Assembly (NCBI GenBank): GCA_009841115.1
Contig: VXML01000020.1
Coordinates: 11,438-75,437 of the forward strand
DNA length: 64,000 bases
Source of the DNA: Gemmatimonadota bacterium
GTDB lineage: Bacteria > Latescibacterota > UBA2968 > UBA8231
Direction: 5' to 3'
The notes under the pieces were generated by a model. The model ran no database searches. It was not told the DNA's origin and saw only the letters and a program-made list of their open reading frames with translations. The position numbers were made by a program, and so were the translations under genes. This document shows, one piece after another, positions 1 through 64,000 of this stretch. Each line of letters starts with the position of its first letter. Position 1 is the first letter of the stretch.

Positions 1-459
1 CAGTGCGCGACGCCGCAGGCTATGGGCGAGTTGTTCAACCATCCGCACGAGTGGACGCCGCTCATCGAAGGGCGACTGATTGACTTTATGCGTATGCACG
101 TGAGCCAGATGGGTGGGATCACGCCAGCGCGCAATGTGGCGGCTTTTGGGCAGATGTACGGGGTGCGCACGGCTTGGCACGGCCCGGGTGACACCTCGCC
201 GGTGGGGCACGCGGCTAACCTGCATCTGGACTTGTGGGCACCCAACTTCGGGATACAGGAGTGGTGCCGGTTCGCAGAGCACGTGTACGAAATGTTTCCG
301 GGGCTGCCCGAGGTCCGCAACGGGTACATGTATCCGAGCGATGGGCCGGGGTTGGGGATTGACATCGACGAGGACTTGGCGGCTAAGTACCCTTGTGAAG
401 ACCAAGTCATAGGGTGGACGCAGACGCGCTTGCCCGACGGCAGCCCGGCGCGGCCCTAA
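1..459 (+). CDS. Enolase-superfamily sugar-acid dehydratase (mannonate dehydratase/RspA-like), 5'-truncated by window edge
   Basis: Frame open from position 1; motifs GELFN, RTAWHGPGD.SPVG, NFGIQE and PGLGID typical of the ManD/RspA subgroup. Confidence 0.85.
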   Translation, partial: QCATPQAMGELFNHPHEWTPLIEGRLIDFMRMHVSQMGGITPARNVAAFGQMYGVRTAWHGPGDTSPVGHAANLHLDLWAPNFGIQEWCRFAEHVYEMFPGLPEVRNGYMYPSDGPGLGIDIDEDLAAKYPCEDQVIGWTQTRLPDGSPARP

Positions 460-460
460 G

Positions 461-1639
461 ATGAAAATCCTAGTTTCCAATCTCGGCAGTACCTCGTTTA
501 AGTACAAGGTCTTTTCCATGCCCGAGGAAGTGGTTTTGGCACGGGGCGGCATGGATCGGATTGGGGGCCAAGGATCGGTGCACACCTTCCAGATCGGCGG
601 AGCCGACGAGGTTGAACAGGCTGTGGACCTGCCCGACCACGCCAGCGCGATTGACGAAGCCCTCGTGCGCTTGGCCGAGGGTGGGGTGTTGGCTTCTGTG
701 GAGGAGTTGGACGCCGTGGGGTTTAAGGCCGTCCACGCGCGCGCTATTTCTGGGGTGGTAGAACTCGACGAGGATGTCGTCGGGCGGATGGAGGACTTTT
801 ATCCGGTGGCTCCGGCGCACAATCCCGCTTATGTGGCGGCGATCCGGCAGTTTGCGCGGGTAGCCCCCACGGCGCGGCGGGTCGGGTGCTTTGAGACGGC
901 GTTCCACGGTGCGATGCCGCAGCGGCGCAAAATGTACGCGGTGCCCTATGCTTGGTATGAACAGTACGGCATCCAGCGCTACGGCTTCCACGGGGCCAGT
1001 CACCGCTATGCTGCCGAGAAGGTCGTGGAACTGGAAGGGCGTGCCGACATCAAACACGTCAACATGCACTTGGGCGGGTCCTCGTCGTTGTGCGCTGTAA
1101 AGGACGGAATCTCGCAGGGGGCGTCGCACGGACTTAGCCCGCAGGGCGGTCTGCCGCAAAACAATCGCATTGGCGACTTGGATCCGTATGCGCTGGACTT
1201 AGTGATGCGCAACGAGGGACGACCGTGGGACGAGGTGTTGGCGCAGTGCGCTAACGAGGGCGGCCTAGTGGGGCTTTGCGGGTACGGCGATATGCGCGAC
1301 ATTGAGGCGGGGGCGGAAAGCGGGGACGAGCGCTGTGCTTTGGCTATAGACGTGTTGGCGACGGCGGCGCGCGACTGGCTGGGGGCTTTTGTGGTGGAGA
1401 TGGGCGGGCTAGACGCGATTAGCTTTACCGGCGGCATTGGCGAGTACTCGGTTGCCGTGCGCAGGGAAATTCTGCGAGACTTGGAATTTCTGGGGGTGGT
1501 GATGGATGCGGCTAAAAATGAGAGCGTTCGGGGCGAGGGCAGCTTGCACGTCGCGTCGAGCCGAGTGCCCATTTACGTGCTGCGCACCGATGAGGAATTG
1601 GTGGTGGCGCGGCAGACTTGTGAGTTTTTGAGTCTATGA
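461..1639 (+). CDS. ackA: Acetate/propionate kinase family protein (divergent)
   Basis: MKILVSNLGSTSFKY, APAHNP, FETAFH, RYGFHGASH, FTGGIGE and TDEELVVAR match the acetokinase motifs. Confidence 0.85.
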   Translation: MKILVSNLGSTSFKYKVFSMPEEVVLARGGMDRIGGQGSVHTFQIGGADEVEQAVDLPDHASAIDEALVRLAEGGVLASVEELDAVGFKAVHARAISGVVELDEDVVGRMEDFYPVAPAHNPAYVAAIRQFARVAPTARRVGCFETAFHGAMPQRRKMYAVPYAWYEQYGIQRYGFHGASHRYAAEKVVELEGRADIKHVNMHLGGSSSLCAVKDGISQGASHGLSPQGGLPQNNRIGDLDPYALDLVMRNEGRPWDEVLAQCANEGGLVGLCGYGDMRDIEAGAESGDERCALAIDVLATAARDWLGAFVVEMGGLDAISFTGGIGEYSVAVRREILRDLEFLGVVMDAAKNESVRGEGSLHVASSRVPIYVLRTDEELVVARQTCEFLSL

Positions 1640-1820
1640 AAACATCGACGATATTCGGGGTCTATCCGTCTATTAATGATACATCGCAGACATTCTCGCC
1701 GGATGCTGATGACGCTACGCGTCCTCTTGACGGCAGCGCGGACAAAACAGATTATCTCGTGAAGCTGGATTCGCAACATGACCGCGCACGATACTAGCTC
1801 TGTCGGAAAGGACGGAAAAC

Positions 1821-2521
1821 ATGAGGATTGAGCCGGAAATCAGCGGCGTGAGTGTCGTCTTGCTCGGGGATTTCAACCCAGCGATCTTCACACCGGCTTG
1901 GTTCGCGCTACACGGCCTCCTGCCGGAGAGTGTTACAGATAGCGCTGATTTGCGGCTCGCTCACCAGCAGGTGACAGAATTTGCCGCCGACTGGCTTCTT
2001 CTGCACGTCACGGTTGATAGATTCTCCGTCGAAACATTGCAAGCCCCTCACATTCGCTTGCGAGACCTCGTCGCGCGGATATTCAAGGAGTACCTACACC
2101 ATACGCCCTTCAGGGCGTTCGGAATCAATCGCAGCGTTCATTTCCAAGTGAAAAGTTTGGCTGAACGGGATCGAATCGGCAGAACGCTGGCACCGGTAGA
2201 ACCGTGGGGGGCTTGGGGGCATGACCTCGATCTATATGGCAAGCATGGTGGGATGAAGTCGCTGACGATGTCGCAACTCGCTCCCGATGGAAGGCCAACG
2301 GGTAGCAAATCAACGTTACGGTGGAGCCATCTAATCGGATTAGAAATAAGCAAACTGGAGTTTACGTCAGGGTCAACGACCACTATGCCATCGACGATGC
2401 CGAGTTCGGAACCGCTGAGCGCTTGATCGATCTTTTCGATGACAACTTCGATGCGTCACTTGAGCGTAGCAATGGTATCATCGATCACATCATGTCCTTA
2501 GCAAAGACAAAGGAGGAATAG
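1821..2521 (+). pseudogene. TIGR04255-like hypothetical protein, frameshifted near 2307-2310
   Basis: N-terminal VVLLGDFNPAIFTPAWF and AFGIN motifs; adding one A to AAA in GGTAGCAAATCAACG joins ORF 1821..2426 to ORF 2321..2521 (...GSKINVTVEPSNRI...VNDHY). Confidence 0.6.
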
Positions 2522-2524
2522 TTC

Positions 2525-3142
2525 ATGTCGCAGGCGGTTCCATCCACAGCGGCACAACATTTGCAATATGCCAATGCACGTGAAAGGCTCAGCGATTTCG
2601 ATAAGGATGCCGTGCAGGAGCACCTCTTTCAGAATGCAATCCAAGCTGTCCCTTTGGTGTTAGAGCAGAGAAAGAGTTCTCCGACGACAAGTGTGTACGA
2701 CCAAGATATAGAAGGAACGACCCTGCTGACGTTCGCCAGTCGTGAACAGGACGACGATGTGCTCCCTCGGATTTTGAACTTGCCGCAGCCGAGCGCACAT
2801 CGGTCGCCGTCTGCGACCCTCCATGCTCTACAAGAGTGGGAAGGCTATGTCGTGGAAATCGGCGAAGACGAGTTTGTGGCGAGGCTGGTCGATTTGACCG
2901 CTGGCATGTCCTATGAAACCGACGAGGCGACCATCCCAATGGAGGAAATCTCGGAGCATGATGCCGAAAAGATGAGCGAGGGCGACATTTTTCGCTGGGT
3001 GATCGGGTACGAACGTTCGGCATCAGGAACGAAACGGCGCGTCTCGCAGATCGTGTTTCGCGATCTGCCTAGGATGACCGCTGCCGACTTTGAGGAAGGC
3101 CGGAAGTGGGCGGAGAGAGTCGCACGATCGCTCAATCCGTGA
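2525..3142 (+). CDS. Hypothetical protein with C-terminal LQEWEGYV..FVARLVDL..FRWVIGY domain
   Basis: 205-aa ORF with AAGGAGG RBS; tightly coupled to both neighbours. Confidence 0.7.
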   Translation: MSQAVPSTAAQHLQYANARERLSDFDKDAVQEHLFQNAIQAVPLVLEQRKSSPTTSVYDQDIEGTTLLTFASREQDDDVLPRILNLPQPSAHRSPSATLHALQEWEGYVVEIGEDEFVARLVDLTAGMSYETDEATIPMEEISEHDAEKMSEGDIFRWVIGYERSASGTKRRVSQIVFRDLPRMTAADFEEGRKWAERVARSLNP

Positions 3143-3591
3143 CGAGGGAGGAAGGGCCACCAGGGGACGACGACTTTGAGTTCACGGTCTTCGGTCCAGG
3201 TTATGGAGAAAGCATCGTCCTACATGTCGGCAACGGAGCTTGGGTGATCATTGACTCCTGCGTTGATGCCGATGGACGGCCGCATGCCCTGCGATACTTG
3301 GAGAGTATCGGCATTGACCCAGGTGGTCGCGTTCTGCCGACCCATAGCGATATAAATCGCATTCTCACGGCCACGCGGAACGCTTACGTTACCAGCGATG
3401 GTTCTCTCTCACCGCACACCCACTACAGCAACAGAGTGGTTGACCGAACTCTGCGGCAATCGAGAGCACAGCTTCGACGGCTGGCACCCCATGCCGGAGG
3501 GGTCCGTTTACGGCGTTCTCTGGGGCTAGGCCGGCAATGAACAGTCGAAACACTGAGGGACGCCTGCCGTCTCGCGGATTACGCGGCCTGA
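3139..3591 (+). pseudogene. MBL-fold (ComEC/Rec2-like) hydrolase remnant with internal deletion and probable nonsense codon
   Basis: GTG start overlaps the upstream TGA; N-terminal FGPGYGESIVLH..W.IIDSC is MBL-like but the HxHxDH metal motif is absent; frame continues past TGA 3538-3540 to 3591. Confidence 0.55.
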
Positions 3592-3690
3592 AGCGACGAT
3601 GCCCGACACCGTCTCATAGAACGCTGGTTACCGATCGCCGCGCTAAGCATTCCATAAAACAACAATAGATTACCTGTGGAGGACGAACCC

Positions 3691-4437
3691 ATGTTTGGAA
3701 CCATTCGCAATCCGTCCGGCGAAGTGCTGGACTACACTTTTCACGCTGGCACGGAGGGATCGCGGCACATCGCCGTTTTGGGGCACGGCGTGACTGGCAA
3801 TAAGGATCGCCCTTTTGTCGTAGCGCTCGCCGAGGGATTAGCTGCTGCTGGCATCCATGCGCTGCGCTTTTCCTTTGCCGGCAATGGCGCGTCCGAGGGC
3901 CGCTTTGCCGACGCGACGGTTTCCAAAGAAGTAGAAGACCTCGGCGCGGTGCTCAGCGCCTTGGACGGCTACTCGGTCTGCTATGTCGGCCACAGCATGG
4001 GCGGGGCGGTCGGCGTCTTGCGCGCCAGTCGCGACGAGCGCATTCACCTGCTCGTCTCCTTGGCGGGCATGGTGCATACGCACGCCTTTGCCGAGCGCGA
4101 GTTCGGCGAGGAGGTGCCCGACGAGGGCTGCATGTGGGACGAGCCGGACTGCCCACTCTCGCAAGCCTACATGGACGATATGGCTCAGATCGACACTGTG
4201 GTGAGACGCGGGACCGAGATTGTAGTGCCTTGGTTGCTAGTGCATGGCAACGAGGACGACGTGGTGCCGATTGACGACTCGCACGACATCCTCGCTCAAA
4301 CCAGAGACAATGCCGAACTTGTCGTCATCGACGGAGCCGACCACGTCTTTAGCGAACACGCGCAAGTCATGGTCGAAAAAGTCGTCGGCTGGCTACAAGG
4401 CTTCGACCTGAGCTCAGCCGAAGGGCAGTGGGTATAA
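3691..4437 (+). CDS. Alpha/beta-fold hydrolase
   Basis: GHSMGG nucleophile elbow, HG.EDDVV Asp, GADH His. Confidence 0.9.
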   Translation: MFGTIRNPSGEVLDYTFHAGTEGSRHIAVLGHGVTGNKDRPFVVALAEGLAAAGIHALRFSFAGNGASEGRFADATVSKEVEDLGAVLSALDGYSVCYVGHSMGGAVGVLRASRDERIHLLVSLAGMVHTHAFAEREFGEEVPDEGCMWDEPDCPLSQAYMDDMAQIDTVVRRGTEIVVPWLLVHGNEDDVVPIDDSHDILAQTRDNAELVVIDGADHVFSEHAQVMVEKVVGWLQGFDLSSAEGQWV

Positions 4438-4542
4438 GCATCCCCTCGGGTTGCAGCCTACCAGAGATCGCGCGTACCTCCTATCTTTAAAGGAGGAAAC
4501 CCGGCAATCCCGCCGGCCATGCGCGCTCTGCCCAGCTAAGCC

Positions 4543-7407
4543 ATGAAAAAGAGAACCCCGAGTCGCCTGAGCACTCGCCAGCAACGGACCTTGCTGGCCG
4601 TGGTGGTCTTGGGTGTCTTCATGGTCGCCGATACGCTCTATTTGCTGACCAATCGGCTGGCCGACGCCCTCGATTTCGACTACTTCGCCGTCACCGACAT
4701 TTCCCTGCCCAAGTTTTACCAAGTCATGGTGCTGTCGCATACGGGCGTCGGTTGGGTGCTGGTGGTGCTGGCGATGGGCTTTGTGGCTTGGCATTTACCG
4801 GCGGTGTGGCGCAAAAGCCGCAAGCGGGCCATCCTCACAGGCATCGCCACCCTGACGCTGGGCATTGTACTGGCCATCAGCGGACAGTTCATCCTCAGCG
4901 CGGCGAGCAACCGAGGCAATCCGGTGGCGTACTGGAGCCACGTGGCCGCGGCGGTTTTAGTCCCTCTCTTTTACTTGGCTCACCGTCGCCTCTCACTGTG
5001 GAAGCCCTCGGCGCGAAGCTATCGCATCGTGCCCATAGCGGTGGTTGGGCTGTTGGCGCTGGCCGTGGTGCTGCACGGGTTGAGCTATAGTGGCGAGCAG
5101 TACACTCAGGCGGCCGAGCAGGCATTTGCCGCTGGCAAGCACACCGGGCCGGGGTCCAAGGCGCGGGAGGTCGCTGACTTTGCTCCAGACGACTTTGTCC
5201 CTGCCAATTTCGTCCCGGCTGAAAGCCCCTTTTTCCCAGCGGCTACTACGACTACGACCGGCGACGTGCTGCCCTCGCGGATCATCACGCGCGGCGATCT
5301 CTCGCAGCCGGAAAAACTCGCCGGCGACCTCGACGAGTTCGGCTTCGTGGTCAACGAGCCGATTGGTTCGGAGACTTGCGCCCGCTGCCACGCGGCAATC
5401 GTCGAACAGTGGGCGACGTCAGCGCACCGCTTTGCCTCGTTCAACAATCCCTTCTACGAGGCGACGATCAACCACATGCGCGACAACTCGATCGAGAGCA
5501 ATGCGGAGGTTGACGCGCATATCGCCTATTACAAGGACTTGGCGGGCGAAGAGGCCAAAATCAAGTCCAAGTGGTGCTCTGGTTGCCACGATCCGGCGCT
5601 GATGCTGGCGGGCAAAATGACCGAAGAGATCGACCGCGCCTCGCCCCAGGCTCAAGCCGGCTTGACTTGTCTGGGCTGTCACGCCATCGACGCAATTCAC
5701 GACCAGACCGGCAACGGCAACTACAACATTGCCGACGAGCAGGAAGATCCCTATCTGTTCGCCAATGCCAAAGAAGGCGTGGGCCGCTTCGTGCACGACA
5801 CCGCGCTGAAGGCACGGCCCATCGTCCACAAGAAGCAAATGCTCAAGCCCTTCTTCCGCACCTCTGAGTTTTGCGCCACCTGCCACAAGGTCAGTCTCGA
5901 CTCGCGCGTCAATGGCTACCGCTGGCTGCGCGGCCAAAACGAGTTCGACAATTGGCACGATAGCGGCGTGGCGCTCAACGCCGCTAGGACCTTCTACTTG
6001 CCTGCTGTCAAGCGGGTCTGCCAGGATTGCCACATGCCGCTGGAGGAAGCGGTGGCTGGCGATGTATCGGCGCGGGATGGGTACGTCAAGTCGCATCGCT
6101 TTTTGGCGGTCAACACGGCCCTGCCCTTCATCCGCGGCGACGAGGAGACCATCGCACGGATCGAGGAATTTTTGCAAGACGAAAAACTCAGCGTCGATGT
6201 GTTCGCACTGCACCACCAAGAAGAAGCGCACTACGCGCTGGATAAGAGCCAGCCGGCGCTGGTGCCGGGCGGCGCGTACACATTCGACGTGGTGGTGCGC
6301 AACAAGGGCGTCGGGCACACTTTCCCGGGAGGGACCAACGATTCCAACGAGGGCTGGCTAGAGGTTTCGGTGGTGAGCGGCGACGATGAGGTGCTGGCTT
6401 TGAGCGGGGCAGTGCAAGACGACGGGCACGTCGATCCGGGGGCGCACTTTTACAAGGCGTTGATGGTCGATGCAAAAGGACAAGCCATCCACCGGCGCAA
6501 CGCCCAAGACATCGTCACCGCCGTGTACGTGCGCACTATTGGTCCGGGTACGGCGGATGTGGCGCACTATAGCTTCGAGGTGCCCGAGGACTACGCGGGG
6601 CGCAAGCTGACGCTGCGGGCGCGGCTGCTGTGGCGCAAGTTCGACCGCGCCTATACGGAATTTGCCTTTAACAACAACCGCCAGGGCTTCCGCCGCTTCG
6701 ACCAAGTGCCGGATTTGCCGGTAACTGAGATTGCTCGCGGCGAGGTGGAGTTGGTGGTGGGAGAGTCGTCCGTGACGGGTGCGCCGGATGCGGGCGACTG
6801 GATGCGCTTCAATGACTATGGCATCGGTCTGCTGCTCCAAGACGATACCCAGGGTGCCGCACGAGCCTTTGCGACGGTGGAACAGCTAGCGCCGGAGCGC
6901 TTGGACGGTTGCCGCAACTTGGCTAAGGTTGCAGTGCGCGACGGCCACTTGGAGCGGGCCTACGAGCATTTGGAGGACTGCGAGGCGTTAGTTAGCGGCG
7001 ACGGGCAGACGGCTTGGGTCTGGGGCGTGGTGTTGCAGGAGGATGGCCGCTACGAGGCTGCGGCGCAGGCGTATCGCCGGGTGTTGCGCGACTTTCCCGA
7101 GGATCGGGCGACGTGGCGCAACTTGGGTCGGGTGCTGTATCTAGATGGCCGCTTTGAGGAGGCTTTGGAGGCTCTCGATGGTGTATTGGCCATTGACCCG
7201 GAAGACCGCGTCGCCCACTACCACCGGATGCTTTCGCTGCGCGCCCTTGGCCGCGAGGATGAGGCCCTCGTCGCCGAGCAGGCTTACCAGTATTACCAGA
7301 TCGACGAGTCGGCGCAAGAGTTGACGCGCCGCTACCGGCTAGAGCATCCGCACGACAACCGCGAGGCGCTCAAGATCCACGTTCATCCGCTGGGGGAGGG
7401 TGGTTGA
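4543..7407 (+). CDS. Membrane-anchored multiheme cytochrome c (5 CxxCH) with C-terminal TPR repeats
   Basis: About 5 N-terminal hydrophobic helices; CARCH, CSGCH, CLGCH, CATCH, CQDCH; VGHTFP motif; TPR-like C-terminus. Confidence 0.85.
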   Translation: MKKRTPSRLSTRQQRTLLAVVVLGVFMVADTLYLLTNRLADALDFDYFAVTDISLPKFYQVMVLSHTGVGWVLVVLAMGFVAWHLPAVWRKSRKRAILTGIATLTLGIVLAISGQFILSAASNRGNPVAYWSHVAAAVLVPLFYLAHRRLSLWKPSARSYRIVPIAVVGLLALAVVLHGLSYSGEQYTQAAEQAFAAGKHTGPGSKAREVADFAPDDFVPANFVPAESPFFPAATTTTTGDVLPSRIITRGDLSQPEKLAGDLDEFGFVVNEPIGSETCARCHAAIVEQWATSAHRFASFNNPFYEATINHMRDNSIESNAEVDAHIAYYKDLAGEEAKIKSKWCSGCHDPALMLAGKMTEEIDRASPQAQAGLTCLGCHAIDAIHDQTGNGNYNIADEQEDPYLFANAKEGVGRFVHDTALKARPIVHKKQMLKPFFRTSEFCATCHKVSLDSRVNGYRWLRGQNEFDNWHDSGVALNAARTFYLPAVKRVCQDCHMPLEEAVAGDVSARDGYVKSHRFLAVNTALPFIRGDEETIARIEEFLQDEKLSVDVFALHHQEEAHYALDKSQPALVPGGAYTFDVVVRNKGVGHTFPGGTNDSNEGWLEVSVVSGDDEVLALSGAVQDDGHVDPGAHFYKALMVDAKGQAIHRRNAQDIVTAVYVRTIGPGTADVAHYSFEVPEDYAGRKLTLRARLLWRKFDRAYTEFAFNNNRQGFRRFDQVPDLPVTEIARGEVELVVGESSVTGAPDAGDWMRFNDYGIGLLLQDDTQGAARAFATVEQLAPERLDGCRNLAKVAVRDGHLERAYEHLEDCEALVSGDGQTAWVWGVVLQEDGRYEAAAQAYRRVLRDFPEDRATWRNLGRVLYLDGRFEEALEALDGVLAIDPEDRVAHYHRMLSLRALGREDEALVAEQAYQYYQIDESAQELTRRYRLEHPHDNREALKIHVHPLGEGG

Positions 7408-7637
7408 GGGCGCACGTGGAGAATTTCCTCCATGCCTAGCGCCCGCACTTGGTCGGCCTCTAGGGTGAGGACAGCGCGGTTGGGAAACTCCACCTCGTAC
7501 GCGGCTCCTTCGCCGTGAATGAAGACCACGACCCCGACATCGCCGGCGATCAGCTCGGCTTCGGGTTGATCGGCTGTTAGGACAGCCCGTCGGTGTTCAG
7601 CTAGGGGTTCATCTAGGGGTTCGGCTAGGGTAGTCAT
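7383..7637 (-). CDS. DUF4926-like small protein (putative antitoxin/immunity)
   Basis: L.AGDVGVVV.IH....AYEVEF signature. Confidence 0.75.
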   Translation of the reverse strand: MTTLAEPLDEPLAEHRRAVLTADQPEAELIAGDVGVVVFIHGEGAAYEVEFPNRAVLTLEADQVRALGMEEILHVRPQPPSPSG

Positions 7638-7640
7638 GGA

Positions 7641-7952
7641 CTAACTCCTTTGTGGAACGGCCGTTACAAAACGCAACGTGGTTTCGCCTTGGCGGACGAA
7701 CCACACGGTGCACAGATGAAATAGGCCGTATGATGGTGTGTCAATATATCCAAGGATAATGTATTTGGTGCCGTGCTCAGTTGCAATGCGTTCGGTAAGC
7801 GGTTGCGTCCTGACGATGACTAACAGACCTCTGCGTAAGCCCTCGACATTGTGGTCGTCATAGCCTAATAGAACGAATAGACCGTTCTTGCTTTCGTCGT
7901 GCAGTAGGTAAGTCAATTTTTCGTCGGCGATGTAGGCTTCGCTGCGATTCAT
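7641..7952 (-). CDS. DUF6883-like protein (putative toxin partner of DUF4926)
   Basis: KLTYLL..K..LF..LGY, GTKY, TVW and RFVTA motifs; directly upstream of the DUF4926-like gene. Confidence 0.65.
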   Translation of the reverse strand: MNRSEAYIADEKLTYLLHDESKNGLFVLLGYDDHNVEGLRRGLLVIVRTQPLTERIATEHGTKYIILGYIDTPSYGLFHLCTVWFVRQGETTLRFVTAVPQRS

Positions 7953-8083
7953 GTCGAGCTAATCCGATTGCATTCTTTTTGCGTGTCGGTTACTCTAGCA
8001 AACACTTGTGTATCAACCTTTCACACTGCTAAGGCTTAATGGGAAGAGATATGACGAGGAAGTACGTAATAGGCGCAAATTTT

Positions 8084-9862
8084 ATGCCAACATCTCATAG
8101 CACGATCTGGCGACTGTTGGTCGGCGCGGTGTTATGGACTGCGTGCGGCCCGGAAGAGCCTTCGGAACCGGCTCCGAAGCCTGAGTACACCAAACCGGCT
8201 GCCGACTACGCAGTGGGGCGCGGGCGGAAAGAGGCTCCTGCGGTGCGCTTTGTCGATGTGACGAGGGAAGCTGGTCTCGAATTCAGGCACGAGACCGGTG
8301 CGCGCGGCGACAAGTGGATGCCGGAAACCATGGGCAGTGGCTGTGCGCTTTTTGATTACGATGGCGACGGCTGGTTGGATGTGCTCTTGGTCAACAGCGA
8401 AGGCTGGGGCGGCGAAAAGGCTCCCGGCAAGCTCTACCGCAATCTCGGCAACGGCACCTTTGATGACGCGACGAAACGCGCGGGTCTAGACTTCTCGGTC
8501 TATGGCATGGGCGCGACGATTGCCGACTACGACGCCGATGGCGACCCGGATATCTACCTGACGACCTTGGGGCCGAACCTGCTCTTGCGCAACGACGCGG
8601 GACGCTTTGTCGATGTGGCGCAAGAAGCGGGCGTGGCAGGTGCGGTCTGGCGGGACGATGCGGGCAATGAGAATCCCGAATGGTCCACGGGCGCGGCTTG
8701 GGTTGATGTGGATGGCGACGGATGGCTGGATCTGTTGGTTACCAACTACGTGCGCTGGTCAGCTAGCACCGACATCTACACCACGCTCGATGGCAAGGGA
8801 AAGTCCTACGCCACGCCACAGCAATACCCCGGCTCGACGCCGAGGCTCTACCGCAACTTAGGCGAGGGTCGCTTTCGGGAAATAACTGAAGAAGCCGGTC
8901 TGCTGTTGCCCGAAGGCAAGTCCATGGGCGTGGCCATGACCGACTTTGAAGACGACGGGCGCATTGACTTGGTCGTCACCAACGACACCCAGCCCAATTT
9001 CCTGTTGCAAAACTTAGGTGGGGGTCGCTTTGCGGAACGGGGGCTCGCCGCGGGCATCGGCTACGACGAGACTGGGCGGGCGCGAGCGGGGATGGGCGTA
9101 GATATTACCTCGGTTGCCAACGACGGCGTGCTCTCCATCGCCATTGGCAACTTCAGCCGCGAGGCGCTCTCGCTCTACAGCCAAGCTGGAAGTGAGGTCT
9201 TCGTCGATGCTGCGGGTAAAGCTCGGCTGATGCAGGCGACGCTGCAGCCGCTGACCTTTGGACTGCGCTTTTTCGACTACGATCTCGACGGCTACCAAGA
9301 CCTGATCTTGGCCAATGGGCACATCGAGCCAGAGATCAACTCGACGCAGAAGGAGATCGAGTACCAGCAGGCACCGCAGTTGTTTTGGAATGACGGTGAC
9401 GGGCGGATGGTCGAGGTGTCGGAGCAGACGGGCGGGCCATTTCTCAAGCCAGTGGTGGCGCGAGGACTGTCCGTCGGCGATATAGACGCAGACGGCGACT
9501 TGGACGTGTTGCTGACGACCAATGGAGGTCCAGCTTATCTATTGCGCAACGAGGGGCCGACGGGCCGCGTGGTAGAGCTTGACCTGACGGGCAAGGCACC
9601 CAATCGAGACGCGATCGGCGCGAAGGTGACTGCGCGGGTGGGCGAACAGGAGCAGGTGTTCATGGTGCGCACGGGATCTTCCTATTTGAGCCACAGTCCG
9701 ATGAGCCTGACCGTTGGTTTGGGTGAGGCTGAGCAGATCGACCGCTTGGAGATTCGCTGGCCGGATGGGACGGTGGAAGCTCTTGAACAGCTCGCGGCCG
9801 GGTCGCGCTACGACATCGCGCAGGGTGAGGGTGTTGTGGGGAAGAAAGCTTTTGTGCAGTAA
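8084..9862 (+). CDS. CRTAC1/ASPIC-UnbV family FG-GAP repeat protein (probable lipoprotein)
   Basis: ETMGSG, repeated DYDGDG.LD Ca-binding motifs, NRDAIGA.V, GSSYLS, EIRWPDG; LWTAC lipobox-like; start uncertain (8039-8084). Confidence 0.9.
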   Translation: MPTSHSTIWRLLVGAVLWTACGPEEPSEPAPKPEYTKPAADYAVGRGRKEAPAVRFVDVTREAGLEFRHETGARGDKWMPETMGSGCALFDYDGDGWLDVLLVNSEGWGGEKAPGKLYRNLGNGTFDDATKRAGLDFSVYGMGATIADYDADGDPDIYLTTLGPNLLLRNDAGRFVDVAQEAGVAGAVWRDDAGNENPEWSTGAAWVDVDGDGWLDLLVTNYVRWSASTDIYTTLDGKGKSYATPQQYPGSTPRLYRNLGEGRFREITEEAGLLLPEGKSMGVAMTDFEDDGRIDLVVTNDTQPNFLLQNLGGGRFAERGLAAGIGYDETGRARAGMGVDITSVANDGVLSIAIGNFSREALSLYSQAGSEVFVDAAGKARLMQATLQPLTFGLRFFDYDLDGYQDLILANGHIEPEINSTQKEIEYQQAPQLFWNDGDGRMVEVSEQTGGPFLKPVVARGLSVGDIDADGDLDVLLTTNGGPAYLLRNEGPTGRVVELDLTGKAPNRDAIGAKVTARVGEQEQVFMVRTGSSYLSHSPMSLTVGLGEAEQIDRLEIRWPDGTVEALEQLAAGSRYDIAQGEGVVGKKAFVQ

Positions 9863-9868
9863 GCTATT

Positions 9869-10753
9869 TCAATGGATCAAGCGGCCCCTTTGGTCGTGGC
9901 TGACCTTGTCGGGGTCGTGCGGGCCGGAGCGGGCGCGCTTGGCTTCCCCTTGTTTGTAGCGGTGGCGCATTTCCGTTTGCCGCCATTGCAAAAAACTGCG
10001 TTCCTGCGCGTCGCGGTTGCGCGCCGAGGCTGGGGCTGGGATTTCGATGGTGGCGTAGGTGATTTCGTTTACCCGGCGCGACAGAGCGACGATTTCTCCT
10101 TTGCTGATGACCAAGGTGACGCCGACGTTGGCCTCGACAATGGCGACGCCGTTTTCGCGCGCCCGGGCCAACACGGCGCGGTCTTGCTCCTTGGAGCGGG
10201 AGCCATAGGAGGGGATGAGCAGGTACTGTGCTCCGTCGAGCACTGGGATGCGGGCGATGTCGGGGTTCCAGCGGTCGTTGCAGATGAGGAAGCCGCAGCG
10301 GCCAAACGGAGTGTCAAAGGCGTGGGCATGAGCGCCGAGGCGGTTGTACCACCAGGAAGGATGGTAGCCTTCGGCTAGTTGCATTTTGTGGTACTTGCCA
10401 CACAGGCGGCCCCGGTGGTCGATGAAGACGGCGCAGTTGTACACATCATCGCCGATGCGCTCGGCTAGCCCAAAGGAGAGGCTTATTCCCAATTCGCGGG
10501 CCAGATCGCGAAAGCGGCCAATGACCGGGCCGCGCGTGGTGACGGCCACGTCCCGCATCCGTTCTTCCGGTTCCTCTCCCGTGATTAGTTCCATGACCAC
10601 GTAGCCCTCCAGTACCCCTTCGGGTGCCAAGGCTAGTTGGGCACCGCCTTTGGCGGCGGCGCGGAACATGGCTTCCAAGTGGTCGGCATTGCCGGCTAGG
10701 TCGAATTTTTTGGGCCGGAAGGAAATGGCGGCGACAGCTACGGATTGGTACAT
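9869..10753 (-). CDS. Carbon-nitrogen hydrolase (nitrilase superfamily)
   Basis: E-K-C triad in PEG, YHK, LICND. Confidence 0.9.
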   Translation of the reverse strand: MYQSVAVAAISFRPKKFDLAGNADHLEAMFRAAAKGGAQLALAPEGVLEGYVVMELITGEEPEERMRDVAVTTRGPVIGRFRDLARELGISLSFGLAERIGDDVYNCAVFIDHRGRLCGKYHKMQLAEGYHPSWWYNRLGAHAHAFDTPFGRCGFLICNDRWNPDIARIPVLDGAQYLLIPSYGSRSKEQDRAVLARARENGVAIVEANVGVTLVISKGEIVALSRRVNEITYATIEIPAPASARNRDAQERSFLQWRQTEMRHRYKQGEAKRARSGPHDPDKVSHDQRGRLIH

Positions 10754-10765
10754 AGGTTACGTCTC

Positions 10766-12142
10766 CTATTCTTCTTTGCGGCAAAAGCGCAGTGCGTACA
10801 GGTCGGCGTCGTACATGACAAAGCGCAGGCGCACTGGCCGACCGGCCAACGGGCCTACTTCAGCGCCTGATTCCCATTCTACTGCTAAGTCCGTCTGATC
10901 CTGAAAAAGTTCGGGCGAGTCGGCTAGCGACAGGCCGGGGAAGGGCTTGCCGTTTTCGTCTTGGACCTCGACGCGGATGCTACCGGCCGCGGAGGTGGCC
11001 ATGTTGAGCCGCAACTGATCGCCGCTGAAGATCAGGGGCTTGGTGGTGAACTGGCCGCCGCGATAGGGCGCTTGTACCGACGCAAAACCATCGAGGCGCA
11101 TGGTCAGGCGGCGGATGCAGGAGGTGGGCATGCGCCAGTGCTCGGTCATGTAGAGCGACAGTTCGGCGGGTCCGGTGCGCAGCAGGCCGCGCATGATGTA
11201 CACGCTGCGGTCGTGCCAATTTCCGGGATCGGGACCCGGGCGCACGAAGGCTTCGGGGAAGAGGCGGTCGAAGTGGAGGCCGTCGTGGCTGCTCATTAGC
11301 ACGCCGTCGTTGACCCCAGGGTACGGCCAGTCGGGCGTGGGGCTGCGGTTGTTGACAAAGCGCGAGGGGAACATCAGGTAGAGGCCGGGGGAGCGCTCGT
11401 AGGGAACGCAGGAATTGGTGTACATGTGCTCCAGCGGCGCATCGCCGGTGTCGATGGATTCTAGCGGACTCCAGTGGACAAAGTCGTCGGAGGTGGCGCG
11501 GCGGATCCAGCGCACGCCCTCCTTAAAGGCGCGAGTGGCACCGTGGCCTAGTTCGCCGTCGCTGCGAATGCCTCGGGTGTACATGACGTACTGGCCGGTC
11601 CACGGGTCGCGGAAGGCGATGTTGTGCGAGTCGAACGGGCCTTCGGTCTGCACGGGTTCGGGGTTTTTGCGCCAGTGGAAGCCGTCGGGCGAGGTCGCCG
11701 TGTAAATGGCACCACGCCGACCGATGCCTTTGTAGCGCTCTTGCTCTGGGGCTTGTGGGTCGAGGAATGGGGAGAAGTTGACTAGGTCGGGATCGTCGAG
11801 GACCAAGTTATTGGCCGTCGAGCCTTGGAAGTCGATGAGGCCCAACTCTGGTTTGTGCCAGGTTATGCCGTCGCTGCTTTCGACATAGGCGGTGCAGGCG
11901 CGGTCGGTTTTGTTGTTGTCGGCGTGGGGGATACAGCGGTACCAGGCGCGGAAGCGATCTCCGTCTTTGAAGAGCACGGCGTAGGCGAGGCCGCCTTCTT
12001 CCCAAGGATGGTCGATGCGCACTGCGGCGTTGCGGCGCATGGGCTGGTGGAGGACTTGGCGGGCGTCCTGCAGCTCGTCGATGAGGCGGCGGTCGAGCAG
12101 TAGTTGGCGGTCGGAGCCGATGGGGATGGGGGTGTCGGGCAT
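10766..12142 (-). CDS. Hypothetical five-bladed beta-propeller glycoside-hydrolase-like protein
   Basis: Repeated S.DG.(T/H)W motifs, WHKPELG, FDSHN, RLDGFAS and a C-terminal beta-sandwich. Confidence 0.7.
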   Translation of the reverse strand: MPDTPIPIGSDRQLLLDRRLIDELQDARQVLHQPMRRNAAVRIDHPWEEGGLAYAVLFKDGDRFRAWYRCIPHADNNKTDRACTAYVESSDGITWHKPELGLIDFQGSTANNLVLDDPDLVNFSPFLDPQAPEQERYKGIGRRGAIYTATSPDGFHWRKNPEPVQTEGPFDSHNIAFRDPWTGQYVMYTRGIRSDGELGHGATRAFKEGVRWIRRATSDDFVHWSPLESIDTGDAPLEHMYTNSCVPYERSPGLYLMFPSRFVNNRSPTPDWPYPGVNDGVLMSSHDGLHFDRLFPEAFVRPGPDPGNWHDRSVYIMRGLLRTGPAELSLYMTEHWRMPTSCIRRLTMRLDGFASVQAPYRGGQFTTKPLIFSGDQLRLNMATSAAGSIRVEVQDENGKPFPGLSLADSPELFQDQTDLAVEWESGAEVGPLAGRPVRLRFVMYDADLYALRFCRKEE

Positions 12143-12244
12143 GGTGGCCTCTGGGGTGGGTAGTTGGAGCGTCGGCGGGCGTATTATAGCTAACGTAGGG
12201 CTAATCTACAACTTAACAAGTCTTGTTTGCCCTATCCCATCTAC

Positions 12245-12273
12245 TTGCTATTCGGACACTTATGTCCTATTCT
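12245..12273 (+). promoter_or_regulatory. Sigma70-type promoter of hicAB with palindromic operator
   Basis: TTGCTA-17 nt-TATTCT; the spacer contains GGACA-CTTA-TGTCC; GTG start 7 nt downstream suggests a leaderless transcript. Confidence 0.6.
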
Positions 12274-12280
12274 GTAGAGC

Positions 12281-12496
12281 GTGAAAGGCAGAGAATTCAT
12301 AGATCGAGTTTTTGAGCTTGGCGCGGAGCGTGGGATTTCCGTTCGCCTCGATACCAAGCGCGGCAAGGGAAGCCACGTCACGCTGTATTACGGTACGCGT
12401 AAGACCGTCGTAAAAGATCGCCGCAAGGAGCTTGCTCCCGGTCTTTTATCCGCTATGATCCGTCAACTCGGCCTCAACCGTAGCGACTTTCAATGA
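12281..12496 (+). CDS. hicA: HicA-family toxin
   Basis: 71 aa with GKGSH motif and EL.PGLL..M.RQLGL. Confidence 0.85.
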   Translation: MKGREFIDRVFELGAERGISVRLDTKRGKGSHVTLYYGTRKTVVKDRRKELAPGLLSAMIRQLGLNRSDFQ

Positions 12497-12517
12497 GGTA
12501 GGAAAAAGGAGATCGTC

Positions 12518-12946
12518 ATGCAGTTTCGCTATCCCGCACGGCTTCAGCCCGATCTCTCGGGCGAGATCATCGTCTCGTTCCGAGATCTTCCCGAATGCCT
12601 CACGTCCGGCGAGGACGAGACCGAGGCTCTTATGGAGGCTCGCGACGCGCTTGAGGAAGCTATCGCCGGCCGCATTGACGATGGCGAGCCAATCCCGGTG
12701 CCGAGTCGGCGACATGCTGGTGAACAGCTCATCGCCGTGCCGCCGGACATGGCCGCGAAGGCTGCGTTCGCGCTAGCGTTCCGCGCTAGTGGGCTGTCGC
12801 GCCTTGCCTTGGCTCGCCGCCTCGGCGTCAACGAGAAAGTCGTGCGTCGCATGCTCGACCCGCGTCACCACACGGCCGCCAACCGGATTCACAAGGCCCT
12901 GTGTGCACTCGGTCAGGAACTCATCGTGGAGTCGCGTGCGGCGTAA
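12518..12946 (+). CDS. hicB: HicB-family antitoxin with C-terminal HTH
   Basis: YPA.L, VSFRDLPECLT.G, EAL..A.DAL, IPVPS and C-terminal HTH. Confidence 0.9.
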   Translation: MQFRYPARLQPDLSGEIIVSFRDLPECLTSGEDETEALMEARDALEEAIAGRIDDGEPIPVPSRRHAGEQLIAVPPDMAAKAAFALAFRASGLSRLALARRLGVNEKVVRRMLDPRHHTAANRIHKALCALGQELIVESRAA

Positions 12947-12982
12947 TGGGCGCGGCCTACTCGGTAGAGTAAAGCAAAAGTC

Positions 12983-13225
12983 TTAATCATTCAAGGGGCC
13001 TTTTCTCAAATTGCGGACATAAGCATCGACATCCGCCATATCTTTTCTGTCTCGCCACATCCCAAAAGCTTCATGGTCTTTTACAGGTTTTCTTGTACGC
13101 TGTCGGATAGGAGACAGGATGGCTTTTTCCTTGCCTCGATAAAGAATGGTGACCGATTCGTTGCGATCGAGAGCGAGCAAGATATCTTTCATGCGTCGTC
13201 TTAAGTCGGTAATAGATGCTTTCAT
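12983..13225 (-). CDS. Phd/YefM-family antitoxin (orphan)
   Basis: ASITDLRRRMKDIL.AL..NESVTILYRGK and AFGMW.DR; AAGGAGG RBS. Confidence 0.75.
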   Translation of the reverse strand: MKASITDLRRRMKDILLALDRNESVTILYRGKEKAILSPIRQRTRKPVKDHEAFGMWRDRKDMADVDAYVRNLRKGPLND

Positions 13226-13269
13226 AAGTCCTCCTTAAAGTGTACACAGTGCTAGGGATTTGCGCCCTG

Positions 13270-13830
13270 CTACTGCTTTCGCAGCGATTTCTTTAGCACT
13301 CTGCCCCAGGTTCTGCCGTAGGGATGGACGACCTTTACCCGCTCCTTTCCCCGGTAAACTGGTCGTCCCTCGTTTGCCCAAGCGAAGATTGATCCTTCTA
13401 GATTGTAGACCTCTGTATATCCCTTTTTCATTAGAAACTGGGCAAGTTCTGACGAGCGGTACCCTACGGAACAGTACAAAACGATACGCTGGTCCGATGA
13501 TACTCCTTGGAGCGCTTTTAGGGCTTCGTCTTTCGAGGGGGCTGGCCGGGCACCCTGCAGATGGCTGACGGCGTATTCCTCGGGTTTTCGGACGTCGAAC
13601 AGCAAGAGGTTTTCCCGCTGTGGAGATTCGTCGAGCCAAGATTGTAGCGTATCGGTCGAGATATGGGCGACTGTCGGGAACTTGGTGCGGATCGTCTTCA
13701 GCGTTAGGGACCAGGATATGGTGCTGTCTTCGCCTTCTTCCTGTGCCGAGGCGGCGACGCCAGTGCACATTGCCAGTCGTAGGGCAAACGCGAGAACTGT
13801 CTTAAATTGGTTGAGGTTGAGTTGGCGCAT
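13270..13830 (-). CDS. Rhodanese-like domain protein, probably exported
   Basis: DVR..EEYAVSHL.GA, YCSVGYRS, NLEGSIFAW; signal-peptide-like N-terminus from ATG 13830. Confidence 0.85.
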   Translation of the reverse strand: MRQLNLNQFKTVLAFALRLAMCTGVAASAQEEGEDSTISWSLTLKTIRTKFPTVAHISTDTLQSWLDESPQRENLLLFDVRKPEEYAVSHLQGARPAPSKDEALKALQGVSSDQRIVLYCSVGYRSSELAQFLMKKGYTEVYNLEGSIFAWANEGRPVYRGKERVKVVHPYGRTWGRVLKKSLRKQ

Positions 13831-13882
13831 GAAGATGATCCAATCCGAGAGATGAATATATAGAAGAGGAGGAACCGATCCG

Positions 13883-14752
13883 ATGCAAGATCTACGCATC
13901 GCCGCGGTGCAGATGAACTGTCGCGTCGCGGAATACGAACGCAATCTGGCTACAATCGAGCGCTTTGCCGAGGTGGCAGCGGCGCAAGATGTGGACATCG
14001 TCTGCTTTCCCGAGCTATGCGTGTGCGGGTACAATGCCGGCGACACCTCGACGCCGGAGCCTGAGCCGCTCGAAGGGGAATCGCTCCGCAGGCTTGAAGA
14101 GATCGCGCGAAACTGTCAGATCACTCTGCTCGCCGGTATTCTCGAACGGGACGTCAGCGGTATCGTCTATAACACGCAGGTCGTCTGCGGTCCCGAGGGG
14201 TACGTCGGCTGCTATCGCAAGACGCACGTTCCCGATGCCGAGATCGGCACTTGGCGCCACGGCGACGACCTTCCGGTGTTCGACCATGCAAAGGCTCGCT
14301 ACGGCATTGAGATTTGTTACGATTCCCACTTCCCGGAGTTGAGTACCTTGTTGGCGGAAAAGGGAGCCGAAGTGATCTTCCTGCCCCATGCCTCGCCGGG
14401 GGAGACTCTCGCAGAAAAGCGGGCCCGTTGGATGCGCTACGTTCCGGCCCGCGCGTACGACAATAACGTGTACGTCGCCATCTGCAATAACGTCGGCGAT
14501 AATGGGGCCGGCCGCACGTTCGCGGGGGTGACCTTTATCTGCGATCCCCTCGGTGCTGTCATCGCCGAGGGGCAGAGCGGCAGCGAAGAGGAAATGGTCG
14601 TCGCCGACTTGAATGCATCGGCGCTAGCGGAGAGTCGCAGGGAGACGCTGATGTTCTTCCGCCATTACCGCCGGCCCGAGATGTACCGGCGCTGGGAGAA
14701 CGAGATTGGATTGCGCGGGGATGGTCAATCGACGTCCCTCACTGGCCGATAA
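13883..14752 (+). CDS. Carbon-nitrogen hydrolase (nitrilase superfamily)
   Basis: FPEL, YRKTH, ICYD..FPE, RAYDN. Confidence 0.92.
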   Translation: MQDLRIAAVQMNCRVAEYERNLATIERFAEVAAAQDVDIVCFPELCVCGYNAGDTSTPEPEPLEGESLRRLEEIARNCQITLLAGILERDVSGIVYNTQVVCGPEGYVGCYRKTHVPDAEIGTWRHGDDLPVFDHAKARYGIEICYDSHFPELSTLLAEKGAEVIFLPHASPGETLAEKRARWMRYVPARAYDNNVYVAICNNVGDNGAGRTFAGVTFICDPLGAVIAEGQSGSEEEMVVADLNASALAESRRETLMFFRHYRRPEMYRRWENEIGLRGDGQSTSLTGR

Positions 14753-14764
14753 TTTTAACAGGAG

Positions 14765-16330
14765 ATGACCATGACTCGTTTACAAGACGTCAATACCACG
14801 GATGTGCGCAGCGCCATTGAATTGGGTTGCCGCACCATGTCGAGCGTCTTCAATGTCGACGACAACGATATACCCTTTTTTGGCTCGCGCGTGCGTCCCC
14901 AAGCCGAATTGCGCTTCAGCGCCGCGCATTCGGAGGCGCACGTGCCCGGCCGCCATCTCAATGCCTTGCTCAACGCCGAGGACGCGGCGGGCGTTGAAGT
15001 GGATGAAGCGGCTATTGAAAAACACGCGGCGGCGGCGTTCTACTCGTACAGCGGCCCCATCGCCATGCCGCTCAACCGGGCCGAGTTGGGCGGTCCGCTG
15101 GTCAACTTCATCCCGCACAATATCCGCGAGGGCTTCCATGCGCTCTATCCGCTGGTGCAATACCGCGACTCGGATCAGGCGCGACAGCTAGCGGAGGCCA
15201 GTATCGAGGCGTTTCGCCGCTACTGGAGCGTGGACGAGGGATGGGATCGACCGGCGCTGCAGGGGTTGGGGCTGGAGGCGTGGGAGAGTCTGTTTATTCC
15301 GGGGGAGGCCCGGGCCTTGGGGCCTTTGGTCAAGTACTATCGGGCGACGGGCTATGGGCCGGCGTTGGAGTTGGCTTTGGAATTGGCAGAGAAGATCACG
15401 GGTGAGTTTTTTACGGCGGACGGCGGCCACGACCGGGAACTGCTGGGCGACCACACGCACTCGGTCACCTGCGTCATGTCGTCGTTGGCGCAATTGGCCG
15501 ATCTGACGGGCGACGCGGCGCTTCTGTTGCGCGTCAAGGCTTTTTACGATAATGGCCTGTGGGACATGCGCGACCCATTGGGTTGGGTCGTCGAAAGCAC
15601 GCATCCCGATGCGCCGCCCGACCGAGGCGAGGTCAACAATACTGGCGACATCGTCGAGACCGCCCTGACTTTGGGGCGCTGGGGCTGGAGCGAGTATCTC
15701 CAAGACGCCGAGCGCATTGTGCGCGGCCATATGCTGCCGTCGCAACTGCGCGATATTTCCTTCATTGATGAGCCGCCCAATCCCGAGGGCGTGGACGGCC
15801 TGCGCGACTTGGCCCAGCGGCACCAGGGAGCCTTTGGCTTTCCAGCGCCGTACGGTCACGAGCCGGTGGAAGCCGAGAGTGTTGGCTTCAACATGGATAT
15901 TGTCGGTGGGGCTGTGGCGTCTTTGTGCGAGGTGTACCGGGAGATGGTGCGCAGCGGCCCGGCGGGGCACCGGGTCAATTTGCTCTTTGACCACGAGACC
16001 GAGGCCGTGCGCGTTGAATCTCCTTATACGCATGATGTCCTGCGCGTCGAGGTCAAGCAGCCGGGGCCTTTGTGGGTGCGCCTGCCCGGCTGGGTAACGC
16101 CGTCTGACTTAGTGGTAAAGGGGGTTGCGCCCCCGCGCATAGACAGCGGGTTTCTTTTTTTTGCCCAACCGCCTTTGAACACTCCCATCGAGATTCGCTT
16201 TGCCCTAGCCGAAGAAGAGTTGGTCCTGCAGCATCGAACTCGTTCGATCCGCGCCCGGCTGCGCGGCGACGAGGTGGTGGCGATGGATGACTTTGGCGCT
16301 GATCTGACCTTTTTCTCGCCGTTTGATTAA
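14765..16330 (+). CDS. Hypothetical GH127-like (alpha/alpha-barrel) protein, paralog A
   Basis: 521-aa ORF with AGGAG RBS; HNIREGFHAL, GEVNNTGD, VRLPGW; clearly paralogous to 20936..22522; fold is inferred. Confidence 0.6.
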   Translation: MTMTRLQDVNTTDVRSAIELGCRTMSSVFNVDDNDIPFFGSRVRPQAELRFSAAHSEAHVPGRHLNALLNAEDAAGVEVDEAAIEKHAAAAFYSYSGPIAMPLNRAELGGPLVNFIPHNIREGFHALYPLVQYRDSDQARQLAEASIEAFRRYWSVDEGWDRPALQGLGLEAWESLFIPGEARALGPLVKYYRATGYGPALELALELAEKITGEFFTADGGHDRELLGDHTHSVTCVMSSLAQLADLTGDAALLLRVKAFYDNGLWDMRDPLGWVVESTHPDAPPDRGEVNNTGDIVETALTLGRWGWSEYLQDAERIVRGHMLPSQLRDISFIDEPPNPEGVDGLRDLAQRHQGAFGFPAPYGHEPVEAESVGFNMDIVGGAVASLCEVYREMVRSGPAGHRVNLLFDHETEAVRVESPYTHDVLRVEVKQPGPLWVRLPGWVTPSDLVVKGVAPPRIDSGFLFFAQPPLNTPIEIRFALAEEELVLQHRTRSIRARLRGDEVVAMDDFGADLTFFSPFD

Positions 16331-16460
16331 AAGCAAGGTATCCGCAGATAGACACAGATAGATGCAGATACCGGCCCCTACGCGGTTTGGTCTCCGTGGA
16401 TATGGGCGATATATTAGCGGCCCTATCGTAGCAGAACAATCACTCCAAGGAGGGTGGAAC

Positions 16461-17315
16461 ATGGCGAAAATCAAACGGCCTAAAATCTATCATATGTGCT
16501 CCCTCGGTTCCCTGATGGGATACGGCGGCAAGAAGGGAGAGTGGAGCGCGGCGAAAAAGCTCAAAAAAATAAAAGACGCTGGTTTCGACGGCTTTGTGGG
16601 GCGCGTCTTCATGGTGACCCCGGACGAGGTCGCGGCCTCGGGGTTGGTCTTTGCCTGTACCACCGACTTGGGGGGCATCCGCGAGATCAGGCCCAAGTTG
16701 CGCGAAATCAAGGCGGCGGGAGCGCGCTGTGTCAACGTGCAAATGCTCGACCACGACACGCTCACCCTGCGGGCCGTGGAAGTGGCGCGGCGCTTGATGG
16801 ACGCGGCCGAAGACTTGGAGATGGACGTGGCCGTGGAGATGCACCGCGATACGTGCACGGAAACGCCGGAAAAAACCTATGCCTTGGCCGCTGGTTACGA
16901 GAAGGCGGAGAAGAAGCCGCTGAAAATGACGTGGGACTTTTCCCATCCGGCGGTGATCAAGCATTTGTCGCCGCCCTACTGGGAGCGTCTAGCCGAGCGC
17001 GTCGATCTGATTCAATTGGCGCAGCAGTTTCACTTCAGGCCATTCAACGGGCACCACGCCATGATTCCGGCTATTGACCACAGGGGCAAGATCATTCCCG
17101 AATTTGTCGATTGGCTGGAATTTGCCGAGCAGGTCATGGCCTGTTGGCTGGAAGCGGCCGAGCCGGGCCGAGAAATGTTTGCCTGTCCCGAACAGATCGC
17201 CGGCGGTTACCATCTGTCGGTTTTTCCCGACCGCTGGAAGGACGTGCAGGTGGTGCGCCGCGAGTTGGACAGGGTGTGGAAGAGGCAATTGAGGAAGTGG
17301 AAGGCACCGGCTTAA
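16461..17315 (+). CDS. Xylose-isomerase-like TIM-barrel protein (sugar phosphate isomerase/epimerase)
   Basis: AGFDG, EMHRDT, WDFSH, FHFR motifs; AAGGAGG RBS before ATG 16461. Confidence 0.8.
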   Translation: MAKIKRPKIYHMCSLGSLMGYGGKKGEWSAAKKLKKIKDAGFDGFVGRVFMVTPDEVAASGLVFACTTDLGGIREIRPKLREIKAAGARCVNVQMLDHDTLTLRAVEVARRLMDAAEDLEMDVAVEMHRDTCTETPEKTYALAAGYEKAEKKPLKMTWDFSHPAVIKHLSPPYWERLAERVDLIQLAQQFHFRPFNGHHAMIPAIDHRGKIIPEFVDWLEFAEQVMACWLEAAEPGREMFACPEQIAGGYHLSVFPDRWKDVQVVRRELDRVWKRQLRKWKAPA

Positions 17316-17319
17316 CCTC

Positions 17320-18279
17320 GTGCATATAAGCGTCGAGACGCCTCCTCTGGACGCCAGCCTGACCGAGGAGTTGATCGATTTTTGGGATGGGATTTTCGGG
17401 GATGGTTACCAAGCTGATCGTCCTGCGTACGCCGGCGGTGAACGCGACTTTAACCGCGATACGTTCTATCTCTTGGAGCAGAGGGGACGCACGGTCGGTA
17501 GCAGCCATTTAACTACGGCGGTGGGCAACCCAGAACTGAGTGGGTTAGGCGAAGTGGCTACCGCGTCGCAATGTCGCGGCCAGGGCATTGCCGGCCGCTT
17601 GTGCCGGGCGGCGTGCGACGACTTTTTGGCCGCGGGGGGACAGGCCCTGTTCTTGGGTACGGTCAACCCGGTCGCGGCCCGCATTTACCATCGCTTGGGT
17701 TGGCGCAAGATGCCCGGTTCTACTATCTGGGCTTTGATCGCCAGCGGGGAATCGCCTGAGTCTTTTCTGATAGATTACTTTAGGGCTAGTGATGAGGTTG
17801 GAGTCGAGCCGGGGTCGCCGGCCCAGCGCGTGCCCATGATCCCCTTGATCGTCACGCCGCACGACTGGTGGGTGCTGGACGCCAATGTCGAATTGTACTC
17901 GACCCGTTACATCGAGCAGAATTCCTGTATGGGGCTGTATCCGCGCTATGCCAAGCTGGTTGAACAGGGCGCTGGCGCTTGGTTTACCGCCCGCACCCGC
18001 GATGGGCGGCTAGTGGGTTTGGCCAGTGCACGGCTCGACGGGGAGGACGCTTGTCAGGTGGATGGTTTCGTCCACGGTCGTTACGGAGGGGCTTGGGCCA
18101 ATTTGATGCGGGCAGCTATCGACTGGGCCGAGGGGCGTTGCTGGGTGCGGCTTTGTGTCGAGGACGAGGAGAAAGGCGCGCGGTTGAAGGGGTTGGGTTT
18201 TGTGGACGGAGGGCCGGGCGAGCCGTTTGTCATGGGGGATCGGACCGTTGAGGCCGTGCGCTTGGTCGCCGATGTTTGA
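17320..18279 (+). CDS. GNAT-family N-acetyltransferase
   Basis: VAT...RGQGIA motif A; A.RIYHRLGW. Confidence 0.85.
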   Translation: MHISVETPPLDASLTEELIDFWDGIFGDGYQADRPAYAGGERDFNRDTFYLLEQRGRTVGSSHLTTAVGNPELSGLGEVATASQCRGQGIAGRLCRAACDDFLAAGGQALFLGTVNPVAARIYHRLGWRKMPGSTIWALIASGESPESFLIDYFRASDEVGVEPGSPAQRVPMIPLIVTPHDWWVLDANVELYSTRYIEQNSCMGLYPRYAKLVEQGAGAWFTARTRDGRLVGLASARLDGEDACQVDGFVHGRYGGAWANLMRAAIDWAEGRCWVRLCVEDEEKGARLKGLGFVDGGPGEPFVMGDRTVEAVRLVADV

Positions 18280-18287
18280 GGAAAGCC

Positions 18288-18347
18288 ATGGTACAACTGC
18301 GCGACGTAAATACCACTGATATCGGCGACGCCATTTGCTTGGGCTGC
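18288..18347 (+). repeat. 60-bp copy of the 5' end of gene 20936..22522 (second copy 20936..20995)
   Basis: ATGGTACAACTGCGCGACGTAAATACCACTGATATCGGCGACGCCATTTGCTTGGGCTGC versus ATGGTACAGCTACGCGACGTAAATACCACTGATATCGGCGACGCCATTCGCTTGGGTTGC; 4 mismatches in 60 by hand count. Confidence 0.9.
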
Positions 18348-18421
18348 TCAGCCGGACCGCCAGATTGTCGAGCGCGTGAAGTCCCAACGGACGGCGTGTA
18401 ATGGAGTGAAGGACAACATCC

Positions 18422-19351
18422 ATGCCCATTCCTGATTTTCAATCGCTCATGCTTCCGGCTCTCAAGGCACTTTCCGATAGTGCGGAAAAGCCGGTCTCTG
18501 AAATACGCAACCACATCGCCAAGGCCGAAGGACTGACACCGGAGGAAATGCAGGAGTTGCTTCCTAGCGGTCGCCAGCCGGTGTTCGTCAACCGGGTGAG
18601 TTGGGCGTTACTCCATCTTGGTCGCGCTGGTCTGTCAGAAAGAATTCGGCGCGGCGTCTGGCGACTGACGGAGGAAGGGGAGAGCCTGCTGGCCGACGCG
18701 CCTCCTCGCATCGATATGAATTACCTCCGCAACTATCCGGCCTATGTTACATGGCGGACCAGCAAGAATACCTCGCCGTCGAGTGGAGATGCCACACTCA
18801 TACCACCGGATGATTCGGCGGACACGCCGGAGGAAGAGTTGGACCGGATCGTTCGGCAACTGCGCAATGAGCTGGAGGCCGATGTTCTGGATCGGGTACG
18901 CGAAGCTCCGCCAGCATTTTTTGAACAAGTGGTGGTGGATCTGTTGATCGCGATGGGCTATGGCGGTGGCGATGCTGAGAGAGGTCGAGTGACCGGACGG
19001 TCGGGTGATGGTGGAATTGACGGCACAATCCGGGAGGACGCGCTAGGCCTAGACGAAGTTTATGTCCAAGCGAAGAAGTATGCCGACAGCAATACAGTGG
19101 GCGAAGGCGATCTGCGCAATTTTGCCGGTGCAATTGACGCTGCGGGCACGACTAAGGGCGTATTTGTCACCACATCAGGTTTCACGAGTGCCGCCAAGAA
19201 CTATGTGGCACGGAGTCCGAAGCGCATCGTTTTGATTGACGGGAAAGAACTAGCGCGTCTGATGGTCGTGCACAGTCTCGGCGTGCGTACCAGAATTCGT
19301 CATGAGATTAAGCGAATTGACGAAGACTATTTCGATCAGGAAGCCTTGTAG
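18422..19351 (+). CDS. mrr: Mrr type IV restriction endonuclease
   Basis: MPIPDFQSLMLP.L (Mrr_N), FFEQVVVDLL.AMGYG, GDGGIDG, VYVQAK, KGVFVTTS.F, LIDG.ELA. Confidence 0.95.
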   Translation: MPIPDFQSLMLPALKALSDSAEKPVSEIRNHIAKAEGLTPEEMQELLPSGRQPVFVNRVSWALLHLGRAGLSERIRRGVWRLTEEGESLLADAPPRIDMNYLRNYPAYVTWRTSKNTSPSSGDATLIPPDDSADTPEEELDRIVRQLRNELEADVLDRVREAPPAFFEQVVVDLLIAMGYGGGDAERGRVTGRSGDGGIDGTIREDALGLDEVYVQAKKYADSNTVGEGDLRNFAGAIDAAGTTKGVFVTTSGFTSAAKNYVARSPKRIVLIDGKELARLMVVHSLGVRTRIRHEIKRIDEDYFDQEAL

Positions 19352-19456
19352 GACATGAGTCGGTCGTGAAACCGGGTTCGCGCATATCTGGAAGCGGGGA
19401 TGAAGGGGAAACCGAAGCGGCGGCGGGAAACGCGCATTTTAAGAAGGAAGGCACAA

Positions 19457-20816
19457 TGATGGTCTCAGAGAATCCTCTTTCAAAACCAAATGACACGATT
19501 TTTCTAGAGGATACTAGTATCACTCACATAGATAATCAATGTTTGCCTACACCTTGTTCGGTTCGTGTGACCCTTAGCCTATATCCAACGATAATGTGCT
19601 GCATAGATTCAAATAATCTTCCGATATGGCTAGTGAACCGTCAGAATAGCCCCTTCTTTGTTACCTTGAAGAATGGTTGCAATATCAAGGTATTTCTACG
19701 ACGCTACAACCTCAATAATCTCCTCTTTGGATCGTCAAAGGATACCTTTAAGGGATCTTTGATTCCTCACAAAACTCCTTGTACCGTAATTCAGACAGAC
19801 GTTTGGATTCGATCTGTGAGTTTTAGCGTACTGAATTTCCAGAAATTATACGGTCAAAAAGATAAGTGGATTAATCTGAACGGAGAATCCAGTCACCGAT
19901 TAGGCTTTGTGGAAATGAATCATGGTGACTGGCGGATTGAAATCACGGAGGATCCTATTTTTTCTGAAAACGAGAAGTTATTAAACCAAGATGATGGTTA
20001 TGTTGTAACACACACAGGAATCATCCAGCGTTGTGGCTGTGAGACATTTTGCGTGGAGGAAGCGGAACATATTTTGCGTGGGTTGCGAGCTTTCTGTCAT
20101 TTGCTCGTGGTTCTGCATGCGGCTTAACCCTTGTGAAAGCGGTTGATCAAGACGATAGAGAAATGGTCTTAGAATGGGGGATCACTCATACTGAATCATG
20201 GAGCCAAGGAAGGACCGCATGGTCATGGCTGCCGACGATAGATGGAGGAGATAGTCTTCCTCAATTATTTTCTGGATTCTGGAGGCTATATGATGATTCG
20301 GATTGGAGAGATACTATATGTACTGTTATCGATTGGTATCTCAATAGCAACAACGGTCCTTTCCATGTGGGTATTATTCTAGCTCAGGCTGCCCTAGAAT
20401 CCATATGCTATAAAATCGTGGGAAATATTATAAGCGATAAAGAATCACTAGCAAAATTTTTGAGGGCATCGTTAAATGAAAAAGAAATCGGAATCGACGA
20501 TAAAATACCTGAGTCATTTCAGGATCTAAAGGATTTCTCCACCCAGAAGGTTAGTCAGGAAAGAGGTAAATATTACAAGGGAGATGGACCGGAAGCAATT
20601 GTAGAGATCCGCAACGATCTGATTCATAAAAAGAAGAAGTATGGTGGTCTTTCCGTGGAGGTACAGCTGGATGCTTTACGCCTTAGCCTATGGTACTTAG
20701 AGGTGATCCTGCTCAGAAAATTTGAGTATCGCGGTCAATATATGAATCGACTAAGGATCGCCGACGAAAACCCGTTTGAAAATGTGCCTTGGGCAAATGA
20801 AAATCTCGAACTATAG
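19457..20816 (+). pseudogene. HEPN-domain (ApeA/YopA-like) protein, frameshifted near 20091
   Basis: One extra T in GCTTTCTG joins the two ORFs as LRAFLSFARG; C-terminal DWYL.SN, AQAALE and RNDLIH (Rx4H HEPN motif); visibly AT-richer than flanks. Confidence 0.7.
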
Positions 20817-20877
20817 GCTATAAAGTGATACGTCAACCTATCATCTCATCGCCTCTATGCGGATGCCGGTCGAGCTA

Positions 20878-20906
20878 GTAGGGACACCCACAAGGGATGT
20901 ATCTAT
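20878..20906. repeat. Degenerate REP-like palindrome
   Basis: GTAGGGACACCCACAAGGGATGTATCTAT: GTAG end plus imperfect stem. Confidence 0.35.
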
Positions 20907-20935
20907 GTTGAATCCTCATTCATTATGATGTAACT

Positions 20936-22522
20936 ATGGTACAGCTACGCGACGTAAATACCACTGATATCGGCGACGCCATTCGCTTGGGTTGCCAAGC
21001 CATGAGCCGGGCTTTTAACGCCGATGACGCCGATATACCCTATGGCGGAGCGCAGGTACGGCCCGAAGCCTTTTTGGGCGGCAGCATGGAAGGCCACATG
21101 CCGGGTCGCCTCTTGAACGGTATGCTGGCGGCTGAAGACGCCATGGGTTTGGACCTGGACGAAGAGGTGATCGACAAGCACGCCCGCGCGGCTTTTTTCT
21201 CCTACAGCCGGGCACCGCTGCCCTTGCAGCGCATCGGCCAGCACACCAATGGCGAGGGCGATCCCATTGAATTGCAAGAGCACAATTTGCGCGAGGGATT
21301 TCATGCGCTCTACGCGTTGACAGCCTTCCGCAAGTCCGAGCAGGCTATGGAATTGGCTGCGGCCAGTATTGATTTGCTATTCGATTATTGGGTGCCCAAC
21401 GAGCAGTGGGATCGCGTGCGTCTTGAACGCGACACGCCGGTGCGCCTTCGCGATTCCGGCGAGGGGACCTTTATCCAGGGGCCGGCGCGCGCCATTGGGC
21501 CGCTGGTCAAATTGTACCAAGCCACCGGGTACCAACCGGCCTTGGATTTGGCTACTGTGCTCAAGGACAAGGCCGTGCGCGAATTCTTTCTCGACGACGG
21601 CTCCTTTGCCACCGAGCGCTTTGGCTCGCACGTGCATTCGACGACCTGCGCGATGTCGTCGCTGGCTCAGCTCGCCGAATGTACGGGGGACGCCGGGCTG
21701 ATGGAGCGGGTCAAGCGGTTTTACGATGGCGGTCTGTGGGATTTGCGCGATCAGATCGGCTGGTCCATTGAGGTGTCGAGCCGGCCTACGCTCTGTCGTC
21801 GGGGCGAGGCCAACAATACCGGCGATATTATCGAGACCGCGCTCATCTTGGGGCACTGGGGCTATCCCGAGTACTACGCCGATGCCGAGCGCATGTTGCG
21901 CAGCCACTTGCTGCCGTCGCAATTGCGCGATGTCTCGTTTATCGTCGAGCCAGATAATCCCGAGGGGATAGATGGCAAACACGAGGTGGCGCACAGGCTG
22001 CGCGGCGGCTTTGGTTTTCCGGCTCCTTACGGGCACGAGCCGCTGGGCATCTGGCAGTCGAACAAGCCGCGCATTGGCTTTAATATTGACATTGTCGGTG
22101 GGTCCGTAGGCTCGCTGGCTGCGGCGTACAAGGCTGTGGTGCGCAGCGATGGAGCGGGGCATTGGGTCGATATGGTGTTCGACTGCGAGACCGATGCCCT
22201 CGCCGTACAGTCGCCCTATACGCATCCGCGCCTAGCGGTCAAAGTCAAGCAGCCGGGAGCGCTGCACGTGCGCCTGCCGCCCTGGCTCGACGGCGACCGC
22301 CTCGAAGTCGAGGGTGCCGACCGACCGATCTTGCGCGACGGCTATGCAATGATTGAGAATCCGCCCGTGGGACACTGGATCGGTTTTGCGTTTGACTTGC
22401 CCATCCACGAGACGACCCTGACTTGGCGGGACAGCGCCATCCGCGCCCGGCTGCGCGGCGACGAGGTGGTGGCGATGGATAACTTCGGGACGGATCTGAC
22501 CTTTTTCCCGCCGTTTGATTGA
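20936..22522 (+). CDS. Hypothetical GH127-like (alpha/alpha-barrel) protein, paralog B
   Basis: 528-aa ORF collinear with 14765..16330 (DVNTTD, HNLREGFHAL, GEANNTGD, LPSQLRD, FGFPAPYGHEP). Confidence 0.6.
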   Translation: MVQLRDVNTTDIGDAIRLGCQAMSRAFNADDADIPYGGAQVRPEAFLGGSMEGHMPGRLLNGMLAAEDAMGLDLDEEVIDKHARAAFFSYSRAPLPLQRIGQHTNGEGDPIELQEHNLREGFHALYALTAFRKSEQAMELAAASIDLLFDYWVPNEQWDRVRLERDTPVRLRDSGEGTFIQGPARAIGPLVKLYQATGYQPALDLATVLKDKAVREFFLDDGSFATERFGSHVHSTTCAMSSLAQLAECTGDAGLMERVKRFYDGGLWDLRDQIGWSIEVSSRPTLCRRGEANNTGDIIETALILGHWGYPEYYADAERMLRSHLLPSQLRDVSFIVEPDNPEGIDGKHEVAHRLRGGFGFPAPYGHEPLGIWQSNKPRIGFNIDIVGGSVGSLAAAYKAVVRSDGAGHWVDMVFDCETDALAVQSPYTHPRLAVKVKQPGALHVRLPPWLDGDRLEVEGADRPILRDGYAMIENPPVGHWIGFAFDLPIHETTLTWRDSAIRARLRGDEVVAMDNFGTDLTFFPPFD

Positions 22523-22563
22523 GCCGACGCCCGACATGGCCCCGTGGACCGCGATGGGCGAAT

Positions 22564-24144
22564 TCAGGCAAAGTACTCCTCGTCGTCCCGCAGCGCATTG
22601 CGGTGCGGCAGGTATTCGACCACCAGCTCTACATCTACTAGAGTCACCGGGTGAATGAGCTGGGCGTCTTTCTCCACGACCTCTACCCCCACTGTATTTA
22701 TCCCCCGCTGGGGCAGGCGCTGGATCTGCTTGAGATCAATGTGCAGCCGGTACCCGTTGACTGCGTAATCCGGTCTGGGACGCAACTGGTAGGTCCAGTC
22801 GGCCTTGCGCCACGCGATCTCGGGTATTTCACCGCCATTCCACTTCAGCTTGATCCGGTCCTCGTACGTCAGGTGTTGCAACATCAGGCGCAGCTCGCAG
22901 CGCCACAACTCACCGGCTTGGTCCCGGCCGGCCACGTCGTCGCTCACCTCCAGCGTGAACGACCGCGCTGGATCTCCGCACGGCAATTCGGCCGGTAGCT
23001 GTTCGGACAGGCCATAGGTAGGGGCTGATTTGGGATTGATGGGGATGCCGAGCCGGTACCTCTTGTCGAGATTGTCCAGCAAGTCTGGATGCCCCATAAA
23101 CCGTAGCCTTCCAGCCGCTTCGTCATCGTATGGATAGCGCTTGGGCATTGGGTAATACGTGTGGAAGAACACGCCGTGGGCCCCAGCGGCATAGGCATTG
23201 GCTGCAGCGGCCCGCACTGCTGGCCGGGAAAGCTCGGGGTTATTGGTCGATTCCATACCCGCCAACACCCGCACATCCCTACCTTCGGCGGCGGCGACAA
23301 CGGCCCGCAATCCAGTGGTGTCGTTGGCAAAACCACCGACGACCTGCATGCAGATCAGTGCATCGACGATCCCCTCCTCGATCCAGGTCTGCACGTCCAT
23401 CCCCATGCGCTTATTGCCGTCTAGGGTTGCGCCTATGCGGACTACCAACCGCTTGGGACGGCCCTGCTCTGCGGCCGCCCGGTCGCAGAGCAGGCGTATT
23501 TCCCGCATCCACTCGGTCAAGGTCTCGGTGTGCTCGGCGACCTCCCCGCGGCCGATAAACGGCGCGTAGTCGTTCATGTTCAGCTCAATGCCGTCGCCGG
23601 GGTAATCTCCGACCAGTTCGGAGATCACCGCCAGCCGGTCCGCCCGCACTTCGGGTACGGCAAAGGACAGCCGGTTGGGGTTGTCGAAGCGGGCCTCGGG
23701 GTACTCGGGCTCTTCGCCGACCTGCCATTCGGGATGCTCGGTGGTGAAGTCGGCTACCCGGCAATTGGTGACGCGGTCGTGCGGCGTGTGAATCATGTTC
23801 AACAGCAGGCTGGGCAGAAACTGGAAACCGCGCTGCTGCGCCCGCTGGCACACGAGCATGAGCGGGTCCGTGCCCTGTTCGATCATCAGCTTGGCGTTGT
23901 GCGCCGCCCGCCACCAAATGTCGTGGTCGGTCAGATCGACATTGTGCCCCCAGCGCTCGCCCACCTTAGTGGCGTAGAGCAAAACGCTGCAATCGCCCAC
24001 GGCATAGGTGATGGTGTCAATGCCGAGATCGACTAGTTCGTCGATGGGTTCTAGGTACTGCTTGGCCCCCATGGGCGGCTCGTATAAGTACACGCTTGAA
24101 TGGCGGCCGTCGGTGTAGAACATCACCTCGTGGGTCTTGCTCAT
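22564..24144 (-). CDS. Hypothetical TIM-barrel glycoside-hydrolase-like (GHL10-like) protein
   Basis: HPEW, LSFAVPEVR, Y..DGIEL, G.DV.TWIEEGIVD motifs; GAGGAGG RBS. Confidence 0.65.
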   Translation of the reverse strand: MSKTHEVMFYTDGRHSSVYLYEPPMGAKQYLEPIDELVDLGIDTITYAVGDCSVLLYATKVGERWGHNVDLTDHDIWWRAAHNAKLMIEQGTDPLMLVCQRAQQRGFQFLPSLLLNMIHTPHDRVTNCRVADFTTEHPEWQVGEEPEYPEARFDNPNRLSFAVPEVRADRLAVISELVGDYPGDGIELNMNDYAPFIGRGEVAEHTETLTEWMREIRLLCDRAAAEQGRPKRLVVRIGATLDGNKRMGMDVQTWIEEGIVDALICMQVVGGFANDTTGLRAVVAAAEGRDVRVLAGMESTNNPELSRPAVRAAAANAYAAGAHGVFFHTYYPMPKRYPYDDEAAGRLRFMGHPDLLDNLDKRYRLGIPINPKSAPTYGLSEQLPAELPCGDPARSFTLEVSDDVAGRDQAGELWRCELRLMLQHLTYEDRIKLKWNGGEIPEIAWRKADWTYQLRPRPDYAVNGYRLHIDLKQIQRLPQRGINTVGVEVVEKDAQLIHPVTLVDVELVVEYLPHRNALRDDEEYFA

Positions 24145-24265
24145 GATCGTCCTCCTCGTCTTCTGTCTGGCGCTGCGACCTTTTGACCTTACAGCGACAA
24201 TCCGTGCATCAATAGGTGCAATTAACCCCAGCCGGGCAGCTCAATCAAGTCTCTTTGGCGGGATA

Positions 24266-24294
24266 TTGACTCACCATTAACAATGCCCTATGCT
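24266..24294 (+). promoter_or_regulatory. Sigma70-type promoter
   Basis: TTGACT-17 nt-TATGCT upstream of ATG 24319. Confidence 0.55.
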
Positions 24295-24318
24295 TGGCCA
24301 AAATAATTGAGGACGCCC

Positions 24319-25206
24319 ATGATTACCGATGCGCAATTGGCCCAGTACGAAGAGCAGGGTGCCGTAACTATCGACAGCCCCTTCACCACCGAGCAGTTGG
24401 ACCGGGCAGAGGCAGCGTGGGACCGCTTACGCGACAACGGCGGTGCACCGTACGAGGATCCGGATTACATCGAAGTTATCCAGCACCCGTACTTTGAGGA
24501 GGTGGCCAAGAAGCTACTGCGCGCCGATGCGGTCCATCTGTGGTGGGGTCTGGCCCCCCACGAGCGGGCTCCGGCCTCAGCGCCGTACGACGATCCCTGC
24601 GAGCAGTGGGCGCGCGGCTGCCACGTGGACATCCAGGCCACGCTGGAGGATTTTGAGGCCACCCCCCGCCGGATGCGGGCCGAGTTGTGGTTCTGGCTCA
24701 ACGATGTGCCCGCTCATCGCGGCGCCATGCGCATCCTGCCCGGCAGCCACCGTCCCATCATGGCGCACTGGAGTCGGGTCCTCCGGCCCGAACACAAAGC
24801 TGAATTACCCCGCGTGCACGGCCTGCGGCCGGCTCCAGTCCCGTCGACTGCGTCCGCTTTCCCCGAGTACATCCCGGACCTGGGCGAAAGGCCCTGGCTT
24901 GAGTGCGAACCCGTCCCCGCAGTGGCGCGCCGGGGACAGATCCTAGTGCTCTGCAGCGCTGGATTGCACTCGGCCTGGCAGAATGAGGACACCGTGCCCC
25001 GCAAAGCCATGGGCACCTCGTGGATCGCCGCCGGGGTTTCGGGCGGCCTGCCCAAGAACCAGCGCGACGCCCTGATGGACTTCTTTCCCCGGCTGCGGTG
25101 CCAACTGCGCCCGGACCGCGCCCACATTGTGCCGGATCACTTTGACTGGCTCTTTGAAAGCGACTACGATCCGCGCTGGCCGGAGACTTTTCCGCCCTCC
25201 CATTGA
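24319..25206 (+). CDS. Phytanoyl-CoA dioxygenase (PhyH) family Fe/2OG enzyme
   Basis: HVD...H facial triad, GAMRILPGSH, LHSAW.N....R. Confidence 0.85.
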   Translation: MITDAQLAQYEEQGAVTIDSPFTTEQLDRAEAAWDRLRDNGGAPYEDPDYIEVIQHPYFEEVAKKLLRADAVHLWWGLAPHERAPASAPYDDPCEQWARGCHVDIQATLEDFEATPRRMRAELWFWLNDVPAHRGAMRILPGSHRPIMAHWSRVLRPEHKAELPRVHGLRPAPVPSTASAFPEYIPDLGERPWLECEPVPAVARRGQILVLCSAGLHSAWQNEDTVPRKAMGTSWIAAGVSGGLPKNQRDALMDFFPRLRCQLRPDRAHIVPDHFDWLFESDYDPRWPETFPPSH

Positions 25207-25255
25207 GCAGTTGTTCCGACCCGCCTATGAGGATTCCGCCCGCTGAGCTTTTCCG

Positions 25256-26386
25256 CTAGCTCCTCTGGGAGCTCGGCTGGACTTCTGAGACGAAGAAGTC
25301 GTCGGGGAGGATGCTCTTGGTCTCGACCCCGTGACTGTACTCGGGCAGCCCGATTGTCGTCACCGCGCCCATGGCCGTGAAGTGCTCGCACTCGCCGCTG
25401 GCCCCGCTCTTATTGCCCCCTCCGTGGCCGCGCAGCCAGGCGTCGTCGATGACGCGCTCCCCCTTCCACATGCCTCGGGTGGCATTGAGGTGGCCGAAGC
25501 GCGCCAGATCCGAGGCGCTGATGACCACCCAACCCGGGCCGCTGCGCACGACTTGGCCGCCAATTTCGTAGGGTGGATCGAGGTAGGTGTACGCATCTGG
25601 AATGGTGGGATAGAGATATTTCCGCTCTTTTACTTCGCCGCCGGCGAGCCAGTCCCAGCGCTCGTACGGGATGCCAATGGCGTCGAACAGGCGCTCCTGG
25701 ACCACGTCCTTGAGGTCGCGGCCCCAAACGTAGGTCAGCGCTTGACCCAACCGCCAGAAACCGGCGCTGCTGTACAGCCCCTGGGTGCCCGGTTCGGCAT
25801 GGGCGTAGCAGTCGTAGAAGGGATCGCCCGTCCAAGTGGCCCATTCGGGGATGCCGGGAACTGCGTCCCGCTCTTCGAGACCCGTGCGCTGCTCCCGCCA
25901 GCGGTTGCCGATTTCAAAGGGAAAGCCACCCCAGTGCAGGCTCTCATCGCGTCGCCCGATCAAGTGGCGCCAAGTGAGTTTTTGGTGGTGGCCGCAATTG
26001 AGGTACTTGTGCTCGTGCGACAGTTGTCCGGCTCCGGTCCAAGTTTGGTGGATCGGCTCGTCCGGGTCGAGGAGGCCGTCGCCAACGGCCGCGCCCAGCG
26101 CTACCCACGTCAGGGCTTTGCCGACCGAGGCCGTCTGATGCCGATAGTGGGGGTCGCCCCAGGCGTGCATTAGGTATCCGCCGCGCGTGAGCACGGTCCC
26201 GTACTGGTTGCCGCTGTGATCCTCGCCGCCAAAGCTCGCCCCTCTGACATCGAGGCTGTCCAGCCAGGCGGCGAATTTCCGCGCATCGAGACCGGCTGCG
26301 GCCGGCGTGATCTGTATCCAGTCGCGATCTGGGTACGCGACCCAGTCCGGTACTTGTATCGTTACCGTCGGGGCGATCAGATGCAT
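25256..26386 (-). CDS. Serine hydrolase, beta-lactamase-like family
   Basis: SVGK (SxxK), PG...YSS, SASDLARFG.L. Confidence 0.8.
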   Translation of the reverse strand: MHLIAPTVTIQVPDWVAYPDRDWIQITPAAAGLDARKFAAWLDSLDVRGASFGGEDHSGNQYGTVLTRGGYLMHAWGDPHYRHQTASVGKALTWVALGAAVGDGLLDPDEPIHQTWTGAGQLSHEHKYLNCGHHQKLTWRHLIGRRDESLHWGGFPFEIGNRWREQRTGLEERDAVPGIPEWATWTGDPFYDCYAHAEPGTQGLYSSAGFWRLGQALTYVWGRDLKDVVQERLFDAIGIPYERWDWLAGGEVKERKYLYPTIPDAYTYLDPPYEIGGQVVRSGPGWVVISASDLARFGHLNATRGMWKGERVIDDAWLRGHGGGNKSGASGECEHFTAMGAVTTIGLPEYSHGVETKSILPDDFFVSEVQPSSQRS

Positions 26387-26493
26387 GGTTCAACTTTTCT
26401 GTGTAGTGTATTATAAGAATTTTTTTGGGAGCTTGGTCAAGGTCGAGCGCATGGGCGACTGCTGCCCGATGCGCCCGGACACACCGACATCGC

Positions 26494-27384
26494 ATGATCA
26501 AACTCGGCTGCAACGCTATGCTGCGGGTCGCCGAAGACCTGCCCTATGCCGACAAGGAAGACCCGCGCAACTGGCTGGATATCGCCGCCCTGGTGCGCCA
26601 GATCCGCGCCTGGGACCTCGACGTGGTCGATTTTCAGCTCTTCCGCGGCTTCCGCGCCCGGGACCCGGCCTATCTGCGCTCCATCAAGGCCCTCTGCCAG
26701 CAGTGCGGCCTGCCCATTGGCTTTTTGGGCGTGGGCCGCGGCTTTGTCGGCGTCGAGCAGATCGACGGCCGCCCCCAGGGCGTTGCCCTGCCCCAAGCCG
26801 AACGCCGCCGGCGCATTGCCGAAGTCAAAGAGGGCATTGATCTGGCCGCCTTTATGGGCGCGCCCTTGGTCCGCCTCTTCGGCGGCGGCATCCCCGCCGC
26901 AGCCGTCGACCGCCGCGTCCTGTGGCAGGACGCCATTGGCAGCTTCCAAGAGGTCTGCGACTACGCCGCCGGCAAAGGCGTGTTCGTCGGCCTCCACAAC
27001 CACGCCCCGGTCATCGCGCCCACTGGGGACGATATTCTCAAAATACTGCGCGATGTCAACCGCGAAAACTTCACCTTCATCCTCGACACGGGCTGGTGGC
27101 AAGGCTCGCCGGGCGCGGCGCCCTCCGGGGCCGAGGATCCCGCGGTCGACTTCTATGACTTCATGGAGCAGACCGCGCCCCACGCCACCTATGTGCGGGC
27201 CAAAATATACAAAATTGACCGCGGCCGGGAGGAGTGGCTTGACTATGAGCGCATTGTCGAAATTCTCCGCCAAGTCGACTTCAACGGCAATATGTCCATC
27301 GTCTTCGAGGGACAGGGCAATAAGGTAAGCGATCTCGAGGCCATTGGCCTGGCCGTCGACTACCTGCGGGGATTGCTCGCCTAG
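26494..27384 (+). CDS. Sugar phosphate isomerase/epimerase (TIM barrel)
   Basis: A..MGAPLVRLFGG, LHNH, LDTG, F.G..SIVFEG. Confidence 0.85.
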   Translation: MIKLGCNAMLRVAEDLPYADKEDPRNWLDIAALVRQIRAWDLDVVDFQLFRGFRARDPAYLRSIKALCQQCGLPIGFLGVGRGFVGVEQIDGRPQGVALPQAERRRRIAEVKEGIDLAAFMGAPLVRLFGGGIPAAAVDRRVLWQDAIGSFQEVCDYAAGKGVFVGLHNHAPVIAPTGDDILKILRDVNRENFTFILDTGWWQGSPGAAPSGAEDPAVDFYDFMEQTAPHATYVRAKIYKIDRGREEWLDYERIVEILRQVDFNGNMSIVFEGQGNKVSDLEAIGLAVDYLRGLLA

Positions 27385-27536
27385 AAGCGGTTTCATACTC
27401 AGGCAATGGCCAGTTCCCGCAGGCGCGCGACCATGGCCCGCCTGCGAGGACCGGCAGTCTCGATCAGGTGATCGGTATAGGAGAACGGCCGGATCAGGGC
27501 GCGGAATCGGCCGACTTGGAGTGGGGTCAGCATGGT

Positions 27537-28622
27537 CTAACTCTCCGTGGAAAAGTCACTGCCCCGGCGGTTGGCGATGGAGCGCGGCGTTAGGTCGAAG
27601 AGGGTTTCGTGCCCGTGGAAGAAGCGGTTGAGTTCGTCGACCATCAGCTCGAAAAAGCGTGGATAGCTCTGTACGGTCACGCCGGCGATGTGAGGGGTGA
27701 CGAAGACGTTTTCCAAATGGAGGATCTCTTTGTCGCCATAGGCGTTGTCCTCGCCCACATCCGGGTCGAACACGTCTAGACCGGCGACGATGTCGCCCCG
27801 CTTGAGCCGCTTCACTAGTGCATCTGAATCCACTACTTTGCCGCGCGACACATTGACGAACACCGCGCCCGGCTGGATTAGGTCTAGCTCTCGTTGCCCG
27901 ATCATGCGCTCGGTGCGCGGGGTGTGCGGGGCTAGACAGACGATGGCGTCGCACTGCGACATCACGTTGTCCAGTGAGGTTTTGAGGAAGCCGATCGCGT
28001 CGGCCATCTCCCGCGCCAGATAGGGATCGAACACCCACACTTCGGTCTGGAAGGGGCGCAAAAATTGGATTAGCCGCCGGCCAATGTGCCCACAGCCGAT
28101 CAGGCCGACGCGCTTGCCGGTCAGATCGCCGTGGATGAAGCCAAAGTCGCTTTGCGGACGAGGGCTCACGTCGCCGGCGATGAGGCGGCGGAATTGGGCT
28201 CCGGCGTTGCGCAGGGCAATGATGATGAGCGCCAAGGCCCACTCGGACACTGGATACGACGAGCCGTTGGTCGTATCGACCGTGCAGACGCCACGCTCCC
28301 AAGCGGCCTCGACGTCGATGCGGCTGGCAAAGCGGTCGCCTTCCAACTCGCCGATGATTTTCAGGTTGGAGGTCTGATCCAAGATTGCGGCATCGATCGT
28401 TGGGCAGCCGTGGCAGACGACCAAGCCGTCGTAACCGCTCAGTCGCTCGCCCAGCACCCGGCCGATCTCGGGATCTGCGTTGGTGTCGTAAATGCCGCCG
28501 CCTTCGCATTCGAACCAGTCCCAGTCGGTGAAGGTTTCGAGTCGTGCGAAATCGGTCGCGGCGAGGTACTGCTCGCGCACGTGCTTGTTGCAGGCGATGA
28601 GTATTTGGGGGCGTGAGTTCAT
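27537..28622 (-). CDS. D-isomer-specific 2-hydroxyacid dehydrogenase
   Basis: GLIGCGHIG, NVSRG, GLDVF, TPHIAG. Confidence 0.92.
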   Translation of the reverse strand: MNSRPQILIACNKHVREQYLAATDFARLETFTDWDWFECEGGGIYDTNADPEIGRVLGERLSGYDGLVVCHGCPTIDAAILDQTSNLKIIGELEGDRFASRIDVEAAWERGVCTVDTTNGSSYPVSEWALALIIIALRNAGAQFRRLIAGDVSPRPQSDFGFIHGDLTGKRVGLIGCGHIGRRLIQFLRPFQTEVWVFDPYLAREMADAIGFLKTSLDNVMSQCDAIVCLAPHTPRTERMIGQRELDLIQPGAVFVNVSRGKVVDSDALVKRLKRGDIVAGLDVFDPDVGEDNAYGDKEILHLENVFVTPHIAGVTVQSYPRFFELMVDELNRFFHGHETLFDLTPRSIANRRGSDFSTES

Positions 28623-28637
28623 GGGGTCGTCTCCGTG

Positions 28638-29912
28638 TTAAGTTGGTTGTTCCACTTCCACTAATACTCGGCGTTGAGCTGAGTCAAAGGCGACTAAAGT
28701 AGCTCCATCCTCTAGCAGGAAAGTGTCGCTTTTGAAAGCGGCGCGGTTCGAAACTCGCGTCAATGGGCGGCCACCCACCCGCACTGAGCGCACCTCTCCG
28801 TCTGTAAGGCGCAGAGTCAGGTCAGGGGTCTGCACCGGCAGATCGAGGCGGATGGTGTTACCCTCTACTGCGATCTCGGCCATTGCGCGGGCGCAGGCAT
28901 AGGTGGTGATTTGGCTACAGGTGCGCCATTGGGTGCGCTCCCCCCTCGGATCGCGCTCGGCGAGGCGGCTTACCACTTTCTTGAATGCGTTAAAGCCGCG
29001 CCGGTCCTCATCGTGTAGCCCATAGAATCCCTGCCAATGGCTGATGAGTACAGCCGGTTCGCCCGCGTCGATGAGGGCTGGTAGGCGGCCACCCTCTAAG
29101 TCGGGAGTGATGTATTTGTCGGCATTGACCTCGCCATAGCCGGTCCAACTGCCGGTCCAGTCGCCGGTGGAGGCGATGATTTCGCCGGTGGCTTGGCCGG
29201 TTTGGCGATCGGGATACCACACGGGGGTGTCCACTGTGTCTTCCCTAGAGACTCGCTGAAAAAAGTAAGGCACTCGGTTACCCGTGACTTGGCGCACGGC
29301 TTCGCCAGCACAGCGGGCGTAAAAGGGCAGGGTGCGGCCGCCGAAACCACCCGGTGAGGTTACTCCTTGCGGCGTCAGGCCCACAGCGACTAGAATGCGG
29401 CACGCTTGGGCGATGTACTCGGTGACCAACTCCTCTTGGTCTTCGGGCAGCGCGGCCCAATCGTATTGCTCCCATATTCTAGAAGGGAGCGGCTGCAAGG
29501 TTTTGGGATTTAACACGAACGTGTGGGTGAGCATCTCGGGCGTGATGTCGAAAGCGGGGACGATGACCTCGCGGCACATGGTCAGCCATTCGTCTTGCTG
29601 GGCTTTGCTAAAAAGAGGAAGTCCCTCGTCAATGCGTCCTAGGGCCGCTGGGCAGGGCACCACTGAAAACTTGCCTCGGACGCCGCTTGCTAGGCACCAC
29701 TCGGCGAATTCGCGGGTAAAGGACTCAGGATGGACCACCGGCAGGTCCTCCCAGCGCTGGGAACGGCCCTCGGCGATGGTGCGGTCGCGGAGGAAGAAAT
29801 AGTTGAGGTTGACCAGCACCGTGGAATCGTCGAAGATGATGGACAAGGGCACTCGATCAAGGGCGTGACGGGCGATTTCAGCGAACAGGGGACACCTCCT
29901 TTGTTGTAACAA
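28638..29912 (-). CDS. Hypothetical protein (polysaccharide-deacetylase-like barrel)
   Basis: 424-aa ORF; GVRGKFSVVP.PA, PEMLTH, GVTSPGGFG, SHWQG; start uncertain. Confidence 0.55.
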   Translation of the reverse strand: MLQQRRCPLFAEIARHALDRVPLSIIFDDSTVLVNLNYFFLRDRTIAEGRSQRWEDLPVVHPESFTREFAEWCLASGVRGKFSVVPCPAALGRIDEGLPLFSKAQQDEWLTMCREVIVPAFDITPEMLTHTFVLNPKTLQPLPSRIWEQYDWAALPEDQEELVTEYIAQACRILVAVGLTPQGVTSPGGFGGRTLPFYARCAGEAVRQVTGNRVPYFFQRVSREDTVDTPVWYPDRQTGQATGEIIASTGDWTGSWTGYGEVNADKYITPDLEGGRLPALIDAGEPAVLISHWQGFYGLHDEDRRGFNAFKKVVSRLAERDPRGERTQWRTCSQITTYACARAMAEIAVEGNTIRLDLPVQTPDLTLRLTDGEVRSVRVGGRPLTRVSNRAAFKSDTFLLEDGATLVAFDSAQRRVLVEVEQPT

Positions 29913-30026
29913 TCTGCCATTCGGCGTCTAATATACTATGCTGTGTTGCCGTGACAAAAACTGCATCCAATGGGGTAAATTAATCTCGTACTGGCTAGGG
30001 TTGAACTCTGATTTGCTAGACGGAGG

Positions 30027-32696
30027 ATGCGACCGGTGACCAGTCGCCCGCGCGCCGCCGTGCGCCTCGCCGGTGCGGCCCTGCTGCTCAGTGGCTTGGC
30101 TTTCAATCCGCTGTCCCTCGCGCATTTTTTCCCGGGGCATCCGCTTGGTATCGAGGGTATCATCGTCCTGCAGATTGCCTTGCTCTTTGGCGGCGGTTGG
30201 CTCGTTTGGCGATGTCCTCGGCTGCCGCTGATTTCCATTGCCCTCGTTGCCCTCGTCTTTGGCACGTTTGCCGTCCTCGGGGGATACGGCACGATCCGCT
30301 CACTGCAAAAGGTGCAGGAACGCAACCGGCTCTTGGCGACTATTGACCGCAGCGAAGCGGTGCAGCAGCACCTGAGCGGCGAGGCTCTGCCGCTGCTTGC
30401 CTTGGGGATGTACCAAGGTCAACTGCCCGCTGCGCCGGCTCGCGCGCTTTTTGCCCCTGCGGTTGATGTTGCGGACGTGGAGCAGACGGCAGAGGCGACC
30501 GAAGTAGTCCCGGCGCTGGGCATTAAGCGCAAGCGATGGCGGATTTTACCCACTGAGCAATTCCACGGTTCCGACATTCAACTATGGGAGCCGCTTTTTG
30601 CCGCGATGCGTTCCTGTGATTATGCGGCCTTCCACATTGAGACCGGGCATTTTCTCGACGCGGAAGAGGCAATATACCAAGCCCGTGTGCGCTTTGACGC
30701 CCTAGCACAGACACAAGACGGGGAGCGCGCGCAAATACTGGCTCGGCTGGTGCTTGACTGGCAGCGGCAGGAAGATGACACTTGGCGGATTCGACGCTGG
30801 GAGACCGAATCGCTGGAGATGCTCACGCGGGAATACGCGCTGTTTGCCGAAGTACTCGACGAGGCGCTCCCGCGCGACGAGGACCGCGCCCAGGCTAGGT
30901 TTTCGCGCCACGCCGAACTGGTGCGCCAGTCGTTTAGCGACTCCGCGTTCGTCGCGCCGCATCGCTATTTCACTCGTCAGGCATTTGACCGCCATCCCGG
31001 CATCAGCGTCGTGGATATCGACGCCGATGGGTACGACGACCTGTACATTGCCGTGCGCCAGGGTCGGAACATGCTGTTGCACAACGGCGGCGATGGCACG
31101 TTCACCGAGCGCGCGGCCCAATACGGCCTTGATGTGGAGCACCACACGGCTGCTGCGCTTTTCGCCGACTTTGACAACGACGGTGACCCGGATGTATTCC
31201 TCGGCCGCACGCTTGCGCCCAGTCTTTACTTGGTCAACGAGGACGGGCACTTCGCTTCCCGCGACTTAGGCGATGGCGTCTTGCCGTTCCTCGTGGCCTC
31301 GATCTCGGCGGCCGATTACAACGGCGACGGTCTGCTCGATGCGTACTTTTCCACGTATGCCGCGCGGATGTTGCTCGCCGCGGCCCCCTCCGCGTCCCGA
31401 ACTGATTCTTGGGGAGGCGCGCTATTGGCCGACTTCCTGTCTGCGGACCACGCTCGCGCGCTCTACGACCTGAGCCGCGACCGCATCGGCCACCTTATCT
31501 ACGACGCGCCAGGGCCGCCCAACGTCCTGCTGCGCAATCTTGGTGACGGTCGCTTCGCTGCAACTGCCGCTGTGTGGCGCAATACGTTACAGGCGACTTG
31601 GGCCGACTACGACCGCGACGGCGACCCGGATCTCTATCTCGCCAATGACTTTGCCGCTAACAACTTGCTCCGTAACGACGGTGGTGCCCTCGTTGATGTT
31701 ACCGCGGAGAGCGGGGCCGCGGATCCGGGCTTTGGCATGGGCGCGAGTTGGGCCGATTACGACGGGGACGGTCGCCAAGACCTGTACGTGACCAACATGC
31801 ACAGCAGCGCTGGTCGCCGCATCACGGAAGCCGCCGGGCGGGCGGGTGCGGCGTTTGCCCCTTTGGCCCGGGGCAACTCCCTCCTGCGGAACGGCAGTGA
31901 GGGTTTCACCCTCGTTGCAGACTCGCCGGTGGAGGATGGCGGCTGGGGCTGGGGCGGCCAGTTTTTGGACTTTGATAACGACGGAGATCTCGACATCTAC
32001 GCTCTTAGTGGCTACTACACCCCGCCGTCCGAAGTCGCTCTCCCCGAGGATACCTGAAGCCTGTTTTGGCGCACGGTCGTGCGTCATGGCCGGACGGATG
32101 GGGCGTACAATGTGGGGGCGCGGCTCGACGCGGGGGCCTCGCTTAGCGGATACCAGCGCAACCGCTTCTTTCTCAATGTAGAAGGTCGCGACTTTATCGA
32201 TATATCGGGTTTGTCGGCAGCGGATTCGCCTGCGGATGGTCGCGCCTTCGCTACCTTGGACTTTGACCGCGATGGGCGCATTGATTTGGCTGTCGTCAAT
32301 GCCAACGAGCCGCTCTGCGAGCTGTTTGCCAACCGCAGCAAGGCGGGGCACGTCCTCGCGTTGCGGTTTGTGGGGGGTAACGACCGCGACGAGATTTCGC
32401 GCGAATGGAGCGTGCGCGATGGGTATGGCGTGCAAGTGGAAGTGGATGTCGGCGGGAGGACGCTGTTGCGCGAGCACCGAGCCGGCGAGGGCTTCTCGGC
32501 CCAAAACAGCGCTACCTTGCTCGTCGGCTTAGGCGCACATCAACGAGCGGATGCCGTGCACGTGCGTTGGCCTTCGGGGCGCGCGCAGCAGGTTGCAGAA
32601 GTCGCCGCTGGTATGCTGGTGACAGTCTATGAAAACCCTCGGTACTCGCCTACGGAGGCGGCGTTTGTGGTGGTGCCGTACCGTAGGACGCCGTAA
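30027..32696 (+). CDS. Membrane-anchored CRTAC1/ASPIC-UnbV FG-GAP protein with in-frame TGA at 32055-32057 (candidate selenocysteine)
   Basis: ORFs 30027..32057 and 32079..32696 are in the same frame separated only by TGA: ...PEDT-(TGA)-SLFWRTVV...SLSGYQRN; the FG-GAP propeller continues and the ASPIC domain (GEGFSAQ, VRWPSG) lies downstream of the TGA. Confidence 0.8.
32058..32090 (+). promoter_or_regulatory. Putative bacterial SECIS hairpin
   Basis: TGGCGCAC-GGTC-GTGCGTCA stem-loop (32067-32086); loop begins 17 nt after the TGA; extra GCC/GGC lower pairing. Confidence 0.7.
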
Positions 32697-32782
32697 TTTC
32701 AGGACGCTTGACAGGAATATGGCTGCCATTGCAACGGTGCTGCCATCGCAGGTTCACCTAGTAACTTCAGGAGGTATAAAAA

Positions 32783-33508
32783 ATGGTTGTTAATGTTGCT
32801 CATAGGGGTGCGTCGGGAAACTATCCCGAAAATACGTTGATCGCCTTTCAGAAGGCGTTGGAAATTGGCGTTGATGAGATTGAGCTGGATCTCCACATGA
32901 CAAAGGATGACCATCTAATTGTCATGCACGACTCAACCGTAGAGCGAACGACAGATGGCACGGGCGCGATTGCCGAACTCACACTAGCTGAAATCAAAGC
33001 CCTTGACGCCGGAAGCGTGTTTGGTGAGCAGTTTCGGGGTGAGCGCGTGCCGACATGGGAGGAAGCATTAGACCTCGTACAAGGGAAGGTTAGACTCAAT
33101 GTCCACCTCAAAGAAGGGGGCAATCCAGACGGTCACTACGAACGCAAAGCTGCACAGGCATTGCACGAGTTTCAGATGGTAGAGGCTTCTATTTTGGCAT
33201 GCAACGATGAAAGCGTTGGAATTTTTGCCGAGATTGACTCGCAGATTGAGTGCCGGCTCTTTCGCGCGGATCGCACACCAGAGGAATACATCCGAAAATC
33301 GGTAGAGATGGGGCTGCGGACGATGCAGCCGGGACGGGACATCACGACCCGGGAGTTTGTGCAAAAGGCCCATGCGGCAGGACGAGTTGTGCACGTCTTC
33401 TATGCGGATACCCCTGAAGATATGCGAGCTTACATCGAGATCGGCGTCGATGGGATTTTGACGAACTATCCGGAACGACTGAAGGCGGTTCTCACAGAAA
33501 TTGAGTAG
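32783..33508 (+). CDS. Glycerophosphodiester phosphodiesterase
   Basis: AHRGAS..PENT..AF, IELD, HD.T..RTT, GVDGILTNYP. Confidence 0.95.
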   Translation: MVVNVAHRGASGNYPENTLIAFQKALEIGVDEIELDLHMTKDDHLIVMHDSTVERTTDGTGAIAELTLAEIKALDAGSVFGEQFRGERVPTWEEALDLVQGKVRLNVHLKEGGNPDGHYERKAAQALHEFQMVEASILACNDESVGIFAEIDSQIECRLFRADRTPEEYIRKSVEMGLRTMQPGRDITTREFVQKAHAAGRVVHVFYADTPEDMRAYIEIGVDGILTNYPERLKAVLTEIE

Positions 33509-33522
33509 AGGGGGCCGCCTCG

Positions 33523-34911
33523 TCATACTAACTTTTTGAACACAAAAGCTCCCAATTCGTAGCTTATTACGCGATCATCGTCGTCAAATGTAAAGAGGGC
33601 GATTTCCCCGGCTGCACGACCTTCGCGAACAAGCCATTCCTCTTCCTTGTCCGTCGGTTCGAGGACTGCCGGGGCGTGTAGGGAATACGCAGACCCACCG
33701 TGAGCCGCAAGCCGCAGGCTGCCGTCGCGCACCTCAAGGTCCACATCAATGCCCGGCTCGGCGCGATAGTAACCGACAAAGCGCCGCAATGCCTCTGGTG
33801 TTGGTTCAAGCGCTGGCTGCTCGGGTACAAGCGGCACTGCTTCGTCGGCATTTAGTACCATTTCAAGCACTTCTTGGGCAATCTCAAGACCTCCGGGCGG
33901 GGGCCACATGTTGATGAGAACAACCACGCCGGTTTTCCGCGGAACGTTAAACCACACCTGTGTGCCAAAGCCGTGGATCCCGCCACCGTGATTGTGATAG
34001 ACATGGTCGCCGATGCGGGTTGCTCGCCAGCCTAGACATTGCCCTGCCGACCAGTCCGATTCGACGTATTGCGGTTGTTGAATCTCCACCAGTGTTGATC
34101 CCTTGAGTACCTGTGCCCCGCGGCGATCTCCGCCGTCGGTTTGGAATTGGAACGATACCCACTTTGCCAAGTCGCCAACGGTGGAATGCAGTTGTCCCGC
34201 GGCTGAAATCCCGTTCAGGTGGGCGTAAGGAGCGCGTTCAGGGCGGTCTTGGTAGGGCGTCGGGTTATAACCGACAAAGAAGTGAGGACGCAATTCGTCC
34301 GTCAGGTCGAAAACCGTGGACGCTAGGCCGAGCGGCTCAATGATATTGGCGTGGACGTATTCGATGTATGGCGTGCCGGTGAGCCGATACACCACCTCGC
34401 CGAGTAACCCAAATGCAAGGTTTGAGTATTTGAAAGCGGAGTCCTGCGGGATGACAATCCCCGTCTCCGGCAGTTTGCCAAGCATCTCCTCGCGGCTGGG
34501 GAAGTCGAGATCATTCCAACCGTGCGTCGGCGACTCGGTGACTAAGCCGGAGCGGTGTGTCAGCAATCGTCGGAGCGTCACACCATTGACATCGCCGCGG
34601 ATAGTGCGAACTGAAGCAAATTCGGGGATGTGCTGTGCTAGTGGATCGTCCAACTTGAGTTGTCCCGCATCCCGCAACTGCATAATCGCAGTTGTAGTGA
34701 ACGTCTTGGTCACTGAGGCGATGCGGGCAATCGTGCTTTCAGTAGGCTTTTTGCCCGAATCGAGATCCGCTGCACCGAACCCGCCGAACCAAGCGAGTCC
34801 TTGGTCACGGATGATGCCGAGTGCCATACCGGGCAGTCTATACTTGGCGACCGTTGTTGCTGCCAAGCGTTCGATGGCTGGTATCAAAGTTTGGAGAACA
34901 CAATCTGCCAT
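33523..34911 (-). CDS. Serine hydrolase, class C beta-lactamase-like
   Basis: IASVTK, LLTHRSGL, YSN, HGGG..GF; start approximate. Confidence 0.9.
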   Translation of the reverse strand: MADCVLQTLIPAIERLAATTVAKYRLPGMALGIIRDQGLAWFGGFGAADLDSGKKPTESTIARIASVTKTFTTTAIMQLRDAGQLKLDDPLAQHIPEFASVRTIRGDVNGVTLRRLLTHRSGLVTESPTHGWNDLDFPSREEMLGKLPETGIVIPQDSAFKYSNLAFGLLGEVVYRLTGTPYIEYVHANIIEPLGLASTVFDLTDELRPHFFVGYNPTPYQDRPERAPYAHLNGISAAGQLHSTVGDLAKWVSFQFQTDGGDRRGAQVLKGSTLVEIQQPQYVESDWSAGQCLGWRATRIGDHVYHNHGGGIHGFGTQVWFNVPRKTGVVVLINMWPPPGGLEIAQEVLEMVLNADEAVPLVPEQPALEPTPEALRRFVGYYRAEPGIDVDLEVRDGSLRLAAHGGSAYSLHAPAVLEPTDKEEEWLVREGRAAGEIALFTFDDDDRVISYELGAFVFKKLV

Positions 34912-35044
34912 TTGCTTTCCCAAATCCCACGGGCTGCCAATCACGCATCCCGTACGCGAATGCAGCCAACGCCGCGCCCTATGATCAATCCAGTGCCACC
35001 GGGTCGCCGCCACGTGAGTTACGCTGGCGCAAGGGACTCATGGA

Positions 35045-35365
35045 CTAATCGAGGTGGAAGACCTCTTCTAGTTCGATTAGCGCGTCTTTGGGGCCGCCCT
35101 CCGGTATTTCGACTAATCCCTCGTTGGCTTCCCCCCAGCGCTGCGTGGCCTCTTCGGAGAGAAAGCCGTCAAGGGCCGTGGCGAAATCCGTCTCGGTCTC
35201 AAAGTAGCCGAAGACGAGGCCATCTGCGTTCATAAAGAGCGAGTAACGGTGCCAGCCGTGGCGCGTAAGGGCCGCGCAGACTTCGGGCCACACTTGGCGA
35301 TGCACTTCCTTGTACTCGGCGATTCGATCCTTTTTGACCTGCATCTGAAAACCAACTCGTCGCAT
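35045..35365 (-). CDS. rhaM: L-rhamnose mutarotase family protein
   Basis: EYKEVH..VWPE, YSLF, LEEVFHLD. Confidence 0.85.
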   Translation of the reverse strand: MRRVGFQMQVKKDRIAEYKEVHRQVWPEVCAALTRHGWHRYSLFMNADGLVFGYFETETDFATALDGFLSEEATQRWGEANEGLVEIPEGGPKDALIELEEVFHLD

Positions 35366-35369
35366 CTAC

Positions 35370-35912
35370 TCAAACTCCTTTGAAATTATCCATATCCGGC
35401 ACAATGGACTGCCCGCGTTCCAAGTCGAAGTCGATTTCCACGGAGTGGGCTTGATAATCTTGGTCGCCGCGCGTGGTTTGATACACGTCGTGGCCCTCGA
35501 CGCAGATGGGCATGGTGTGCCACACCCCGAGGTGCAAGCAGACGCCTACGTCGCCCGCTGAGTAAAAAGCGCGCAGTTCCTCGGCTTGGATGTCGTCTTG
35601 GATCGCCCCGACGAGAAATACGCTCGGCGAGTGCAAGCTAGGGTAAAACGATTGGCCGGCGTCCGTGTGAAAGGCAAAATGGGCGCGCTCTAGCCCCTCG
35701 GAGATGGGCACGCGCTGCGGATGGGGTGTGTACCAGCCGGGGCCATCTTTGGGCTCGGGGCCGGGCATGGCGAGGACTGGGTACGCGTTGGTGGCATAGC
35801 CGCCTTTGACCTTGTCCGGCTTGCGCTCTTCAAAGGTGCGAATTACATGGCCGAAGGGGGCAAACGTCTCGGGTACGAGCGGTTCGACCGGAATTTTGAC
35901 GAGGTTCCACAT
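35370..35912 (-). CDS. Ureidoglycolate-lyase-like cupin, paralog 1
   Basis: EPL.PETFAPFG.VI, H...GQSF, LRAF, G.CLH.GVWH. Confidence 0.7.
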   Translation of the reverse strand: MWNLVKIPVEPLVPETFAPFGHVIRTFEERKPDKVKGGYATNAYPVLAMPGPEPKDGPGWYTPHPQRVPISEGLERAHFAFHTDAGQSFYPSLHSPSVFLVGAIQDDIQAEELRAFYSAGDVGVCLHLGVWHTMPICVEGHDVYQTTRGDQDYQAHSVEIDFDLERGQSIVPDMDNFKGV

Positions 35913-35935
35913 GGCAATCTCCTCTCGTTACGTGG

Positions 35936-37180
35936 TTAGTCGATGCCTAAGGCGGCGTCTATCTCAGCTTGATAAGCGTACGATTGGCAGGATTCGACCG
36001 CGCTGAGCGCGACTGGGCCACCTGCGCGCCAGGATTCAAATACTGCGTAGAGCGCTGCCACGTCCTTCAGGCCGCAATGGCCATCCATTTCGACGGTGCG
36101 CTGGCCGCGCACGGCCTCCGCCATTTCGTGCAGTTCGTACGCGATCAGCTTCAGATCGACGAGCGGGTCGCCGGCCGAGACGCCGCTCGGAAAGAGGTAG
36201 TGAGTCAGCGGGTCGAATGCCAATCCCGCGCCCTCGGCAGACGCGAGGATGTCCTCTTGGCTGAGGGGCGTGGTATTGCGTCGCGTCAGCGTTATGCGTC
36301 CTCCGCGAACGCCAAAGCCATCGATGCTGCCGTCGGTGCCCATGATTAGCTCGCGGTGCGTGCCCGCGTGGCCGGCGATTCCGACGATCCAGTTTAGGGT
36401 TGCACCGCTCTCCATTTTGAAGATCGCTTGGGTAGTGTCTTCGGCCGCGGCGGGGATGCGCTCGGGCATGGCCGCGAAGCGCTTTTTGTAGAACTCGTAG
36501 TCCATGGACATGGATGCCGATTTTTGTCGCTCCGGTTCTATCATCCGCGCATCGGCATAGACTTCGGCAAAGTCCCCCAATTGGTAGCGGATCATATGAG
36601 TGAAGTGTACGGCCATATCGAGGATAAAGCCGCCCAACTCCCGGCGGTGCCGCCAGGGGGTGATAAAGATGGAATTGCCCGCGCCGAGCGAGTGGTACAT
36701 CCCCATGTAGGGCGTGCCGATGGCACCGGTGTCGAGCAGGTGGCGCACGATGCGGGCCGAAGGGTCGCGGCGGAAATTTTCAGCTACGGAGACAATGCGC
36801 TCGTTGCGCGTGGCTGCGTCGAGGATCTGCTGGCAGGCTCGCACTGTGATGGCCAGCGGCTTTTCCACTAGCACGTGCAAGCCCAAGTCGAGGGCTTCGC
36901 AGACGACGGTGTGATGCACTGAAGGATCGGTCACCACGTCCACGGCTTCTAGGTCCGGCACTTTCTGGACCATCGCTTCCATGTTGGTGCAGACCTTGGG
37001 GCGGGTCCCGAGGAGCTTCTCAGCTTCGGCGGCGGCCATCTCGGCGTTTTCCGCGCTGATGTCGCAGACCGCGCTCAGTTCGACTGCGTCGAAGGGGGAG
37101 TCGGCTAGTTGCTTGAGGCCGTGTAGATGGCGGGTGCCCATGCCGCCGCAGCCGACGAGGGCTAGGCGCACCTTGTCCAT
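35936..37180 (-). CDS. Gfo/Idh/MocA family oxidoreductase
   Basis: GCGGMG, HVLVEKP, DMAVH. Confidence 0.92.
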   Translation of the reverse strand: MDKVRLALVGCGGMGTRHLHGLKQLADSPFDAVELSAVCDISAENAEMAAAEAEKLLGTRPKVCTNMEAMVQKVPDLEAVDVVTDPSVHHTVVCEALDLGLHVLVEKPLAITVRACQQILDAATRNERIVSVAENFRRDPSARIVRHLLDTGAIGTPYMGMYHSLGAGNSIFITPWRHRRELGGFILDMAVHFTHMIRYQLGDFAEVYADARMIEPERQKSASMSMDYEFYKKRFAAMPERIPAAAEDTTQAIFKMESGATLNWIVGIAGHAGTHRELIMGTDGSIDGFGVRGGRITLTRRNTTPLSQEDILASAEGAGLAFDPLTHYLFPSGVSAGDPLVDLKLIAYELHEMAEAVRGQRTVEMDGHCGLKDVAALYAVFESWRAGGPVALSAVESCQSYAYQAEIDAALGID

Positions 37181-37183
37181 CGG

Positions 37184-37702
37184 CTATTCCTGCCAGTTGG
37201 GGACGCTGCTCATGTCGGGCAGCAGGGCCAAGCCGCGGTCTTGGTCGAAGTGGACATCGACCGAGTGGTCGTGATAGTTCTGGTTGCCGCGCGCGGTTAG
37301 GTACGCCTCCTCGCCGCGCAGGCACACGGGCATGGTGTGCCACACCTTTAGGTGCATGCAGATGCCAGTGCTGCCGTCGGAGTAAAAGGCGCGCAAATCC
37401 TCCGGCTCGATCATGGGCTGGATCGGGGCCACGAAAAAGACGGTCGGGCAGTGCCGGCTCGGATAGAAGGACTGCCCGGCGTCGTCGTGAAAGGCGAAGT
37501 GCGCTCGCAGCCGGCCTTCGGATAGGTCGAGTTGGTCGGATGTGGGGTCTTTGACCTCGGCCCGCACGGTGTACGCGCGTTCGACGAGTGCGCCTACCAC
37601 AACCTCGGGTTTGGCCTCGTCAAAGGTGGAGATGACTTGCCCGAAAGGGGCAAAGGCCGAGGGGGTCAGCGGCTCCACGGGAACCTTGAGAATTTTTAGC
37701 AC
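37184..37702 (-). CDS. Ureidoglycolate-lyase-like cupin, paralog 2
   Basis: EPLTP.AFAPFG.VI, HFAFH.DAGQSFYPS, GICMH.KVWH. Confidence 0.7.
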   Translation of the reverse strand: MLKILKVPVEPLTPSAFAPFGQVISTFDEAKPEVVVGALVERAYTVRAEVKDPTSDQLDLSEGRLRAHFAFHDDAGQSFYPSRHCPTVFFVAPIQPMIEPEDLRAFYSDGSTGICMHLKVWHTMPVCLRGEEAYLTARGNQNYHDHSVDVHFDQDRGLALLPDMSSVPNWQE

Positions 37703-37718
37703 GGCAACGCTCCTTTTG

Positions 37719-39239
37719 TCAGAAGGCCAGCAGCATCGGTCCCATGCGCTCTAGCAAGAGGGTGCGATAGCGCTCGGCCTTGGCCACTTGTAGCCGTTCG
37801 AGCGGGTTGAAGTCGTCGGTGATGAGGTCTCCTCCGGAGGGCATGGGATATTCGTGCGCCGCTAGCCACGCCGCATCCTCAGACTCTAGGGAAATCGGTT
37901 GTCGCGAAACCAAGAAGACAAAGTCGTTAAATGTTTCGCCGGGCAGCGAGACGAGGGCCAGTCGGTGCGGATAAACCTCGCCCAGCGTCCGGTACACGGC
38001 CGCAGCGGCATCGGCTTCTGGTCCTTCGGTGAAGCCGACGAAGTTTAGGGCTAATAGGCCGTCGTCTTTGAGGAGCCGGTCGAGGTCGGCGAGCATCTCA
38101 ACGCTTAGCAGATGGCTGGGCACGGACCCGCCGGTGAAGCAGTCGTGGACGATGAAGTCGTATTGCTGGTTGAGACGGCGGATTTCGTAGCGGGCGTCGC
38201 CGACTAGCAGCGCGCCCGATGGCTCGTAGAGAAAGTATTGCTGCGCGGCTTTGGCTACCTCTGGGTCCAACTCTAAAGCGTCGGTGTCGATGTCTTGCGC
38301 TGCAAATGCCATGGCAATGTAGCCCCCGCCGAGGCCGATCAGTAGTGCGTTGCGCCCCTCCGGGTGCAAGTGAGGCAAGGCGGCGATGATTTTTTGGTAG
38401 CTGAGCACTGGCCCGCGCGTGTCGAGCCGCAGCGCGCTGATGACCGAAGCGTCCGACAGCATCCACCGCACTCGACGGGCGCGGTCATCGACAACCCGCA
38501 CCCAGCCGTAGTGGCTTTCGGCTTGGTGAACTAGGCGATAATCTCCGTGTTCGGTCGGACCTAGGTTGGGCTGTAGCCAGAGTCCTGCGCCGGTGGCAAT
38601 CGCCGCGGCTGCGACCGGTCCTAACCCCGCCTGGCCCCACCGTCGCTCGTACAATGCGACGACGATTGCCAACAAGATCAAGGCTGCGCTAACTCCGTAG
38701 AGAATCACCCGCGACCCAAGGGCTGGCAGTAGGAAAAAGCCCAATAGCAAGGTGCCCACCACGCTGCCGACCGTGCTGACTGCAAAGACCGAGCCGGCTG
38801 CCATACCCACGCCTGCCCGCCGCCGCGCCGCCAGTGCGATCACCTGCGGCCCCACCATCCCGAGGCAGGTCAGCGGCAGAGAAAAAAGCAGCAGGGCACT
38901 GGTAAAAGCCCCAGCGCGCAGCCCTAGATCGTTGGTCCACAGCAAGATCGGGCGGCTGACGAGCGGAATCACAGCCGTTGTCAGCCCGGCGAGTGCTATG
39001 GCGTAGGAAAGCCGGAAGCGCGTCTGTTTATCGGCGACCAAGCCGCCGAGGTAATAGCCCAGTGCCAAGGCGATCAAAGCGACGGATATGAGTGACGACC
39101 ACACGTAGAGACTGACCCCGTAGAAGGGGCCGATGATGCGCGTGCCCAACAGCTCTAGCATCATCACTGCCGCCCCGGAGATGGTTACGGTGCCGTAGAG
39201 CAGCAAGCGATTTTGGTGGTTTAATTGTTCTTCACTCAC
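37719..39239 (-). CDS. Fused MFS/spermidine-synthase-like membrane methyltransferase
   Basis: GAAVMMLELLGTR..PF.G.S..VW, STVGS.VGT, LIGLGGG, ELDPEV, GDAR, D.F. Confidence 0.9.
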   Translation of the reverse strand: MSEEQLNHQNRLLLYGTVTISGAAVMMLELLGTRIIGPFYGVSLYVWSSLISVALIALALGYYLGGLVADKQTRFRLSYAIALAGLTTAVIPLVSRPILLWTNDLGLRAGAFTSALLLFSLPLTCLGMVGPQVIALAARRRAGVGMAAGSVFAVSTVGSVVGTLLLGFFLLPALGSRVILYGVSAALILLAIVVALYERRWGQAGLGPVAAAAIATGAGLWLQPNLGPTEHGDYRLVHQAESHYGWVRVVDDRARRVRWMLSDASVISALRLDTRGPVLSYQKIIAALPHLHPEGRNALLIGLGGGYIAMAFAAQDIDTDALELDPEVAKAAQQYFLYEPSGALLVGDARYEIRRLNQQYDFIVHDCFTGGSVPSHLLSVEMLADLDRLLKDDGLLALNFVGFTEGPEADAAAAVYRTLGEVYPHRLALVSLPGETFNDFVFLVSRQPISLESEDAAWLAAHEYPMPSGGDLITDDFNPLERLQVAKAERYRTLLLERMGPMLLAF

Positions 39240-40590
39240 TGGGTTCTTTTTTCTTAGCCACCTGTACGAGCTGATTGTAGATCTTCATCTCAGCGGCGGC
39301 CCGCGCATCCAGCCCTTGGCTTTTGTAAAGACGGGCAAGATTGAAGCGAGTATCGGCGTTGTCTGGTGCTAGCTTGAGCGCCTTGGCAAAAGCCTGGAAG
39401 GCTTGCTGTAAATCGCCATTCATCAGATAAGCTGAGCCCAGATTGTTAAAGCCTTGGGCATAGCGCGGATTGAGTGCTAGCACGATCTCGTAGTGGTGGA
39501 TCGCTTCGTCAATGCGTCCCTGCCGCAGGAGAGCATTGGCCAAGTTGTTGCGGGCACTGAGGTCTTGGTCGTTGATGCGCAATGCCGCAGCGTACTCGCC
39601 GCCGGCCTCGGCGTAGCGACCAAGCCCTCCGTAGAGCACGCCTAGGTTGTAATGCGCGTTGGCGTCGTCGGGGTAGAGGTTGAGGATATAGCGGAAACGC
39701 TCGATATCGGCGCTGACGGGTTGGATGCGTTTGAACATGGCCAAGAGCTTCTCGCCCCGGTCTTGGTCACCCCGCCGCAAAAAGAGCGTGCCGAGTCGGT
39801 GGTAGGCTTCGCCCTCAAAGGGGTCAAGGGCAATGGCTTGTTTAAAGAAGCGCTCGGCTTCGTCCAAGCGGCCTTGCTGCATGCGGACTTGGCCAAGTCC
39901 AGTATAGGGAGGGGCGTAGTTTGGGTCTAGGCTGATCATGCGCGCGAAGTTAGCCGCAGCCTCCTCGAATAGGCCCTGCTTGCCTTGGATTTGCCCCAGC
40001 CGGAAATAAGCGTCGCCATAGGTGGTGTCTATCTCAGTGGTGCGGGCAAATGCGCGGCTGGCTTCGTCATAGTGCGCCTGCCGCTCATAAACTACGCCCA
40101 AATTGTAGTGAATGGCCGCGTCGTCGGAGTGTTGGAGGGCTTGTTGGAGGGCCTCTATGGCTTCGCTGTAGTGCCCGTCGTCGGCGTAGGCTATGGCGAG
40201 CTTGCGGTAGAAGTCGCCCCGCTCGGCGGTAGCGTGCAGACCCTCTTGATAGATGATTGCAGCATCGGCGTTGCGCCGCTGCCGGATGTAGATGTCGCCC
40301 AAAAGGAGATAGGCATCGGCGTGGTCAGGGGCTAACTGAACGGCTTGCTCGGCCAGTTGCGCCGCCTGCGCTAGATGGCCTTGAACCAGATTGAGGCGGG
40401 CCAAGAGCAAGAGGGCTTCAAGGTGCTGGCTATTGGCTGCGAGTATTTGGTTGCACGCGGCGACGGCGTCGGTGTATTTGCCCTCTGTCGCTAGACGCTT
40501 GGCTTCTGCTAAGTGGTCGTCGGCACCGTCGCAAGCGCAAAGCAATGCACAGGCGAAAAAAACCAGTACTCTATAGCTGAGCCGCGTCAT
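39232..40590 (-). CDS. TPR-repeat lipoprotein
   Basis: LCAC lipobox; many TPR repeats (AHYNLG, ARNNLA, FNNLG). Confidence 0.85.
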   Translation of the reverse strand: MTRLSYRVLVFFACALLCACDGADDHLAEAKRLATEGKYTDAVAACNQILAANSQHLEALLLLARLNLVQGHLAQAAQLAEQAVQLAPDHADAYLLLGDIYIRQRRNADAAIIYQEGLHATAERGDFYRKLAIAYADDGHYSEAIEALQQALQHSDDAAIHYNLGVVYERQAHYDEASRAFARTTEIDTTYGDAYFRLGQIQGKQGLFEEAAANFARMISLDPNYAPPYTGLGQVRMQQGRLDEAERFFKQAIALDPFEGEAYHRLGTLFLRRGDQDRGEKLLAMFKRIQPVSADIERFRYILNLYPDDANAHYNLGVLYGGLGRYAEAGGEYAAALRINDQDLSARNNLANALLRQGRIDEAIHHYEIVLALNPRYAQGFNNLGSAYLMNGDLQQAFQAFAKALKLAPDNADTRFNLARLYKSQGLDARAAAEMKIYNQLVQVAKKKEPSE

Positions 40591-42241
40591 ACATGGTCGC
40601 CAAGTGATCCTCGTAGATGGAGATTTGTGCGGCATATTTTTCCCGCAGGCGGTCAATCAATTCGTTATAGAGGCGATTCTCCTCCTCCTTGGTCCACCAG
40701 TAGCGAACTTGTTTGACCACCTCGTCGTATGGCTTAGGCTTTTCGGGGGTCTTTTCCAGCACCTCAAATAGCGAGAAGCCAGCTTGGCGGTGTGGAGTCG
40801 CAGTGATGGCCACCGGACCAGTGAGCACGCCAACCTCTGCGGCTAGGGCCGCGGTCAACAACTCGCCGAAAACCACCCGCTCGAAGGAGTGGATGTGGAA
40901 GCGGCCCTTGTCGTTGCCTTGGCGGATGCTGTGACTTGTAGCTAAATCGCCTATGGCTTCACCTGCTCGAATGCGTGCTGCTAGCGCCTCCGCCTCTTCG
41001 TGGGTGGCAACTAGGATCTCCTGCACGGTCACTTCTCGATCTTCCATGAAACGGTGCAGATTGGCCTCGTAGTAGCGTCGAAGCACATCTTCGCTCAGAT
41101 CGATGTACTCCTCCACGTCGCGGCGGCGCAGCTCTTCGATGAGCATCGCGCGTTTTTTGCTCCGCAGCCAGTTGGCTATCGCTGGCTCCTGCGCCAAGTC
41201 GCGGCGTTCGATTGCCACGGGGAAAAGCACTTCGGGCACCAGATAGAGCCGAACGAACTCATCAATACCGCTACTGTCAGTGCCCACTGAGGCGACCCGA
41301 CGCACTTTCGGATAGAGGGCTAGGAAGTCAGCTAGCGTTATCTGGCCACCGTCGTAGCGTCCCACAATGCCCTCTGCGTCGATAGCCTCCACATTGTCTT
41401 GGGCGACGATGGCGGCTAGCTCGGAGATACTATGGGAATCTAGTTCGACATTGTATTCTCGCATCAACTCGGCAATGAGCGCTCGCCGACGTTCGCCGAA
41501 GGCGGCCATTAGTGTCCCTTGGGAAAAAATCAAGTAATAGCTGGCTGGCGCGGGACGTTCGTCCAACACCTTATAGATGTCGTAGCCAGCTTCGACCTTC
41601 AGCGGTTCGCTAATCTCGCCTTTAGCGAGTTCGAAGAGCACATCCGCCACATCGAGAGAGACCCCGAACTCTTCGATACTATTTCGTCCAACGTAGGAGT
41701 TCAACGCCCCTTGGAGATTCCCTTGCTGGTGGTAGGTCAGGGGTTGGCCGGACAGTTCCTCAAACGGGGTCCCACTCTCTAGAGCACGCAGGGCTTGGGC
41801 GGCCTCGTCGGCGGTACTCGAGCGGATGCGGGCGAGTTTTAGGAGCCGGTTCCACTTGCTCTCGCCCCACTGCCGCTTTATTTCCTCTTGCGGCAGGTCG
41901 ATTTTGTCTTGGATTTCCAGCTTGACGAATTCTTGGAAGAGCTTTTCTCTTCGCGCCTGTTCCCATTGCTCTATAAAATCTGGGTCGCTATCGATCTGCC
42001 TCTTCCGCGCCTCTAGCAACATGAGTTCCATGTCGATCATCGCTTGGAGATATTCGTCGAATGCAGCGACGCCCTCCCGCTCGGAGAGCAGGAGGGGGGG
42101 CATGTCGCTTTTGAAGTGCTGTAAATTTTCGAAGGTAATAGAGACTTCGCCCACGCGGGCTACGACGTTTTTGTCGCTTTGGGGGGAACTACAGGCAGCG
42201 ATAATGACCAGAGACAAACAACCGATCGCCCGCGCCGTCAT
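40571..42241 (-). CDS. SurA/PrsA-like peptidylprolyl isomerase lipoprotein (two parvulin-like domains)
   Basis: IAAC lipobox, VVARVG, GEISEP, YY..N..RF...V..ILV, LA..HS. Confidence 0.8.
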   Translation of the reverse strand: MTARAIGCLSLVIIAACSSPQSDKNVVARVGEVSITFENLQHFKSDMPPLLLSEREGVAAFDEYLQAMIDMELMLLEARKRQIDSDPDFIEQWEQARREKLFQEFVKLEIQDKIDLPQEEIKRQWGESKWNRLLKLARIRSSTADEAAQALRALESGTPFEELSGQPLTYHQQGNLQGALNSYVGRNSIEEFGVSLDVADVLFELAKGEISEPLKVEAGYDIYKVLDERPAPASYYLIFSQGTLMAAFGERRRALIAELMREYNVELDSHSISELAAIVAQDNVEAIDAEGIVGRYDGGQITLADFLALYPKVRRVASVGTDSSGIDEFVRLYLVPEVLFPVAIERRDLAQEPAIANWLRSKKRAMLIEELRRRDVEEYIDLSEDVLRRYYEANLHRFMEDREVTVQEILVATHEEAEALAARIRAGEAIGDLATSHSIRQGNDKGRFHIHSFERVVFGELLTAALAAEVGVLTGPVAITATPHRQAGFSLFEVLEKTPEKPKPYDEVVKQVRYWWTKEEENRLYNELIDRLREKYAAQISIYEDHLATMYDAAQL

Positions 42242-42242
42242 T

Positions 42243-42998
42243 TCAACTCTTGTCTGCACGCCGAGTCCGGGCGTAGTACACTTCGCGCTGAAAATCATAG
42301 GGTATATCCACGGTTTCCACAGGTGCGTCGCGGAAGTCGAATCTCAGCACCATTTCGCGGACCCACAACGTGAATTCCTCGACGTCGCGGTCGAGTGGGG
42401 GAAAGACCAAATACCCCTCTTTCTCTTGGCCACTGAAGATCATGTCGTCGGCAAACAGGGTGCGCTGCAGGAGATCGCGCCGCGCCTTGAAGCCCTTGCG
42501 CGCATTGCCGCCGTAGGCTTGGGCGTAAGGCCAATAGTACTCGGTCAGGGCGAGGAGAGTGAGCGCCTCATAGCGACGCCCGTTGGGGGCGATCAATTCG
42601 ATGTTGGCTGGATTTAGGCGGACTTTGGGATAGGCGTAGTTTTTGACCTTGACTAAAAAAACGGTAAACCGAGTCGGTGCTTGCTCTTCGCCGGGTGGCG
42701 TCCAATCGCCATAGGTGTAGGGATTGGTCGCCACGGCGTAGGGATTAGGCAAGGTAAAACCCTCAGGGGCTTCTGAGACGCCGGCGAATTGCCGGTTCAG
42801 GGCCTCGGCCGACATGGGCAACATCGCTACTTCTAGACGATCTTTGACGAAAGTGATGCTGTGATCGTCGCCGACCAAGTAGTTGTCATCCGCGATTTCC
42901 GTGGGCACCACCGGACCAGTAAAATGCCGATAGCCAAACTTCAAGCCGCATCCGGCGAGCGCGATTAGCAATAGGAGCAAGCTACCCAATGTCTTCAT
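42243..42998 (-). CDS. Hypothetical lipoprotein
   Basis: LAGC lipobox; NPYTYGDW, RFTVF.VKVKNYAYPKV, EGYLVFP. Confidence 0.8.
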   Translation of the reverse strand: MKTLGSLLLLLIALAGCGLKFGYRHFTGPVVPTEIADDNYLVGDDHSITFVKDRLEVAMLPMSAEALNRQFAGVSEAPEGFTLPNPYAVATNPYTYGDWTPPGEEQAPTRFTVFLVKVKNYAYPKVRLNPANIELIAPNGRRYEALTLLALTEYYWPYAQAYGGNARKGFKARRDLLQRTLFADDMIFSGQEKEGYLVFPPLDRDVEEFTLWVREMVLRFDFRDAPVETVDIPYDFQREVYYARTRRADKS

Positions 42999-43032
42999 GG
43001 CGATCCTCGCTTCTTTGTTGGCTAATACAAGA

Positions 43033-43058
43033 CGAGGAGGGGCGATTGCCCCTCCTCG
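43033..43058 (-). terminator. Intrinsic terminator-like hairpin after gene 43092..44018
   Basis: CGAGGAGGGGC-GATT-GCCCCTCCTCG, perfect 11-bp stem; TCTTGTATT follows on the minus strand. Confidence 0.7.
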
Positions 43059-43091
43059 CTTTGCTAGACGGCTGATGCAATACAGCCTTGT

Positions 43092-44018
43092 TTAGTCGAG
43101 TTGGCTGTCCAAATGGCTCTTGACTCGACCCCAACTTGTGGCTTCGACGGCCGTGACTTCCTCGGGTTCGTCGGCTTCCAACAGGATGTAGTCGAGCATC
43201 TGGTCGCCCTTCTGGTCCTGACCCGTGGCACCGCCCAGCGGATAGAGCTGGTGCTTGGCACCGGTCGCGCCGCCGTCGCCATCGAGCGGACGCACGCCGA
43301 TATGGGTCACTTGATCATTTTCGAATATGTGCCGAATCGCCTCGTCTCGGGTTACGCCGTGGATGTCCCAAAAGGCGTTGCGGAACTCAAAGGTGTACGA
43401 GACGTTGGTCGAGAAATGCTCGGCATCCGGCGGATTGACGGTCCAGGCGATCTCGAAGATGTCGCCCGTAGGCTCGCCCTCAAACATATCCGAACTCCAG
43501 CCGATCGGCGGCAAGTCGATGTATTCGAGCAGGCTGTTGTACGCCACAGGCTGGCCCGGCAGTGGCTTGATGCGCAGGTGATAGCGCTGAGCGTTGAGCA
43601 CCTGATCGATGTTTTCGCCCAAGAAGTCGCCGCCCGAGTGATCCGGATCGAAGGTGATCTGGATGCAGTCGTCGTTCCACCAGCGCTTCTGGTCTTCTTC
43701 GATCAGACGCAGGGTGTCGTCTTGAACGCGGATGAAGAAGTAGAAGCGATTATCCGGCGGCGTGCTCCACGCCATCAGAATGCTGACGTCGTAGTCTTCC
43801 TTGGCGATGGTCTCGCCTCCAGCAGTGAACATGCCCTCGGTGGTGAGGATGAATTCCTCATCCAGCCAGCCCCAATCGTCTTCGAGGCCGTCGATGGTCA
43901 TGGCGCTGGGATTGGGTACGCCTGGGATGAAATACTCAGCGCCGACGTGCGCGTTAGCCGGACTGGCTAAGGCGAACGCTGCGGCGCAAACGACAAAAAG
44001 GAAAAGAGTTTTTTTCAT
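43092..44018 (-). CDS. Secreted CBM9/DOMON-like protein with C-terminal TAVEATSWGRVK motif
   Basis: Signal peptide (..ASPANA-H); TIDG..DDW, V.DD, W.DD..Q..FDPDHSGG. Confidence 0.7.
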   Translation of the reverse strand: MKKTLFLFVVCAAAFALASPANAHVGAEYFIPGVPNPSAMTIDGLEDDWGWLDEEFILTTEGMFTAGGETIAKEDYDVSILMAWSTPPDNRFYFFIRVQDDTLRLIEEDQKRWWNDDCIQITFDPDHSGGDFLGENIDQVLNAQRYHLRIKPLPGQPVAYNSLLEYIDLPPIGWSSDMFEGEPTGDIFEIAWTVNPPDAEHFSTNVSYTFEFRNAFWDIHGVTRDEAIRHIFENDQVTHIGVRPLDGDGGATGAKHQLYPLGGATGQDQKGDQMLDYILLEADEPEEVTAVEATSWGRVKSHLDSQLD

Positions 44019-44077
44019 GAGTTCCCTCCGTGGGAATAGTGGTAAGGCAATCGACGATTCATCCTTTAAGACGCCCT

Positions 44078-44106
44078 ATATTACGTCTTTTAGGAGTGCT
44101 TAGCAA
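44078..44106 (-). promoter_or_regulatory. Internal sigma70-type promoter for gene 43092..44018
   Basis: Minus strand TTGCTA-17 nt-TAATAT. Confidence 0.5.
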
Positions 44107-44128
44107 GTTCAATTTTCGCCGTTTCCGC

Positions 44129-46762
44129 TTACTCTTGCCCAGTGCTGGCGAAAACGCGAATGAACCCAAGCGAGGTGTTGCGCTGCTCGGCTTCGAAGTT
44201 TTGTTCCTCTAGCTGAAGACCCGCATTTAAGGTCAGTTGATAGCCCAAATAGGCCGAAGTATTTGAGAACAAAATCGAATAGACGCGGCTGGTAAAGTCC
44301 TCGACATAACCGACTTGTAGTTCGGCTGGCCGGTCTTGCAAGTTCTCAAACCAACTGAACTCTAGACCGAGCGCGATCCAAGTCTGTTCGAGGATCGCAT
44401 AGCGCGAAATCAAGAACAGGGTTTCCTCTAGCTCGCGGATATTGGCCTGTGATGGATCGGTGGGAGTCTCGCGCCTGAAGGTACTCTTCCACTTGGGCCA
44501 GATGGTCAGATCTGCGCCAATGGGAATGGTGTAGTCGGCTTTGGTAATCAGCCCGAAAAACGAACGGTCGCGCTTGTCGGCCTGCTCACCGCGCTGGTTG
44601 AAAATCTCGTGTTTGACCTTGGCGGTCGCCCTGAGGTTGCGGATGCGGTTGTAGTCCGCCTGTAAGTAGATGCTGTTGACGAAAGTGTCTTGGTTGTCGA
44701 GCGGATCGGTAAAGTCCGTCCGGCCCGTTGGGTCGATCCAACGCAGGCGGTCTTCCGGGATGTTGTCCGACACGAGTTTCGCGTGCTCAAAGAGCGCGAC
44801 CCGCAGGCCCGGGAAGTTCCAGCGCACGGTGAACAAACCGTAGTTGGCCTTGCTCTTGCGCGCTGAGCTTAGCTGGCGCTCGCTCAAGCGGCCAAGGGTT
44901 AGCTGCGCGTCCTCGCTGAGCATCATGCCGCCGTAGGCGTTGTAGCCACGGTGATCGCGGTCGTAGGGATAGTCGGGCTGGCGATCGTCTTCAAAGCGGT
45001 CGATCAGGGTGTTGTTGTTCATGTCCATGCCGAAGAGGAAGGCCGGAGGATCGACCTCATAGCGCAGAAAAGGCTCGTCGTAGTCGGGCCGTGAGTTGCG
45101 GTTTTGATTGAAGTCGGAGACGAAGTCGTTGTTTTCGTCTAGTCCGGGGAACACCGCTAAGTCGGCACCCACCGAGCCACCTGACGCACCCACCCCTGTG
45201 CCGAATTGACCGGCCCGCTGCCAGTCGGCAAAGCGGTCTTGGTCGTCGTTGTCATCAACGAACTCGAAGAGGTGGAAAATTTCGCTGCTGTAATCGATGC
45301 CGCCCAGCGAGTTGGCCATGAACGCGGTCGTGCTGTAATCGGGGTCCATGGTGAACATCTCGCCGTAGGCAAACCACGGATAGGAGGTGTAAGACGCGGT
45401 GAGATAACCGGCCTCTCCCTTGTCCTCGGCGAGGGTATGTTGCTCTAGGTTTTGGTTGGGGAAGCGCCGGAAGCGTCGGTTGCGCACGAACTCGGCGCGT
45501 AGGTCTAGGCCGCCGAGGCTCAGAATCTCGAAATCTACCCCGATTACATCGCTGCCGGTGGGCAACCCGTACTCAAAGCGCAAAAACTGTTGGTTCGACC
45601 CGTCGGATATTTCGCCTTCGGCTTGCGCCACGGGCAAAAAGACGGGGTCGCCCAAGCGATCGGTCTGCACGTTGGACGTGACGGCTACTCGGTAGTCGTT
45701 GGCCAGAATCAACTCGAACTCGATTTTGCTCGCCTCCTGATAGGTCGGCACCTTTTCGGTGGGTCGGAAGCTGTTGCGGATGTCGTAGATCAGTTCGATG
45801 TTGTCCACACCCCTGGCCTCTAAGCTGCCGCCGGTGCGGATCCCGCCGCGGACAATCGGGGTGATTTCAGGGTGAATCTCGCCGTCGATCAGCACTCGAT
45901 CGAAAAACAGTAGCGCGCCATTGTCGCTCGACTCGGGCGAATCGTCTGAGATGAGGATCGTCACGGTCTCGACGCTGCCCGTGTTCTGCGGTGTGGTCAA
46001 GACGCCCTTGAGCGAATTGTCCCCCATGTCGAGGGTGCTGCGCGCGTTGTGGGCGCTGACCCACGTCGCCCCCACCTTGGCAAAGTCGCCTACTTGAGCC
46101 ACACCCCGGCCACCGAGTAAGCGAGTGGAGTTTTCCACGAGGGCCGCGGCCTCAGACTGGGTTCCAGCCGGGTTGGCCGGTGAGCTGATGCGCGAGCCGA
46201 GGAACGTGAATGCGTACTTGTCGGAGAGGAAGTCCCACTGGATGCCGTTAAAGGTCGGCTTGGAGAAAGTCAGTGGGGTCAGGGTGGTGCGAATGGCGTC
46301 GCCTACTGTTAGTGCGGTGTGGAACTGGCCTTTGTGGGCAGACGAGATCACCACGCGGTCGAACCAACTGCTGTAGCGCGGGCTTTTGAAGATGCCGCTG
46401 CCCTGGCGCAGGGGGTTGTTCTCGGTCCAGTCGTAGATCGTCCAGCCGCGGGCGATGTAGTTGCCGAAGGCATCGTAGTGGCGGTTGCCCTCTAGCTGTA
46501 TATCGACGTAGCGCTCGTATTCGTCGCGGGCGTAGTTGCTGTACTCCCAGCCTCGCCAGCCGTATTCGTAGAAGAGATTTTGCGGCAAGTAGAACTTGCG
46601 GCGGTTGGGCGCTAGGGCACCGGGGTGGATACGCACTCCGTAAATTCCTGGCTCGGCTATGGGCCGATAGCCCGTAGTCAACTGAGCTAAAGCGCTGCCC
46701 CAGTCTAGCGCCAGCAAGGCGAGAGCTGCACACAATGCCGATCGGATGCGAGACAAATACAT
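44129..46762 (-). CDS. Large exported protein, probable outer-membrane beta-barrel with Ca-binding Dx(D/N) loops
   Basis: Signal peptide; Tyr/Trp-rich N-terminus; DDNDDQD, DENND..SD.NQN, DMNNN..ID motifs; amphipathic beta-strand pattern in the C-terminal third. Confidence 0.6.
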   Translation of the reverse strand: MYLSRIRSALCAALALLALDWGSALAQLTTGYRPIAEPGIYGVRIHPGALAPNRRKFYLPQNLFYEYGWRGWEYSNYARDEYERYVDIQLEGNRHYDAFGNYIARGWTIYDWTENNPLRQGSGIFKSPRYSSWFDRVVISSAHKGQFHTALTVGDAIRTTLTPLTFSKPTFNGIQWDFLSDKYAFTFLGSRISSPANPAGTQSEAAALVENSTRLLGGRGVAQVGDFAKVGATWVSAHNARSTLDMGDNSLKGVLTTPQNTGSVETVTILISDDSPESSDNGALLFFDRVLIDGEIHPEITPIVRGGIRTGGSLEARGVDNIELIYDIRNSFRPTEKVPTYQEASKIEFELILANDYRVAVTSNVQTDRLGDPVFLPVAQAEGEISDGSNQQFLRFEYGLPTGSDVIGVDFEILSLGGLDLRAEFVRNRRFRRFPNQNLEQHTLAEDKGEAGYLTASYTSYPWFAYGEMFTMDPDYSTTAFMANSLGGIDYSSEIFHLFEFVDDNDDQDRFADWQRAGQFGTGVGASGGSVGADLAVFPGLDENNDFVSDFNQNRNSRPDYDEPFLRYEVDPPAFLFGMDMNNNTLIDRFEDDRQPDYPYDRDHRGYNAYGGMMLSEDAQLTLGRLSERQLSSARKSKANYGLFTVRWNFPGLRVALFEHAKLVSDNIPEDRLRWIDPTGRTDFTDPLDNQDTFVNSIYLQADYNRIRNLRATAKVKHEIFNQRGEQADKRDRSFFGLITKADYTIPIGADLTIWPKWKSTFRRETPTDPSQANIRELEETLFLISRYAILEQTWIALGLEFSWFENLQDRPAELQVGYVEDFTSRVYSILFSNTSAYLGYQLTLNAGLQLEEQNFEAEQRNTSLGFIRVFASTGQE

Positions 46763-46820
46763 GAGATACCCCTCCCTCAAGAGGCTTTGCCGAATGGGCT
46801 AGGAGCTAGCTGCAATTTAG

Positions 46821-49115
46821 CTAGTAAGCTACGTTGATGATTTGCGCCAAGTTTTGGACTGCTGCTTGGGCGTCGATTTGGATTCGGCACACGTAAATCC
46901 CCGGAGGCACGCGCCGTCCCTCGTCGTCTGCGCCATTCCACGTATAGACGAGGTAGCCGTCGCTGCTGCGGCCGCCGGCCAACGAGCCAACCTGCCGCCC
47001 GTCGAGCGCATAGATATCGACTGCTATCGGGGCGTCTGTCTTTAATACCGCAAAGCGAATCTCGGCGTGGTCGCCGATTCCGTCGCCGTTGGGCGTGAGG
47101 ACTTTGGGCGCAATGGAGACTTTGTCGAGCAAGCTCTCGGACGCGGGCACTTCGGGCAGAAATACCGTGGTGGCCGCCCGCCCGGCCGGATCGACCTGCT
47201 GCCAGAACTCCATCTCGTCGGTGTGGCCGACAAAGGCAGAAAAGAGATAGGGATTGGCGAATACGTTGACCTGTAGGTCAATTTCGACCTCTTGCCGCCG
47301 GACAACTTGCGACAGTTCCACTACCAGCGAGTCGGGCAACAATTCTAAGGAGGCCGGCTCGACCTCGGCACCGGCGACGCGGATGACTACGCTCTCGGCT
47401 GCTGCTTGCGATGGCGTGTTTAGCCGCAGGCGGTTAAAGCCCTTGTCGCCAGATTTGAAGTCCGGCTGCAATACGTACGTAAAGTTTTCCGGCTGGCCCA
47501 CTTGGGCCTCGTTGGGAGTAACTTGGCCGAGCGCCCCGTTGAGGAACGAATCCGTGTAGTTGAGCTTCAGTCCCTTTAGGGTGGGGGCCACGTCTGGGCT
47601 GTCCGATTTGAGCAGTACCCTGAATTGCACGTAGCGTCTCGGGCTGGGTGAGAGAAACTCTTGGCCGGAAAACAGATAGGTGTTGCTCCAGCCGCTCCAA
47701 TCTGGGGTCGGCCGAATGTAGGGCACGATGTCGCCTTTCCACCGTTTCTTCAAGTCGTTGTATTCGTCTTCGGTCACTTCGTGGCCCTTGCGGTGGTAAT
47801 ACGTATTGCCTTCTTCGAGACCGCTACCCGAGCGCGTCTGTGCCAAAACTTGCGTTCCCGCGGGTAAGTCGGCGTCCCATTCAAGGGTGCGGAAAACCTT
47901 GGGACTATCATCTACCTTGAGGAAGTCCGAGCGCAATTCTACTTCAGCGACATAGCCGGTGGGTACGACGACGGCTTCGGCCATCGCGCCGCTGCTACTG
48001 CCCCCGAAGATCATTTCGAGATAGCGCAGGGGCCGGTACGGGTGCATGAGATAGGTGATTGGCTCGGGATTGTTCCAGTCGCTTGGCGCAGGGAAATCGA
48101 AGAGGACGTCGAAGTCGACGTCACCCGAGGGCTTGAGCTCGCCGGCCGACCCCAGCAGCCGGTGGCGCAAGATGCGCGGCCGGCCCCAAGTGGTGGTCTC
48201 CTGAAACGCTACGAAGATGACGCGGTTGACCCAAAAGACCGCGCCCAAATCCCAGCGCCACTGGGCGATAAACTGGCCGGTTTCACTCCAGTTGAGTTCC
48301 TCCCAGAAGGTATTGACATTGCCGTCGATCATCGCGGGCGCGCGCTCCTTGCCCTGATCGTCGATGATCCCACCTCGGGCCACGGTCCCTTGGGCGATGT
48401 TCTGTCCAAACGCGATGACCTCGACCTCTGCGAGGGCCGCGTCCTCGCTCTTGACGTCGGCTATGATGCGGATGTATTGGGTGGGCGCGAAGGCTGTGGG
48501 GACGTCCGTGTCTTCGGCAGGTTGGCCAAAGCTCAGCACCCTTTTGGTTGCTTCGCCAAAGGCCACTGGATACGACAAGAGGGTCTCTTCGTTGCGCTTG
48601 GTCGTGCCGCCGATGAGGTTAAAGAGGAAGACATCGTCGGTGATTGATTGGAATTTGCCGTCAGAGCCAAAGACCCGGAGTGCTCGCAGCGGTCGCGCGC
48701 TTTCTTCATCGGGAAAGTGCAGGCGAACTTCCTTGACGGCCACCATCCTGCCCAAGTCGATTTCGAGCCACCAGGTGTCGAGCGGGTCGTCTTGGCTGGG
48801 TTTCCAGTAAGTGGTGGTGTCGTCGTCGATGATCAGATGGGCATCAGCCGCGTTGGACCCGGCCTTCCACACCCCGCCGCGCTGCTCTTTGACCTTCTTT
48901 AGCTCGTGCGTGAACAGAGGGGAACTCGGTGCGGCGTTGAAGGGCTGCTCAAACTTGACCGGCCGGATTGATCCATCCGCTCGCAAGTCAACAGCCCCGA
49001 CCGGGTAGGTCCACGTCTCCCACTGCGCCTTGGTGTTTATTTCAAAAACCTCTTGAGAATGGGCAAAACTCGCTGGCAAAACTAGCGTCAGCAAACAAAG
49101 CCATAGTCGGTTCAT
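46821..49115 (-). CDS. Secreted protein with discoidin-like modules and C-terminal FlgD-Ig domain (paralog 3)
   Basis: Signal peptide; IDDD.TTYW, W.EIDLG, WSGWS, SPSPRRYVQF, TPNGDG, WNG.D..G..VPPG.Y, ends NVAY. Confidence 0.8.
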   Translation of the reverse strand: MNRLWLCLLTLVLPASFAHSQEVFEINTKAQWETWTYPVGAVDLRADGSIRPVKFEQPFNAAPSSPLFTHELKKVKEQRGGVWKAGSNAADAHLIIDDDTTTYWKPSQDDPLDTWWLEIDLGRMVAVKEVRLHFPDEESARPLRALRVFGSDGKFQSITDDVFLFNLIGGTTKRNEETLLSYPVAFGEATKRVLSFGQPAEDTDVPTAFAPTQYIRIIADVKSEDAALAEVEVIAFGQNIAQGTVARGGIIDDQGKERAPAMIDGNVNTFWEELNWSETGQFIAQWRWDLGAVFWVNRVIFVAFQETTTWGRPRILRHRLLGSAGELKPSGDVDFDVLFDFPAPSDWNNPEPITYLMHPYRPLRYLEMIFGGSSSGAMAEAVVVPTGYVAEVELRSDFLKVDDSPKVFRTLEWDADLPAGTQVLAQTRSGSGLEEGNTYYHRKGHEVTEDEYNDLKKRWKGDIVPYIRPTPDWSGWSNTYLFSGQEFLSPSPRRYVQFRVLLKSDSPDVAPTLKGLKLNYTDSFLNGALGQVTPNEAQVGQPENFTYVLQPDFKSGDKGFNRLRLNTPSQAAAESVVIRVAGAEVEPASLELLPDSLVVELSQVVRRQEVEIDLQVNVFANPYLFSAFVGHTDEMEFWQQVDPAGRAATTVFLPEVPASESLLDKVSIAPKVLTPNGDGIGDHAEIRFAVLKTDAPIAVDIYALDGRQVGSLAGGRSSDGYLVYTWNGADDEGRRVPPGIYVCRIQIDAQAAVQNLAQIINVAY

Positions 49116-49131
49116 AGCTACCGCTCCTTTC

Positions 49132-51075
49132 TCAATACGCCACACCCATGCTGCTAGAACGCACGAGTGTCCCGCGTTCAGTGTGGACTTGGACCACGGC
49201 GAGGTACAGCCCTGGCGGGACTACCTGCCCTTGATCGTCGCGCCCATCCCAAGCCATTGCATAGGCACCACTGGTGCTTTCGGCTTCAAAGACGGTATGC
49301 ACTGGGCGACCGGCCAAATCGAAAATTTCAACAGAGACTTCAACCGGCTTTACTAGCTGCAACAGGCTGTAGATCAGTTCTACTTGGTCGTTGATCCCGT
49401 CCCCATTGGGCGTGAAGACCGGGCTACTCACCGCCAAGGAGGACACCAACTGGCTGGCCGAAGCGGCCGTCGTCAGCACCCGCAGAGCATTGGTCAGCAC
49501 TTCTGGGTTGGCGTCGCCGGGTTGCACCCGCTGCGGTACGCCGTCCTCGGCCTGCGAGTCAAATACCTCAGCTTCGACCGAGGTGCCTTGGATGAAAATC
49601 TGCGAGTCGAATACGGCGCGCATGCGGTGAATGCCGACCTCCGGCCGCTGCGAGGAAAAGAAGATGGTCAGACTGCCTAGTTCCGCTTGCACGCTGTCGG
49701 GTGTGACCTCGACCCCATCTTCTCCAGTGAAGAACTGCCGAAACACTGGCGTCGATTGGGGGGTGAGGATGCGCAGGGCGTCAAAGCCGGTGTCTGTTTC
49801 CTCGATTTGGCCTACGACATCGTAGGCAAACGTCGTAAAGTCTCCGGCTGTTACAATGGGCACGTCGCCGGGGGGGCGGGGGACGTCTAACTGGGAAATC
49901 TCGGCTACTAAGATCTGGGCCACAGGCGGGATCGTGTGTTCGACGCTCAGCGATGTGAGCCGTAGGCCGTCGAGGATCGCGCCGCTTTCGATTCGCACCT
50001 CAAACTGGAAGTAGCGCCTTGGGCTGGGTAGTTGGATGGGTTGGCCGGACTCAGTGAAGGGGGGCGACCACAGGCTCCAGTTGACTTGGTCGTCGTCAAT
50101 CGGGCCGCGCACACTTTCGTCAAGGGCTCTGTACTCGTCTTCGGTGACGACCTGTCGCTCGCGGGTAAAGAGATCGGTGTACTCGTAATAGACCCGGGGG
50201 TTGTCATCTAGGCCGGTGCGCATAACCACCGTCAAATCGGCGTCAGCGGCTGGCTCGACGACTAGCTCGTCGCCACTTTGACGCAGCTTTTCCAGCGTCC
50301 ATTCCATGCGACTGAAATTAGCTGGCTCTCCGAGGTCGATGATCTTTGACCGATAGGAGCCGGCCGGCGCGAATCCCGCACCGAAGAGTTGGAATTCGGC
50401 CAGTTCAAACGGGCTGGCCGAGGTAACTTCTAGTTCAATGTAACGGACAAATTGTAGAGGAAAGTCGATCTGCGCCGTGTTCTCACGGGTAAAGTCAACG
50501 CGCTTTATGGGAGCGTAGATCGGCTCGTCCCGCTCGTTGAAGCTCGCGCCGTCGTTAACTTTGAGCACGTAGCCGCGGATGTAGTCTTCGCTGAATGGTC
50601 GCCCTTCTGAACTGATGCCCTCCAAGCGCGGAAAAAACGCAATTCGATTGGCGGGGAAGCGGGTCCCCAAATCAAAGAAAAACTTAGTGCCGTCTTGGGC
50701 GATGCCGAAGCGTTTAAACGCGAGGTGGGTGGAGGTCGTGTCGATGCCATCGACGATCTCCAACAGAGGGCGCACGACCGCTACGTTGTCCCAAATCAGT
50801 GCTTGGGCGCGTTCCTCCACGTAGCCACTGGGAAACCCATCGACCCAAGTCAGGCTCGGAATGACGTTGTCCTTAGAAGTAAAGGCTACGAGTTGGATGG
50901 CACCTGGCACGTTGAAACTCATGGCAGTGGAGAGCAGCGCGTGCTCCCGCCAAGCGGCCCCTTCGTCCCCGCCCACCACCCACTGGCGGACTTCCGCAAC
51001 TGCCGATTGTGGAGCGAGGACCACAGCGGCTGTACACAGGGCCGCAAGGCGATAAATTGTCGTGCGCAAGTCCAT
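49132..51075 (-). CDS. Secreted protein with C-terminal FlgD-Ig domain (paralog 2)
   Basis: Signal peptide; FDLG, WSLWS, PSPRRYFQF, FTPNGDGIND, WDGRD..G..VPPG.Y, ends GVAY. Confidence 0.8.
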   Translation of the reverse strand: MDLRTTIYRLAALCTAAVVLAPQSAVAEVRQWVVGGDEGAAWREHALLSTAMSFNVPGAIQLVAFTSKDNVIPSLTWVDGFPSGYVEERAQALIWDNVAVVRPLLEIVDGIDTTSTHLAFKRFGIAQDGTKFFFDLGTRFPANRIAFFPRLEGISSEGRPFSEDYIRGYVLKVNDGASFNERDEPIYAPIKRVDFTRENTAQIDFPLQFVRYIELEVTSASPFELAEFQLFGAGFAPAGSYRSKIIDLGEPANFSRMEWTLEKLRQSGDELVVEPAADADLTVVMRTGLDDNPRVYYEYTDLFTRERQVVTEDEYRALDESVRGPIDDDQVNWSLWSPPFTESGQPIQLPSPRRYFQFEVRIESGAILDGLRLTSLSVEHTIPPVAQILVAEISQLDVPRPPGDVPIVTAGDFTTFAYDVVGQIEETDTGFDALRILTPQSTPVFRQFFTGEDGVEVTPDSVQAELGSLTIFFSSQRPEVGIHRMRAVFDSQIFIQGTSVEAEVFDSQAEDGVPQRVQPGDANPEVLTNALRVLTTAASASQLVSSLAVSSPVFTPNGDGINDQVELIYSLLQLVKPVEVSVEIFDLAGRPVHTVFEAESTSGAYAMAWDGRDDQGQVVPPGLYLAVVQVHTERGTLVRSSSMGVAY

Positions 51076-51092
51076 GGGTTGGAACTCCATGC

Positions 51093-53144
51093 TTAGTAGG
51101 CTACGGCCACTGCCCCGAAGCGCACCACCCGGCCTCGGTCGGTGTTGGCCCCAATGCGCGCCAGATACACGCCTGGCGCGACGAGTTGGTTGGCCTCGTC
51201 GCGGCCGTCCCATTGCAGCGAGTGATACCCAGCCCCCTGCACTCCACCTGACAGGCTCCGCACTCGCTGACCGGCCAAAGTCAGCAACTCGACGTCTACT
51301 TCGACCGCATCGAGCACGCTGAACAAGGTGTATTCAATGGCCACTTGGTCGTTGATAGCGTCGCCTTGGGGCGTGAAGACTGCGGGTGTGATCACCACGT
51401 CGGACAGCACGGATTCGAGAGAACCGGAACTGACTAATACCCGCAACTGATCGGTGCCCAATTCGTCGCTGGCGTCGCCACCTTCCACGCTTTGGGGCAG
51501 CGAATCTCCCCCCCGCGAAAAGACCTCGGCGCGCAACTGGTCGGACGCACCGTACACGGTCGTTTCTAGGCGCAAGCGAAGCTCGTCGTTGGTGTCCGGC
51601 CCGATCATCTGGGGCAAATAAACCGCCAATTCGTCCCCTTCGTCGACGATGCTATCCGGCTCCACAGTCGCCAGCGGATCGCCCATCTCCAACTCCAGTA
51701 CCCGGCCCGTAGAAGGCAAGCCTAGCCGCACCGCGTCAAATCCCTGCTGACCGGCGTCGGAAAACTCAGCGCGCAAGTCGAGGATGAATTCGGTTAATGT
51801 ACCCGCGGGCACTTGCGGTACTTTGCCGTCGGGGCGCAAGTGGTCAACCGCAGCCACCTCGCCTACGATCCGGTCGGCCAAAAGCGAGGAAGTTTCGATG
51901 GTGATCCAATCGAGGCGGGCGAACTCCCACAAGGTTTCGGTCTCTAACTGGATTTGTAGCTGAATATAGCGCCCCTTAGGCACGCGGGGCCGCTGTCCTG
52001 AAACTCGGATTGGCGGCGACCAGAAGCTCCAGTTATTGATGTCGTCGGCGATGACGCCCTGCCAACCTACGGCCGGTGGATCCCACGGCCACACGCGCGG
52101 TTTGAGCTTGGCATAGGCGTCCTTTGCTACTTCCACGGGCTGGGCCAAGTCGTTGTACGAATGATAGGCAATGGGGCCGTCGTCTAGCCCGGTCTTGATC
52201 TCGATGTTGACTCCGGCCTTGGCAGCGGGAGCTTCGACCAATTGATCCCCGTCGCGTCGCCAGGTACTCAAGCCGAAATTCACCTCACCTATATTGACTA
52301 TATCACCCATGTCGATCACCTGCGATAGCCAGCGCGCCCGGGGGACGAAACCGCGTCCATAGACCTCTAGCTCGGCCAGCGCGTAGCGCGTGAATTTCGG
52401 CGGGGCATCTGGAAGCACTCGCATGCGGAAGAAACGTAGATACTGGAGGGGAAAGTCGATCTCGATAACGGCGTCGAAGTTCTGGTCCACCTTGGCCAAC
52501 AGCTTATCCAGCGGCAGGTAGTATTGCGTCTCCTGCGTGCCGGCGACACCCGTGCGAAATTGCGGAGGTAGTTGGCTTTCTACGGCGACCTTGTCATTGC
52601 TGGCTGTCAGCTCGTAGGCTTCGAATTTGTAGTTGGGTCGGTACGGCTCTTGGAAAAAGGGGTCGTTGCCCTCGGGCGGCACCAATTTGAAGTGATCGGC
52701 GGGAATCTGCATGCCCATATCGAGCGTGTAGAACTCGCCCCAGATGCCCCCTAGTCCGCCACTGCCTTGAAAATCGCGACCTTCGTAAAAAGTGTTGATA
52801 TCTCCGTCGATAAATTCCATCGGGTTGGAGACGTGCCCGGGCCGAGAGACGTCGCCGATTGCCCGCCAGATGCGGGGCATCCCCTCTTGGTAGTTTATAT
52901 CAATCGGCTGCCGATAGCGCGTCCAGTGGCGTAGCTGGGTCACCACATTGACGTTGGGCTTGAGTTCCAGCGGTTGGATCGAGCCTGGGGTCGTGGTATT
53001 ATCGACCATCAAGTTGATCAGGGTCTGCTCTTCCCAATCGAGGCCATCAGTGCCGCCGAGACGGAATTGCGACACTTGCGCTCCAGCCGTGCAGACTTGG
53101 ACTATGGCCATACACGCCGCTGTCAAACAGAGCTTGGATTTCAT
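51093..53144 (-). CDS. Secreted protein with C-terminal FlgD-Ig domain (paralog 1)
   Basis: Signal peptide; LDMG, WSFWS, RYIQL, FTPQGD.IND, WDGRD....VAPG.Y, ends AVAY. Confidence 0.8.
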   Translation of the reverse strand: MKSKLCLTAACMAIVQVCTAGAQVSQFRLGGTDGLDWEEQTLINLMVDNTTTPGSIQPLELKPNVNVVTQLRHWTRYRQPIDINYQEGMPRIWRAIGDVSRPGHVSNPMEFIDGDINTFYEGRDFQGSGGLGGIWGEFYTLDMGMQIPADHFKLVPPEGNDPFFQEPYRPNYKFEAYELTASNDKVAVESQLPPQFRTGVAGTQETQYYLPLDKLLAKVDQNFDAVIEIDFPLQYLRFFRMRVLPDAPPKFTRYALAELEVYGRGFVPRARWLSQVIDMGDIVNIGEVNFGLSTWRRDGDQLVEAPAAKAGVNIEIKTGLDDGPIAYHSYNDLAQPVEVAKDAYAKLKPRVWPWDPPAVGWQGVIADDINNWSFWSPPIRVSGQRPRVPKGRYIQLQIQLETETLWEFARLDWITIETSSLLADRIVGEVAAVDHLRPDGKVPQVPAGTLTEFILDLRAEFSDAGQQGFDAVRLGLPSTGRVLELEMGDPLATVEPDSIVDEGDELAVYLPQMIGPDTNDELRLRLETTVYGASDQLRAEVFSRGGDSLPQSVEGGDASDELGTDQLRVLVSSGSLESVLSDVVITPAVFTPQGDAINDQVAIEYTLFSVLDAVEVDVELLTLAGQRVRSLSGGVQGAGYHSLQWDGRDEANQLVAPGVYLARIGANTDRGRVVRFGAVAVAY

Positions 53145-53218
53145 ACCGGACATCTCCTGAAAGCAGGAAATCTTACGGCGAATATAACGCAAAATAGCAG
53201 GTGCCTGTCAAATATAAA

Positions 53219-55183
53219 TCAACCCCAGAATATCACGTTCCAAGTCATGCCGGTGAAATGATCGACGATTAAGTAGAACCCGCCGGGCGTGAAATAACCG
53301 AGGATCATCCCCATGAAAAAGGGCCGCGTCTTCAGATAGAGCCGCACGCCCCCGTATTTGAGTACGAGGACCTTGATTCCCCAAGCGATGAACATATTGA
53401 ACCACAAGTGGTCCATGATCCAGATCGGCCCGATCACGTAGCCCAGCGGATGCAGCGGCCACCACACGTAGAGCCAGCGCGCGACCATCAACCCAGTCAT
53501 AATAGCCGCGCCAATCCCCATATTGACCCAGCCCCAGCCGTAGAAGTCGGTCGGCGTGCGGAGGACCTTCTCCATATAACTGTAGTTGCCACCGCTCCAG
53601 ATCCACAGATTGATCGCTCCGTACTTGTGGCTGAGTAGCATCACCATCCATACGGCACCGCCCATGGCCACGATCAGCGCCAAGACGATGATCCAAAAGA
53701 GGGGCCGGCGGTTGCGTCCCAACTCCTCGCCCAGCCGCAGACTGTTGGCGCAGGAGACCATGACGAAATTGCGCCCGGTGGTCCACAAGAAGGTCGTCGC
53801 CAGCACGACTAGACCTTGGGCACCGATGACCGACGAACCCACCGCGGACACCAAAATTCCCGCTGGTACCACCGGCGGCGAGCCGTCCGAAAGCCCTCCT
53901 TCGGCCACCACCCGCGAATAGCCGAAGATGATGACGACGCCGAGGAAGAGAATGGTCAGCCCGAAGATCATCGGCAGCCCAGCCAGCCACAACCAACCCA
54001 CTATCACCAGACAGGAGGCCGTCAACACAATCAGGGCCGCGCGGTAGGAGAGGATTTCGTCGCTGTCGTCAATGCCATCGTCGCCTTTGAAAGCCTTGCG
54101 CCACACGCCCTGCAGATGCTTGCGCGCCGTCCAAATGCCGCCCAAAAAGAGCACGAGAATCGCGCCCATCGCTTGGTAGGCCAAAAAGGGATCGCGCACT
54201 GCGTGGCCGGCCCCTCCGGTCTCGCTGCTGACCACGCCGAGAATGCCAAAAATGCCGCGCACTGCAAAAGAGAGCAGGTTGAAAAACCACAGGCTGAAGG
54301 CGATGTCGGTCTTGAGAAAATAGAAGAAGCCGATGATGTTGAAGCGCAGCGCGACGTACAGGTCGGCCGTGCGGCGGAAAACCTGCACCTCCATGCGTAT
54401 TGGATCGACGTTCTGGGCGATGGGAATGGTTTCGGGGAAGTAGTTGTACAGCCCATGCAATGTGCCCCACAGCGCGGGGATGGCAAAACCGACCCACATG
54501 ACGGGATTTTTGAAAAAAGGACTTAGTTTTTGGTCGTCTTCGCTTTCTTCGGTCATGGCCAGCGGCACCTGCATCAGCGGATAGATCAGCCGCTCGTGCT
54601 CGATCCACTGTTTGCGCAGGATCGCCATGAAGGAAATCATCATCAGGAAGAGGGCGCAGATAAAGGGCGTCCACACCCCGATGACGCTGCGCCATACTTC
54701 CCAAGGAATTGGTTCGTCCCGTCCACTACCCTCGTAAAATTTGCGTGCGGTTTCCAGATCGTGGACCATCAGCCAGTCGGGGATATAGGGATGGATCAGT
54801 TCCCGCCATTCGTTTTCAGCCGTGGCGTAGTAGAAGGGATAGCTAATGGCACTGAGGAACTTGGCGACAAAAAGGGTTGGGATCGGCGAGGCCATCACCA
54901 TCATAACATAGACGACCAGCAATTCGCGCCGATTGAGTCCCCAGCTTGGGTGGACGAGCTTGAGCAGGGGATTAATAAAAAGGGTTAGCAGGAAGAGGAG
55001 GAACACCGCCCCAGGCATGCTGGTACCCAGAGCCATAAAGGAACCGTGTAAATAGAGAGTGCCGTAGGCAGCCCCGGCCGACACGCTGAAGGCCCCAGCG
55101 CATCCGACTAACACGGATTTGGCCGTAAAAGCCGGTGCTCCGTCTGCTGCCTTGGGCGCGGTCCGCTCGGGTGTTGTTGACAT
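53219..55183 (-). CDS. Polytopic inner-membrane protein, DUF6785/DUF6784-like (OPT-related transporter)
   Basis: Many TM helices; RKQW..HERL.YP, WWPLHPLGY, K..VLKYGG..LY....PFF.G.ILG. Confidence 0.75.
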   Translation of the reverse strand: MSTTPERTAPKAADGAPAFTAKSVLVGCAGAFSVSAGAAYGTLYLHGSFMALGTSMPGAVFLLFLLTLFINPLLKLVHPSWGLNRRELLVVYVMMVMASPIPTLFVAKFLSAISYPFYYATAENEWRELIHPYIPDWLMVHDLETARKFYEGSGRDEPIPWEVWRSVIGVWTPFICALFLMMISFMAILRKQWIEHERLIYPLMQVPLAMTEESEDDQKLSPFFKNPVMWVGFAIPALWGTLHGLYNYFPETIPIAQNVDPIRMEVQVFRRTADLYVALRFNIIGFFYFLKTDIAFSLWFFNLLSFAVRGIFGILGVVSSETGGAGHAVRDPFLAYQAMGAILVLFLGGIWTARKHLQGVWRKAFKGDDGIDDSDEILSYRAALIVLTASCLVIVGWLWLAGLPMIFGLTILFLGVVIIFGYSRVVAEGGLSDGSPPVVPAGILVSAVGSSVIGAQGLVVLATTFLWTTGRNFVMVSCANSLRLGEELGRNRRPLFWIIVLALIVAMGGAVWMVMLLSHKYGAINLWIWSGGNYSYMEKVLRTPTDFYGWGWVNMGIGAAIMTGLMVARWLYVWWPLHPLGYVIGPIWIMDHLWFNMFIAWGIKVLVLKYGGVRLYLKTRPFFMGMILGYFTPGGFYLIVDHFTGMTWNVIFWG

Positions 55184-55200
55184 TAGTTAGCGCGAGGGAA

Positions 55201-56016
55201 TTAGCCGTGAAACTTGGCGACCAATTCGGCTGGTTTGCCATCTACCGTCGCCGGGTCCAGCGCCTGTGTGCCGAAGACCACGGGAAAGGTTTGGCCGGTG
55301 TGCCGGGAGCGGGTTTTGGAGTCCATATAGGTTACGCTGAAAGCACGGCGGGCCGACGTGGTGGAGTTGGGCCCAGAGCGATGGAGGAGGAAATTGTGCA
55401 GCAGAATGGCCTCCCCTGCCTCGGCTTCCAAGTCGATCACCGCCTCTGGGGGCGTGTATTGGGCTTCTTGCTCGGCGGGGAGAAAGTGCCGCTCGTTGAT
55501 GATGCCGTGCTTGTTGCTGCCCGGTACGATCTGCATACAGCCAGTGGCTGTGGTCGCATCGTCGAGCGCCGTCCACACGGTGACGATGGGGTTGGTGTCG
55601 ATGCCCCAGCCAATCCCCACGTCCTGATGCCAACGCAGTCCGCGGCGGAGTTCGGGCGGTTTGTTCATAAACATTGAGCGAAAGACCGAGACCTCCTCGC
55701 CGATGTAGCGGCGGGTGATCTGGTGGAAGAGGGGGTTCTGTATATAGGCGAGGAAGAGCGGGTCTTGCTCTAGGTCGTCGATGCGCCGGTAAGCGAGGGT
55801 CTGCACCTCATTGCCCATGGTGCGGCGCACTTCGCCGTCCTCTTCGACGACTTGCAAGCGCATGTGCTCGTAGCGGACGCGGCCCAGCATGATGTCGTCG
55901 ATGCGCTGCTGCAAGTCGGCCAATTCGTCCGGGGACAGGACATTGCCTAGCCGGACGTAGCCTTGATCCATGAACTGCTCGTGGTGTACATCTTCAAAGG
56001 TGGAGAGGGCTTGCAT
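55201..56016 (-). CDS. Phytanoyl-CoA dioxygenase (PhyH) family protein
   Basis: WHQD, W.ALDDA, GC.Q.VPGS, LLHRSG.N....RRA. Confidence 0.92.
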   Translation of the reverse strand: MQALSTFEDVHHEQFMDQGYVRLGNVLSPDELADLQQRIDDIMLGRVRYEHMRLQVVEEDGEVRRTMGNEVQTLAYRRIDDLEQDPLFLAYIQNPLFHQITRRYIGEEVSVFRSMFMNKPPELRRGLRWHQDVGIGWGIDTNPIVTVWTALDDATTATGCMQIVPGSNKHGIINERHFLPAEQEAQYTPPEAVIDLEAEAGEAILLHNFLLHRSGPNSTTSARRAFSVTYMDSKTRSRHTGQTFPVVFGTQALDPATVDGKPAELVAKFHG

Positions 56017-56093
56017 GATGCGGTCTCCTTTTTTTGCGACGGGTGACGGGTATAATACAATACCTAGAGTGCACTCGTGCAACGCCGTTGCGA

Positions 56094-57689
56094 TCAAGGC
56101 TCGTACACGATCAGGAGCTGGTCGGCTGCGATGTCTTGCAAGTGCTGTACGGCGCCGCTGGGCCAGTGGATTTCCACCTCATCGACGCGGGTGTGGTCTC
56201 CCAGACCGAAAAAGGGGCGCATTGCGCTTTGGCACATGTAGCTCGACCCGGCGCGCACCACGTCCCAGCGCACCCAGTCGCCTGCGGCGACGCGGACCTC
56301 GGCCCCGATGGAGTTGCCGACCAACCGCAAGCTCAAATAGTGCTGGGCGTTGCCGCCGTCGTTGCGCAAGAGCGCGGCAGGCTGGTTGTTGTTGGCTACT
56401 GCGATGTCGAGGTCGCCGTCGTTGTCGTAATCGCCCATGGCCGCGCCGCGGCTCACTTGCTGCAACAGCAGGCCCGGCCCCACCTGATTGCTCACGTCGG
56501 CAAAGCGTCCTTCCTGATTGCGGAAGAGTTGGTTTTGCTGCGCGTATGTCACCGCGTCGAACAGGTGAATGTTGTCGTCGAGGTGGCCGTTAGCGACAAA
56601 CAAATCGCGGTCGCCGTCGTTGTCGTAGTCGATGAAGAGGGTGCCCCAGGCGAGGAACTGCAAGCTGGGGACCCCTAGCCCGGACTGAAAGGTCACGTCG
56701 GCAAAAAATCCGTTGCCGAGGTTGCGGTACAGGCTGTTGGTCTCCCACTGATAGTTAGTGACGAAGAAGTCGAACCGGCCATCGCCGTCGTAATCGCCCA
56801 CGTCAACCCCCATGCCAGCTAGCGGCTTGCCCGCGTCGTTGTAAGCCACTCCGGCCAAAGCGCCGATTTCGGCAAAGCGGCCGCCGTCATTGCGGTAGAG
56901 CAAGTTGGGGGTGCGGTCGCCAGCCGCGTACAGGTCGAGATCGCCGTCTGCGTCGTAGTCGATGAAAAAGGCCCCTAATTCCTTGGCGGCATCCGGCAGC
57001 AGTCCGGCTTCCTCAGTGACGTCGGCGAAGGTGGCGTCGCCTTCGTTGCGATAAAAGATGTCGCGTTGTGGCTCAAAGGCCTCTGGGCCGCAGTACACCG
57101 CAATCCCGGAGCGGAGGCAGGGCTCGTGTATCTCAGGGCGAAACTTGGCGTAATTGGCCACGAAGAAGTCCAAGTCGCCGTCTAAATCGTAGTCGGCAAA
57201 GGCCGCGCCCGTACTCATCGCTGGATTGACTAGGACTGGCCCGGCCACGCCGGCTTGGTCGGTTACATCGGCGAACTGGCTCGTGCCGTCGTTGCGGTAG
57301 AGGATATTGGGGCCGTACGCAGTGATGTACAAGTCCAAGTCGCCGTCTGAATCGTAGTCGGCTGCGGCACAACCCAGCCCGTAGCCCGAATTGGCCACGC
57401 CAGCTTGGTCGGTTGCATCGGTGAACTGACCGGCGCTCGCGTTGCGGTAGAGCGCACCCGGCCCGACGCTGTTGACGAAGTACAGGTCGAGCCACCCGTC
57501 GCCATCGTAGTCGAAAAAGGCCGTGCCCGAGCCCATGGTTTCCATTGGATACTTTTGCCCCTCGGCCCCGTTTTGATGGCGAAAGGCGATCCCCGCCTCG
57601 GCTGCTACTTCCACAAACTGTACCTCGGCGCGGCCCAGCGCGGCCCACAGGCACGCTAAAGCAGCTCCTAAGAGGGCGCGCCGCGTCAC
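56094..57689 (-). CDS. CRTAC1/ASPIC-UnbV family FG-GAP protein
   Basis: Signal peptide, ETMGSG, DYD.DGD.D repeats, GSSY..Q, FGLG, WPSG. Confidence 0.92.
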   Translation of the reverse strand: MTRRALLGAALACLWAALGRAEVQFVEVAAEAGIAFRHQNGAEGQKYPMETMGSGTAFFDYDGDGWLDLYFVNSVGPGALYRNASAGQFTDATDQAGVANSGYGLGCAAADYDSDGDLDLYITAYGPNILYRNDGTSQFADVTDQAGVAGPVLVNPAMSTGAAFADYDLDGDLDFFVANYAKFRPEIHEPCLRSGIAVYCGPEAFEPQRDIFYRNEGDATFADVTEEAGLLPDAAKELGAFFIDYDADGDLDLYAAGDRTPNLLYRNDGGRFAEIGALAGVAYNDAGKPLAGMGVDVGDYDGDGRFDFFVTNYQWETNSLYRNLGNGFFADVTFQSGLGVPSLQFLAWGTLFIDYDNDGDRDLFVANGHLDDNIHLFDAVTYAQQNQLFRNQEGRFADVSNQVGPGLLLQQVSRGAAMGDYDNDGDLDIAVANNNQPAALLRNDGGNAQHYLSLRLVGNSIGAEVRVAAGDWVRWDVVRAGSSYMCQSAMRPFFGLGDHTRVDEVEIHWPSGAVQHLQDIAADQLLIVYEP

Positions 57690-57868
57690 GCGCGATCGGA
57701 GTCAGCGGCGGCTTCGCTGGCCCCGCGGCCGGCGGCCATGTTGCGGATCATCTTGACCACGTCGCCAAAGGCCTTGTAAGCGACGGCGATGACAATGCCG
57801 TAAAAGAGGACGCTAGCGGCGATAAAGACGAATTGCCATAGGGCTTTCCAAGTTTCGACGTCCATCAC
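57686..57868 (-). CDS. Small single-TM protein coupled to the symporter
   Basis: 60 aa, one hydrophobic helix, fills the gap between two co-oriented genes. Confidence 0.6.
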   Translation of the reverse strand: MMDVETWKALWQFVFIAASVLFYGIVIAVAYKAFGDVVKMIRNMAAGRGASEAAADSDRA

Positions 57869-57869
57869 A

Positions 57870-59411
57870 CTACTCCATGTTGCTAAAGTCTAAGGGGCGC
57901 GGCGGGTGCGAGCGCTGGGTGAGCGAGGCCACGACCAGCATGGCGAGGCCGCCCAAGGCTAGGCTGGTAATTCCGACGAGGTTGGAGTTTTCGACCAACG
58001 GCAGCATAAACTCGGGCACCAAGTGCTGATTTTCGGTCATAATCAGAAAATTGAGCGGCACCAGCGCGCCCAGTATCAGCGCGCAGTACGCACCTGGGGT
58101 ATTGGCCTTTTTCCAATACAGCCCCAAGGCCACGGTGCCGACGCAGCCAGCGAAGTAGATGGTGCCGGTGACATACATAAAGCGGAAGGCCGTCTCGGGA
58201 AGCTGGTAGAGCGCGCCGAAAATGGCCAAGAAGGCGGCGAGGATGACGACGATGGCTCGGGTCCAGTAGATCTCGCGCTCGCTCGACAGCCCGCCCCAAG
58301 TGCCGTCGGCTTCGCGTTCGCCGCTCGACTTGGCGAGCATGGCTTTGATCGGTGATACCACGTCGCGGACGATGACGCCGCTCCAAGCCAGCAGGTAGCT
58401 ATCGTGGGTGGACATGAAGGCCGCGAACATCCCGGCCATGAGCAGACCAGCGATGCCGATGGGCAGGATTTTGCCGAGCATTTCGGGCATGGCGTAGTGA
58501 GGGTCGAGTTCGGGATTGCCAAAATAGGCCAGCGCCGCAATGCCCCAAAACATCGGCACCATCGCCCGCCCCATGACTGTGGCCGCGGCGATCCAGAACA
58601 CGCGGCGGGCCACCTTGGGACTTTCGGCACTCAGCGGCCGCATCATTTCGGGTTGCCAGACCACGCCGACCAAGCCGACGCAGAATAAAAACAAGATCAT
58701 TGAGATGCCGTAGCCGGGGTTAGCTATGGGGTCAAAGCCGACGTCTCCTTTGTGGACTTGCACGGCTTGGACGAGGTTGTCCCAGCCGAGTTGCGGATGA
58801 TTGAGAATGATGTACGTGCCAAAGAAAAACCCCAGCGACAGCAGCACGAACTGCGCGAAGTCCGTCAGCACCACCGAGACCATGCCGCCCATCAGCGTGT
58901 AGAAGACGACGATGAGCAACATGCCGATCATGACGTAGTTGACGTATTCCTTGTCGAGGCCGGTGAAGCCGACGACGAACTTGCTGCCGAGGATGGGAAA
59001 AAGTCCCATGTTGAGGGTGCCGGCGAGGGTGAGGATGATGCCGCCGAGCAGGCGCACGCCGCGCGTGTACTTGAGTTCGTAGAACTCGGGCACGGTCATC
59101 ACCTGCAAATGGCGCAGGCGGCTGACAATGAAGCCCGTGCGGCCGATGATCAGGGTGGTGATCAGCGCCATGAGGCCAAAGACGAAGGGCACGAAGCCGT
59201 ATTTAAAGCCCTCCTCGGCCATGTACATGACTGTGACCAGCCCGAGGCCGGTTGAGACCATTGTGGCAACGGCCATGTGGGTTTTGAGGCCGCGACCGGC
59301 GACGAGGAAATCGGAGATGCCTTTGATGGCACCTCGCGCCAACGTCCCGGCGACGATGGTTCCGCCGACATAGACGAGGACGATGGCGTAATCAATCCAA
59401 CTCAGATTCAT
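57870..59411 (-). CDS. Sodium:solute symporter family protein
   Basis: DFLVAGR, T.PEF.E..Y, YT..GGM.SV..TD, AAFMST, GLYWK. Confidence 0.93.
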   Translation of the reverse strand: MNLSWIDYAIVLVYVGGTIVAGTLARGAIKGISDFLVAGRGLKTHMAVATMVSTGLGLVTVMYMAEEGFKYGFVPFVFGLMALITTLIIGRTGFIVSRLRHLQVMTVPEFYELKYTRGVRLLGGIILTLAGTLNMGLFPILGSKFVVGFTGLDKEYVNYVMIGMLLIVVFYTLMGGMVSVVLTDFAQFVLLSLGFFFGTYIILNHPQLGWDNLVQAVQVHKGDVGFDPIANPGYGISMILFLFCVGLVGVVWQPEMMRPLSAESPKVARRVFWIAAATVMGRAMVPMFWGIAALAYFGNPELDPHYAMPEMLGKILPIGIAGLLMAGMFAAFMSTHDSYLLAWSGVIVRDVVSPIKAMLAKSSGEREADGTWGGLSSEREIYWTRAIVVILAAFLAIFGALYQLPETAFRFMYVTGTIYFAGCVGTVALGLYWKKANTPGAYCALILGALVPLNFLIMTENQHLVPEFMLPLVENSNLVGITSLALGGLAMLVVASLTQRSHPPRPLDFSNME

Positions 59412-59497
59412 GTGTACTCCTGTGTTCCCAGTGGTGGAAAAGCGCGAACAGCTTGCCAATTTAACATTTTAGCAAGGACATGTCACCTCGTGGGCGA

Positions 59498-59526
59498 TTG
59501 ACCCCCCAAGGGGCGGTTTATATACT
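59498..59526 (+). promoter_or_regulatory. Sigma70-type promoter
   Basis: TTGACC-17 nt-TATACT. Confidence 0.55.
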
Positions 59527-59570
59527 TGCGCCGCGCTGTACTGCGTAAACATCAACTACTACGAGGGAAT

Positions 59571-59993
59571 ATGTTGCTACGACTTATGCGTCTGTCGCTG
59601 CTGTTGACCGCGGCCCTGTGGTGGGGCGGTTGCGGGGGCGATGACTCGACGGTGGGGCCGGACGGCGAAGGTACTCTCACAGAAGCTACCCTAACACAAG
59701 TCCGCGAAGTCTTCGCGGTTAATTGCACCTTTTCAGGCTGTCACAGTGGTGGAGAGCCCGCGGCCGATTTGTCGCTGGAGGGCGACTTTGCCTCTCGCAT
59801 CGTCGGCGTCGATAGTGGCCAGCGGCCCGATTTCAAACTGGTCGATCCGGGCAATCCCAATAAGTCCTATCTGCTGATAAAGGTGCGCGGCGACGACGAA
59901 ATCGTCAGTCAGCAAATGCCGCCGGGCAATCCGTTACCCGCCGAGCAGGTGGAGATAATTCGCGCGTGGATCGCCAGCGGGGCAAAAGAGTAA
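59571..59993 (+). CDS. Lipoprotein cytochrome c with atypical CX4CH heme motif
   Basis: WGGC lipobox; CTFSGCH; PG.P..SYL..K, MPP, I.AWI..GA. Confidence 0.75.
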   Translation: MLLRLMRLSLLLTAALWWGGCGGDDSTVGPDGEGTLTEATLTQVREVFAVNCTFSGCHSGGEPAADLSLEGDFASRIVGVDSGQRPDFKLVDPGNPNKSYLLIKVRGDDEIVSQQMPPGNPLPAEQVEIIRAWIASGAKE

Positions 59994-61042
59994 TGCCGGT
60001 CTTTTCTCCAGCGTCCTTGACCGAAACCACTGCCTCCATTTTTGCCGCGGCTGGGATGCGTGTTGACGAGGCGCGCGTGGTTGCTGAATTGCTCGTCGAG
60101 GCCAATCTCGTCGGCCACGACTCGCACGGCGTCATCCGCATCCCCCAGTACTTGGGCCAAGTCGAAGCCGGTGACATCGTGCCAGATGCCGCTGTCGAAG
60201 TCGTGCACGAGGCTCCGACGCTCGCCGTGCTCGATGCGCATTGGGGCTTTGGGCAGGTGGTGATGAGTCGCGGCGTGGATATGGCTCTGGAGAAGGCGCG
60301 GGCTACGGGCATGGCCGCTATCTCCGTCCGCCAAGCCAATCACGTCGGCCGTCTCGGCAGCTACGTGGAGCGCATTGCCGAAGAGACAGCTATTGCCCTG
60401 ATGTTCGTCAACGGTGCGCCGGTTTGTCGCATGGCTCCGTGGGGTGGGCGCGAAGCCCGGCACGGTACCAATCCAATTGCCATGGGGTTTCCGTCGCGTA
60501 GCGGTCCGCCGGTTGTCCTCGATATGACTACGTCGGCTGTGGCTGAGGGCAAGGTGCGAGTGCAGCGCAATCGCGGGGCCGAGGTGCCCGACGGCTGGCT
60601 GCTCGACGCCGAGGGCCAGCCGACCAACGATCCCAACACCTTGTACGCCGATCCGCCCGGCACCATCCTGCCCTTGGGCGGCAGCCTCGGGCACAAGGGC
60701 TATGGCCTCAACGTGGGAGTCGAACTGTTGGCCGGTGCGTTGGCTGGGGCCGGCTGCATAGGCCAGGATCGACGCTTCCGCAACGGGGCATTGCTGTTGG
60801 TGCTCGACATAGAAAAGCTGGTGGGATTAGATGACTATTTCGCCGAGGCCGATACATACATCGAGTTTGTTAAGTCTGCGGCTACTGCGCCGGGAGTCGA
60901 GGCGATCTTGATGCCTGGGGATAGCGAGCGGGCGATGGCAGAGAAGCGGAAGGTGGAGGGAATCTTCGTGGAGGATGAGACGTGGGCGCAGATTGTGGCG
61001 AGTGCGGCGACGGTGGGGGTTGAGGTGAGTGATGAGGGGTGA
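59993..61042 (+). CDS. Ldh_2 family (malate/L-lactate/sulfolactate-type) oxidoreductase
   Basis: ANL.GHDSHG, NH.GR, GTNP, LDM.TS, HKGYGL. Confidence 0.92.
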   Translation: MPVFSPASLTETTASIFAAAGMRVDEARVVAELLVEANLVGHDSHGVIRIPQYLGQVEAGDIVPDAAVEVVHEAPTLAVLDAHWGFGQVVMSRGVDMALEKARATGMAAISVRQANHVGRLGSYVERIAEETAIALMFVNGAPVCRMAPWGGREARHGTNPIAMGFPSRSGPPVVLDMTTSAVAEGKVRVQRNRGAEVPDGWLLDAEGQPTNDPNTLYADPPGTILPLGGSLGHKGYGLNVGVELLAGALAGAGCIGQDRRFRNGALLLVLDIEKLVGLDDYFAEADTYIEFVKSAATAPGVEAILMPGDSERAMAEKRKVEGIFVEDETWAQIVASAATVGVEVSDEG

Positions 61043-61081
61043 GAGGGCTCGCGGCGACTAATTATATTATTATTATTGCTT

Positions 61082-62449
61082 CTACCTGAGTTGGTCCAGC
61101 AGGCGGCCCAGTTGTCCCACCAAGTAAAGCGGCAGCGAGAGCAAGGTCATTTCCACGCTTTGCCGCGTTCCGCTCACTTGGTGCCGGATGGACTGGACGG
61201 TGGGCGGATTGAGGTCGAAGCGCACCGCGAGGTGCGTCTTTTTGACCAAGGCGAACTGATGCAGCGAGCGCAGGGTGCCGCTAGTGCCGGCTTTGACTTC
61301 GACCGGCACGATCTGAGCACCTCGGGCAATCGCATAGTCAACTTCGGCGTTGGCACTTTTGCCTTCCCGCAGCCAGTAGTTCAGACGGGGCGTTTCCCGA
61401 CCCTCTTCCAAGTAGAGTAGGTGTTGCCCGACGAACTGTTCGGCCAAGGCTCCTTCATTGATCAGGCGGCGGTCGTCCAAGTCCTGCAGAGCCAGCCAGT
61501 CTAGGCCGCACAGACGATTCATCAGGCCGATGTCCAAAAAGAGGAGTTTATAGGTCTTCCAATCAACCTCGGCGTGGAGGGGCACCCCGGAACAGGTGCT
61601 GTGGAAGACGGGTGCAATGACCCGGGCCTTGAACAGCAAGTCAATGGCGACCCGCAGTTCGCGGGCGGTCTCCTCGCGGTCGATCTGGGTGTATTTGACT
61701 TTGCGGCCCACGGCGCGGGGAACGTAGTTGAAGACTCGCTGCAAGCGCAGCCGGACTCGGGCAGAGGCGTACTTGGCAAAATCGTCTTGGTAGGTATCGA
61801 CGATGGACTGATGAACGGGCATCATGTCGGCAAAGTGGCGGGTGGCGCTATATGCGGCTACGGCTTCGGGCATACCACCCACCAGCAAGTATTCCCGCTG
61901 ATAGGCCGACAAGCGGGTGTGGACGGTATGGGGCAGGGGATGCTCGGGGGTGTAGTCTTGCAGATAGGCCAAGAGGGGCGGATCCAGTTCGGCGAGAAAT
62001 TCTTCAAAGCTCATCGGGCCTAGATGGAAGTATTGAATGCGCCCTACCGGCATGGTAAAGGCGTGCTGCGAGAGGACGAATTCGAGTAGGGAGCCAGCGG
62101 TGATAACCGGCAACTCGGGGTGGTCTTCGAAGAAATAGCGCAGGGCAGGTAGGGCATGGGGGGTCGCTTGGATTTCGTCGAGGAAGAGTAGGCTGCCCGG
62201 TGCCAGCAGCGGTTGATCCAGCAGCCCTTCGAGTTCCCGGCGGATGTGCGTCAGGTCCAAGGTCTGGAAGACGGCATCCAAGTCTGGGTGGCGCTCGAGG
62301 TTGATTTCGTTGAGGTGCAGGTGATGGGACTGGGCGAATTGCCGCACTAGGGTGGATTTGCCCACTTGGCGAGCGCCGCGGATGACCAGCGGTTTTCGCT
62401 GTGGAGTGGCCAACCATTGGGCCAAAGCGCGTTCAGCCGATCTATACAT
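61082..62449 (-). CDS. AAA_14 ATPase with DUF4143-type C-terminal PD-(D/E)xK-like domain
   Basis: GARQVGKS, LFLDEIQ, GSLL, VGGMPE, EVDY...PVEVKAG. Confidence 0.9.
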   Translation of the reverse strand: MYRSAERALAQWLATPQRKPLVIRGARQVGKSTLVRQFAQSHHLHLNEINLERHPDLDAVFQTLDLTHIRRELEGLLDQPLLAPGSLLFLDEIQATPHALPALRYFFEDHPELPVITAGSLLEFVLSQHAFTMPVGRIQYFHLGPMSFEEFLAELDPPLLAYLQDYTPEHPLPHTVHTRLSAYQREYLLVGGMPEAVAAYSATRHFADMMPVHQSIVDTYQDDFAKYASARVRLRLQRVFNYVPRAVGRKVKYTQIDREETARELRVAIDLLFKARVIAPVFHSTCSGVPLHAEVDWKTYKLLFLDIGLMNRLCGLDWLALQDLDDRRLINEGALAEQFVGQHLLYLEEGRETPRLNYWLREGKSANAEVDYAIARGAQIVPVEVKAGTSGTLRSLHQFALVKKTHLAVRFDLNPPTVQSIRHQVSGTRQSVEMTLLSLPLYLVGQLGRLLDQLR

Positions 62450-62457
62450 AATGAATA

Positions 62458-62506
62458 AAAATGCCCCCTTTTTCGTACGTATAATGTACAAAAAAGGGGG
62501 CATTTT
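62458..62506. repeat. Long inverted repeat (terminator and/or operator)
   Basis: AAAATGCCCCCTTTTT ... AAAAAGGGGGCATTTT, perfect 16-bp arms with inner GTAC/GTAC pairing. Confidence 0.8.
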
Positions 62507-62553
62507 ACAACAACCTAATGTTACGCACGAGCAACTTTATGGAAGGCCAAAGC

Positions 62554-64000
62554 CTAGAACACAATACTCGACACCGCTTTAGAAATCAGCGCCAGCGCGA
62601 TGGAAGACATGCCGACCAATCCCATCCCGCACGAATAGCCTGCTAGGAGTATCGGCGCGTACGCCCGCCAGCGCGCTTCGCCAAAGCGCTTCTGCAAGTG
62701 ATAGCGGCCCAGCAAGGCACCGATGAAGTTGGGCAGCAGAAAGTGCGGCCACGCGCCCACGCCGCCGATGAATCCGTAGAACAGGGCGACCGGCCAGCGC
62801 AAGAGTGATAGCGCGCCCAAAATCCCCGCGCTGCCCAGCGCGCCCGTGAGCACGTATTCCCAGCGAATGATGGACCTGATCAGTTCGTTGCCGCCCTCGG
62901 CAAGTGTTGACTTGGCCCAGAACGCCTGCATGGTGGCGTGGAAGGGCCAAAACTTCTGCACGTAGGGATAGGCCGACGAGGGGATCGGCCCGAGTTTCCA
63001 GATAAAAGACCAGAATATAAACGAGCAGACGAACATGATTAGCAAGGTCACGCCGGCCAGTTTGACGATGCTGCCGAAGTGAGTGCGGGTCAGTTCGAGT
63101 TGCTTGAAGGCCGCGGCTTCGTAGCCCCACTGGAAAAGCGGGATCGGCGCGAACCACACGGCCGCGCCCTGATAGCCCGACAGGTAAAAGGAGCCTTCGC
63201 GCAGATAGGGGAAGGACGCCCCTTGCGGCGATCCGGTCAGGCCGATCATGCGCGCGCCGATATACGAGTAGATCGGCGTCCACACAAAGCCGAAGAACGC
63301 GCTGATCCACCAGGGAAATTCCGGCACTAAATACCACACCAAGACCACGAAACCGAGCGTGCTTACCGCCCAGATGCCCAAGGCGAGGGGGATGGGGATG
63401 TCGCCGCGGCCTTCAGGTAGCCCTTGGTCGTCGCCCTCGCGCTTAACCCCGCGCAAAGTCCACAGGGTCTTGCCGACCATAGCAAACCCCATCAAGGCCA
63501 CGAGGACTGCGCCGCCAATGGAGAAGCTGAGCCAGAAGTCAAAGGAATTGGCGATCTGCGTTGGGATTGCCGACATGCCCGGCTCCCAAGTGTGCAACAC
63601 GTCGTACGCGTAGAGCACCGGGTTGATGAGGATGTTGACGAGAAAGGCCGCGGCAAAGGAGCCGACCACGATCCAAAAGGGCAGGACAAAGCCAACCATG
63701 ACGTGCCCGAGGTCCGTGCCAATGCCCATGATGCTGGCTGGCAGCATTTCCTTGAGGGAGACGGTCAGGTCGATAAACGGAATCGGCAGGATCGTCACGG
63801 TTTCGGTGAAGAAAATGCCCGAAATAGTGGGGATGACTACGTAGAACAGTCCCCAGATAATGCCGATAAAGGCCCCGATGCTGAAGACCTCCCAGCGCCA
63901 ACCTTGGCTCGGCCCCGAGCTCTCGGCGAGGGCCGTCGCGCCGCCGGCCTGCACCGCAGCCAGCGGGTACGGCAGACGCTCAATGTCGTTGGTGATGCGG
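62554..64000 (-). CDS. OPT-like peptide transporter, 5'-truncated by window edge
   Basis: D.ERLPYPLA.V.A.GA.ALAE, WR...FSIG, PIPS..YPY, many TM helices. Confidence 0.75.
   Translation of the reverse strand, partial: RITNDIERLPYPLAAVQAGGATALAESSGPSQGWRWEVFSIGAFIGIIWGLFYVVIPTISGIFFTETVTILPIPFIDLTVSLKEMLPASIMGIGTDLGHVMVGFVLPFWIVVGSFAAAFLVNILINPVLYAYDVLHTWEPGMSAIPTQIANSFDFWLSFSIGGAVLVALMGFAMVGKTLWTLRGVKREGDDQGLPEGRGDIPIPLALGIWAVSTLGFVVLVWYLVPEFPWWISAFFGFVWTPIYSYIGARMIGLTGSPQGASFPYLREGSFYLSGYQGAAVWFAPIPLFQWGYEAAAFKQLELTRTHFGSIVKLAGVTLLIMFVCSFIFWSFIWKLGPIPSSAYPYVQKFWPFHATMQAFWAKSTLAEGGNELIRSIIRWEYVLTGALGSAGILGALSLLRWPVALFYGFIGGVGAWPHFLLPNFIGALLGRYHLQKRFGEARWRAYAPILLAGYSCGMGLVGMSSIALALISKAVSSIVF

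Follow-up and report, generated by a model that had tools for sequence, protein, structure and literature searches.

A candidate selenoprotein family of CRTAC1-like FG-GAP/ASPIC proteins, with an in-frame UGA and a SECIS-like hairpin, in a Latescibacterota genome

The E. coli fdhF gene is the paradigm of SelB-dependent UGA recoding in formate dehydrogenase alpha subunits. In the window, by which we mean the whole stretch of 64,000 nucleotides that was analysed, one gene has the arrangement of the fdhF-type in-ORF SECIS, i.e., a UGA and then, at 17 nt, a hairpin rich in G+C and capped by a GGUC loop. The likeness was gauged against the FdhA-like gene of the host genome itself and not against the E. 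coli sequence; in that gene (SRA-U-HAP), the loop of the hairpin GGUUGCC-GGUCU-GGCAGCC comes 18 nt past the UGA. Unlike the formate dehydrogenase SECIS, the element described here lies in a gene whose protein belongs to no known oxidoreductase family, its stem overlaps the conserved peptide WRTVVR, and there are two stem registers across the family. The encoded protein has the FG-GAP repeats and, after them, the UnbV_ASPIC domain that are common to the CRTAC1 / ASPIC-UnbV family; we know of no catalytic or redox role for CRTAC1. It differs from CRTAC1 in its predicted membrane anchor and its extra N-terminal alpha/beta domain, and the helix insertion bearing the putative selenocysteine is missing from most of the aligned in-genome paralogues. 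Relatives of the protein also resemble the TlpA/ResA-type selenoproteins (e.g., NF041054, WAxxUGC) in being exported and in carrying a TlpA/ResA-like redoxin domain. In that type, however, selenocysteine sits inside the thioredoxin-fold CxxC motif, whereas the CxxC of the relatives is all-cysteine and their Sec position lies ~250 residues upstream, in the propeller.

Two ORFs of the + strand, 30027..32057 (676 aa) and 32079..32696 (205 aa), belong to one reading frame; the TGA at its codon 677 is the sole in-frame break, and the frame ends at a TAA (32694-32696). Reading that one codon as U gives 889 residues, with the context PEDT-U-SLFWRTVV. The first-pass annotation had joined the two ORFs in this way, which the ORF coordinates and the translation confirm, and had ascribed a complete FG-GAP and ASPIC architecture to the read-through product, which is borne out by the Pfam matches (FG-GAP_3, FG-GAP, and UnbV_ASPIC) that span the break. 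Judged from the sequence comparisons given below, 30027-32696 very probably encodes a single 889-residue selenoprotein in which the UGA specifies selenocysteine. Neighbors of the gene include a glycerophosphodiester phosphodiesterase, beta-lactamase-fold proteins, and dehydrogenases. Scanning these neighbors turned up no thioredoxin-like partner, and for two of them (26437-27396 and 28638-29912) Pfam gave no match. The features of the gene are collected in Table 1.

Table 1. Predicted features of the gene and its product, with coordinates in the window
Feature	Coordinates	Strand	Basis
Complete predicted selenoprotein CDS	30027..32696	+	889 codons plus TAA, U = codon 677; open frame, dN/dS
UGA, predicted to be read as selenocysteine (U677)	32055..32057	+	TGA at the same column in same-genus, phylum, and other-phyla loci
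SECIS-like hairpin, 8-bp stem UGGCGCAC/GUGCGUCA, apical loop GGUC 32075-32078	32067..32086	+	bSECIS criteria, covariation
Cys764, candidate Sec677 partner (speculative)	32316..32318	+	Conserved in genus orthologues
N-terminal hydrophobic helices, residues ~14-88, predicted membrane anchor	30066..30290	+	Sequence, model helices
FG-GAP beta-propeller, residues ~325-770	30999..32336	+	Pfam FG-GAP_3 (PF13517) 126.6 bits, FG-GAP (PF01839) 75.7 bits; model
UnbV_ASPIC domain, residues 799-862	32421..32612	+	Pfam PF07593, 54.9 bits (cut-off 23.4)

All three Pfam families score above their cut-offs, and the UnbV_ASPIC domain is coded entirely 3' of the UGA. The structure model (mean pLDDT 81.8) places helices at residues 17-24, 28-34, 39-62, and 65-130; an N-terminal anchor of about three spans is predicted to put the remainder of the protein outside the cytoplasm. 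Between anchor and propeller is an extra alpha/beta domain (residues ~136-305) with no Pfam match. In the model, residue 677 begins a helix (676-686) at its N-terminal end, within an insertion that follows the DFDNDGDLD blade. The best solved Foldseek match was murine CRTAC1 (9etn_A; E 9.1e-26, TM-score 0.67 on the target, 17% identity). The protein ends 27 residues past the ASPIC domain and has no C-terminal tail. The three Pfam families recur in two paralogues in the window, 8039-9862 and 56094-57689, which are ~25-30% identical to the protein and are without its first ~320 residues.

The TGA is conserved well beyond this assembly. Thirty of 30 same-genus loci examined (L024-L051) have it at the column, as do one same-genus paralogue and, elsewhere in the phylum, four loci spread over three other genera; the column position was verified in L024-L054, L055, and L056. 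Orthologues (E<=1e-80) were found in 28 of the 30 other genomes of the genus, at 66-93% identity. A search of the phylum gave 34 matched places, 32 of them with one in-frame TGA and the other two covering just the N-terminal part and stopping short of the site; among 79 related loci of other phyla, 44 have TGA there. Recurrence of the TGA across dozens of independent assemblies rules out a read error, the doubt raised earlier. The frame remains open for 209-234 codons past the TGA in 19/19 orthologues, and dN/dS is 0.125 downstream (212 codons) versus 0.154 upstream (dS ~0.54), from which purifying selection is seen to act on the 212 codons after the TGA. Three of the 19 orthologous genes terminate in TGA, so the genomes concerned still use this codon for termination. 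When the host genome was scanned by motif for more TGA-type paralogues, only the gene at 30027-32696 came up.

Downstream of the UGA, the inverted repeat TGGCGCAC (32067-32074) / GTGCGTCA (32079-32086) flanks a GGTC loop (32075-32078), and the spacing from UGA to loop is 17 nt; the hairpin reported in the first-pass annotation is thus present in the DNA. Published bSECIS criteria (PMC13188914, section 5) call for a loop of 3-9 nt with G in its first two positions, a stem of 4-16 bp, a distance of 16-37 nt after the UGA, and an energy <= -7.5 kcal/mol. The hairpin lies within all four limits (GGUC, 8 bp, 17 nt, and -11.6 kcal/mol when folded alone). Folding 61 nt (32055-32115) as a single sequence gave z = -0.11, with 89 of 200 shuffles at least as stable, and the minimum-energy structure of that segment did not include the GGUC hairpin; moreover, the genome holds 233 hairpins with a GGTC loop and a stem of at least 6 bp. 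On its own sequence the hairpin is therefore no better than chance, and its significance rests on comparison with other genomes. A genome scan for a TGA, a GGTC-loop hairpin, and an open frame reduced the 233 hairpins to 17 candidates, of which four were examined: two were out-of-frame noise and were rejected, and the other two were the CRTAC1-like gene and selD.

Among orthologues, third-codon-position entropy (937 columns) falls to its minimum for the gene on the hairpin: the lowest segment begins at the TGA and has 0.158, where the gene as a whole averages 0.624. Codons +5 to +8 after the TGA are invariant in 19/19. Of 67 unique TGA sequences, 54 lie within the bSECIS limits, versus four of 21 non-TGA sequences, and the loop lies 17-18 nt after the UGA in 61 of the 67; most of the 13 TGA sequences that fail do so narrowly on energy, the search having allowed perfect stems only. 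Pair changes on both sides of the stem number three in register A and two in register B, and in neither register did any of 500 shuffles match the observed covariation score or percentage paired. The stem is partly dictated by the conserved peptide WRT(V/M)VR, and some of the compensatory changes also change amino acids (e.g., WS..VL in L079). Sequences of the Glu type retain a hairpin, GCGCAC-CAUG-GUGCGC, in 3/7 cases (-8.9 kcal/mol).

The host genome has the machinery that the first-pass annotation proposed be searched for: selA (566.5 bits, cut-off 267.9), selB (343.3 bits, cut-off 242.25), selD (374.7 bits, cut-off 125), and tRNA-Sec (71.9 bits, cut-off 47) all exceed their cut-offs, and selD itself has one in-frame TGA. 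selA is present in 31/31 genomes of the genus, and in one-contig assemblies it lies on the same chromosome as the gene. In other phyla, 26 of 27 tested genomes with the TGA form have selA, compared with one of 14 control genomes; because it is also found in 21 of 23 genomes with a non-TGA locus, presence of the machinery does not discriminate between TGA and non-TGA forms. The tests named with the original suggestion of selenocysteine as able to refute it all favor selenocysteine.

Published lists of selenoproteins, in their main texts, do not include this family. The 2026 catalogue of 119 families has no FG-GAP, ASPIC, or CRTAC1 entry (PMC13188914, Table 1), these three names are not mentioned in PMC13188914, deep-Sep, or BSepDB, and ASPIC, FG-GAP, and UnbV do not occur in the main text of PMC4807772 (2016). 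NCBIfam gave no match to the protein (P0001) at E<=0.01, and joining selenoprotein or selenocysteine with FG-GAP, ASPIC, UnbV, CRTAC1, VCBS, or propeller in literature searches retrieved nothing relevant among the papers listed, which in one search were the top 20 of 67. Within the same scope, the proposal of a candidate new selenoprotein family holds against the 2026 catalogue and NCBIfam. The family is widespread in bacteria and missing from the published selenoprotein lists (catalogue main texts and NCBIfam). Public databases keep its orthologues as ~670-residue "VCBS repeat" fragments; gene callers split the gene, and the family is consequently mis-annotated systematically and absent from selenoprotein catalogues.

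The residues found in place of selenocysteine are not those usually seen. Selenoprotein families usually, though not obligatorily, have homologues with Cys at the Sec column. Here, 57 of 60 homologous proteins have Glu and only one (P0018) has Cys, and the 79 loci of other phyla include 14 with Asn and none with a Cys codon; one in-genome paralogue, 28% identical, aligns a Cys at the column, but in a BLAST alignment only. In the homologue comparison proposed in the first-pass annotation, TGA recurs at this column and the hairpin that follows it covaries; non-Sec relatives mostly have Glu or Asn there and very rarely Cys.

Suggestions of function come from the relatives. Forty-seven TGA forms are complete, and 36 of them have a C-terminal CxxC tail, versus four of 19 non-TGA forms; U-S-C is found in six of the 11 TGA forms that have no such tail, and CxxC is kept in only four of 57 Glu-type relatives. 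Pfam Redoxin/AhpC-TSA is above cut-off in L056, L100, L066, and P0018 and slightly below it in L052, and L056 scores 69.1 bits with the TlpA model, 60.1 with ResA, and 32.1 with NF041054, all under cut-off; by these profile matches the tested tails are TlpA/redoxin-like. The protein at 30027-32696 itself has no redoxin domain by Pfam, no U-x-C, and an Ala where relatives have Cys819. Column 819 is split among TGA forms (C 12, A 15, and G 16), which rules out Cys819 as a fixed partner of Sec677. Cys764 is present in 19/19 genus orthologues and is the only invariant cysteine of the clade outside the predicted membrane region, and in 60 more distant homologues this column is nearly invariant Phe. 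A paralogue in G017 that combines Sec with a redoxin domain has no orthologue in the host genome. The redox or catalytic site earlier proposed is thus supported indirectly by the redoxin-like CxxC tails and U-x-C of relatives, but neither is found in the protein of the window.

The sequence of events that we propose would begin with a ribosome at the UGA, where the hairpin would display its GGUC loop downstream and act as a bacterial SECIS, recruiting SelB with Sec-tRNA(Sec). Selenocysteine would be inserted, and translation would run 212 codons more, completing the propeller and adding the ASPIC/UnbV domain. The product would be a membrane-anchored, outward-facing CRTAC1-like FG-GAP propeller with Sec677 in a family-specific insertion. 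The selenol of Sec677 would react with an oxidised substrate that the propeller holds, after which a partner with a thiol would regenerate it. For most relatives this partner would be either a Cys two residues past Sec or the TlpA/redoxin-like CxxC domain fused to the protein; in the clade represented in the window, which has neither, it might be a separate protein or Cys764. We put the chance that the protein is an extracytoplasmic selenol-based oxidoreductase at about even. More doubtful, and offered tentatively, is the fuller proposal that Sec is the active site of a novel extracytoplasmic activity, that CRTAC1/ASPIC propellers descend from or include selenol-dependent catalysts, and that Cys cannot substitute.

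Selenocysteine could also be real and yet serve as a soft-metal ligand (e.g., for copper) in a periplasmic metal-handling propeller, with the TlpA-like tail keeping the site reduced. The clade-conserved Glu (57/60 proteins) or Asn (14/79 loci) of non-Sec relatives would be as compatible with a metal ligand as with a redox site that has been lost; Glu and Asn are typical metal ligands, whereas dead redox sites usually hold Ser, Ala, or Gly, and TlpA-type domains take part in copper-centre assembly. In addition, the FG-GAP blades bear Dx[DN]xDG calcium-binding motifs, as read in the sequence of the protein itself (cf. PMC3123361), and several catalogued selenoproteins bind metal (PMC13188914, Table 1). 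Nevertheless, we judge a metal-ligand role to be unlikely, as the U-x-C and CxxC partners suit thiol/selenol exchange equally well and the TGA forms showed no His/Cys cluster co-conserved among them alone, column 819 being divided among C, A, and G.

The other explanations do without selenocysteine. Comparative data reveal read-through and an RNA element but not the identity of the inserted residue, and Cys homologues are nearly absent, so an ordinary near-cognate tRNA (Trp, Cys, or Arg) might decode the UGA with the help of the hairpin. This is very improbable: the loop and spacing fit the SelB-type model and resemble the host FdhA-like SECIS, genomes with TGA forms are selA-positive (26/27, and 31/31 in the genus, vs. 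1/14 controls), and sense codons for Trp and Cys are one mutation away, yet are found in none of the 79 loci. Were translation to end at the UGA, the products would be a propeller fragment of 676 residues and an ASPIC protein of ~205 residues with a start of its own, a GTG (32079) eight codons past the TGA; for many assemblies the databases indeed list a protein of 663-723 residues for the upstream part (P0061-P0120). However, that GTG lies within the hairpin stem; the codons between TGA and GTG specify S678, W681, and R682, none of which varies among full-length relatives; an in-frame start after the TGA is not conserved (L113, L085, L064, L086, and L130 have none in ~13 codons); and the break would divide one fold, which in its entirety matches CRTAC1 as a single chain. 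Two separate products are accordingly a remoter prospect still. A recent nonsense mutation or an assembly error, i.e., a pseudogene, might be thought of where one in-frame stop interrupts an otherwise intact gene, but the same TGA in 32/34 places of the phylum and 44/79 loci of other phyla, together with purifying selection and the dN/dS downstream, refutes this, and its probability is negligible.

If selenocysteine at the UGA is accepted, this would be, so far as the literature found shows, the first beta-propeller selenoprotein, in a family found in many soil and marine phyla. The near-absence of Cys forms is unusual and may bear on when Cys cannot replace Sec; if indeed it cannot, this would explain why lineages that lose Sec turn to Glu or Asn and why the fused thioredoxin CxxC decays. 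The family has been treated as one of adhesin-like scaffolds, and by fold homology animal CRTAC1 would be included. For bacterial CRTAC1/ASPIC proteins, a predicted reactive residue, an RNA signal, and, in relatives, a fused thioredoxin partner would provide a first functional handle.

The ORFs at 30027..32057 and 32079..32696 share one frame, and reading through the single recoded codon, U677 in PEDT-U-SLFWRTVV, yields a product of 889 residues (P0001). The first-pass annotation had described one frame interrupted by a single TGA with a hairpin whose loop starts 17 nt further on, and both the DNA sequence and the translation agree with it. By itself the hairpin is unremarkable: the genome contains 233 GGTC-loop hairpins with stems of at least 6 bp, the single-sequence z value was -0.11 for a 61-nt fold, and the folded structure did not include the hairpin.

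Features of the window and of the two further selenoprotein genes in the same genome (G000, with contig number)
Feature	Position	Strand	Basis or remark
Multihaem cytochrome-like protein, 954 residues	4543-7407	+	Pfam
In-window paralogue	8039-9862		Same Pfam families as the U677 gene
UGA/TGA (U677)	32055-57	+	DNA sequence
Hairpin 5' arm TGGCGCAC	32067-74	+	DNA sequence
Hairpin loop GGTC	32075-78	+	DNA sequence; starts 17 nt after UGA
Hairpin 3' arm GTGCGTCA	32079-86	+	DNA sequence
F5/8 type C (discoidin) domain protein, 774 residues	46821-49145	-	Pfam
In-window paralogue	56094-57689		Same Pfam families as the U677 gene
FdhA-like molybdopterin enzyme, L136	G000:C45:16973-17707	-	Sec in SRA-U-HAP
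selD, L013	G000:C110:7969-8892	-	Itself a selenoprotein, GG-U-ASK

Nearly identical fragments of the protein in databases carry source names that assign the organism to Gemmatimonadota. Among 168 genomes sampled from the phylum, 33 contained a match to the gene (E<=1e-80). At this threshold an orthologue was found in 28 of the genus's 30 remaining genomes, at 66-93% identity, and matches occurred in 2/3 genomes of genus g13 (51-52%), 1/10 of g22 (39%), and 1/2 of g25, which belongs to another family (48%). One in-frame TGA was present in 32 of 34 matched places, the other two being N-terminal pieces that stop short of the site; inspection of the alignment column and the DNA placed the TGA identically in all of loci L024-L054, L056, and L055. 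The frame runs on without a stop for 209-234 codons beyond the TGA in 19 orthologues from the genus, and because three of the 19 have TGA as their terminal stop, this codon still serves as a stop in these genomes. With L038 excluded by a strict motif filter, dN/dS (Nei-Gojobori, dS ~0.54) was 0.154 upstream of the TGA vs 0.125 downstream. The minimum of third-position entropy (nine-codon window, 937-column alignment) begins at the TGA, at 0.158 vs a gene mean of 0.624, and codons +5 to +8 (CGC ACG GTC GTG) are identical in 19/19 genus orthologues.

The genome check proposed in the first-pass annotation found the selenocysteine machinery, every component above its cut-off: selA (566.5 bits, cut-off 267.9), selB (343.3, cut-off 242.25), selD (374.7, cut-off 125; this gene itself contains an in-frame TGA), and tRNA-Sec (71.9, cut-off 47). 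All four lie off the window's contig in an assembly of 112 contigs (94.55% complete, 7.6% contamination), which raises the possibility of contamination; this worry is eased because selA is present in 31/31 genus genomes and, in single-contig genomes, shares a chromosome with the orthologue. A second selenoprotein gene, the FdhA-like L136, has a SECIS in the style of fdhF (GGUUGCC-GGUCU-GGCAGCC, loop 18 nt after the UGA); its score of 152 bits is under the TIGR01553 cut-off of 814, and it is thus a non-canonical FdhA. The selD hairpin CUGGCA-GGUC-UGCCAG is 42 nt from its UGA, further than the 16-37 nt that the published model allows; another hairpin lies nearer that UGA.

Searching species genomes beyond the phylum with the family alignment yielded at least 79 loci, in records titled Acidobacteriota, Planctomycetota, Verrucomicrobiota, Latescibacterota, Myxococcota, Cytophagia, Gemmatimonadetes, and proteobacterial MAGs. 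The first-pass annotation had proposed seeking a TGA or Cys with a covarying hairpin in homologues, and both a TGA and such a hairpin were found: among the 79 loci listed, the Sec column holds TGA in 44, Asn in 14, Glu in seven, Ser and Ala in one each, and Cys in none, with 12 uncovered or unaligned there. Scored against published bacterial SECIS criteria (PMC13188914, section 5), 54/67 unique TGA sequences passed vs 4/21 unique non-TGA sequences; only perfect stems were allowed, and some TGA sequences therefore narrowly fail on energy. The best hairpin loop begins 17-18 nt after the UGA in 61/67 unique TGA sequences. Stems vary widely (GCGCAC/GUGCGC, GCGCGC/GCGCGC, GCGCAA/UUGCGC, GCGCGU/AUGCGC, GGAGCAC/GUGCUCU, GCGUCA/UGACGC, GGCGCCAC/GUGGCGUC, and GCGACG/CGUCGC), and the named helix was paired in 87.2% of cells in one ungapped alignment (41 sequences) and in 90.5% in another (18 sequences), vs 16.8-74.6% in controls with the 3' partner slid by 1-3 columns. 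Both-sided changes were seen in three pairs of the larger alignment and two of the smaller, and 0/500 shuffles reached the observed covariation score. Some compensatory stem changes alter the protein, as at locus L079 (WS..VL), and speak for selection on the RNA. As a caveat, the peptide WRT(V/M)VR by itself favours a stem, and three of seven Glu-type sequences (L063, L065, and L067) keep GCGCAC-CAUG-GUGCGC with no early G in the loop, other Glu-type sequences having lost the stem; such a relic is compatible with what would be descent from a Sec form. selA was present in 26/27 genomes with a TGA locus, 21/23 with a non-TGA locus, and 1/14 controls.

A further sample of 201 genomes from the phylum of G189 (Pyrinomonadaceae), queried with that genome's own TGA form at E<=1e-100, gave matches in 30, counting the query's own genome and the unpublished G266; an in-frame TGA was present in 33/34 matched places, counted per match and not by Sec column. 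Two in-frame TGAs fall within the match in G397 and G298, which may indicate a second Sec. AGC or AGT directly follows the UGA in 56/62 unique sequences, TCN Ser almost never occurring at that codon, and UGA-A-G is perhaps a selected context. In some planctomycete and verrucomicrobial loci, two TGA-type paralogues are near neighbours (L085:5448 with L085:8358; L079:2563), with U-S-C and no redoxin tail. In the more distant relatives L126, L129, and L134, 'DL*' is followed by different sequence (LPF...), which may point to a further subfamily with TGA or to a misalignment.

On these comparative grounds, the UGA is very probably recoded as selenocysteine, as the first-pass annotation had proposed, and the insertion mechanism is the ordinary bacterial one. 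P0001 matched no model in NCBIfam release 20.0. Table 1 of the 2026 prokaryotic selenoproteome review (PMC13188914), which covers 119 families, nowhere includes FG-GAP, ASPIC/UnbV, or CRTAC1, and neither its main text nor those of deep-Sep and BSepDB contain the terms FG-GAP, ASPIC, VCBS, CRTAC, propeller, or Gemmatimon. ASPIC, FG-GAP, and UnbV are likewise absent from the main text of Kim et al. 2016 (PMC4807772). A full-text literature search pairing selenoprotein or selenocysteine with FG-GAP, ASPIC, and CRTAC-type names found nothing relevant among the papers listed. The family is new to the catalogues compared, namely the review, NCBIfam, and the main texts of deep-Sep and BSepDB.

Pfam places FG-GAP_3 and FG-GAP in the read-through product and UnbV_ASPIC downstream of the TGA. 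A structure model built from 61 sequences (mean pLDDT 81.8, pTM 0.81) runs from N-terminal helices through an alpha/beta domain and a propeller to a beta-sandwich at the ASPIC domain; among solved structures, murine CRTAC1 (9etn_A, E 9.1e-26) matches it best. U677 starts helix 676-686, and residues 689-703 after it are disordered. The N-terminus is hydrophobic (residues ~14-88) and is predicted to form three membrane spans, with the remainder outside the cell, whereas relatives have signal peptides or lipoboxes in its place. Between anchor and propeller, the alpha/beta domain (~136-305, window ~30432-30941) is modelled at pLDDT above 90; it had no Pfam match, is conserved in homologues, and has W245, W253, and W258 invariant in the alignment (A1). 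Elsewhere in the window, the cytochrome-like protein has an MtrC/MtrF-like domain, paired CXXCH, and NapC/NirT, mostly under Pfam cut-offs, and C-terminal TPR repeats; the discoidin protein has a weak match to the CHU_C type IX secretion signal (25.2 bits, cut-off 27).

Sixty full-length database homologues (Verrucomicrobiota and Methylomirabilota, named CRTAC1 family or FG-GAP-like) share 42-48% identity over residues 560-889 and have Glu (57), Asp (1), Ser (1), or Cys (1, P0018) at the Sec column; one distant in-genome paralogue also aligns a Cys there by BLAST. Most of the 60 carry a C-terminal tail of ~147 residues, with CxxC kept in only five, including P0018. Among untruncated genes reconstructed from the loci, a CxxC-bearing tail was found in 36/47 TGA forms vs 4/19 non-TGA forms, and six of the 11 TGA forms without it have U-S-C. 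Against Redoxin/AhpC-TSA (cut-offs 26.6 and 26 bits), the tails of L056 (58.8 and 50.4), L100 (58.3 and 52.7), P0018 (30.9), and L066 (26.3) scored above cut-off, and that of L052, at 25.5, was slightly below cut-off; relatives' tails also resemble TlpA/ResA (NCBIfam), with scores below cut-off. The window's clade is atypical in having neither tail nor U-x-C, and in having Ala819 where 58/60 homologues have Cys. Apart from the predicted membrane region, C764 (19/19) is the only cysteine invariant in this clade, and it falls in a column that is Phe elsewhere. That Sec serves as a metal ligand is a live rival to a redox role, favoured by the conservation of Glu and Asn at the Sec column in relatives. 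Sec, placed at the N-terminus of a helix, is found together with either a thioredoxin-fold CxxC or a nearby Cys, and the CxxC decays where Sec is replaced; these patterns suggest a selenol/thiol redox relay, and a redox function for the family is plausible, at roughly even chances.
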